Below are positions 1-49,648 of a stretch of 49,648 nt of DNA, one piece after another. A model generated the notes under the pieces. It was not told where the DNA came from. It worked only from the letters and a program-made list of their open reading frames with translations, and did not search any database. Where the stretch lies: positions 1 through 49,648 of the forward strand of contig QPMI01000323.1 of NCBI GenBank assembly GCA_004431415.1, written 5' to 3'. The position numbers and the translations under genes are program-made. Position 1 is the first letter of the stretch, and every line of letters begins with the position of its first letter. The stretch is from Cyanophora paradoxa CCMP329 (taxonomy: Eukaryota > Plantae > Glaucophyta).

Positions 1-1566
1 AGAAGAACTGGAGCCTCTGCGCCGCCCGCTCCTGCTCCTCCTGGCTCGCCCCGACCCCCTCCCTCGCGCCGGGCGGCCGGGGCTCGCCGGCTGCGGCTCG
101 GGCCTCGCCGGCGCGGCGGAGGCGGTAGCGCTTCTGGAGGAGGGTCGCGGCGCGCTGCAGGCGCCCCATGCGCCGCATGCGCTCCTCCGCCTGCCGCAGG
201 ATCTCCTGCGCCACCAGCACCGCCTGCGCCCGGCCCGCATCAGCCCGCTTGCCGTCCGCAAGGAGGGCGCGGGGATGCGCACGCGGCAGACGCGGCGCCA
301 GCGGCGGCGCCGGCGGTAGCGGCGGAAGGCGCGCTGTATGAGCGTCGCAGCATCGCCGGGGTCGACATCCGGCCCCCTGTGCCGGCCCGCCCCGCCCCCG
401 CGTCGGCCCCCTCGCCCGCCCGACCGCACGGCTCGCGCTCGCCGCCCCTGAAGACGCTCTCGGCGAGGCGAGCGGGAAGGGGGCGGGGGCGGGGGCGGGG
501 GATGCGGGCGCACGGCTCGGGGCGGCGGCGCTGGCGGAAGCGGCGGGCGAGTCGGGCGAGGGCGGCGCGGTGGCGGTCGGAGAGGTGGCCGTGGCGGCCG
601 CCGCCCCGGGGTCTCCAGCTCGCTCTCCCGCCCCTCCCCGTCCGAGCCCTCCGACTGGGGCCCAGAGGCGCACCCCACCGGCCCCCGCAGCCCCGGCCCC
701 GGCCCCGGCGACGGCGGCGTGCACGAGCGCTGGCTCCCGCCGGTCCGCAGCAGCGGCGTGCGGCCGCCGAGCGACCCCCGCCCGCTGCTGATCCCCGTGG
801 CCGGCGCCATGGCCGGCGCGGCGGCGGCGGCTGGCGCCTCGTGCGAAGAGAAGTCGCTTGCCAGCGCCACCGTGAGCTCCTGCCGCGCGCGACCGGCGTC
901 TCAGAGGAGAAGAGCGGCGGCGGAGTGAGGCGCCGCGCATGCGCACCATGCGGAGCTGCTCGATCTCAGCCTCCACTTTCGCCAGCGATGCTCGGCGCGC
1001 CTCGCGCCTTTCTCCTGCCCGCCACCCTCTCTCGTCGTTGACTTCGCGCTCCTGCTTCTCCCTGTGTCGTCTGGGCACCGCGTGAGCGCACGTATGCAAG
1101 CGCACGTGTGCGCACTGCTGCAGAGGCTGTACCTGAACAGCCTCTGGATTGCGACCGCTGCGCGGTGTGGCCGCTGAGCAGAATCATCTTCACGAGCCTC
1201 GTACGCGCCCCGCCGCTCCCGCTCGCGGCGCTTTAAGGACCGAAGGTACGCAGCCTCGAGCTCCTGCACTGTGTCCTTACTGCTTTGTTCTTTGATGCGA
1301 AGCTGCTCGAGCCATTCGACGCCTTCGCGCAATTGTGTGCGAAGAGAAGCTGACCGGCGCCGCCAAGCAGCGCGGTCCAGGCTGGTGCCATCATCGATAA
1401 AAAAGGCATCTGAAGGCGCTGCTGATGCTAGCTCCCTGCGTCGCGCTATGTGCGCAACAGCAGCGGCCGCGGCAGAGGAGGAGCTGGATCCCGCACGTAG
1501 AGGTGTGCTTGTTTCAAAGTAGGCCGGCAGCGGCAGCCGCGCGCCGCTGTGGCCGGCTGCCATCAA
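1..1566 (-). CDS. Multi-exon IQ-motif (calmodulin-binding-like) protein; 3' end runs off the window
   Basis: First exon MMAAGHSG...AAVAIQRLFR, then a GT-AG intron (1132-1071). Later exons give further IQ-like motifs DAATLIQRAFRRYRRRR (~350-300) and RAATLLQKRYRLRR (~155-115). Confidence 0.7.
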
Positions 1567-1750
1567 AGTGCGCCGCTAACGCTGTGGAAGTCCCCTACCC
1601 CTACACAACGAAATTTCACTACCCGGTGACCCGGTAGAGCGTGCAATGAGCGCCCGGCAGTTATGCGTTCATCAACATCTGATTTGATAGAGATTAGCTA
1701 GGCGTGCCTGGCGTGCGCGGTGGCGGCCGCGCCGCCCGCGGGTTTGGCTA

Positions 1751-4700
1751 ATGTATGCGGCAAGCGCCGGTGCCGGCCCAGGCGGGGGCGTGACCACCAG
1801 GGAGATCGACTTTGCGAAAGTAGAGAGAACTATCATCCCCGAGGAGCGCAGCTGCTACCTCTTTGAGCGGGACAACCTCCTTAGGCGGCTCAGCGTTTGG
1901 TTCTGCACCAGTCTGACATATGAAGCCTTTAATATAGCGGCAATAGTGATAATATGCTCATCCATCGCTCTGGACGGCGCCAGCAGGTGCGCTCGCCGCC
2001 GAATCATCGGAGCTCCGGGCGCGCTGGCTTAGGCAGGGCGGGCGCGCCGCGCGCAACGCGCGGGGGAGGATAGTCGTCATGCACCGAACTTTCTTCCCGC
2101 GCCGGGGCGCGCGGGGCGGCGCCGCGGTCGGAAATTTCCGCTCGGAGCGTTGGGCTGGGTCCTAGCCTGCGAGGAGCGTGTCGAGGTTGGGGCGGGGCGC
2201 GCAGGGGCGGGGTCTGGTTCGTGCTGGAGATCCTCGTGGACTGCTACTTCACGCTGGAGATGGTCGCGCAGGTCCCCGCGCGCTCCTCCGCGCGCGCCCC
2301 GCCCCGCTCCGCCCCGGCCGAGCCGCCCGCCAGGTCATCGCCCTCGGCCTCGTCATGCACCCCAACTCGTACCTCCGCAGCGGCTGGCACTGGTCAGCCG
2401 GCGCCCGGCGCGCGGGGCGCTGGCGGGGCTGAGAGGGGGCGGGTGGCGGCAGGCTGGACGTCATTGTGGTGGTCCTGGGCTGGCTCGCCCTCTCCCCGAG
2501 CGTCGGCAACTTCACCAGCATCCGCGTCCTCCGCGTTCGCCCGCCCCCTGCCGCGCCGCGCGCACGGGGGGCCGAGGCGGGGGACCCGGGGCGGGGCAGA
2601 CGCTGCGGACGATGAAGGCGATCACGGGGGTGCGCTCGGTGCGCGTCTTCGCGTACGCCATCGTCTCCTCCCTCCCGCTCCTCCTCCAGTGCCTCGTCCA
2701 GCTCGGTCCGCCCGCCCGCCCCCATCCCTCGGCGCGCCCGCTTCGACGAGCGCCCCCCCCCCCCTTCCCCGCAGCGTTCTTCTTCGTGCTCTTCGGGATC
2801 GTCGGGGTGAACGTGTTCGGGGGATCGTTCCGCTGGCGCGTCGTCGACGGCCTCACGGGGCGACCGCTCCTCGGCGACGACCCCGAGGCGCGCCCCGTGC
2901 CCCCTCCCCCCCCCCTCTCCCCCCCTCACGCTCCTCCCCTGTCCCCTGCAGATCCCGAGGTTCCTCTGCTCAAACGAGGCGGGCTCGCGGAGGCCCGACC
3001 CGGGCGCCCTCTGCGTGCCCGCCTCCAACCCCACCTGGGACTTCTCCTCGGTGCCCCGCTCCCCAGGGCGGCCCCTCCCCACCCCGCTCATCCCCCGCTT
3101 CCCTCAGCACGACGACATCCTCAAGAGCTGGCTTATTCTGTGGCAGTGCATCACGCAGTCATCCTGGGTCCGCACTCCCGTCTTTCTTCTCGTCCGCCCC
3201 TGTGCCCCTCTTTCCACCCTGACGCCCCCCCAGGAGCTGTTCATGTTGTGCGTCGGAGGTGTCGCCCGTTCCCCAATCCTCTGGGGTCTGACGCCGTACC
3301 CCCCACCTGCAGCTGGACGTGGGACGCGCAGGGGGCCGGCTCGATCCTGTACTACTGGCTCGTCATCCTTCTGGGAGCCTTCCTCGTCATCAACCTCATG
3401 CTTCTCGTCGTGCACGGTGCCCCTCGCCACATCCCTGCCTGCCCTTTCCACCCCTGATCCCCTCCCTCGAACAGACACGTACATCGACGTGGCGCGTGCG
3501 GAAAAGCGGCGACGGGTACAGCTCCTCCAGGCGCATCGCGCCCGCGTCGAGGAGAGCTTCCAATGTGCGCACCCCTCCCCTCCCCCTCCCGTCCCGACCC
3601 GACCCCCTCGCAGCCGGCGGCTCCCTGCGCGCCCTCCGGCGGTACCTCTCGTGGTCGCACTGGCGCGGCCTCTGGGTCCGCAGGGGTACGCGCCGCTCTC
3701 TCCCAATCCCCTCCCCCCCCCTCACCCGCCGGGCAGGGGGCGACGCGAGCATGGACGAGCCGGAGGGGCTGGCGTGGGCGCGCTGGCTCTACTCCCGCCC
3801 CGCCTACGCCCTCGCGAGGGACTGCGCCACCTGGTGCGCCCCCCGCCCCCCGCGCCTTCCGCGCCGCCTCCTCCGCCCCGACGCCCGCGCGCGCGCAGGC
3901 TCGGCGTCGCGGTGCTCGTGTCGCACTCGGCCGAGTCGAGCGATTCCGCCTCCCGCTTCTTCGGTGCCCCGCCCCCTCTCCTTCTTCCTTTGCTCCCTCC
4001 TCGCCCGCCCATCGCCCCGCCCCGCCGCAGAGGCCGGCAACTACATCGCCGTGGTCTCCTACGCGCTGGACTCGCTCGTCTGCCTCGCCGCCCTGGGCCC
4101 CCGCCCCTTCGTCCGCGTGCGCCCCCGCCCCCGCCTCGCTCGCCCCCCTGCCGCCTTCTCCCCGGAGCCTCCTCACGGGCGCGGGCCCCCGCAGGACCTC
4201 TACAACCTGTCCGACGCCGCCGTCGCCATGCTGGGGATCGCCCAGGTGCCCTCGCCTGCGGCGCCACGCCGCAAGGGCTCGCCCGAGCGGCCCCCGCAGG
4301 CGTGCATCCCCAACGAGCCGCGGAAGTACCTGTACCCCTTCCGCCTGCTCCGCGTCGTCCGCCTGGCCCGCCGCTGCCGCTTCCAGGTGCCCCGGCACCC
4401 GCGCCCCGCCCGACTCGGGGCTCGAGCCCGAGCGGTGCCGGCAGCGCGTGCGCGAGGCGGTCGTCGACACGACGCGCTCCATGCGCGCCGTGGTGCCCTT
4501 CTTTCCTCTTCTCCCGCGCCCCCCCCCCCCCCGCCCCCCCCCCCCCCCCTCCCCCCAACCGCCCTCGGCCAGGCGGGGTTCATCCCGACGCTGCTCGTGT
4601 ACGTGCTGGTGGCCGCCCTCTTCGGCATGCAGCTGGTACACCCCCCCCCCCCCCCCCTCCGCCCATTCCGCACCCCCCTTCCCGCCCCGACCGGCCCGCC

Positions 4701-5905
4701 CAGTTCCGCGGGACTTTTCCCGAGGCGGCGCTGGCGAACTACGACTCCTTCTTCAGCGGCGCCGTCCTCACCACCTTCCAGGCCCGCCCGCCCCGCCCCG
4801 CCCCGTCTTGCCCTGCCCTCTCATCGCGGGGGGGACCCCTCTCGCACGGCAGGTCCTCACCATGGACGACTGGAACACGGGTGGGCCCTCCTCCCTCCCG
4901 CCACCGCCCTCCCGCCCGGCGACACCTGACGCGCCTCCCCCGCCCCGTCGCAGTGATGTGGAGCGCGATGCGGGGCGCCGGCGGGTGGGCCCCCGTCTAC
5001 TTCATCCTCGTCATCGCCGTCGGCAACTGTGCGCCGTCTGCTGAATGCTGGAGCCGCCGCCTGGCTCGGCGTGCAGCGCGGCTGCGGGCCGCGCGCTGAC
5101 CCGGCGGGGGGCAGACATCGTGCTGAACGGGCTCGTCGCGATCCTCATCGACTCCCTCTTCTCCGGCTTCGGGCGCCACCAGACCGAGTTCGAGGTGCGC
5201 GCGGCCGCCCCTTCCCCTCCCCGCCCCGCCCCTCTCCGAAGCGGGGGCGGCGCGCAGCCGCACGATGCTCGGGCGGACCCCCTCGTCAAGGCGACGCGGG
5301 GCGCCTGGCGGGCCAGCCACGTGCGCACCCCCCTGCAGCTCCCTTCACTCGCCCGACTCGGCGCGCGTCAGACCTCGATGGTCGGGCTCGCCTCCTCGCG
5401 CTCCTTCGCCGACTGGGCCCTCCGCGAGGAGCGCCGCCGCAAGGCGCGCCTCCCGCTCAAAAGGACGGCATCACTCCTCGGCTCGAAGCTGAGTCGTTCG
5501 GGCTCGCGCAGTGGGAGAGCCGCGGGGCGCGGGCGGCGGCGATGGCGGTGGACGAGCGCGACCGGACGCTCCGGAGGGACGCCCTCCGCGCCGCCGTCCT
5601 CGAGGTCCCGCCTCCAGCGCGCTCCCGCGCCCCCTCGCCCATCACTGACCTCGCCTTCGCTGGCGCAGAACGCGCGGCGGGTGGCCCACGCCTCGTTCCC
5701 CCACCCCTGCTGCGTCTTCGCCTTCGGCCCCGAGGCGGAGCGGCTGCGCTCCGGCTGGCTCCGCCGCGCCTCCCTCGCCGGCGGCTCCTCGGGGCCGCAC
5801 CTCTCCCTCCCCGCCCTCGCCATGATGGCCCCGCGCCTGCGCTCCTGGGCCGCCCGCGCCCGCCAGCGCGTCCGCCAGCGCGGCGGCCTCCCGCCCTCCG
5901 CAACC

Positions 5906-5948
<43 letters not shown>

Positions 5949-8900
5949 GCGGGCCTTTCCGAAGCCCCTTTACGGCGAGGTCGCCCTGGGGGAGGTCCGG
6001 GTGACGGTGACGCAGCCGCTGGGGGCGCTGCGGCCGGCGCTGGCGCGGCCGGGCTCGGGCTCGGGGGCACCTCCCCCAGCGACGACTCGGACTGCGACTC
6101 CGGCCGCCCCGTGCCCCCCGCCGAGCTCCGCCACCCGTCGCCCCCCAGCGCCCTCAAGATCCTCCGGTGCCCGCCCCGCCCCCTCGCCCTCGTCCCGCCC
6201 CTCTGATCGGGGCGCGCCGGCAGGCCCGAGCCGACGCCGCGGGGCCCGGGGAGCCCCGTGCCGCACATCACCCGCTTCCCCGACTTCGCCGCCTCCGAGC
6301 CGATCCGGCCCGAGCCCGTGCGGCCCTTCCGCAGCGCCTCCTACCCCGCCACGCCCAGCGGCGCGGCCTCCCCCGCCGGCACCCCGCGCGGCCAGGGCGC
6401 GCCGGCCCCGTGGGACGAGCTGAGCGACGGCGGCGACGACTCGCCCCGGCGGCCGGCCCGTCCTACATGCCCCGCGGCGCGCCCTCGCCGGCGACGCGCG
6501 CTCCCTCGCCGCGACGCCCCACCGCCGGGCCTCCACCCCCCACCCGGCCAGGGCCCCGCCCCGTCGCCCTCGGGGCCCCCCTCTCGGGGGCGCTCCCCGG
6601 GCCTCCGCCTCCCCCTCTCCCCCATCCTCCTGGCCGGGCCCTCGCCCGATCTCGGGCCCGAGCGCGAGGCGGCGCCGGCGCCGCGGCGCTCCCTCTCCGT
6701 CCCTGCACGGCCCGTGCGGCCGGGCGACTGGGAGGCCCCCCCCGTCCTCATGGACCTCCGCGTGCACCACTTCCGCGCCGCCTTTGACCGCGACGACGCC
6801 TTCCGCGGGCCCCCGCCCCAGCGCCGCTCCTTCCCCGCCCCCGCCCGCCGCTCCCCGAGCGGCTACGAGTCGGAGGGCCCCGCATACGCGCAGGCCTCCT
6901 TCCCGTCGCCCCGGCCCCGGGCCGCAGCCTCCCCCTGGGGCCCCGGCCTCGGCGCGGCCGGCATCCGCGGCCCTTGGCCCGAGCGTCCCGCCGCACGCCA
7001 GCGCCTCGCCCCCGCAGCCCCCGCCGCGTACGCACCGCACGCCTCCGCGGGCGGGCGGGGGCCGCCGCCGGCCCCGGCGGGCTCGTACGGGGCGCCCCTG
7101 CAGCCGGCGTCGCTCCGCTGGGACCCGTCTCCCCGCCCCGAGCCGCCGGCCCCGCCGACCCCCGAGCGGCCTGCCGAGCGGGCGGCAAAGCCAGAGCCGC
7201 CACAGGCGAAGCCGCGGCGGGCGGCGGCGGAGGCGGGGACGGGCCTGCGGGCGCTGCTGGCGCGGCGGGCGGAGCGGCGGGCGGGCGGCGGGGGTCGGCG
7301 GGGGCGGTCGGGGGGGACCTGAGCAGCGGCTCGACGAGCAGCGGGAGCGGGGGCGGGAGCGGCGGGGCGCCACCCTCTCGACCTCGAGCAGCTCGGCCGT
7401 CCTCCTGGGCCCCCCGCCCCGCCCCCGGGCCGCCGCACCTCCGTGGCGGTCCTTGCGGCCGCCCTCGCGCCCCGCCCCCCGAGAAGCCAAAGCAGCAGCT
7501 CGCCCCGCCGGCGGCGCGGCGCGCGCACCTGGGGAGCACGCGCTCGAGCGTGGAGGACCGGCGCGGGGCCGTCTCGGGGCCCGGCGGGGGCGCCCCCGGC
7601 GGCGCCGGCTCCCACCGCGGCTCCATCCTCGACAGCGTGCGCCCCCCTCGCCTGCTTTCTTCCCCGCTGCCCTCTCTCCTCAGCTTCGGGGCGCAGGCGC
7701 TCCAGGTGGGGAAGAACGTGAAGGCGCAGGCCCTGCGCTGGACGGACCCGACGGCCCTCTTCGGGGCCAGCGCGGCGGCGAGCTCGCCCGCCAGGTCCCC
7801 CCCCGCCCCGCCCGGGCGCCCGGCCTGAGGCGTGCGGCGCAGGCGGCGGCGCGGGTGTGGATCACGGCGGGGTGGGAGGAGGAGGGCCCGGCGGGGGGCC
7901 CGAAGGTGGCGGCGGCGGGGGCGCGGCGGGAGGACGGGGACTGGCCCTACGACGCCTTCGAGCCGGCCTCCCTCGTCGAGTCCGCCGGCCCCGCCCCGCC
8001 CCCGCACACCCCCGCTCCGCCGATGCGACGCCGGCGCAGGTGGCGCGCCGGCTGGTCTCTCTTCCTCCTGCCCCCCGAGAGCCCCCTCCGGGCCCGCCTC
8101 GGGCGCCTCCTCGCCAGCCCCTGGACCGAGCGCCTCGTCCTCCTCCTCGTCGCCCTCAGGCACGCGCACGCACCTTGCTCGGCGGCCCCGCCCCGTGCGA
8201 CGCCCCGCCCCGCAGCACGCTCTGCCTCGCGGTGGACAACCCCTCGCTCGACGCCAACCCCGCCGCTCGCGAGGCCGGCCCCGCCCCGCGCCGCGCCGCG
8301 CCGGCCTCGGGGAGGGCGCTGCGCTCAGGCGGCGTGGCGCAGGCGCTGCACGTGGCGGACATCGTCTTCGCGGCGGCCTTCGCCCTCGAGGCCGCCCTCC
8401 GCATCCTCGTGCCCCCGCCCCGCCCCCCCAGCCCGAGGCCTCCTCCCGCCCGACGCCCCGGCGCCCCGCAGCACAAGGGCATGTTCCTCGACCGCGGCTC
8501 CTTCCTGAGGAGCGGCTGGAACGCCCTCGACTTCGTCGGTGCGCCCGCCCTTCCCTCCGCCCCCCGAGACCCCGCCCCGCACCCCCCCTGATCGAAACTG
8601 CACTCCGACGCCTCTGCGCGGGCAGTGTCGGGGACGCTGATCGCGTCGCTGGTGGGGGAGGCGGCGGGGGCGAGCCGCTCGACCGTGCAGACGCTGCGCG
8701 CCCTCCGCGCCCTCCGGCCCCTCCGCCTCCTCCCCCGCGTCAACGGCATGCGGGTCCGCCCCGCACCCCCCTCCCGCCCCATCCCGCCCCAGCCCGCCCC
8801 CCTCACGATCGTTTTTCTCCCCTAGATCGTCGTGGCGAGCCTCGTCCGGTCGGCGCCCGACGTCTTGCGGGTGTCCATGTGCGTCCCTGTACCCCCTCCC

Positions 8901-11900
8901 GCTCTTTCCCCCTCACTTTCTCCGCAGGATGACCGCTGTAGTATGGACGTTTTTCGCTACCCTGGGGCAGCAGGTGACCCGTACCCCTCCTGCGTCTTCT
9001 ACCCCCCAAAATCGCCAACCTTCTACCCCACTCCCCCCCCCCCCTCTACCCAGCTTTTTGCCGGGCGTTTCAAATATTGCAACGACACCACTGTACTCCT
9101 CCAGGTGCGCGGCGGTACCCGCGGCGCCCTCGCACCCCCATCTCTCTTCCACTGAACTCTCTTCCTCGCGAATCGCCAGTCGGAGTGCGTGGGGACGTAC
9201 CTGGACGCGGTGACGCGGTCGGAGCGGCCGCGCGAGTGGCTCTCCTTCCGCGACAACTTCGACTCATTCCCCGCCGCCGTCCGCCCCGCCCCCGTCCCCG
9301 CCCCCGCCGGGGCGCACCGGGGCCCGAGGGCGGGGTGGCGGCGGGGCGGCAGGTGCTGACGCTCTTCGAGCTGGCGATGCTGGAGGGGTGGACGGAGATC
9401 ATGCGCCGCGCCGCCGACAACGCGGGGGTGCGTGCCCCCCAGAGCCAGGCCACGAGAGAGCTCGCACGCTCCCACGGGAAGACTTCCTGGCCCAGATCGC
9501 CGGCCCCTAGCGCCCTCTTCTAGACGCGTGCCGCCGGGAGGGGCCCTCACGAGGGGGGCCGGGGCGCGGGGCAGGTGGAGAGCGCGCCCGTGAAGGAGGC
9601 GGACCGGGGGGCGTACGCCTTCTTCATCGCCTTCCTCATCGTCGGCGTGTACGGTGCGCGCGTCTCGGCCCGCGGCCCCCGCGCGGGCACGTGCGCACGC
9701 ACTCGCTGCCAGTCAACGCGTCCACTTCTCTTGACTATGGTCAAGCCGTTCAATTCTCTTAGAAGGAGGTTTCAGTGGCAGGAGTGTTGCGCGTGCCGTG
9801 GCCCTGCGCACCTGTCCGTCGGGTCTGAGCGGGGCCGGCGCAGTGGCGCTGAACTGGTACGTCTCGGCGACGGTGAACGCCATCGGGCGGGCGCAGGTGC
9901 GGGCGGCCCTCGCGGGGGGCGTGCTGGCGGGGGCGGGGGCGTGAGGGGCGGGGGCGGGCAGGCGACGCTGGAGGACAAGGGCCACCACCTCGCCCTCAAC
10001 TACGACCAGCGCTCCTGGAAGCAGGCCCGCCCCGCCCCGCCCCGCCCCGCCCCGCGCCCCTCTCGAGCGGGCGGGGGCGGGCGCTGACGGGGGCGGCGCG
10101 GGGGCAGATCCTGGCGCACGCGACCTCGATGGAGCTGCCGCGCCCGCGCCGGCGGGGGCGCCGCCGGGGGGCCCTCGTCCGCCTCGTCGAGCACCGCTGG
10201 CCCGCCCCGCCCCGCCCTGCGCCCCCTCGCCTCCCTCTGCCCCCGGCGAACCCCCTTGGCCTGCCGCGCAGGGTGGAGCCCGTCGTGGTCGCCCTCATCC
10301 TCGCCAACACCCTCGTCATGATGCTCCAGGCCCGCCCCCCCGCCCCAGCGGCGCGCCCCTTGGCGCCCGCTGAGGGGCTCTGGTGGGGGCGCAGCACGCG
10401 GACCAGGGGGCGACGTGGGACGCCGCCCTCCTCTGGGCCAACGCCGCCTTCGCCGCCCGTGCGGCCCCGGCCCCGACCCCCCCCCCCCCCCCCCCCCCGG
10501 CCCCGCCTCCTCACCGCCCCCGCAGTCTTCGTCGTCGAGTGCAGCCTGCGCCTCCTCGCCCACGGCCGGGTGCGCCGACCCCGCCGGCCCCGCGTTGGGA
10601 GGCGGGGGCGGGGGCGAGCGAGGGCGGGGGCAGGAGTACTTCGAGGACCCGTGGCGGGCGCTGGACTTCGCCGTCGTCCTCCTCTCCGCCCTCGGCCTGC
10701 CCCGCCGCCCCTCGAGCGCCCCCGACGCCGCCCCCTGACGCGGCCGCGCAGGCGTCGTGCTGGAGGCGGCCCTCACGCGCACCGCCGGCGCCCGCGTCGG
10801 CGCCGTGCGCCCCGCCCCCCGCCTCTCGCACCCGCGGGAGGGCCCAGCCGTGCTCACCCTCCCTCCCGGGCGCTGTCGGCCGCGGCAGGTGCGGGCCCTG
10901 CGGGTGCTGCGCCTCGCGAGGACCTTCCGCCTCTTCCGCCGCACCGCCGGCCTCATGACCCTCTTCCGCACCCTCGTGTCCGCCCCGCCCCGCCGCGCCG
11001 CGCCCCGCCGCGCCCTCCCCCGCGGGCCTCTGAGGGGCGGGGGCAGGATGTCGCTGCGGGCGCTGGCGAACGTCGGCTCCCTCCTCGCCCTCCTCTTCTT
11101 CGTCTACGGTGCCCACGCCGGGGCGCCCCGCCCCGCCGCCCCAGCGGGCCGAGCCGGGCGGCGCCGGCGCAGCGTGCTTCGGGGTGTCCCTCTTCGGGAC
11201 GATCCACAAGTCGGGCCGCCTCGACTACCACACCAACTTCGACAACGTCGGGTGCGCCCCGCCCCGGCCCCCTCTCCACGCCAGGCACGCGAGAAGACAG
11301 CGTCTGAGCGATACGAGAACGCCCCCCGCCCGCCTCCCGCCCCTGTCTGCGCTGCATTGCCTGAGGGCCCGCCCGCTGCGGCCCGCAGCTACGCCCTGCT
11401 GACCCTCTTCCGAATGGTGCGCCGCCCTTGCGCCCCTCCTTGCTCCCCCTCTGGGAAGGCGGGGGCCAAAGGCAGCGCCAACGCCGCCACGGCGCGCAGC
11501 TGACGACCGAGGGCTGGAACGACATCGTGCGCGGGGCCCGTCGCGCGGGGCCCCTCCGCGTGGCGGCCTCACCTCGGGGGGCAGATGTGGGACTGCACGA
11601 CGCCGCGGGAGTGCCCGAGAGACGCAGACTGCGGGCACGCGTGGGCGCCCCTCTACTTCGTCTCCTGGATGTTCCTCGCCCTCGTGCGCCCCCCCCCCCC
11701 CCCCCCCCCCCGCACCCGAAGGGGCCCGCCCCCTCTCCTCTCCCCATTCCACCTCGAGCCGCTTCAGAGGGACGCGAGCTCGCGCGAGCGTGCGAGCAGG
11801 GGGTTAGAGTGGCAGGCGGGGCGGGGTGCGCCGGGGGCCGCCCTGGGCGCTGACGCCGCCGCCCCGCCCCCGCGCAGACGCTGATGATGAACCTCTTCAT

Positions 11901-13503
11901 CGCCGCCATGCTCGAGTCCTTCGCCGGTGCGCCCGTTTCTTCGCAGGGGGCCCGCCCCCCGCGCCCCGCGCACCACGAGGCAGGCCGTATGAGATGGGCC
12001 GCAGTAGATGAGATTAGATCCGCACGGGGCCCGGGACGCACCGCGCTAGACTCGATCCACATCGATTGGCGGGAGCGGGGAGGCGGGGCGCGGGCCTCGG
12101 GGGGCCCCGCCCCGCCGACTCTGCTGACTGCTCGCGGCAGAGAACATCCGGCAGCGCTTCTACGCCGTGCGCCACAGGTGCCGCCTCCCCCTCCGCCCCT
12201 CCCCCATCTCCCGACCCGATTCCGCTTTGCAGCGACGTGGCGGCCTTTCTGGAGGCGTGGGCGCGCTACGACCCCGCCGCATCCGGCTCCATCTCCGTCG
12301 CCGTCCGCCTTCGCCGGCCCCTCCGCCCCGCCCTGGGGCCCCCTCGGCCGCGCTCAGGGGCGGGGCTGGCGGGGCAGGGCGCGCTGCCGGATCTGCTGCG
12401 GGACATCGGCAAGCCGCTCGGCATCTCCCCCAGCGCCCTCCCGCAGGTGCCGGCCCGGCCCCGCCGCCGCCTGCACGCGGGGGGCGCGTCAAGGCGGCCT
12501 CAGGACGTGCTGCTCTTCATCCGCTCCCTCCGCGTCCCGACCCTCGAGGGCCGCGTCCACGTGCGCCGCGCCCCGCCCACGCCCCCTCCACCAGCGCCCC
12601 CGCGCACCCCGCGTGCATCCGCCGGCTGGGGCCGGCGCGCGTCTGCCCTCGGGGCGCGCCGCCCGACGCCGGGGCCGGGGGCGCAGTTCCGGGTGCTGCT
12701 GCACGCGCTCATCGACCGCGCGTACGAGACGCGCCTCGTCCGCCCCGTGCCCCGCGTCTTCCGCGAGGTCCCCTCGCCCCCCGCCCCGAGCTCCAAGCAC
12801 CCTCGAGCTCGAGCTTAGATTCGGGCGGCCTACATCAAGCGCACGCCGGAGCTGAGGCGGCTGGCGGAGGCGGCGGCGGCGGGGCAGCGCATCGAGACGG
12901 TCGCCGAGCTCTACTCCGCCGCCCGCATCCAGGCCCGCCGCGGCCCCCCTCCCCGCTCTCCCCCCCACTGACTCGCCCTCGCGCTCCGGAGCAGGCGGCG
13001 TGGCGGGGCGCGATCATGCGGGCGCGGCTCTCGCAGGGGCGGCGGCGGCGGGGCTCGGGGGCGCACGCGAGGGCCCCCGCGGGGAGTCGCCGGGGGCGAC
13101 CGCGTCGGCCTCCGAGTCGACGTCGCTGGCGCCCCTGCGCCTCGCCCCGCCCGTCCTCGCCCCGCAGCCCCGCGCCGTGCGCCCCGCCCCGCCCCTCCCC
13201 GCGGCCCCGCGGCGGCGGCGCTGACGCGCGGCGCAGTCGCGGGGCTCGGCGGCCGAGCGGCGCACCTCCTCCCGCGCCTCCGACTCCGACGGCGACCCCG
13301 CGGCCGAGGCCGGCCCTGGCGGCGGCGGCGGGGCGGGCGGCGCGCCCCGGGGGCCCGCGGCGGCCCGCCCGGGCCCGGCCGCGCTGCCGCTGCTGCGCGG
13401 CGCGGTGCCGAAGTGGGGCGCGGAGGGCGCCCGCCCCGGGGAGCACGGGGGCGGGCGGCGGCCCTCGTGGGACCCCGTCCCCTTCCGCGGCATCGTCCTG
13501 TGA
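1751..13503 (+). CDS. Four-domain voltage-gated cation channel alpha subunit (Cav/Nav/NALCN superfamily), about 60 introns
   Basis: Four S4 segments after splicing: SIRVLRTLRTMK; FRLLRVVRLARR; LRALRALRPLRLLPR; RALRVLRLARTFRLFRR. Four pore loops: QCITQSSW, QVLTMDDW, ELAMLEGW, RMLTTEGW. S6 helices LVINLML, IVLNGLVAIL, LMMNLFIAAML. C-terminal EF-hand-like FLEAWARYDP and IQ motif AARIQAAWRG. Stop TGA at 13501-13503. Confidence 0.93.
5906..5948 (+). repeat. (CCG)n trinucleotide repeat, ~14 units, in the channel domain II-III linker region
   Basis: Uninterrupted ccg run at 5906-5948. Confidence 0.85.
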
Positions 13504-13684
13504 GCGGCGTGTCCGCTGGCCTACTCGCGCAGTGCTTAAAACCAATTTATAAATACAGTAACTCGAATACGTACAACCCTAAAGCGTAGCTAGACTGTCG
13601 AAACCGGATCTCGCTGCTGCGCCGAATCCTCCCCCCATTGCGGGTACAGGCGAGAAATACAAACCCGCGAACCGCGGCCGCGCC

Positions 13685-16600
13685 ATGTGGCCGGAGCATC
13701 AGGTCCGCTGGGCCAGGTTGCGCAGCATGCCGCCACTTGAACCGCTCTGCTCAGGTTCTGGTGCGCGTCCGGCCGCCCTTGCGGACCGAGCTCGACTCGC
13801 TGGGCAACGCGCCGCCCGAAGTGGTGAGAGTCGAGCGTGACTTCCGCACGACCGACACCGCACGGGTCATCACGGTTGCTCGGGACCCCGTGCTCTTCGC
13901 CAGCGAGCAGGCGCCGCCAGCGGATCGCTTCTTCGCGGCACGCTTCTCGTTCGACCGCGTCTTTGACACAACGGTGTGCTAGCTATGCCACGCACCGCGC
14001 GTTTCCGCGGCTCACGCTGGACCCCGGCGCAGACGAGGCAGAAGACCGTCTATGCAGAGGCCTGTCGCCCCGTGGTCGAGGCCCTCTGCCAGGGCCGCAG
14101 CGGCTGCGTCGTTGCCTTCGGCGGCATCGGCTGCGGACGTCACTACACGCTCCTCAGCGAGGCCGGGACGGTCGACAGCGAGCGCCGCGGCCTCGCCCCG
14201 CGCGCCGTCGAGCACATCCTCGATTGTGCGGGCGCAGCTTGAAATTCCCGCGTCCGTGCGTGGCCGGCTGGCTCACGCCGTGCGCAGACACGGAGCGGCT
14301 GAAGGGGCGGCGGCGTTGCGTGCTGCGGGCCTCGCTGGTGCGCGTGCAGGGCGAGCTGGTGGTCGACGCGGCGACGAACGCGGCGGTCAAAGTGCGGGAA
14401 GACGCCGTCGCCGGCGGCGTGCTCCTGCAGGGCGCCAGCGAGCACGTCATCGCCAGCCCCGACGACCTGCACGCCCTGCTCGCCCGCGGCCGCTCCGCCG
14501 CCGCGCCGGCCGGGGGCGGGCGGGCAGCGCCGGCGCGGCGCGCGCACGAAGTCCTCACGCTCACCCTCGAGCAGTGGGACGACGACGGTCCGCCGGGGCG
14601 GGCGCTCGCCGGTCTACCCCGCTCTCCTCGGCCCTGACGGGCCGCTGCAGGGATGGGCCAGGGAGGCGACGCGACGCCGCGCTCGAGCAGCGAGGGGCCG
14701 CGCACGCCGCGGCGGGCCGTGCACTGGGCGGGCCCGGGGGCGTGGCGAGCGGCGACGGCGCCGCGGGTGACGAGCCGGCTGCAGCTGGCGTGCCTCTCGC
14801 CGCCGGGGCGGGACGGGACGGGCGCCGAGCGCGCCTTCAACGCCCTCGCCTCCGTCCTCCTCGCCTCCCACCAGCGGCCCCCGGCCGCCCACGTCCCCTT
14901 CCGCGACTCCGCCCTCACCCGCCTCCTCCGCGACTGGTCCCCTCCCCGTCCCCTGCTTCCCCCGCTCTCGACCCTCGCTCACTCCGCCCGGCCGGCAGCG
15001 TGGGCCCGGGGACGGCGGTGGTGGCGGTGGCGGGGGTGTGCGGGGCGGCGGGGCGGCGGGAGGAGACGCTGGGGACGCTCAAGTACGCGGCGCTGCTGCG
15101 CCACGCCCTCTCCGGCCACTCCGCCGACGGCCGCCACCGCACTTCCCCGCCCTCCCACGCACGCCGCCCCGCACGCCCTCGCCCCTGCGGCCGCCGCGCC
15201 ACGCGGCGCTCGGCCCGCCGCAGCCCCTCTCGCCCCGCTCCGCCGGCACGCCGCGCTCCGCCGGGACGCCCCGCTCCTCGGCGACGCCGCCCCGCGTCTC
15301 CGTCACCCCACCCCGCGTCTCCGTGGGGACCTCCCCCCGGGCCCCCTCCGTGGCGGCTTCCGTGGCGAGCAGCCGGCGGGAGGCGCGCCGCGACTCGGAG
15401 CTCGCCAACGTGGCCCCCGTGCCCTCGCCGGTCCCCGTCCCCGCCCCGCCCCACCCCGAGGAGGAGGCCCCCGCGCGGGGCATGCGCGCCGCCCTCGCCG
15501 TGCGTCCTTTCCTCCGCCTCGCCCCGCCCCTCCTCCGCCGCACCCCGAAGACGCCGGGCCGCGCAGGAGGCGCGCGGGAGATCGCGCGGCTGCTGCAGGC
15601 GCGGCGGGCGGCGGCCAGTGGCGGGGCCGAGCTGCACGGCGGGCGCCACGCGGCACTGCTCGACGCCGGCCCCGCGCCGCCGCTCTCGGCACCGCCCTCG
15701 CAGGGGCCTCGCGGGGGTCTCCCCCGTGCGCCAGGTGCCGCCCCTGCACGTCGAGGCCGCCGCCGCCGCCGCCGAGCCGGTGGGGTACGACGACGCCTCC
15801 GACGACGGACTCACCGCCGCGCGCCTGCACGCCGCCGCCGAGCGCCTCGCCGCACCGCGCGCCCCCGCCGGCCCCCTCGCCGACGCCCCGCTCGCCGCCG
15901 CCCGCGAGGCCCTCGCCGCCGCGCGCGCCGACCTTCACGCCGCCCAGGCCGACGCCGAGCGGTGCGCCGCGCCGCGCCGCGGGCGGCGTGGGCGGCGCAG
16001 CTGACGGGCGGGGGGGCGGGCAGGGCGGGGAGGGAGCGGGAGGGGGCGACGCGGGAGGCGGAGGCGGCGCGGGAGGCGGCGGAGCGCTCGAAGGGCCTCG
16101 CGGAGGCGCACGCCGCCGCCGCGCAGCGCGCCGAGGCCGAGCTCTCCGCCCTCCGCGCCGAGGCCGCCGCCCGGCGCACCGAGGCCGAGGCGGCAGCCGC
16201 CGCCGCCGCGCGCCAGGGCGAGGAGCGCGGCCGCGAGCTGCGCGCCGCGCTCGAGGCGGCGTCGCGCCTGCGGGCGGAGGTGGCGGCCGCGCAGGAGGCG
16301 ATGGAGCGTGCGCGGGCCGGCGAGGAGCGGGCGGAGGAGCGGGCGGCGGCGGCGGAGCAGGAGGCGGCGGCGCTGCGGGAGGCGCACCGGGAGGCCGTGG
16401 AGCGCGCGATGGGCGCCGCCGCGGAGGAGGCGGCGGCCCGCTCGGCGTCGCGGGTGGCGGCGCTGGAGGAGGAGCTGCGGGCGGCGCGGGCGGAGCTGGC
16501 GGGGGCGCTGCGGGCCCGCCCGCCGTCCCCGTCGAGGACGGACCGCTCCTCCGCGAGGCGCGCGCCGCGGCGGACGAGGCGCGGGAGGCGGCCGCGCGCG

Positions 16601-19600
16601 CCGGGGCCGGGCAGCGGGCGGCCGAGGAGCGCCTGGGGCGGGCCCTGCGGGACGCCGAGGCGACGGCGGCCGCCCTGCGCGAGCTCCGCCGCGCCCTCGA
16701 CGCCGAGCAGGTGCTTCCCTGCCGCCCTGCGCCCCCAGGGCCCCCGCGCTGAGCCCGCCCCCCGCAGGCCGCCGCCGCCGGGCTCCGAGAGAAGCTGGAG
16801 AGCGCGGCGGCCGAGCGGCAGCGGGCACGCGACGCGGCGCGAGCGGAGGCGGCGGAGGCGGAGGCGGCACGCGCCGAGGCAGGCCGGGCGGCACGCGAGG
16901 CGGAGGCGGCGGGGCGGGAGCGCGAGCGGGCGCTGGAGAAGGCAGAGCGGGCGGCGCAGGCGGCGGAGCGGGCGGCGCAAGAGTCTGAGGCGCTGCGAGG
17001 GGAGCTGGCAGCGGCGAAGCGGGCGGCACGCGAGGCCGCGGAGCGGGCCACGCTGGCGGAAGCAGAGGCGGCGCGGCGCGCGGAGGAGGTGGAGCGGCTG
17101 CGGGCCGGCGCCGGCGAGGCGGAGCGCTGGCGCGCGGCGGCGGCGGAGGCGGAGCGCTGGCGCGCGGCGGCGGCGGAGGCGGAGCGGGAGGCGGCGGCGG
17201 TGCGGGCGTCGGGGGAGGCGGCGGGGCGGCAGGCGGCGGCCTCGGCGCGGGAACAAGTGGCGGCGCTCGCGGAGGAGGCGGCGGCGGCGGAGGCGGAGGC
17301 GGCGGAGGCGCGGGCGACGGCTAAGGAGGCGCTGGAGGCGCTCGAGGCGGCGCGGGCGGCGGCGCTGCTCGCCCAGGCGGCCGCCGAGGAGGGCCGCGAG
17401 GAGGCCGAGCGCGCCGCCGGCGAGGCCGCCGCCCTGCGCGCGCAGCTCCGCGCCGCCGAGCGCGACGTGCGTTCGATACCCTGCTTCGTGACAACCAAAG
17501 CCTCTAATCGCATCGGCTCTCTGATGGGGCGCCGTGCCCCCGCTGCGCGCCGCCTCACGCCGAGGGCAGTTCGCGGAGGCGATCCGGGCGGCGGAGGAGC
17601 AGTCGGGGGCGCGGAGGAGCTCGAGGCGGCGCTGGCGCGGCAGCGGGAGCAGCTGGCGGCGGAGGCGGCGGCGGCGCGCGCCGAGGCCGTCCGCGCGCGC
17701 GATGAGGCCGAGCTCGCCGGGCGCCACCGCGACCAGGCCAAGCAGGAGGCGCCCGCCTCGGGGCTCTCCGCGCCCGGGCCCCCGCTGATCGCGCGCGGCA
17801 GGCCTCGGCGGCGAGGGCGGAGGCGGCGGGGGCGCGCGCCGAGGCGAAGCAGGCGCTGGAGGCGCAGCGGGCGGCGGAGCGGGAGGCGGCAGCGCAGGAG
17901 CACGCGGCGGCGGCGGCGCGGGAGGCGCAGGGGCGGGCGGAGGAGGCGCGGGGGCGCTCGGAGGAGGGGCGCGCGCGGGCGGAGGAGCTGCGTGGGGTGG
18001 CGGAGGAGCAGCGGGCGCGCGTCGCCCGCGAGCTCCTCGAGCTCTCCGCCCACCTCAAGGCCCTCGAGGCGGCGGCGGCGGCCGACCGCGCCGCCCACGC
18101 CGCCGCCGAGCAGCGCCTCGCCGCCCTCGTCGCCCGCGAGGCCGAGGCCCGCCCGCCCCCCCCCACCCCCCCCCCCCACCCCCCCCCCCCCACCCCCCCC
18201 GCCCTCTTCCTCCCCTCCCCTGAGCCCCGTGACCGCAGCTGGACGAGGGGCAGGGCCGGCTGCGGCGCGAGGCGGCGGCGGCGCGGGAGGAGGCGGAGCG
18301 GGCGCGGGCACGGGTCGACGAGCTCGAGGCCGAGTGCGGGCGCCTGCGGGCGGCGGCGGCGGCGGCGGCGGCGGAGCGGGAGAGCGCGGCGGCGGAGGCG
18401 GCGCGCTCGGCGGCGGCTGGCGAGGCAGGGCTGGTGGCGCTGCGCGCGCAGGCCTCGTCGGCGCGGGAGGAGGCGGCAGCGGCCCGCGAGGAGCTCGCGC
18501 GCGCCGAGGGCCGCCTCCGCGCCGCCGCCGCCGACCGCTCGGCGCTCGAGGCGCGCCTCCGCACCGCCGACGAGGCGCTCGCGGCGGCGCGCTCGGAGGA
18601 GGGGGCGGGGCGAGCGGCGGCAGCCGGCGAGGCGGCGCGCGCGGCGGCGGCGCTGGAGCGGGCCGACGCGGAGGTCTCCCGCCTCGCCGCCGCCCTCGAG
18701 CGCGCCCAGGCGGCCGCGGCGCGCGAGCGGGCCCAGCTGGGCGAGCGCGTTGAGGCGGCCGAGGCGGCGGCGGCGCGCGAGCGCTCGGCGGCCGACGCGG
18801 CGCGGCGCGAGGCGCATGGGGCGCGGGAGGAGGCGGAGGGGGCGCGGGGCGAGGCGGAGCGGGCGGCGGAGGCGGCGGCGGCGGCGGCGGCGGAGGCGGA
18901 GCGGGCGGGGGACGAGCTGGAGGCGATGTCGGCGGCGCTCGCCGAGGCGCGCGCGGCGGCCGCGCGCGCGGAGGAGGAGGCGGAGCGGGCGCGGCGCGAG
19001 GCCGGCAAGGCCCGCTCGGCCGCGGGGCGCGAGGGGGAGGCGCGCGGGGAGCTGGAGCAGGAGACGGCGCGCCTGCGGGCCGAGCGGCTCGCCGCCGGCG
19101 AGGAGGCCGCCGCCCTGCGCGAGCAGCTCGCGCGGGCCCGCGCCGCCGTCGAGGAGGAGCGCGCCCGCGCCCGCGCGGAGGCGGCGCGCGCCGAGGAGGC
19201 CGACCAGCGGCGCGAGGCTGCCGAGGCGCGGGCCGCCGAGGCGGCGCGCGCGGCGCGCGAGGCCGATCAGAGGCGGGAGGCAGCGGAGAGCCGCGCGGCC
19301 GAGGCGGCGCGCGCGGCGCGCGAGGCGGAGGCGGCGGCGGCCGACATGGCGCGGGCCCGCGCCGCCGCCCGCGCCGCCGCTGAGCGTGCCGAGGTCTGTT
19401 TTCCCGGGCCCCACACGCTGCACATCAGCGTCCTTCCACCTGACCGGCCCGCCCGCGTGCAGGCGGATGCGGCGGAGGCGCGGCGGGCGGCGGGGCCGCG
19501 GCGGAGGAGGCGGCGGCGGAGGGCGCGCGGCTGCGCCGGGCGCTTGCAGAGCGGGAAGAGGCGCGCGGGGCGGCTGCCGACGCGGCGGCCGCCGCTGGGG

Positions 19601-22600
19601 CTGCGCGGCGGGAGACGGAGGCGGCGCGGGAGGAGGCGGAGGCGGCGCGGAGGGCGCGCGAGGCGGCGGCCTCGGAGCTCGCGGCAGCCCGCGCGGCGCG
19701 CCGCCCCGCCGACGTGCCCCGCCCGGCATCCCCGCTCCTGACGAGCACCCGCGCAGGAGCTCGAGGCCGCGCAGCGCGCGTCGGCGGCGTCGGGCGCGCA
19801 GCAGGCGGCGACGGCCTCGCGCGCTGCCGCCGAGCGGGACAAGGCGGCGGCGGAGGCGCAGCGGGCGGCGCGCGAGCGGGACGAGGCGTGCGCGGCCGTA
19901 GCCGCGCTCAGGGCCGAGCTCGAGGCGAGCCGCCCTCCCCCCGCCCCCTGCCCTCTTCCCCTGAGGCCCCGGGCAGGACGCGCGGGCGGAGGCGAGGCGG
20001 GCGCGGGAGGCGGCGGCGGCGGCTGCGCGGGCGGAGGAGGAGGAGGCGGGGCGGGCGCGGCGGCTTGCGCAGGACGTGCAGGCACGCTCGGCCGAGTGCG
20101 AGGCGGCGCAGGCGGCGGTGGCGGCGGCGCGGGGCGAGGCGGCGGCGCGGGAGGAGCGCTGGGAGCGGGAGCGCCGCGAGCTCGAGCGCCGCTGCGGCGA
20201 GGCCGCCCGCGCCGGCGACGACGCCACCGCCGCCCACGCCCGCCTCGCCGAGCGCGCCGCCGCCGCCGAGGCGGCGCTCGCCGCCGCGCGCTCCGCCGCC
20301 GCCGCGCGCGAGGAGGAGCGCGACCGCGCAGCGTGCGCCGGCCCGCGCCCGGACGGACGCAGCGGCGCTCGGCTGAGGGCGGGGGCGGGGCAGGGCGGAG
20401 GCGGCGGCGGCGCGGGGGCGGCGCGGGAGGAGGGCCAGCGGAGCGGGGCGCTGCGGGCGGAGCTGCGGGAGCTCGAGGCGGCGGCGCGGCGTCTCGAGGC
20501 GGAGCGCGCCGCCCTCGCCGAGCGCCTCGCCTCCCGCGAGGCCGTGCGCCGCCCCGCCCCCCGTCCCCCCGCCCCGCCCCAGCGACCCTCCCCGCGCCCC
20601 CAGGCCCTACGCGAGATGGAAGCGGAGGCCGGCCGCGCCGCGGGGCAGGTGCGGCCCCGCCGCCGGCGCCGCCCCGCTCGGGGCCCAGCTGAGGGGATGG
20701 GACCGGGGCGCGACAGGAGGCGGAGCTGGGGCGGCTCGCGGGGCGCCTGGAGGCCCTCCAGCGCCGCTGCGGGGACGCCGAGGAGGCCCACCGCGCCGCC
20801 GTCCGCCCCCTGCCCCGCGCACGCCCCGAGCCCGCCCCCCCCGAGTGCTTGCGCAGGCGGTCCGCTGCTCGGAGCTCGAGCGGGAGCGCGAGGCCTCGCG
20901 CGCCGCGGCCGCCGTCGCCGAGGCCGCCGCCGCCCGCGCCTCGGGCGAGGCCGCCGCCGCCCGCGAGGCCGTCGCGGGGGCCCGCGCCGAGGCGGAGGAG
21001 GCGCGCGCGGCCGCAGCCGTGCGTGCATCGTGGAAAAGCCCGACCGCGGGATCGCGCCCTGAGGCGGGCCCTCTGCAGGCGGCGCGGCAGGCGGCGGGGC
21101 GGGCGGAGGAAGGGCTGGAGGCGGCGCGCAAGGAGGCGGCGGCTGTGCGGGCGGAGCAGCGGCGCACCCACGAGGAGCTCCTCTCCGCGCAGCGGGAGCT
21201 CGCAGCGGCGCGGGCGGCCGCCGAGGAGCGGGCGAAGGCGGCGGAGGCGGCGGCGGCGGAGGCGGCGGAGCTGGAGGAGCGGTGCCGGGCGATGGCGGCG
21301 GAGGCGGCGCGGGGCGGGGAGGCCTCGGCCGCCCTCGCCGCCCGTGCCCTCCGCGTCCAGGCCGAGCTCGAGTCCCGTGCGCGCCGCCTCGCGCCCCCCG
21401 CCGCGCACAGCGTGCGAGGGGCGGGGCAGGGAGCGGGCAGGTGGAGCGGCTGCGGGCCGAGCTCGAGCGCCTCCAGGAGGAGGTGCGCGGCGCGGAGCCC
21501 GCCTCGCGAGAAGCCCCCGGGCCTTCCCCGGGGGACCGAGCGGGTTCGGGGCGGGGCCAGGTGTCGGAGCAGGCGGGGGAGCGGGCGGAGGCGCGGGAGC
21601 GGGCGGCGCGGCTCGAGGAGCAGGTCGCCGGCCTCGGCAACGAGCGCTCCCGCCTCTCCGGCCAGGTCCCCGCCCCCACGCCCTCCCCCCAGAGCCCGCC
21701 CCGCCCGCCGCACCGCCTGCCGCGGAGGAGGGGAGTTCCGCGTCTAGATGTCGCCTCTGTTGCGCACGCCAGGCGGCGCAAAAGTCGATCCACCTGTTAG
21801 ATGGCGCAGAGGGCAGTGGGATCTAAGACGGCGGGGGCGAGGCGGGGCGCTGGGCCCCGTCCCCCGCCCCGCGGGGACGCTGAGGGTGGGGCGGGGGCAG
21901 GTGGAGGCGCTGCGGGGGGAGCTGATCGCGGCGAACGAGGAGATCCTGCGACTCCACCGCCTCCTCCCCGAGGCCGCCGCCATGGGGCCCGACCTCCCCT
22001 CCCAGGCCCGCCCCCAGCAGCCCCGCCCCGCGCCCGCGCCCCACGCCTCAGCGCCCCGCCGCCGGCGCTGACGCGCCGCCGGGCGCGGGGCGCAGATCGA
22101 GGACCTGAAGAAGTCCATCGAGCTCCTCGCCGCGGACCGCCGCCGTGCGCCCGCCCGCACACCCCGCCCCCCGCCGGCACGCCCCCTCACCTCGCGCCTC
22201 CCCCCGCAGTGCCGGGGAACCAGGGGCCGGGCGGCCACGGGGACCCCGAGGCGGAGGCGGAGGCGGCGGGGGCCCTGCGGCGCGCCGTCGGCCAGCTCGC
22301 CGCCCTCCACGAGACCAACGAGAGCCTCGCCGGCAGGCGCGCCGCCTCGCTAGCCGGCGGCCCCATAGCATCCCCGCCCTGCCTAGAGGCTCCTCCTCCA
22401 GTTCCTTCCGCCAAGCCCACTCACCGCGTCGATGTCTCGTGATTCCGCTGACTCGTCGGGCTTCCCGCGCAGCCTTGCGGGGCTAGAGGCGGAGCTCGCG
22501 GCTCGGCGGCGCGCCTCCGCCCCCGGCGGCTCCGTCCCCGTGCGCCCCGTCGAATTCGGCCGCCCCTCTCGTCGGACGTCCCTGCGCTGCCTCTAACTTG

Positions 22601-22730
22601 AATCCGCTTCGGCCGGCAGGCGACGCCGACGGGGCCGCGGCGCAGCGGGGCGGGGCCCGGCACGCCCCACACGCCGGCGCTGCGCCCCACCGGCACCGCC
22701 GCGAGCCGCTTCAGCCCGCGGCACTCGTAG
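13685..22730 (+). CDS. Divergent kinesin-like protein with degenerate motor domain and very long Ala/Glu/Arg coiled coil
   Basis: Kinesin hallmarks VLVRVRP, FSFDRVFD, QKTVY..CRPVVEAL, HVPFRDSALTRLLRD and EETLGTLKYA in exons 13755-15100, followed by ~6.5 kb of coiled-coil exons. Stop TAG 22728-22730 is inferred; a few apparent 1-nt frameshifts. Confidence 0.8.
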
Positions 22731-23879
22731 CCCAGAGCCGCAGGCGCTGGATCAGCCGGCCTGCTCACCTCGCAGAGCTCTGCAGAAAGATTACAGTGCT
22801 AGTAACCATGGATCGCGTTATGCGACTCTTTCAAAGTTTGAGAAGAACCAATACAACCATGAATCAATGCAATCGGCAGCCTGGAACACTCCGGACTTCA
22901 GTGAAGCGCGTTTACTCTTGAGAAGAGAGCTTTCGAATTCGAGGTGATGTACAACGTTTTATGTTCGGATTCGTCCGACAGTCCTGAGTTTCTTTCCAAG
23001 CTCGGTTCCCTAAGCTTGATGAGCGCGCTTCAGCTTCGAATTCAATCTTGAGGCTTCGAATTTGCCAAATTTGCGCACCTTGCGGATTGCTCACTATAGC
23101 TATTTGCGAAATTCGCCGAGGGGCCGGGTTTGCTGCAAAAAAGCTTGAGCAGCCGCTGAGCTTCGAATTCGAATTATTGAAGCCTTGGAAGGCTGCCAGG
23201 GCTGCAACTAAACTAGGCCTCCTGGCAAGGCCCGCGGCCTCTTGCGTCTGCCAGCCTGAAACGTTCTATTTGCAACTGTCACAGTGTTTCACTGTGAGTC
23301 ATCATGACGTCGCCCATGAAATTAAACTTGAAATGTGCATCGAATGTCTTCGATTCGTGGCACTGCCAGGCTGCCAGGCTGCGGCACTTTAGTTACTGAG
23401 TCGCATCATGATCGTACCGGTAGCATGCAATTGCAAATCATTGAATCATTGAACTTTGGAGTGTCGAATTGGCCCCGCTAAGTACAGCTTCCGGACTTGC
23501 CGCAGCGCGCACTTCGCGCATCTTAGTATACGCGTAGGTTTTTTGGTGAGCTTCAATTTTAAAATTCCGGCCAGCTCTGGCAGCTGCAGTACTACTAGGG
23601 CTAATCTCTGAACACCAGCACAGCGGGGGTAAATTGAATACGGGTCTCAGTCTCTATCTATAGCTACAGCTCATATAGCTATAGCTAGCTATAGATCTAA
23701 GAATAGAGCGTGGGGGGTTGGTTTGGAGGCCCCGCCGGGCGGGGCATCGGCTCCTGCATGCGCAGCTTCAGGGCCTGTGGACCGCAGCCTTCTGCAGATC
23801 GGCTCAGCGACATTGCTTCTCTCAGCCATCGCCGCCAGGCGTGCCTGCTCGCAGCGAGCCCCGGGCCGGGGCTGCTCGG

Positions 23880-25381
23880 CTAGAGGGCGGGGCGCTTCCT
23901 GGCGAGGAGGCAGGCGACGGGGCGGCCGTCCGAGGGGAGCGGGGCGACCTCCTCCACCAGCGCCTCGAACTGCCCGGCCGGCAGCGCCCCGAGCAGGCCC
24001 CCGCCCCCGCCGTACGCGTGCGACGCCAGCCGCGAGCGCCCCCCGCCCGCCCCGCCCTCGCGCCCCTCGCTCGCCTCCGAGAACTGGACGGCGAGGAGGA
24101 GGCCGCCGGGGCGCACGCGCTCCGCGACCCACGGCAGCGCCGGCCGGTGGAAGAAGCCTGCGCCCGCCCCCGCACCCGTGCTGCCTCAGTGCTTCGGAGG
24201 GGGCCCGCAGCGCGCGGCGTGCAGTCGAGCGGCAAGGGGCGGGCCGGGGCCCGGGCGGGGGCGCACGGATGGAGAGGACGAGGTCGAAGGTGCGGCCCTG
24301 CGCGGCGGCGCCCAGCGGTGAGGGAGCGGGGGGGAGGGAGGGCGGGGGGCGGGGGCGGGGGACCTCGAGGGCGGGGCGCCCTCGCCCTCGGGGAGCCGTC
24401 GGGGAGGAAGCGGAGGTGGTGGAAGGCGGCGGCGGCCCCGCGCGGGCGGCGAGGGCGCGGGCGCGCTCGAGGGCGGGGCGGAGCTGGTCGAGCCCGACGC
24501 CCCTCCAGCGGGGCGGGCCCTCGCGCGAGCACAGCCACGCGAGGTCCCGCCCCGACCCGCACCCGACGTCCAGCACCCTCCACGCGGCGTCGGCCGGCCC
24601 GGACCCCTGGGCCAGCGTCCCCTCGATCGCCGCGATCTGCCGCTCGAGGAAGAAGCAGGGGCCGTACAGGCGCGCCTCGCCGGGGCCCCGCCCCGCCACC
24701 CCCTCTCGCTCCGCCCCCGCCAGCGCCGCGGCGTGGCCCCTGTACCCCGACGACTGCAAAAGATAGGGGCGTGGGCGACGCGGGGCGGAGGCTCGAGCGG
24801 GGCGGGCGGGGCGCACGCAGAACCAGTGGCGCACGTCCCACCCACGGCTCCGCAGGAAGGCCGGCACGTCCTCCCGGTGCTGCCCCGCCCCGCCCGTTGG
24901 CCTCGGGGGCGGCCGCCGAGGGCGCGCTGCAGAGGGGCGCTGTCCGGCGCCGCCGCCGCTCACCTCGGGCAGGAGCAGGGCGAAGGGGCGGCCCTTGTCG
25001 GGCATCTCGCACCACCTGCGAGGACCCCAGAGCTGCGATCAGCGGAGCCACCTCGCGCCCCGCGCGGCGGCGGCACCGCTTCGGGAGCCCAGCGTAGGGC
25101 AGATTCGCACTGGGACGGACGTGCAGCGCCTCGAAGTCCGCCTCGGGGCGGAAGTCGACGACGGGGAGGCGATTGGCGCCGCCGCAGAGCCAGGCGGCGA
25201 AGTCCGCGCGGCAATCGTGCACCCCCGCCTCAGGCGCAAAGGCGGGCCACGGCAGGCCCGTGTCGGGGTCGAACTGGAGCGCCATGCGCCTGCCGGCGCG
25301 CACGCCGGTCGAACTGGAGCGCCACGCGCACTTGGTCGAGCTGCTCGCACACCGCGCGCGGCTTGCAGCCGCGCGCAGCAT
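23880..25381 (-). CDS. Rhodanese-like N-terminal domain fused to a class I SAM-dependent methyltransferase (TehB-like)
   Basis: VVDFRPEADFEALHVRPSANLP (rhodanese-like). SAM motif I RVLDVGCGSGRD, then GLDQ, TFDLVLSI..FFHRP and VRPGGLL. N-terminus MLRAAASRARCASSST is Arg/Ala/Ser-rich, like a mitochondrial presequence. Confidence 0.8.
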
Positions 25382-25713
25382 CTACATTCGCGGCTTCAAT
25401 CCTGAGCGGCTTGAAGGGCTTGAAGCAGCTAAGAGGGGAGGGGCAAGCCGGTCTGGGGTACCGCCGCCTCCAAGTTGGGTCCAAGGTCCGACGGTCTTGC
25501 GGACGAGGACGCGGGTCTGCAAGCTGGTACCGCCGACGAGAACGAGGACGTAGGAACGTACTGCCGCAAGTAGTTAATAGCGCTTCTTCGCCGGTGCAGC
25601 CCTACGGACGCAGCCGCCGTGCGCTTGCAGTCGGCGGCTTCGCAGCTGTGAAGGGGCGCATGTGCGCCTGCTGAGTCCCGGGCCCTCCGTAGCTAGCGGT
25701 AGAGCCAGCTCTC

Positions 25714-28700
25714 ATGGACCGCACGGCGTCCCGGGCGGCCTCGCCGGTGCCGAGCGAGGGGGCGCCAGCGAGGATCGCCAGCATTTATCTCTCCGTTGAC
25801 AGAGCGTCTGCCAGCGGCAGCTCGGACGACTTGCCGAACCAGCCCGCGCGGCCGCCCAGCGCCCTGAGTGTCGCACCTAGCGTGGCGGCGAGCGCCGTGA
25901 GCGCCGTGAGCGCCGCGAGCGCGACGGGCTCGCTCTGGCAGCCGCCGGACCTGCAGATCGACCCCGCGGAGTGGCAGGGCGTGCCGGACGTCGTGACCAA
26001 GTACATGCAGGCGCGGCGCGGAGCGCGCCGGGAGCCCCGGGGCTCGCTGAGCGGGGCGCGCGCAGGCGATGATCGAGCGGACGACGGCGCAGTGGCGCTG
26101 GCTGAAGGAGGTCGAGACCGTCGCGTACCGCCGCGCCTCGAAGGACGGCGGGGTCAGCACGCCCCACGCGGCCCCGCCCTCGTCGCCCGCCTCACGCCCC
26201 GCCTTTCCCTCCGCCCCCGCCTGCAGGTCAGCCCCAACTGGAACAAGGTGCGCCCCACTGGCGTCTCGGGAGGGGGCGGGGGCGTGAGGAGGTGGGCGCG
26301 CAGGTGCTGGAGTCGGCGACGGGGGAGAGGAAGGTGGCGGCGTGGCGGGAGCCCGTGGAGGGGCTCCAGAAGGAGCTCGCCAAGCTCCACGAGAAGCTCG
26401 ACGCCGAGGTCCCCCGCACGGCGCCCCCCGCCCCTCCGCCCCGCCTCACCGCCCAGCGTGCCGCCGCAAGGTGCGGAGGCGCGAGCTGGGGGAGGAGGAC
26501 GGGGCGCGGGAGCGGGAGCAGCGGGTGGCGCAGCTGGAGCTCTCCGTGCGGGACCTCACGCGGGGGCGCCACGAGGCCGACATGAAGATCCTCGACCTCA
26601 TGCGGGCCGTGCGCGCGCCCCCCGCCGCCGCGCCGCCTCGGGGCTCGAGCGGGGGGAGCGGCAGGCGGCGGAGGAGAGGGAGCTGGCGGGGGAGCGGAGG
26701 GAGGCGGAGAAGCGGGCGCTGGAGGAGGCGAAGCTCGCGGCGGCGCGGGGGGGCGCGGCGGCGCAGGTGGGCGCGGCCGGCGTCACCGCCCTCGAGGCGA
26801 CCATGAACCTCAAGCTGGTGCCCCCCGCCCCCCGCCCCGGAGGGGGGCGCGCGCGCCGCCCGCGATCGCCCGGGGGGCGAGCGAGCGGGGCGCGGGGCGC
26901 AGATCGAGGTGAAGCACGCGATGCACCAGCTGCGGGACGAGATCCAGCTCCGCACGGGGCAGATCCCCGCAATCACCAAGGAGCACCAGGTCCCGCCACG
27001 CCCCGCCACCCGACGCGCCTCCCTCACCGCTCCCCTCTCCTCCCCCCCGCAGCTGCTGCAGCAGAGCGTCGAGGACGCGCGGGCGGCCGCCGAGGCCGGG
27101 GTGCAGGAGGCGCGCAGGCCCCGCCCGGCAGCCCCGCGCGCCGGCGGGCTCACGCGGCGCCCCGCAGGCGAAGGAGGGGATCGAGACGCTGACGCAGGAG
27201 ACGGACGACCGCATTGAGGCGCGGGCGGGGCGGCCCCCTCGCCTCTTTTCGCGGGGCCGAGCGGGGGGCGCGGGGCCTGCAGGCGCTGGAGTCGCTGCTG
27301 GTGGACATCGGGACGCGCATCGAGAGCGTCCAGGCGAGCCTCGTCGCCCGCAAGGTCCGCTGCTGTGCGCTGCCGCGCGCCCCGCCCCTGCAACCCCCGC
27401 CCGCCAGGAGGACATCGCCAGCTTGCGCGACGAGCAGCGCGCCATGCACGCCGCCGCAGCTGCTGCTGCCGCCGCCGCCCAGACCGCCGCTGCCTCGGCC
27501 CAGGCCGCCGCCGCCGCCGCCGCCGCCGCCGGGCAGTCGCCGGATGACTCGCAGGGCGGGTTCGACCCCGCGGCGGCGGTGGCGGCGCTGGCGGCGGCGA
27601 GCGAAGCCGGGTCGGCGCGGGTGCCCTCCCCGCCCTCCCCCATGCCGCCTCCGCCGCCTCGGGCGCCCTCGACGGTGGGGGCAGGCGGGGTGGAGGAGGT
27701 GCGGGGGTGGTGGCGGGGGTCGAGCAGGCGCTCCGCTCCCTCGAGGCCCGCCTCGACCGCGAGGCCGCCCGCCTCGACGCCGCCGTCCGTCCCCGGCCCC
27801 GCCCTGCCCCGCCCCGCCCGGCGATGCGATGGCGGGGGGCAGGGGGGCGGCGTGCGGGAGGAGCAGCGGACGCTGGGGGCGGCCCTCGACGAGGTCGTCC
27901 GCGGCTGCGCCGCCATGGAGGACCGCCTCGCCGTGCGCCCGCCCCCCGCCCCCCGCCAACCCCACGGGTCCCCCCCCTGCCCCCCCCGCTCCCCGCCCCT
28001 GCGCCTGCCGAGGGCGCATTGCGGAGAGAGGCGGCCCGCGCGCTGCTCGGATTCGAACCAGGGTCTTCTGCTTAGGAACGCTCTTCTAGCTTAGGTGGAG
28101 GGGGCGGCTCGGAAAGGCGTGGGTGCGACGGGGCGGGGGCGGGGGCAGGGGGTCGGGGCGGCGCTGGCCTCCGTGCGCGGCGCCGTCAGCGTGCAGGCCT
28201 CCCGCTACCACTCCCTCATGGTCCCGCCCCGCCCCGCCCCGCACCCCTCCCGCCCTCACCCCTCCCCTCCCCCAGACCTCCCTCGCCAAGGCCTTCGCCA
28301 AGGTCCAGCTGGCCCCGCCACCGCAGCCGCCGACGCCGGGGCGGACGCGGTCGGGGTCGGGCGGGGGAGCGCGGCCGCGCTCGCCCTCGTCGATTCCGCT
28401 GCCGCCGCCGCGCTCCGAGTCGGGCGTCTCCTCGTGCGCCTCCGCCCTCTCCGACGGCGAGGCCGGGGGCGACGCCGCCGCCGCCGCCGAGGGCGCCGCC
28501 GCCGGTGGCCACCGGCGGCACCGCCGCGGGCCGGTGAGCGGAGGGGCGCGGCGCCTCGCGCGAGCCGGCGTGGGTAGACGCGCTGAGCCGGCCCCCTTCC
28601 CCCGGGCAGGGCGTCGAGGGCGTTTCTTCCGACCTGCGCCTTACCGAGGTCCCCCGCCCCGCATCCCCCTCCGCCTTCCCCCAATCCCTGACGGCTCTCC

Positions 28701-30823
28701 CCCCCCCTCCCTCCCCCCTCCCTCCCCCCCCTCCCCATCCCCCGCCCCGCCCCCTCCCCTCCCCCCCCCCCCCCCGCCCACACACACACACACAGGCACG
28801 CTTCTTTGCGCTGGAGGCGCGGCTGCGTGAGGAGGAGGGCCGCCGCATGCGCGACGTGCGTTCAGAAGGGCTGTTCGAAGGAGGGGGGGGGGCCCTTCCG
28901 GGCGAGCGGGCCCTTCTGGGCGAGCGCTGCAGCTGGTGGCCCCCATGCGCTCCCCCGACCGGCCCCGGCCCCACAATCCCCCCCCCCCCCCCCCCCCTTG
29001 ACTCGCCTCCGGCCGCGCCGCTGAGGTGGGACCTCAGGTGAGGCACCTGCGCATTCTCCTGGCAAAGCTGGCGCGCTCCCTGCCGCGCGCCGGCGAGGCG
29101 GTGCGCCCCCGCACGCGGTCAGCGGCGGCGCGCGCGGGGCAGAGGTGCCGCCGCAGGTCGAGGAGGCTCTGGCGGAGCGGGCGGCCCAGGGCGAGCCGAG
29201 CTCCCCGCCCCGCCCGGCCTCCCCGCGCGGCTACATCCTCGCCCCGGCCCCGGCCCCGCCCGGCAGCGCCCACGGCGCGCCCCGTCCCGCCACCTCTGGC
29301 GGCCTCGGATTCCCTCCCGCCCGTCCCTCTTCGGCCACCCCCGGGGGTGGTGCCGGGGGTTACGCCTACAGCGGCCACTGGTGGGGGGCAGCGAGCGGGG
29401 CGCGCGAGTGGGCGCCCCGCCGCCAGCGCCTCCGCAAGCCCCGCGTCCTGTACGAGGGCGCGTACCGCCCCGGCGCTCCCTTCGCGTTCGCTTACGCGGG
29501 GGGTACAGGCGTCCTCACGGTGGACGAGGGCTCGCACCGCCGCCGGAACCCCGCGCAGCAGGCGCCGGCCCCCCGGCCCGCCCCTCCCCGCCCCGACTCT
29601 CACCCCCACGCTCCCCGCAGTCGTGGGGGACGATCTCCTACACGCCCGCCGGCCGCGCCGCCGGATTGCCGTACCCCCAGGGACCCGAAGGCGGCCCCAC
29701 GGGGCTCTCCGAGGCGTTTCGGGACCGGTAGCCGGACCCCCCCCCCCCCCCCCTCTTTTCCCCCCTCCCCCCTCTCCTTCCCCCTTCATTCGCCGTCTCC
29801 GATATGCGCGCGCGCAGCTTCGCGAGGCGGCCGCCGCCTCTCGAACCGGAGCCGGAGCCGGTCCCGGGGGAATCTCTGGGTCCCTGGTGGCTCCGCGTGC
29901 GTCGAAGTCTTACTCGAGAATTGGGATAGATAAGGAGCCATTCTAAGAATAATGGTCGGCTCTTGAGCCTCTTGGGCGGGTGGCGCTCACTGTGGGGCGC
30001 GCAGGAGACGGCTGGCCTCTCTGCTGACGAAGCGGAGGGGGGCGGTGGCGGGGGGGCGGGGCTGGCCGGGGCGGGGGGCGACGAGGAGGAGTGGTGGGGG
30101 CCCGCCAGGAGGCCCTTCTTCCGCAACCTGCGCCGCGAGGCGGCCGCCAGCACCCGCCGCCGCTTCGTCCTCCCGCCCCGCTCAGAGAGCGGGCGCCGCC
30201 CCGGCGGGAGCAGCCGGCACCTCGTACGGGCACCGAGCGGCGCCGCCGGCACGCCCACCGGCGATCGCAAGGAGGTGGGCACGTCGGGCGCAGCCCTTGC
30301 GCCGAGCGCCGCGGGCACCCCCGTAGCGGGGCCGCCGCCGGCGTCGGCCCCGCGCTGGAGCGCGCGGCGAGGCCCCGCCCCCTCCCCGTCCCAGCGGGGG
30401 CGCCCTGTCCGCGCGGGGGTCTGGCGGGAGCGGGAGCCCGGCGACTCCCCCCCTCCTCCTGACGCCCCGCGCCCCGTCCGGCGCCCCGAGCCTGGGCACG
30501 GGGCCCTCCCTGGGAGCCGCCCTCCGCGGCGTGGCGATCACGCCGAGCGCCCCGCACTCCCCTCACCGCCCCGTACCCCCCGCAGCGTCCCTCAGCGGGG
30601 CCGGCCCCGCGCGACCCCGCCACGTGCACGCCACCCCAGCCAGAGCGTTGTCTGCCGCGCCGCCCCCCGCGGCCCCGGCCTCCCCCAGCGGCGGCGCCCC
30701 GGCTGCAGCTCTGCCTGCCCCGCCCCCGAAGCTGGCCCCTCCACCCGTCCGGATCCCCACTGCGCCGGCGTCAGTCGGCTCCGACGGGCCCTGGCACGCC
30801 TAGCAATCGATCGATGTCACTGA
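25714..30823 (+). CDS. Uncharacterised multi-exon coiled-coil protein with low-complexity C-terminus (3' end uncertain)
   Basis: ATG 25714. In-frame exons join across GT/GC-AG introns: VPDVVTKYMQ|AMIERTTAQW, EGLQKELAKLHEKLDAE, IEVKHAMHQLRDEIQ, ALESLLVDIGTRIESVQ. An acceptor at 30004 continues into the 29963-30823 frame. No recognised domain. Confidence 0.6.
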
Positions 30824-31145
30824 GCCAGCGTCCGTTGAAGCGGCTGATCATGATCAGTGATCATGGACCCCCGCCTTCGCCAAGTTGCCGAGTTTGCGGC
30901 TTTGCCGAAGTCTAGCACTGGTACTACTGTACTACCGGTAGTATGGATTCTAGGGAACTCGGATCGGAAATTCAATAATTGCGAATCTTTAAATTTTGCG
31001 ATTCGAGCTCTAGAATCTACTAATCTAGAAACTACTAGTAGTCTACTACTAGTCTACTAGTAGTACTGTGAGTCTGTGATATCTACCCACTCAGTAGTAC
31101 CGAGTACTACCGTACTACTACGGTACTTCTGGATGATCTACTACT

Positions 31146-31366
31146 GTAGGAATGCTTTTTTAGACGATGTTTTAAATTGCCGTATATTGCCGAGAGGCCA
31201 AATTCGGCAATTTTAAGCCACGGCAATGTTGCTGGGGGTACAAATAATTATAGGCGGCTATAGAGCAGAAATCTGGATTCGGCAATTTATCGCCACGCGT
31301 ACGGCAATTCCGGTTTCGGCCGAATTCGGCAATTATTTAACTACGCGGCAATTTAAGCATTCCTAC
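31146..31366. mobile_element. Degenerate MITE-like element with TAGG-type terminal inverted repeats
   Basis: Ends GTAGGAATGCTT and AAGCATTCCTAC form a 12-bp perfect IR, extendable to AAATTGCCG across a ~15-nt indel. Many internal CGGCAAT/ATTGCCG repeats. No clear TSD. Confidence 0.6.
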
Positions 31367-33097
31367 TGAGTCTGGCAGGCCGTGGCGGCGCCGCGGCGGA
31401 TCCGGACTCTGCACTGATCATGAGTACTAGTCTGCAGCTGCAGCGCTAGCTGGGATTGCAATTTGCAATATTTTAATTGCGCATGCCGCAGTGCGGATAT
31501 CGATTGTGCAGTGGCCGGTTCAATGTGCGGCCCGCCGGGTCCGGCGCGCGCGCCGGCCGGGCGGGCCGGGATTCCGGGAATATTTAGTGACTCCCGGCGC
31601 CGGCCGGCGAGTCGGCGCCGACTCGGCGGCGACGTCGCCGAGTCGACGTCGACAATGACTGAGATTATGACTCGACATCGCCGAGTCGGACCACTGCACG
31701 CCAAGCCCCTCAGAAATCCGCGACTTGGAGAACGAAGCGAGGTGTACCCCAAATCTTTGTTGACCAGCCGCGGCCGGAAGCCGGCGTGAGCGCCGGGGGC
31801 GCTGCGCTCGCAGTAGTAGTATCGGAGAGCCCACCAAAGCACTTCGAGCGCCTGGCCGGGCGATTTCGGGCCACTCGGGGTCGGTTCCCGTCCCGGGCCG
31901 CCCCGTGCCCCCTTTTTCGAGCCAGCAGCGTCTGGAACAACTAGTGAGGGTCTAAAAAGAGTGGTTCCTCGTTAAGAACGCCCGCCCGCGCCGCCCGCGG
32001 CCCGTGACCCGCTCCGCCTCGTCAGCAGAGACCGCGCCTTCGTCGGGCTACAGGGCGGTGCCGGAGCATCGTCAACCGTACTAGGATGCCTTCTACCGCT
32101 CTCGGAACGCGGAGAAGGGCGCCCACGCCGCGGATTCCACACAAGATCAAGGAGAGCTCGCTCTGGCACGAGGTTCGCTGATCATTACTCCGATATTCTG
32201 TCGGCAAGTCGGGGTTTCTCGCCGTAGAAGTATGCGCCTTAAAGTGTTGAAGATGCTTCACATAGTGTGGCGCGGGGCTCTCGGCCTGTCCGCGGGGCGT
32301 TTCGCTTCGTCCGGGTGACCCCCCACGCGTCGCAGCTAGCGCGGTCCAACCGCCGAGCTCCGGCGCCCCGGTGGCGGCTCCCGGTCACGCCGGTGCGCAT
32401 CCCTCGCCGCCCGCTTCGTCTCAGACGCATCCGCGCTGACTTTCCGACCGTCTAGAACCGTCGATGAAGCTGGCTTATCGTCCAGGAAGGTCAGGATCGA
32501 CCGCCGAGAACGAGGTGAGGGCCCCGCGCTTGCCCGCCACCGCGCCCGCCCGCCACCGCGCCGCTGAACGGTTTCCGCGCAGCAAAAGGAGCCGAAAAGG
32601 AGCTTTCGTTCTCGATAGAAGCACCTGAGCGCCGGCAGCAGCAACCGGAGCAGCGAGCGCTCTTGGAGATCGGTGCGCTTGCAGCTGCCTGCGCCGCACG
32701 CTCCCGCCCAGTGCGCCCGCTGATGCCGCCGCCCGCGGCTCTCGCGCAGAGCCTCGGAGTGGTGTTGCTCCGCGCGGCGTAGGCGGCAGCAGCCGGCTGG
32801 ATTCGAAGGGGCAGCTAGGCTGCACCACCCCCTGAGTGGGGCTGCATCCCCCCCTCCTCTGCGGCCCTCCCGGGCTGCGGCCCCCTCCGCCCCGCGTTCT
32901 CTCTCCGTTCAGCGTTCTGCCGGTAGAGCGCCAGTAGCTCGCCAGCGTCCTGAGATCTTGATAATGAGATCGTGATTCTCGAGTAGCCTGCCCCGCCTGC
33001 GCCTTCTGGGCCAGCGAGCGCTCTGTTAAGCATGCCGAATGTTGTAAATGTTGTAGCATCTCCGCTAAGGATGCACCCCTCCGGGCCGCGATGCATA

Positions 33098-33372
33098 CGC
33101 ACATGCTCTATCAAGGCGTGCATCGATCTTTGCTAGCGGTGGCCCAGCGAACCCTTGCTGTGTGGAGCGAAATCAAATCGCGCAGGTGCCCCCACCCCAA
33201 GCCTTCTGGAGAAGCAGGCGATCTCCGCTGCGGATGCATGCGTCAGGGCCGCGCTCCAGCTGCGCATGCTCTTTTATGGTGTGCATCGATCTGCGTTAGC
33301 GTCGGCCCGGCGGCCCTCGCAGTAAGCAGCGAAATCGAATCTGCCAGGTGCCACCCCCCCACTGGAGCAGGT
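33098..33372. repeat. Diverged tandem duplication, ~160 bp period
   Basis: Blocks CATGCTCT, GTGCATCGATCT, AGCGAAATC, CAGGTGCC and AGCAGG recur in the same order at ~33100-33220 and ~33265-33372. Confidence 0.7.
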
Positions 33373-34144
33373 GCCGCTGGCGGCGGGGGTGCGTGCCGCC
33401 GCCCGTACGCGGGCTCTGCGCGTGCTCTAGATGTCCCTCATGGCCCTAGACATCTCAGCCCGCACCGCCCCGCCGTCGCAGCCATGCCATCTGGAACCGC
33501 ATGACATGCTTGATTGCACACGAGCGCGCATCTGCCTGAGGCGCGGCAGGACACGCAGGCGGGGCGTTCCCGGGCCTAAGCGATGCGGGCGAGCGGTGAG
33601 CGGCCTCCGCGACGGCGAAAGATGCCTCGGCGGCGCAGGGCCTGCGAGCGGCGGGTCGGTCAGGGCGCGGAGTGTGCGAGGGGGGGCGCGCAGAGCTTCA
33701 CCACGCACTCACTAGTGATGCCTGCACTAGCTATGAGCGGCAGAATCGATACGAGGCCCGCGGCGGGCGGCCGGCCGGCCCCGCGGGCGGCCGAAGGTGC
33801 TCGTCGCCTGCCGACGGTCCGAAGCTCACACGGCTCGCCCGGGGACGCGGCAAGGTGCGATCCCGACCTTATCTAACACGCTCAGAACGTTGGTTGCGCT
33901 TGCGAGCGACCTGGCTGCGCGGAAGTCGCAAGACGGTGCACGCGAGATGGGTCGCGCGCCGGGAGCTAGCGCAAAGCCGTCACAGGTGCTGCCACCATGC
34001 TACCGGGGGCTAGAAGCGCGTCGGCGGGCCGCGCAGAGCGCTGCTGTCGGCGAGAGGCGGACCTCAGGCGGTGCTTGTGTATCACAAGCCGGCTAGTTGC
34101 AACGTTTTGAGCAGAGAATTTTTTTCCGGCCCGGCGGCGAGCAG

Positions 34145-34161
34145 TGGACACGGCAACCCTA
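34145..34161. mobile_element. Solo right-hand TIR of the same hAT family as the element at 35363
   Basis: TGGACACGGCAACCCTA is the exact reverse complement of the first 17 nt of the 35363 element. No partner TIR found upstream. Confidence 0.75.
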
Positions 34162-34774
34162 GCTAGAGAATTAGTGGAGCACGAAATTAGTGGATTGACT
34201 CAAAAGTTTCAAAGTTTAATTTGCCAAGTTGGTCCACTAATTTCCGGACGGCGTGGGATCCGGAGCCGAGGGCCGGGCGCCGGGCCGGGGCGGGGGGCGT
34301 CGGGGATACTATGATATCGATGTGGATGGCGTAGCCTCGTAGGGCACGGTAGGGGCAGCGGGCGAGGGCACGGTACGGTAGATCTAGAGCTCCCCCCGGG
34401 CCCGCGTTGTAGAGGCCCCAACCGCAGCCAAAAGGCGTCAAACTTTGAAAATGCATTAATTTGGTGCCGCATTAATATATAGCAATAGTACTAGTACGTA
34501 CTAGTATAGTAGGGGCCCGGGGTACTAGGGGTCCGGGACTTCTATTCGGATCCGGGTCCAAAAACACATTAATATCTGGCGCAATAATTAAGTGCATTAA
34601 TATATATATTACGGTAAGAGCTCGAGTCACTACTGATCATGATCATGATCATGATATCGATTCATGACTCACTAGCAATAGTAGTTAGTACGTAATGAGT
34701 CACGGACCCACGGTGCACGTGCGATCGCGATTCGCGATAGGCTGAGCTCGAGGCTGCGGCCCGTCGGCAGTCAC

Positions 34775-34859
34775 GGAAGTCTAACCGTCAAAAAAACTTC
34801 AAATTGACGGTTCGTCTTCCATGCCACGATTTCCCCGCACCCGGAAGACGAACCGTCAA
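34775..34859. repeat. 17-bp perfect inverted repeat plus a third degenerate copy
   Basis: TTGACGGTTCGTCTTCC (34804-34820) pairs with GGAAGACGAACCGTCAA (34843-34859). Variant GGAAGTCTAACCGTCAA at 34775-34791. Confidence 0.8.
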
Positions 34860-35362
34860 AACTGCCCCAGGACCGTCGGACGCGCGCCCAATTAAAATTG
34901 CCGCCGCGCAGTGCTCTCGCGATCGCCGCTCGGAGCGGCGGAGCCGCGCTGCCGCGGCGCCGGCCCGGCGGCCGGCTGTCGGCCGATCGACGTATCGATT
35001 GCAACTTGCCAGTTGCAACTTGCAAGATCTAGATCTAGACCGTCGGACGTCAATTAATATTTGCAACGTGCCGTCACTGCCGTGATTCCCGTCACGGCGT
35101 GAAGGCCCGTGATCGAACCGTCGGAACGTTCTGTTACCGTAGTACGTACTACCGTAGTACTAGCCAGGACTCCCCAGGCCGAGTAGGCTACGGTATATAA
35201 CCGTATATTATACCGTATATATACGTTCACCGTGGCCATGGCACCGCCGGGCCGTGCCACGGTGGCACGTTTAATTCAACGGTTTTCGCTCTCGACTCTG
35301 TGACCGCGAACAGTCAGTTTGTTCTTCTCTTGATTGGCTCCCGCGTTTTGGGGGGCGGGACT

Positions 35363-35754
35363 TAGGGTTGCCGTGTCCATGGACATGTCAATCAACCCGG
35401 TGGACATGGACATTCGGACACGGACATGTCCGCCGACATGTCCGCGGACATTGAATATTAAATTAAATTAAATTAAATTATATATTAAAAGTGAGGTGGC
35501 GGGGCAGCTTGGGCGAGGCCCCCGGCGACTCCCCGCTGCCCCCCGCCGCTTCCTGAGCACCAGAAACATGCTGCTAACGTTTGCAGTGTTCTGCTAGAGT
35601 GTTTTAAACATGATTTGCACGCGTTTTGGCCTGTTTAGAGGGGTATCCCCCCTAATGTCCACGGACATGTCCACCCGGACCCACGGACATTGACACGACA
35701 TGTCCGCGGACATGGACATGTCAATGTCCGCGGACATCGGACACGGCAACCCTA
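35363..35754. mobile_element. Non-autonomous hAT-superfamily DNA transposon (MITE), 392 bp
   Basis: Perfect 16-bp TIRs TAGGGTTGCCGTGTCC / GGACACGGCAACCCTA. Perfect 8-bp TSD GCGGGACT (35355-35362 and 35755-35762). Dense GGACAT/ATGTCC subterminal repeats at both ends. No ORF. Confidence 0.95.
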
Positions 35755-35833
35755 GCGGGACTCCGGGATCCGAAACTTCGAAATTGAAACCGTTGAACGT
35801 GGAGTATTACGGACTCGGGGTGCACGGTCTTCA

Positions 35834-36010
35834 CGTACTATAGTACTAGTCTATACTGACTCTATAGCTACCGTAAGCCTCGCCGCTGCCTCGGTAAGTA
35901 GTACGGTACTACGCGTGTTGTACCGTACTAGCTAGCAGGTACGCGTACGTATACGTACTAGTAGTAGTCTAGTACTGCTACGGTACGGTTACTACGTATA
36001 CGGTACCGGT
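35834..36010. repeat. TA-punctuated low-complexity palindromic tract
   Basis: Dense TACTA, TAGTA, TACGTA, TACCGTA, TACGGTA and TACTAGTA units. Similar tracts at 30910-31146, 34485-34511 and 35135-35225. Confidence 0.7.
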
Positions 36011-36252
36011 GCTCGACCGGACGGAAGATCGATCAATATCATCGGATCAGTAGCCGACGTGCTTCGAAGTTCGCGCCGCTCAGCGGCTTCAACTTGAGTC
36101 AACTCTCACTGAGTCAGCGCCGGAGCGCTAGCGCGGCTCAGCGCGGCTGATCTAGATCTCTGCCAGCGCTTGCAATTGCAAGTGGGATTCCGGGACGCAC
36201 ACACGTCGCACAGTCGACGCCCAGACCTGCGGGTTCTGATAGCGCATCCGTT

Positions 36253-39012
36253 ATGCAGCTGCAGCGCGGCCATCGGAAACGAGCTGCGGCGGACGCGGCG
36301 ATAGGCATTTGTCCGTATACGTACATAAAAGAGGAGCTCAGTGATATCGACAGCGATGCGGATTCAAGTCCGGCCAGCCGCTCGCTTTCCCCTTGGCGGG
36401 GCCGAGGATTGGATGGCGTGCGGATGTCGATGGCGGACGGCTTAAGCTTTGATCATGACTCTACCTTCGTGCTCCTCCACAGAGACGTACGTCCAGATTT
36501 GTCTGTATGGACGTCGAACGCCCGAATTTCTGACTGGTTCTGCTCAGGGAACCTCGTACGGAGCCCGTGCGCATGCATCCCTCACACGCCACAGCATATA
36601 CATATTTACGTGTTATACGTTATAATCAGACAGAGACTCTTACAATCACGTCTTTGAACCGCTTAGAAATTAATGCGGCCGAATGAAAGACGGCTTCATT
36701 ATACTCTTTCAAACTTTCATTGTTTACGGCGCGCATTCGAAATTCAACTGACTTCGTCATGTTCTCAGAGTTCGTCGAAATGCCATACTCTCTTGTCTCT
36801 CCGGATGGCGCGGACTCCGATGTGGGGGCTCGGGAGCCTCACACACAGGCGCTGGACCGGACCACCCGCTATGAGCTCCTCACCACCCGGTTCGAAATCG
36901 ATTGGGATTCCACGGCCCCGCTCACTTGCACATGAGCCTTCCTGACGCTCTAATCTCGAAGGCAATACAAGCTGCGCTTGAGGGATCAAAGCGCCATTGG
37001 CGCGTGGGTCGGGCTCCGGTTACGCATCTCGCTAGCATACCAAGGTGCGTTGATTGGCCAAGTTGAATCTCGATGTCTATCCAAATAAATTGCTCCCAAC
37101 CACGCGCAGACGATGGAAGCCCGGTCACGCATGCTGTTCGTCCGGACAAGCCGGTCTGTCCGCCATGCCCACGGGTGTAGATTCGTGATGTCTCTGAGCT
37201 TCCGATCAGGCGAAATACGGGAGGAAGAAGCGCCTCCAGCAGGCCGCAAAGCGTGCGCAGTTTTGCCCACGTCGCGCTGCTCTCCGCTTTGAGCGTGACA
37301 GGCGTTGCGCAGGCGCCGTGGAGAGCGGCGGGAGATCGCAGACTGGCTCGATCGCGAACGACGGGTGCACACCAGCGCCTGCGGATCTGGCCATGGAGCT
37401 CGAGCTCGAGGGGACCGTCGACGACGAGGAGGCGAGCTCGAGCCGGCAGGACGAGGACGGCGGCCCGCTCCTCGAGTTCGAGGTCGGTGCAGGCGGCTCG
37501 AATCATGCGCTGCGGAACGCCCGCCAAGCCCGCCAGGCGAGCGAGCGCGCTACTCAATCCGCCCTTCGGCCTGTCGCGTCGGGCAGCTGACCTTCAAACC
37601 AGGTCTTTGTGACAATGGGGGAGACGGGCGAAATCAGGGAAACGTTCGGAGTTATTGCTAGCACGGTCGGCAGTCTACTCGATCTTTTTCGGACCGAATT
37701 GCTTTGAATTTCGCGTGTGTCGCTGAGTAAATCAATGTCGCATGCGCAGTTTCGGCACGATAAGAGACCTTTCGAGTTGCGCGTTGATGTTGTCGACGGT
37801 GATGGACTGGGCGTCGAAGTCGCGCCCGAGATTCGCGGGATGATCGAGATTGTGACGCGGGCCCACAAACACGCCGGCGGGGCCGCCGCCGCCGCGGTTG
37901 TTCCCATCAAGTCGGAGAGTGCGCCGAAACCCCTGCCATACCAGCTGAGCATGCGCTGATCGTTCAACTTGCAATTACACGTACCAGGTTCTCGCGCGCG
38001 TGGCTGCAAGCGGGCAAAGCGGCATCACGGCAAGCCGACGGCTGCGTCGACGTCGAGCTCCGACCGCGAATCCACGTGCGCAGTCAAGGTCGCGAAGGCT
38101 GCGGTCAAGCGCGAGGCGCCGGACACGCCCTCGCCCGCGTGCACGCTTGGAGACGATCGCGAGGCGCCATGCGCGTCGCCGGCGGCCGTTTCTGGTCGCG
38201 CTGTAGTGACCGCCGTCGCCGTAGCGAAACCGAAGGCGCCCGGCTGCACCAACATCGTCCGCGTCTGCGCCAAGCCCAAGGCCACCGCTGACAGCGCCGA
38301 GAAGCCTCAAGTGACCCGGGCGGCCCGTGAAAGTTCGGAATCGCCCCCCAAATCAATTAAACGGCAATGGCTGACGACGGCGGCGCGCGCCCCCGCAGTG
38401 ACTGTGCCTGCGACTCCCGTGTTCCCCTGGACATGCATATGGGGAGGCGACACTGTGCCCGGGTCGATGCCGGGGGCGCATGCGCACGCAAAGGCGGCGA
38501 GCGCGTCGGCGTCGGCGTCAGAGACGGGGAGCCGGCCGGGGAGCCCCCTCTCGCCGGGCGCCTGCTCGGTCGCCTCGGGGGCGGGGGCCGACGCGGAGGC
38601 GGCCTCGAGCTCGATGGCGACGCGGGCGGGGACGGGGTGCGGGGGGGCGAGCCCGTGCGCGTGGGCGGGGACGGAGGCGGGCGAGGCGCTCGACGAGAAG
38701 GCCCTCGCCGCCGCCCTCGCCCTCCTCACCGCCGACCCCGTCTTCGCCTCCCTCGCCCCCCTCGCCCTCGACGCCCCCCACGGCCACCCCGCCCTCGCCC
38801 CCTCCCTCCCCATCCCCGTCCCCATCCCCGTCCCCATCCCCGTGCCCCTCGCCCCGGCGGCCCTGGCCCCGCCCTACCGCGGCCTCTGCTGCTCCCCGAG
38901 CGTCGAGTACGCCGTCGGCGACTTCCTCGCGCCCCTCTTCGCCCCCCCGGCCACCGGCCCCCGCCGCCCCTCCTTCTCCCGCCTTTCGCCCCTTCTCCCT
39001 CTCCAGACCTAG
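36253..39012 (+). CDS. Putative transcription factor with a beta-sandwich (p53/RHD/CBP60/CudA-like) DNA-binding domain and low-complexity tail
   Basis: Phase-consistent splicing gives ...RQYKLRLRDQSAIGAWVGLRLRISLAYQDDGSPV...VFVTMGETGEIRETFGVIASTFRHDKRPFELRVDVVD..APEIRGMIEIVTRAHK. Basic NLS-like segments GRKKR and KRAKR. Last exon 37988-39012. Gene well supported; fold assignment is inference. Confidence 0.55.
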
Positions 39013-40010
39013 AGTCCGGCAGCACCGATCGCCTCCGCGCTCCACCCGTGGCCCTGAGCTCCACTAGTACTCGCACTTGCCCAGTTTCACTACTTGCTTC
39101 AATTTCGCTAGGAATATTAATCTAGTAGTGTAGTCTGTGAGGGATGTTTTTCGTTTAGCTTGATGTAGTACCAATGTGTCGTTTCTTCGTCTTAAGTTAT
39201 GATATTACAACGATAGTGCGATCTACGATTTTCAGGCTCTTTCGAAACTTCTCGCCCAGGGAGTCCTTGACGACGAGTTGCACGTATACGTAGCCAAATC
39301 TTTTTCTAAAACCCCCGGACGTCGACGGCTTTGCAGTGAGATCTTTCTCTTAAAATTAGTAATTCGAGATGATTTATTTTCATGACCATGACCAAACGGT
39401 GCCACGGTGTATTTGTGATGTATTGCCAGATCGCTAGCGCCTAGTCATTCTTTTTTACCTACAAGTGCACGTGACTGCGGTGGGGAGAATCCCCCGTGAT
39501 TATTCGCTCATCCGAGCACATGTACAAATTAACAGAACTTACAAAATACAATTACCGTAGTACACGTCACGGCGCACATGTACACGATATATGCTGCATA
39601 TATAATTATTCATCATAAATATAGCGCTGGACATCATGGCCCATATCATAGTATGCGCATTCCGAACTTCTCGAATTCTCGAATTCGAACTGGGCCGGCG
39701 CGGCGCCACTGCCATGTGCACTGGGCCACATGCATGCGCGTGCACGAACTCTAGATCTCCTCAGCCTCAGCGAGCCGCAGGCCCGCAGCTCATTATTAGA
39801 GTGCCGGCCGCAGTGCAGCTCATGATCAGCCTCAGTGGCGGCTCGCGGCGACTGGCCCCGCCGGCCGGCGACCCCTCCCCGCAGTCAGGCTATCGCGGTT
39901 CACGCCTCCCTTGGACGCGACAGGGCCCAGAGCGGCATAAGAACGGGGATCTAGTTTTCGAGCAGACGTCTACTAATACAACTAATGCGCATCGTCAGCG
40001 GCGCGCTGCC

Positions 40011-43000
40011 TCAGTTCTCGAGCTCCGAGTCCTCCTCGGTGGCCACGTCGTCCTTGACCTCCTGCGAGGGGGGTGAGGGCGGCCGGGGGCGCGCGCGGGG
40101 GACGTGGGGGGCGGCGGGATGCGGACCTGCCCGATGGTGGGGGCCATCGCCGCCGGGTCGTCGTCCACGAGGACGGAGCCGGCCGCCAGCGCCCGCGCCT
40201 GCCGCCGCAAGCAGGGGTCAGCGGGCGCGGGGCAGGCGGGGTCGAGGGGAGGGGGGGGGTCCGCGGGCGCACGGCCTTCTCGTTCTCGAGCTGGACGATC
40301 TTGCGGGCGCGCGCGGCGTCCACCCGCACGTGCGTCGGCGCGTCCTTGATGAAGTACTGCCCGCCCCGGGGGTGAGGCGCCGCGGGCGGGGGCGGCGGGG
40401 CGGGGGCGGGCGGGCGGGCGGGCCTCGACGGCGGCGCGGAAGACGAAGACGAGGTGCTCGGCGAGGGTGCAGAGGACGAGCTTGACGAAGAAGGGGTGGT
40501 CCACCGCCCGCGCCGCCAGCCACTCGTCCAGCTCCCGCGACGTGAAGCAGATGATCCCCACCTGCGCGCCCCGTCCCGCCGACTCAGGCGCCGCCCACGG
40601 GGCGGCTGGGGCGGGGGCTGGGGCGGGGGCGCGCGTTGATGATGACGGCGATGGTGGAGAGGAACTTGAGGATGTCGAACCAGCGCCCTGCGCCGCCCGC
40701 CCCTCAGCCCCGCCGCCCCGCCGCGCGCTCGAGGTGCGCACCGATGGTGGCCGCCCCGCGGTGGAAGGGCCGCTGCGTGTCCCGCAGCATGTGCAGCACG
40801 TCGAGCTTGAACTGCGCGGGGCGGGCGTCGGCGGGGCGGGGCGGGGCGGGGCGGGGCGGGGGGACCTTGATGAGGTTGTAGGCGAGGAGCATGGCGGGGG
40901 CCACGGGGAAGGCCGCCGCGAAGAGCGTGATCACCCCGAACTGGATCGCTGCGCCCCACGCCCCGCTCGCCCCGCCCCCGCCCCCCGGCGATGCGCCCCG
41001 GGGCGGGGGGCGGCGCGCGGGGGCGGCTAGCCGGCTGGCGTGGGCGCCCTCAAGCCGCGCGCCCGCACGCCGGCCCGCCCCGCCCGGCGGCGCGGGAGGC
41101 GCACAGAGCTCGAGGAAGGATGCGAGGGTGCCCGGGTGGCGCCGCTGGAAGCTCTCCAGCTCGCACCGCGGCACGCGCCGCGCCGCCGTCTTGCCCCGCA
41201 TCTGCCCCAGCGTCACCAGCGCCAGGATCTGCCGCCGGGGCCGTCAGGGAGCGGGGGGAGGCGGCACGGGGAGGCCCGGCGCCGCGCCCCGGGGGCCCCC
41301 GCGCGCCTTCTGCTTGAAGGGAAGGTTCTCGTCGACGAGGGTGCCCAGCATGAGGCGCAGGTTGAAGAGGACCTGCAGCGCCACCCTGCGCCCCGCCCGC
41401 CCCGCCCCGCCGCCCCACCTCAGCGCCCCCACACCTCCACGCCCCGCCCTCTCTCCCCTCGCCACTGCGCCCCGGGGCGGGGCGGGCGCACGGGGTGACG
41501 AGCTCGTAGATCATATTGCCGGCGACGGAGAAGACGTAGACCGATGCGAGCACGCTGCGCGCGAGGCGGCGTCCGGGCGGGTCAAGCGCGAGCGGCAGCC
41601 GGCCCCTCCGCCCCTCTTCATCGCAGCCGCGGGGGAGCAGCTAGCCCCGGTGGGCGGGGCGGGGAGGGGTGCGGGAGGTTCGATGGGCGGCGAGAGGCGG
41701 GTGCGGGGGCACCGCTGGAGCTCCTGCATGCAGTTGGGGGGCGTCCCGGGCGTCCCGTCGATCGTCGACATGCACTGCTCCTTCCGCCCGAAGAAGACCG
41801 GCTCCGCCTGCCCGCCCCGCCCCCCGGCCGCGTGAGAGCCCGAGGGGGAGGAGAAGGGGGACCGGCCCTCTCTCGCGCGCCTGCTTGACGAAGGCGACGT
41901 AGAAGAAGCAGACGTACGTGTTCACGAACTGAGGGGCGGCCGCATCGTCAGGGCGGGGCGGGGCGACCGGCCAGCTGGCTGGCTAGCGGCCCGCGCCTGG
42001 AAGACGAAGCGCTTCGAGATGAGCGAGTTCTCGTACTCGGACTGCGTCCGGTGGTTCTCTGCAGCCGCCGGCCCCGGCCCGCGCCGCGCGTCAGGGGGAG
42101 GCGGGCCGGCGCCTCCTCCGAGGGATGGGGGGGAGGGGGGAAGGGGGGGGGGGGGGGGGGGGCGGGGCTGGGGCTGGGTGGGGCAGACCGGCGGCGGTGA
42201 GGCGGGCGGAGATGGGGTTGAAGATGGCGTTCGAGGTCTGCGGCGGGGCGGCGGGGCGCCACTGTGAGCAAGGAAGGGGAGAGCACGACGCGCGGCCTCC
42301 CCGGGGGCCCCCTCTGCCTGGCCCCGGGGGCCGTGCGGACCTGGAGGAAGACCCAGTAGACGAAGCCGAGGAGGTACGCCGCGTGGCTCCGCTTCATCAC
42401 CCTGCGGCCCCCGACGCTCGGCCCCGCAGCGAGCCCAGGCGCGGGCGCCCCGCCCCCGGCCGGCTCACCGGCGGGCGGTGACGCGGAGGGCGAGGAGCGA
42501 GAGGCCGATCGCCGCGGCGATCACGAGCTGCGCGCGGCGGCGGCGGCGATCGGCGACCGGCCTCGTCTCGTCGCTGGGCGCCGCGCGGGGGCGGCCAGGG
42601 GCGGCGGGGCGCGCACCCCCGTGACGACGATGAGCCAGGACTTGACGACGTTGCGCATGTCCTTCTCCCCGCACTTCGTCATGATCAGCCGCTGCGCCGC
42701 CGCACGCCGCCGCGTCAGGGGGTCGCGAGGGGGCCCAAGGAGGGGGGGCGCTCCGCTGGGGTCTGCGCTGGGCCCAACCGCCCGTTCCGACTATCGCGGG
42801 GCGGTGCGGGGCCGGCACCTGCGGGAGCCCCATCGCGTCCTCGTCGATGTCGTCGAGGGGTACCCAGTCCCCGTCCTGCCGGCTCGCCTCTCAGGGGAAC
42901 GCCCGGACGGGGGCGCGGGAAGGGGCCGGCCGGAGGCCCGCACTTTCGACCAGAACCCCTTGCGCATCTTGCCCTTGTAGTCCGGCCGCACGCGCTCCTG

Positions 43001-44795
43001 CAGGGAGGGCCCAAGCGTGGGCGGGGACACCAGGCGGGCGAGCAGGCGACCGGCCGGAGCGCGGCCCGGCGGGGGGCGGGCGGGGCGGGGCGCACGCGGT
43101 AGCTGTAGTTGACCTGGTTCCACGCGTACGCGGCGCTCGCCTGCCGCCGCTTCCACATCTCCAGGAAGAAAGTCACTGCCGGCGCCACCCCAGCGTCCGG
43201 CCCGGCGCGACGGAGGGGCGAGGGCGCCCCGCACGCACCGGCGATGGCGAGGAAGAGGCAGTAGAAGGGCGTGCCCGGCCCGTCGTAAGAGTAGGCGCGC
43301 ACCGTGCGCCACCCGCTCTCGCCCCACGGCCGGATGCGCTGCCGGCGAGCGGGGCCCGTCGGCCGCGGGGGGCGGGGCCCTCCCCCGCGCCCCGTAGCCC
43401 CGCACCTGGGGCTCGGCGAGATCGGTGTACTGGAAGTAAGCGGCGACGACTCCGACGATGCCGACGAAGAAGAGGAACGAGTTGTAGAAGCCTGCGCAAC
43501 GGGCTCACCGGAGGCGCGCCGGGGTGCCGCGGCGAGGCGGAGCCGCCCGGGGGTACCGCACCAACAAACTTGAAGTAGAGAGCGAACTGCTCTCCGAAGT
43601 ACTGCGCGGGGCGTCGGGCGGATCGCCGGGGCGGCGGCGGCGGCGGCGGGGCCGGCGGCGGGTGGGGCGGCAGACCTCGCGGATCTCGTCGAAGGGCTGA
43701 GGCGAGAAGAAGGACCAGAGCCAGTGCTTGGTGAGCCACTTCTGCTTTGCGACGTGGTGCAGGGCGAAGTAGGCCTTCACCTGCGGGACGCGACCGTTAG
43801 CGCGCCGCGCCGCCCGCCCGCTCCCGCTCCTGGCGCTGCGGCCCGAGGAATGCGAGCGGGACCAGACCTTCCTCTCGTGCACGAGCTCGTCGATGTCTGC
43901 GCGGATTCATTCAGACGCGGCTGGGCGCGCGGGGTGGCTGCAGCAGCGCACTGCTGATGCCGGCGCCGCCGTCGTGCTTGGGCGTCTCGATGGTCCACTG
44001 GACGATGCGCAGGCGCTCGCCTATATTGAAGAAGTGGCTCCCGTCGCCAGCAAACCGATGCTTCGTTGCCCGCGTGAACGTGTCGTAACCTCCGCCGAAG
44101 GTCGGCTGCGACCGCAGTCATGGCAAGGCGAGGCGGGCGGCGGGCGGCGGGGCGGGCCTTCATCTTCATGCCGAGTGCCATCTTCTCGGCCTTCTCCTCC
44201 AGCACAGCCTGGTCGGCGCTGACCTTAATAAAGATGTGCTTCTCCGTGACCACCTTCTTGGTTAGCAGGCCGCTTTCCCTGCGCAGCAGTCGGCGACCGC
44301 GGCGCCGGGAAAAGCGCCGCTACGTGCGCACTTGATGGCCCGGATGATGCCGCGTCGCACGTTGTTCATGTCCTGCGCCTCCTGGGACCAGAGCACGGAG
44401 CGGTTCGGCTTCTTGAACATCAGCACGACGTCCCAGATGATCGCTGGGTCGTAGTCCTGTCGGAACTCGAAGTTCGCCTGCTTCGTCTGCAGCTCGCCGA
44501 CGATGTCCCTGCCCTTCATCGCGCGGGCGCCCTTCTCCTGTTCGAGCTTGTTGAGTTGAATCGCGGCGGCCTTCCCTTGCCGAACGAGCTCCTCGAGACG
44601 CAGCGTTTCACGCTTGATATCTTCCTTTGAGAGGTTCGGAGCCGCCCCGTAGAACTGTTGTTGGCCGGGCGGTCGCAACGGTGGCTGGTCGTAGGCCGGC
44701 TGCTGCGTGTACTGCACTGCGGGCTGCCCATACGGCTGCATCGGCGGCGGTGGCCGGCCCGGCGGCGGCGGTGGAGGCGCGCGCCCGCCGTACAT
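40011..44795 (-). CDS. Anoctamin / TMEM16 family channel or scramblase
   Basis: Motifs IREYFGEQFALYF, FLEMWKRRQA, ENHRTQSEYENSLISKRFVFQFVNTY, NCMQEL, AIQFGVITLFAAAFPVAP and RPFHRGAATIG.W. Likely start MYGGRAPPP at 44795; stop 40013-40011. Confidence 0.92.
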
Positions 44796-44837
44796 TGCTG
44801 TACCCAGGTGGCTGGGGGTACACGTTGCGATGTACGG
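44788..44837. promoter_or_regulatory. Imperfect palindrome spanning two divergent start codons (candidate bidirectional promoter)
   Basis: Left arm CCGTACATTGC-TGTACCC-AG versus reverse complement of right arm CCGTACATCGCAACGTGTACCCCCAG. Confidence 0.55.
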
Positions 44838-46172
44838 GCTGTACCTCTTCCTCATTGCCGCGCTCCTGTTCGTGCTTAGACGGGTCGTGTCCAGGCCACC
44901 CGCGCGCGTGTGTACGTGCGCAGGACCGAAGAACGTAGTCATAACGGGCGCATCGAAAGGCCTCGGCCTTGCCCTCGCAGTCGAGTTTGCGTCCCTTGGA
45001 GACCGCGTCGTCCTCGCTGCTCGTTCCCCGTCGCCGCCGCCGGCTGTCGAGGCGCTGGCAAAAGAGTTACCGTCCCGCGGCCCGCCCCAGTTTTACGTAT
45101 TTTATGTATGCCAACGCTGCGCAGATCAACAACGCTGCGCAGACGCACGCGGAACGCGTACCGCTGCACAAGTGCGAGCCTCGTGTGCTTAGCAACGTCA
45201 TCGGAACGAACGTTCTTGGCACGCTGTACGGCGCGCGCGCGGCGCTGCGGGCGATGGCGGAGCAGCCGTCGGGCGGGCACGTCTTCAACGTCGTCGGGCG
45301 CGGCTCGCGCGGCGAGGGCACCCCCAACAGCATCGCGCGCGTGCCCCAGGCCTCATACGCATCTCACCCATCTGCCGCCCCGCTGATTCGGACGCGCGCC
45401 GCCGCTCGCAGATACGGCGCGTCGAAGGCATGCATACCCTCGGTGATTCCCGCGCCCGCCTGCCTGCGGCCGCGCTCCGAGGCCTTTCCGAGTCACTCAT
45501 CATCGGTTGCCCTCGCGCCCACCGCGCCAGATCACGAAGACGCTGCGGCAGGAGCTGCGGGGCACCCCCCGCATCGGCGTCCACAACGTCTCGCCCGGCA
45601 TGGTGCGCGGGGCGACTCGATGCGGCCCCTGCGTCTCCCCCTCAGCATCCGTTTCCGCGCTCACGAAGCGATCGCCGTGCAGGTGATGACGGAGCTGCTG
45701 GCGGCCAGCGCCCTCAGCGCCGGCACCAAAGCCGTGCCCGCGCCTCACGCCCCGCCCGCCCCCCTCCCCTTCATCCCCCTCACATCTTCAACCGGCTCGC
45801 CGAGCGCGCCCACGTCGTCGCCGCGTGCCTCGCGCCCCGCATCCGCCTCCAGGTTCTAGCGGCCCTCCCCTGCCCCTCCGTTCCAGGGCCCTCCTGCCGC
45901 CTGCCCCCCTCTGCTCACAGGAGCGCACCGCCAGGCCGGCGCCTCGGGGGACCTCGCGTACCTCACCCCCCTCGAGGTCCTCTCGAGGTGCTTTCTCTCG
46001 CCAAGGCGCCCGCCCTTTGGGTACCTTCCAGACGCCCCTGATCCCCGCCAGGTTCGCGACGTTCTGGCTGCGGAGGGGCCGCTTCTACGACGCCGCCGGC
46101 GAGCCCGTGCCCGAAGCGTGGGGCCCTGCCGGCGTCTCCGCTGCAGCTGCGGCGGCAAAGAAGGCGTCTTGA
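44830..46172 (+). CDS. NYC1/NOL-like short-chain dehydrogenase (chlorophyll b reductase family), possibly with an internal deletion
   Basis: GPKNVVITGASKGLG..EF...GDRV, INNA, TNVLG, GGHVFN..G.GS.G..TP, catalytic YGASK, HNVSPGMVMTELL, and NYC1-type tail YLTP...WLRRGRFYD..G. N-terminal hydrophobic stretch. Confidence 0.8.
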
Positions 46173-46260
46173 TTGAAAGAATCGCTGGTCGGACGAGAGC
46201 TCCGGGACACTGCGGGGAATCGGCGGGATCTACAAGAGGGGCGGGGGGCGATGTCTGCGG

Positions 46261-49200
46261 CTAGACAGTGAGGCGGACGGCGTGCCCGGCAGGCGCGCCG
46301 GGCCCGTCGCCGCCGCGCAGGAGGTCCTGCAGGGCCCGGCTCAGCGGCGCCGGCCCCTGCAGCTCCCGCGCCCCGGGCCCCGGCGCCGCCGCTGGCGGGC
46401 TGCCCCCGGCCGCCTCCGCAGCCCGCTGCAGCCACGGCATCGCCAGAATGTCGCTCGCGGAAGGCCTCGCCTGCGGGGCGATGCTCGCGCCGGCCTGGGT
46501 CGAGGGGGGGAACAGAGGGCACTCGCCTCGGGCTCGCTCTGCAGGAGGCTCGCCAGCAGGCCGCACCACTCCGCACTGTATCGCACCCTCCCCGCCTGAC
46601 CGCGCCGGCTCGGCTGGGGTACGGCGTCCGGTGGTGGAACGCGGGGCACCTGGTTGAGTGGGGGATGGATCGCGCGAGGGTCCAGCCCGCTGCACGCGCG
46701 CTGCGTAAACTGGACCTGCTCGGGGTCCTTGGGGGTACGGGCTCAGGTTCTGGAAGTGCCAAACGGAAGGGGAGGGGTACCGCGAAGGAGGAGAGGCAGT
46801 AGAGAAGTCCACCCAAGCTGAACCTGTCAAGGGTATCAAAAGCCGGAGGAGCCGGGAGGGGGACCCCGCTCACATGTCCGCCTTGCCGTCGTAGTCCTCC
46901 CCCCGGAACACCTGCAGAAAGCTGGCGTTGCGGCCGGTGCCTGGGAATGGAACCGCGCGGATTCGAGCGCGGACCTCGGGAGCCATGACGGAGCGGGTGC
47001 CTATGGAAGTGTTCGCCCGCTGCCCGTGCGCGAGCAGGCGGGAAATACCGAAGTCTGCGGAGGGGGTCGGGGGCGGGTGGGAGAGGGGTGGCGGCCGGGA
47101 GCGCGTTCGCACCGCCGATCTTGACGGAGAAGGAGTCGAGGGGCGCGGCCAGGTCGGCGGGGGAGGAGGCGAGGGGGGGCGGCCAAGCCTCCGAGAGGCC
47201 GGCGGCGAAGGGCGAGGGGGCCGGCCTGCAGGGGGCGACGGCCCCCGGGGCCTTCTTCCTCGTCAGGAGAACGTTTTCCAGCTTGAGGTCGCGGTGGATG
47301 AGCGTCCCCCTCGCCTGCGGGGCCGCGGGCTCGGGGGAGGGATGCGAGGGGGCCGGGGCTGGGCGGGCGGGGGGCGGGGCGGGCGCCTCGTTGCCGGCCT
47401 GGTCGAAGGAGAGGAGGGTGGTGCCGTGGAGGAACGCCAGCACGCGCGCGAGCTGCACCGCCACCAGCTGCAGCTCCTGCGCCGCTGTGAGGGCGAGGGG
47501 GCGGGGGGAGGAGGCGGCCTGCGGCGCGCCCACTCGGAGAAGGGCCGCCCGGCGCGCCGCCGCCCCGCGAGCGCGTCCCCCAAGGTCCCGTCGCACAGTT
47601 CCATCACCAGCACCAGCTGCGGGGCACGAAGAAGGAATTGGGGTGCGCGGGAGCCGGCAAGAGGGGGTGGGGGGAAGACACCTCGACCGAGGCCGGCACC
47701 CCCTCGTGGTGGGCCTGCACGAACATGTCCAGGAACTGGACCTGAGGGTACCGCATTAAGGACGGGGGTACGACGGAGATGGGAACAGGCTGAGCGGACG
47801 ACGTTCGGGTGCTCGACCTGCTTGAGGACCATGCCCTGCGGTGGGTGCGGGGTACGGGTTCAGAGGGCCGGCGGGGCGCAGGCGTGCGGGGGCCGCTGGG
47901 AGAGGACCTCCCAGAGGTAGAAGAGGGGCTCGCAGGGCTCCCCGGTGGGCACGTCGATCACCTGCGGCCTCAGGCCTCAGGTGGGCCTCAGGGGAGGCGC
48001 GGGGCGGAGCGGGGCGGGGCGGGGGGCGGGCGCCTTGACGGCGACGGGCTCGCCGGAGGCGGCGTGGGTGCCGCGGTAGACGGAGCCGAACGCGCCCCGC
48101 CCGAGGCGCTCCGAGAAGGCGACCCGCACCGGCGGCACCGCGTGCACGTACGGCAGCAGCGCCGCCGGCAGCGGCGGGAGGGGGCCCGACGGGAGCGGCG
48201 ACGGGGTTGACGCCCCGCTGGGCGGCTCCATCGGCGGGGGGGTCCGCTGCTGCTGCGCCCCCTGCGGCGGGCTGCCGTTCGGCCGGGGTGCCGCCGCTGC
48301 CGCCGCTGCCGCTGCAGCCGCCGCCGCCCTCTCTCGCTCCAGCTCCTCGAACGCCTCAGCGATCTGGGGCGCGCGGGGGTGAGGGGCGATCGGCGGCCGG
48401 GCGGAGGGGTAAAGGGGTCCCCGCGCCTCGTCGCTCGCGTTAGAGGCAGCCGAGGGCGTGTCACCGTCGCCTCCGGACCAGCCGCCGTCGTCCACCTGTG
48501 GAAGAGTCAGCGAGGGCTCGGCGGAGCGGCGGCGGCAGCAGCGGTGGGCGAGGAGGGGGAAAGAAGGCGAGCGGGCGCGCCTGCTGCTCGAAGATGGTCG
48601 CCGGCTCGAGCACCGCCTCGAGGTACCTCCGCCGCGGGTCCGACACGCTCAGCTCCGCCATGTACTCGCACTGCCGCCGCAGCCGCCCTCGGCTCGTCAA
48701 GTTCAGCGGCGGCAGGCGCGGCCGCGCGGCGCGGGGCCCCGGGGCGCGCCATTTCCTCGATGTCCTCCGTGCTGCGGATAGTTACATACTCGTGAGTGTC
48801 TTCGATCTTGTACCTCAGGCAGACGGGCGCCTGCAGGATGTGCGCGAACTCTGCCGCGGCCGCGTCAGCTACACACCCACGTCCGCGCCGCGGCAGCCAG
48901 CGCCGCCCAGCGGCGCCGCGCGCCTTCGTTGAGTTTGTGCGAGAGCTCTGCCCAACTCGAATCCCGGGGGATGGATCGGAGGACCACTGCGGCGAAGCCC
49001 CAGTCAGGCAGAAGCCCGACGCGGCCGACGCCCGCCGACCGCTCGCCGAGGACAGCCCAATCAGCGCCGGAGGCCGCGACGCCCGGCCAGCAGCCCGCTC
49101 GTCGAGGGCGGACGACGGACGCGTCGTCCTATGCGGCTCCCAGATCTAAGCGAGCTAAGGAGCGCAGAGGAGCGCAGCGCTTGCGTAGTCCACAGCTAGT

Positions 49201-49385
49201 ATGCCCGCGTTATCAAAGAGCTAATGGACTCACGGTCCCCGTCGGGGGTTCGCAACTTGAGCCGTACGGAAGGCGACTGCGAGCGCAACCTGAGCGTAAT
49301 GGAAGGCGACCGCGCAGCTGCAGGCCAGGAACACAAGCACACGCACCCGCTCGATGGCTGCAGCGGGCGCCAGCGCGTCCGACAT
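46261..49385 (-). CDS. Ser/Thr protein kinase with N-terminal PB1 domain
   Basis: PB1: SVRLKLRTPDGDLVLRSIPRDSSWAEL...LRYKIEDTHEYVTIRSTEDIEEM. Kinase: LGRGAFGSVY, VAVK, HPNVV, VMELC, HRDLKLENVLL, DFG, GT...MAPE, KADMFSLG, RPSASDIL..PW. Confidence 0.9.
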
Positions 49386-49537
49386 CGCTGCGCGCCCAAG
49401 CTCCGCCCGTCGTGCGTCCGGAGGCGTGCTCTACCCTGCTATGGCCAAGCAGCCTTTTGAAGCAGGCCCAAGCTCAGTGGCAAGCTGACGCGGGCCTTCC
49501 GACGGCTGTACCCCGTCGGAGACGTCAACTTCTTGAA

Positions 49538-49648
49538 ATGGAGGCGCGGGCGAGTGATGGCAAAGTGCGTCGCTCGTACCGGAGCGCGCCTGAATGCTCT
49601 GACTGCTTCCGCGCAGCCCGCCGTCGTGCGGCTCCGTCTGCGGTTTCC
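49538..49648 (+). CDS. 5' fragment of a gene, probably starting with a PB1/UBX/ubiquitin-fold domain (runs off the window)
   Basis: ATG 49538, MEARASDGK, then intron 49565-49616 (GTGCGT...CTGAC...CGCAG), then PAVVRLRLRF. Confidence 0.5.
   Translation, partial: MEARASDGKVRRSYRSAPECSDCFRAARRRAAPSAVS

Follow-up and report, generated by a model that had tools for sequence, protein, structure and literature searches.

A predicted four-domain voltage-gated cation channel of Cyanophora paradoxa with an S/D/E/E filter ring and a serine in domain I

The window (the whole 49,648-nucleotide stretch of Cyanophora paradoxa CCMP329 contig QPMI01000323.1 that was analysed) contains a chain of 50 exons, every one in phase and with zero stops, in which four homologous 6TM repeats sit in order on one strand (Table 1). 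The introns of the model divide into 41 GT-AG and 7 GC-AG; the 7 GC donors, a 14-nt exon and continuity over a 2.85-kb linker between domains II and III are predicted from frame logic. Stops are scarce in GC-rich DNA and stop-free exons alone are therefore weak evidence; a stop-free off-frame also exists for the domain III-IV exons. Codon-position GC in the exons is 0.62-0.69 at the first, 0.47-0.49 at the second and 0.93-0.97 at the third position, and the introns are C-rich. AT-rich dips flank the gene only (~1560-1930 and ~13490-13570) and none lies within it; the 3' end was placed in the second of these. The I-II linker (3475-3833) is short and diverged. The II-III linker keeps coding periodicity, each 150-nt bin having one frame with a GC3 of 0.86-1.0, and shows no AT-rich dip, from which we infer that the four repeats are carried on a single polypeptide. 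The predicted product, ~2,400 residues long, would be a pore-forming subunit of the four-domain (4x6TM) voltage-gated cation channel type, and its gene would be nuclear and intact, in a glaucophyte-type alga; we hold both to be probable, jointly with the overall interpretation given below.

Table 1. Positions of the predicted channel gene and its parts in the window
Feature	Position	Strand	Details
Whole four-domain channel gene	1751..13503	+	start ATG 1751; 3' end approximate; in-phase exon chain
Domain I, S1-S6	1751..3416	+	10 exons; introns all GT..AG, phases fit, no stops
Domain I exons 1-5 of 10	1751-1986, 2205-2271, 2334-2392, 2453-2534, 2600-2705	+	
Domain I exons 6-10 of 10	2775-2896, 2952-3050, 3108-3167, 3234-3247, 3313-3416	+	
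Domain I S4	2453..2705	+	spread over two exons: ..IRVLR, then TLRTMKAITGVRSVRVF
Domain I pore-loop exon HDDILKSWLILWQCITQSSW	3108..3167	+	filter Ser = TCA at 3159-3161
Micro-exon, 14 nt (ELFM + 2 nt)	3234..3247	+	between ccccccag and gtgcgtc; frame restoration of S6-I
Domain II	3737..5194	+	11 exons
Domain II S4	4300-4386	+	
Domain II pore loop	4704-4781 plus 4853-4880 (VLTMDDWNT)	+	filter Asp 4865-4867; +1 Asp 4868-4870
II-III linker	5195..8040	+	taken as one block; low-complexity, Ala/Pro/Arg/Gly/Ser-rich
Domain III	8041..9896	+	11 exons; Ion_trans matches
Domain III S3-S4	8626-8753	+	
Domain III pore-loop exon VLTLFELAMLEGWTEIMRRAADNAG	9353-9427	+	filter Glu 9383-9385
III-IV linker	9962..10199	+	ATLEDKGHHLALNYDQRSWKQ, then ILAHATSMELPRPRRRG..; LAL triplet 9989-9997
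Domain IV	10272..11926	+	12 exons; Ion_trans on S4; co-linear tblastn
Domain IV S4	10889-10977	+	
Domain IV pore loop	11389-11416 plus 11500-11535 (LTTEGWNDIVRG)	+	filter Glu 11509-11511
Domain IV S6	11585-11683 plus 11878-11926	+	
Proximal C-terminal domain	12141..12944	+	GPHH/EF-hand-like region + IQ-like motif

Each of the four pore loops has its filter residue two positions ahead of a conserved Trp, on which MAFFT sets all four in register. The codons read ACG CAG TCA TCC TGG (T-Q-S-S-W) in domain I, ACC ATG GAC GAC TGG (T-M-D-D-W) in domain II, ATG CTG GAG GGG TGG (M-L-E-G-W) in domain III and ACG ACC GAG GGC TGG (T-T-E-G-W) in domain IV, giving a filter ring of S/D/E/E. The S-D-E-E ring of a four-domain channel put forward in the first-pass annotation was recovered codon for codon, and its statement that all four S4 segments are charged was borne out, as regularly spaced Arg/Lys ladders of 4-6 charges are present in 4/4. 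Ion_trans model positions 88-122 match the S4 exons of domains III and IV, and a further Pfam Ion_trans match falls on domain I S5. The residues above the ring are Glu (+3) in domain I, Glu (+4) in domain III and Asp (+4) in domain IV, with the Asp of domain II at +1. The first-pass annotation described domain I as lacking the +4 Asp; this residue is indeed missing, but a Glu is present at +3 (TQSSWE), as in Nav domain I.

The register of domain I was examined by several comparisons. By tblastn, L004a (a ciliate-type EEEE channel) and L001a were co-linear with the domain I exons, L004a giving the same register, and a 20-residue stretch of Cav2.2 (P0020) aligned ungapped with HDDILKSWLILWQCITQSSW, Glu above Ser, which upholds the gap-free fit to Cav claimed earlier. 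A profile built from 48 domain-I P-loops, run against all six frames of the whole window, scored best at 3111-3167, a match whose last residue is the Trp; as the matched piece is only 20 aa long, the score was weak (6.6 bits, E 0.58). The codon of the Ser, TCA, is at least two substitutions away from every Glu or Asp codon, so that an error in a single base does not explain the residue. Within 2890-3480 no other exon was found that could supply an acidic P-loop, and the Ser is kept under each splice alternative that retains a P-loop. The predicted splices at 3167/3234 and 3247/3313 are bounded by GT..AG and form the sole two-intron path that restores the S6-I frame, yielding the predicted TQSSWELFMFWTWDA; with this splicing the 14-nt micro-exon would contribute the Glu at +3 and the beginning of the P2 helix.

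One explanation for the data is that the gene model is partly wrong, either because two neighbouring genes of two domains each (I-II and III-IV) have been joined, or because 66 nt are retained or a 3167 to 3332 splice is used at the domain I loop. These alternatives stay in frame: retention of 3168-3233 (66 nt) would insert 22 residues after the filter Trp, and the 3167 to 3332 splice would delete the P2 helix. Such errors would also fit with the low-complexity II-III linker, for which a Pfam search of the 2.85 kb gave no match and no homology signal, and with a gene that is uncovered by any protein in the public collections searched. However, the segment 3168-3233 is intron-like: it starts with a typical donor (GTCCGC), is rich in C and T, ends in a CAG acceptor and is as long as the median intron. 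The loop built with the micro-exon agrees to the residue with the length of Cav/Nav loops. The coding periodicity of the linker, which lacks the AT dip found at both gene ends, likewise speaks against a gene boundary. We therefore consider an error of this kind improbable, and the ring would be S/D/E/E regardless of the alternative chosen.

The family evidence comes from individual exons and from their order. In searches of the PDB, the domain III P-loop exon matched NALCN and Cav1 at E 5e-4, the best score going to NALCN by a hair (22.2 bits vs 22.0 for Cav1.2). The domain III S3-S4 exon matched Cav2.2 domain III (residues 1228-1265, E 9e-5), S4 lying on S4; the structures it matched were of Cav and Nav but not NALCN. 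Pfam Ion_trans and GPHH pieces were found in the right order at sub-threshold scores, the GPHH match (PF16905) at 12246-12338 with E 1e-5 and 25.7 bits, below the 26.8 cut-off. Cav proteins formed co-linear tblastn chains along the exons at ~300 bits, the best of the references, and ciliate-type channels formed co-linear chains too. Taken together, the single-exon PDB matches, the Pfam order and the co-linear Cav chains argue that the resemblance is not due to chance. In the C-terminal region an IQ-like motif, ELYSAARIQARRG (AARIQARRG), was read by eye in frame 0 at ~12906-12944; the Ca_chan_IQ Pfam model had no match.

The sole significant relative among 1.8 billion proteins was a Cyanophora paradoxa fragment, P0001 (EukProt tig00000254_g22449.t1). 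It is 49% identical over the matched stretches (45-76% per aligned exon). Between S3 and the P-loop of domain II its exon junctions and their spacing are the same, and its domain II ring residue is likewise Asp (..LLTLDQ). It differs from the channel gene in being a truncated model of 150 aa, the end of which reads on into an intron, and in being far less GC-biased. The nearest full-length relatives recovered have Glu in domain I. The product of the channel gene itself was absent from the public protein collections searched (1.8 billion representatives). This absence, together with strong divergence from other channels (the domain II piece, for example, had no PDB match at E below 1), could point to a decaying or silent paralogue, an incipient pseudogene in which the Ser is a loss-of-function change. 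We think this very improbable, as all 24 TM segments have been kept across the 50 exons, together with the four S4 ladders, the Asn positions of S6, the Cys pairs of the extracellular loops, the putative GPHH region and the IQ-like motif, the exons are in phase with strong codon-position bias, and the domain II Asp is common to P0001, a Cyanophora paralogue or orthologue.

With Cav1/Cav2 the channel shares four 6TM repeats, a domain I P1 helix with ..QCIT.. as in FQCITMEGW, a domain II loop of the form LT.xDWN with the +1 Asp (TMDDW; TGEDW in the Cav references), xEGW in domains III and IV and, more tentatively, a putative GPHH region and an IQ-like motif after domain IV. It differs from them in its ring, where Ser (domain I) and Asp (domain II) stand in place of two Glu of EEEE, in the domain I Glu at +3 instead of an Asp at +4, in its very long low-complexity II-III linker and in showing no detectable kinship outside the shared core. 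The ring departs from that of Cav3 (EEDD) in the Ser of domain I and the Glu of domains III and IV. It departs from Nav1/Nav2 (DEKA/DEEA) in the domain I Ser, the domain IV Glu and a full-length domain II with its +1 Asp; the Nav references have TQD[YAS]WE in domain I and a domain II that is one residue shorter (LCGEW), so that unlike Nav channels the domain II loop here is unshortened, and TQxxWE in domain I is the only Nav-like ring context. Nav2-type DEEA channels are similar in a ring of three acidic residues and one that is small and neutral, in the domain I TQxxWE and, possibly, in a hydrophobic triplet (LAL) at the place of IFM, although their neutral residue lies in domain IV and not domain I. 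The triplet was placed by manual spacing only, LAL-N lying 13 residues past S6-III ..TVNAI and Nav IFM-T 11 residues past ..IIDNF. NALCN has a ring with Lys (EEKE/EKEE) and charge-poor S4 segments, from which the channel differs in a ring with no basic residue and 4/4 charged S4 segments. A likeness to NALCN/Cch1 is the marginally best PDB score of the domain III P-loop exon, and some glaucophyte channels have been put in the NALCN/Cch1 clade (clade A; PMC12412391).

Protist channels provide a further comparison. Pozdnyakov et al. 2018 (PMC5824947) described 'a great variety' of protist filters, including A/G/K/E and S/S/K/E, both neutral in domain I. The premise of the first-pass annotation that domain I is acidic in all families thus holds for animal families only, and a neutral domain I Ser is insufficient alone to mark an uncharacterised class. 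As in channels of that study, which form lineage-specific clades outside Cav/Nav/NALCN, the domain I residue is neutral and the III-IV linker has a hydrophobic triplet that may be inactivation-gate-like; unlike their neutral-domain-I filters, which carry Lys, S/D/E/E has no basic residue. The words Cyanophora and glaucophyte are absent from the text and supplementary file of PMC5824947, and no paper in the searchable literature pairs 'SDEE' with 'selectivity filter'. The S/D/E/E pore variant appears to be undescribed, but it falls inside the broad range of pores on record for protists.

What the ring means for permeation can be considered by analogy, bearing in mind that ring-to-selectivity rules stem from animal channels and do not always transfer. 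Asp at +1 of domain II has been tied to Ca2+ selectivity (Spafford 2023, PMC10120453; also PMC5824947), and animal DEEA channels have been described as Ca2+-selective (bioRxiv 10.1101/2025.04.04.647097). Altered ion selectivity is possible, but with three ring carboxylates, the domain II +1 Asp and the DEEA precedent, permeability to Ca2+ is no less likely. Another possibility is that, with gene and architecture unchanged, the loss of the domain I carboxylate turns the channel from a Ca2+ channel into one that passes chiefly monovalent cations (Na+/K+) or does not select among cations; it would then be a functionally distinct class. This would be in keeping with just three acidic ring residues, with the Nav-like context of the domain I filter (TQSSWE vs TQD[YAS]WE) and with the existence of protist neutral-domain-I channels (PMC5824947). 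We find it rather unlikely, as the ring is without Lys, Arg or His, the domain II loop is unshortened and keeps the +1 Asp that has been associated with selectivity for Ca2+ or block by it (PMC10120453), and DEEA has an equal charge count in channels described as Ca2+-selective (bioRxiv 10.1101/2025.04.04.647097).

We propose instead that the gene probably encodes a Ca2+-permeable, depolarisation-gated S/D/E/E channel of a lineage-specific subfamily, in which Ser took the place of Glu in domain I, as did Asp in domain II; taken as a whole this is the best explanation for the data. Such a channel would be expected to be activated by depolarisation and still permeable to Ca2+, and not to represent a radically new class. 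Depolarisation would open the gate via the charged S4 segments, and Ca2+ could be bound and passed by a pore lined with the three ring carboxylates, the domain II +1 Asp and the acidic residues above the ring. Compared with an EEEE channel, Ca2+ affinity would probably be lower and monovalent leak greater, as may be seen by reference to the animal DEEA (Nav2-type) channels, and the IQ-like motif suggests feedback through calmodulin. In a biflagellate alga, a likely role would be to let in Ca2+ that drives flagellar or behavioural responses. A more speculative idea, to which we give limited credence, is of a glaucophyte-specific four-domain subfamily in which a conserved domain I Ser hydroxyl gives a selectivity or block profile absent from the studied classes, for example that of a Ca2+-modulated monovalent channel. 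If true, a Ser-based subfamily would provide an independent route to non-EEEE selectivity, beside DEKA and EEKE.

The four pore loops, with the serine, aspartate and two glutamates proposed for the selectivity filter in the first-pass annotation, are present at exactly the codons claimed (table). MAFFT placed the four loops in register on the invariant Trp and returned S/D/E/E in the ring column; P0001, a EukProt fragment from Cyanophora paradoxa, has Asp at the domain II ring position in the same alignment. Around the unusual Ser of domain I, a 20-residue segment of Cav2.2 aligns over HDDILKSWLILWQCITQSSW without a gap, and a metagenome ciliate-type EEEE channel sets TFQCATLEGW over LWQCITQSSW in the same register. 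In a six-frame search of the 49.6-kb window with a profile of 48 distinct domain I P-loops, the top match was the Trp-terminated segment 3111-3167, with a low score for so short a piece. A one-base sequencing error does not explain the Ser, as its codon is at least two changes away from every Glu and Asp codon (GAR/GAY). The residues above the ring are Glu at +3 in domain I, Asn at +3 in domain II, Glu at +4 in domain III and Asp at +4 in domain IV; domain I had been described correctly as lacking the +4 Asp. Its +3 Glu is supplied by a putative 14-nt micro-exon and may partly replace the charge missing from that domain.

Coordinates of the main features of the predicted channel gene
Feature	Position	Strand	Detail
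Domain I pore loop, TQSSW	3159-3161	+	filter Ser, TCA
Domain II pore loop, TMDDW	4865-4867	+	filter Asp
Domain III pore loop, MLEGW	9383-9385	+	filter Glu
Domain IV pore loop, TTEGW	11509-11511	+	filter Glu
Exon chain, domains I-II	1751-5194	+	23 exons
Exon chain, domains III-IV and start of C-terminus	8041-12305	+	27 exons
Introns starting with GC (first base)	4782, 8160, 10025, 10200, 10330, 10695, 11536	+	7 of 48 introns
Smallest exons	3234-3247, 4853-4880, 11389-11416, 11500-11535, 12141-12177	+	14, 28, 28, 36 and 37 nt
II-III linker (predicted)	5195-8040	+	about 2.85 kb; up to 83% GC; low-complexity; rich in Ala, Pro, Arg, Gly and Ser

Could splicing supply an acidic residue in place of the Ser? 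The micro-exon is delimited by the proposed junctions 3167/3234 and 3247/3313, its flanks fit the local consensus (ccccccag before it, gtgcgtc after it) and its 14 nt restore the frame of S6-I, so that the predicted spliced product, beginning TQSSWELFMFWTWDA, has the length of a Cav/Nav loop. Given the further tiny exons in the gene, such an exon is in keeping with the gene's style. All single-intron options that keep the frame around this loop were listed: with 3168-3233 retained, the Trp would be followed by 22 additional residues, a splice from 3167 to 3332 would remove the P2 helix, and TQSSW is present in every alternative that keeps a pore loop. An alternative exon encoding an acidic P-loop was also sought, and no acidic P-loop-like peptide was found elsewhere in any frame of 2890-3480. 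The introns in this interval, at 55-66 nt, leave no space for an exon of the mutually exclusive type known from NALCN and Cav3.

Exon-by-exon searches bore out the identification as a four-domain channel, and the S4 segments, all four of which had been described as charged, do carry Arg/Lys ladders. As exons were compared singly, the family placement they suggest is coarse. The domain III pore-loop exon alone matched structures of NALCN and of Cav1, Cav2 and Cav3, with Nav and CatSper weaker (PDB; best E 5e-4), its Glu aligning with the ring Glu in Cav1.2 and with the domain III ring Lys in NALCN. The S3-S4 exon of the same domain matched Cav2.2 domain III S3-S4 (E 9e-5), followed by Cav1, Cav3 and Nav. 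Pfam Ion_trans was matched at the proper profile positions by S5-I, S4-III, the domain III pore loop and S4-IV, every match being under the gathering score, as expected of pieces of 20-40 residues. Full-length reference channels are co-linear over the exons, those of Cav2 type reaching about 300 bits. PDB searches with the 20-residue domain I P-loop exon alone and with the domain II read-through piece gave no match; the only PDB match of the domain IV read-through piece, to designed armadillo repeats, was spurious and arose through translated intron.

The gene lies in DNA of 64-85% GC over most of the window and is modelled as a single + strand gene from 1751 to about 13500, with very short exons and introns. 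In the exon chain, built from coordinates alone, all junctions are in phase and there are no stops; pore loops II and IV are encoded by two exons each. GC content at codon positions 1, 2 and 3 is 0.62-0.69, 0.47-0.49 and 0.93-0.97, a pattern strongly indicative of coding sequence. The introns (median 67 nt; 80% GC, 49% C) end in AG in all 48 cases and begin with GT in 41, the others being GC-AG introns, four of which share the start GCCCGC. The GC-AG intron after 4781 is supported by the spliced P0001. This share of GC-AG introns would be unusually high if it held genome-wide. Stops are scarce in DNA this rich in GC, and the domain III-IV exons likewise lack them in one off-frame; support for the gene thus comes from phase consistency, periodicity and homology and not from the open frame. 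The channel gene, as predicted from DNA, is real and apparently intact.

The two exon chains are separated by a long GC-rich stretch, and one explanation for this arrangement would be two separate two-domain genes. In the stretch between them, however, coding periodicity runs throughout, each 150-nt bin having one frame in which third-position GC is clearly in excess, and there is no AT dip: no 60-nt window there falls below 58% GC, whereas such windows do occur at the gene ends (around 1560-1930 and 13490-13570). We infer that 5195-8040 is a long, disordered II-III linker within a single gene of about 2,400 codons. It gave no Pfam match, nor did a frame-0 open stretch of 354 codons within it (6258-7322). 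Beyond the ends of the channel gene, the next gene downstream (13638-14640, +) has by eye a kinesin-motor-like N-terminus (VLVRVRPPLRTELD and FSFDRVFD), its first ORF piece having no Pfam match; upstream, on the opposite strand, a 221-codon ORF (901-1566, -) lies in a less GC-rich stretch and likewise had no Pfam match.

A frame-0 piece located after domain IV matches Pfam GPHH ('voltage-dependent L-type calcium channel, IQ-associated') with 25.7 bits, below the cut-off of 26.8, and is followed by an IQ-like ELYSAARIQARRG at about 12906-12944. The exon model ends at 12305, and the in-frame stop at 12816-12818, between an EF-hand-like region and the IQ-like motif, presumably falls within an unmodelled intron. 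In the III-IV linker, an LAL triplet (9989-9997) lies at about the position of the IFM latch, by spacing only and outside any tool alignment, in a context, LALNYDQRSWKQ, similar to IFMTEEQKKYY; LAL as a counterpart of IFM is a lead.

HMMER, run exhaustively against 1.8 billion representatives with the domain II S1-S5 read-through reference, gave a sole match, P0001 (E 8e-6, 49% identity), which is the 150-residue truncated model tig00000254_g22449.t1. Its start lies within S3 of domain II, and beyond LLTLDQ, where the channel gene has VLTMDDW, it runs on into intron sequence and ends. P0001 is co-linear with the domain II exons, and three junctions are identically spaced, including the GC-donor intron after TTFQ. 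Its truncation indicates that four-domain channels of this species are poorly annotated. The gene's own product was absent from the 1.8-billion-representative library, and the gene thus appears to be publicly unannotated. Word searches with the domain I read-through piece and with P0001 gave nothing new. Nine metagenome loci were found with P0001, and the three largest (L001, L002 and L004) encode EEEE channels. At the passage from domain I to the I-II linker, L001 (8619-8633) and L004 (8688-8702), both on Ga0247837 contigs, have a 15-nt GTAAG..TAG intron, a style found in heterotrich ciliates such as Stentor, and their relatives include a Stentor protein. Other metagenomic relatives of P0001, namely L005 (about 292), L008 (5910, 7260) and L009 (1482, 2832), carry Gln as their domain II ring residue (LLTIQSW, IMTSQNW), and domain I has Glu in L008 and L009; these are further candidate non-canonical rings in protists. 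Every protist or metagenome relative with a readable domain I has Glu there, which makes the Ser derived and unusual among them, in a sample that is small and not chosen for glaucophytes.

Judged from sequence, domain I of the channel gene is a Cav/Nav mosaic: it shares QCIT with Cav and the TQxxWE context with Nav, and TQSSWE differs from the TQDSWE of Nav1.9 at the ring position alone. The animal-like rings are EDEE and EEEE (Spafford, 2023; PMC10120453). Among 277 four-domain channels EEEE was dominant, yet 'a great variety' of filters was found, including protist rings with a neutral domain I residue, A/G/K/E and S/S/K/E (Pozdnyakov et al., 2018; PMC5824947); neither the text nor the supplementary file of that survey mentions Cyanophora or glaucophytes. 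Some glaucophyte channels have been assigned to a clade containing NALCN and Cch1 (PMC12412391). Among the papers that could be searched, none contained 'SDEE' together with 'selectivity filter'. Since protist filters were already known to be very diverse, S/D/E/E is no surprise at the level of kind, and the gene is a new filter variant of an already known kind of channel from an under-sampled lineage.

We propose that the channel would open on depolarisation and that its pore would still bind and pass Ca2+, with an affinity below that of EEEE, by analogy with DEEA, which also combines three acidic residues with one small neutral residue and whose channels are described as Ca2+-selective (bioRxiv 10.1101/2025.04.04.647097). 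Domain II of the channel gene has Asp at +1; an Asp at this position of domain II (or IV) has been tied to Ca2+ selectivity or Ca2+ block (Spafford, 2023; PMC10120453). The IQ-like motif suggests that calmodulin feedback is possible.

With Ser in domain I, two consecutive Asp of Cav type in domain II and a TQxxWE context like that of Nav, the channel offers a natural test of the roles of the domain I carboxylate and the outer ring. The selectivity of four-domain channels is usually explained by a few animal rings: EEEE, EEDD, DEKA, DEEA and EEKE. The glaucophytes form one of the three lineages with primary plastids and, to our knowledge, their channels are almost missing from published surveys and public protein sets. 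The channel gene would help to fill this gap in the evolution of Ca2+ and Na+ signalling in flagellate algae.
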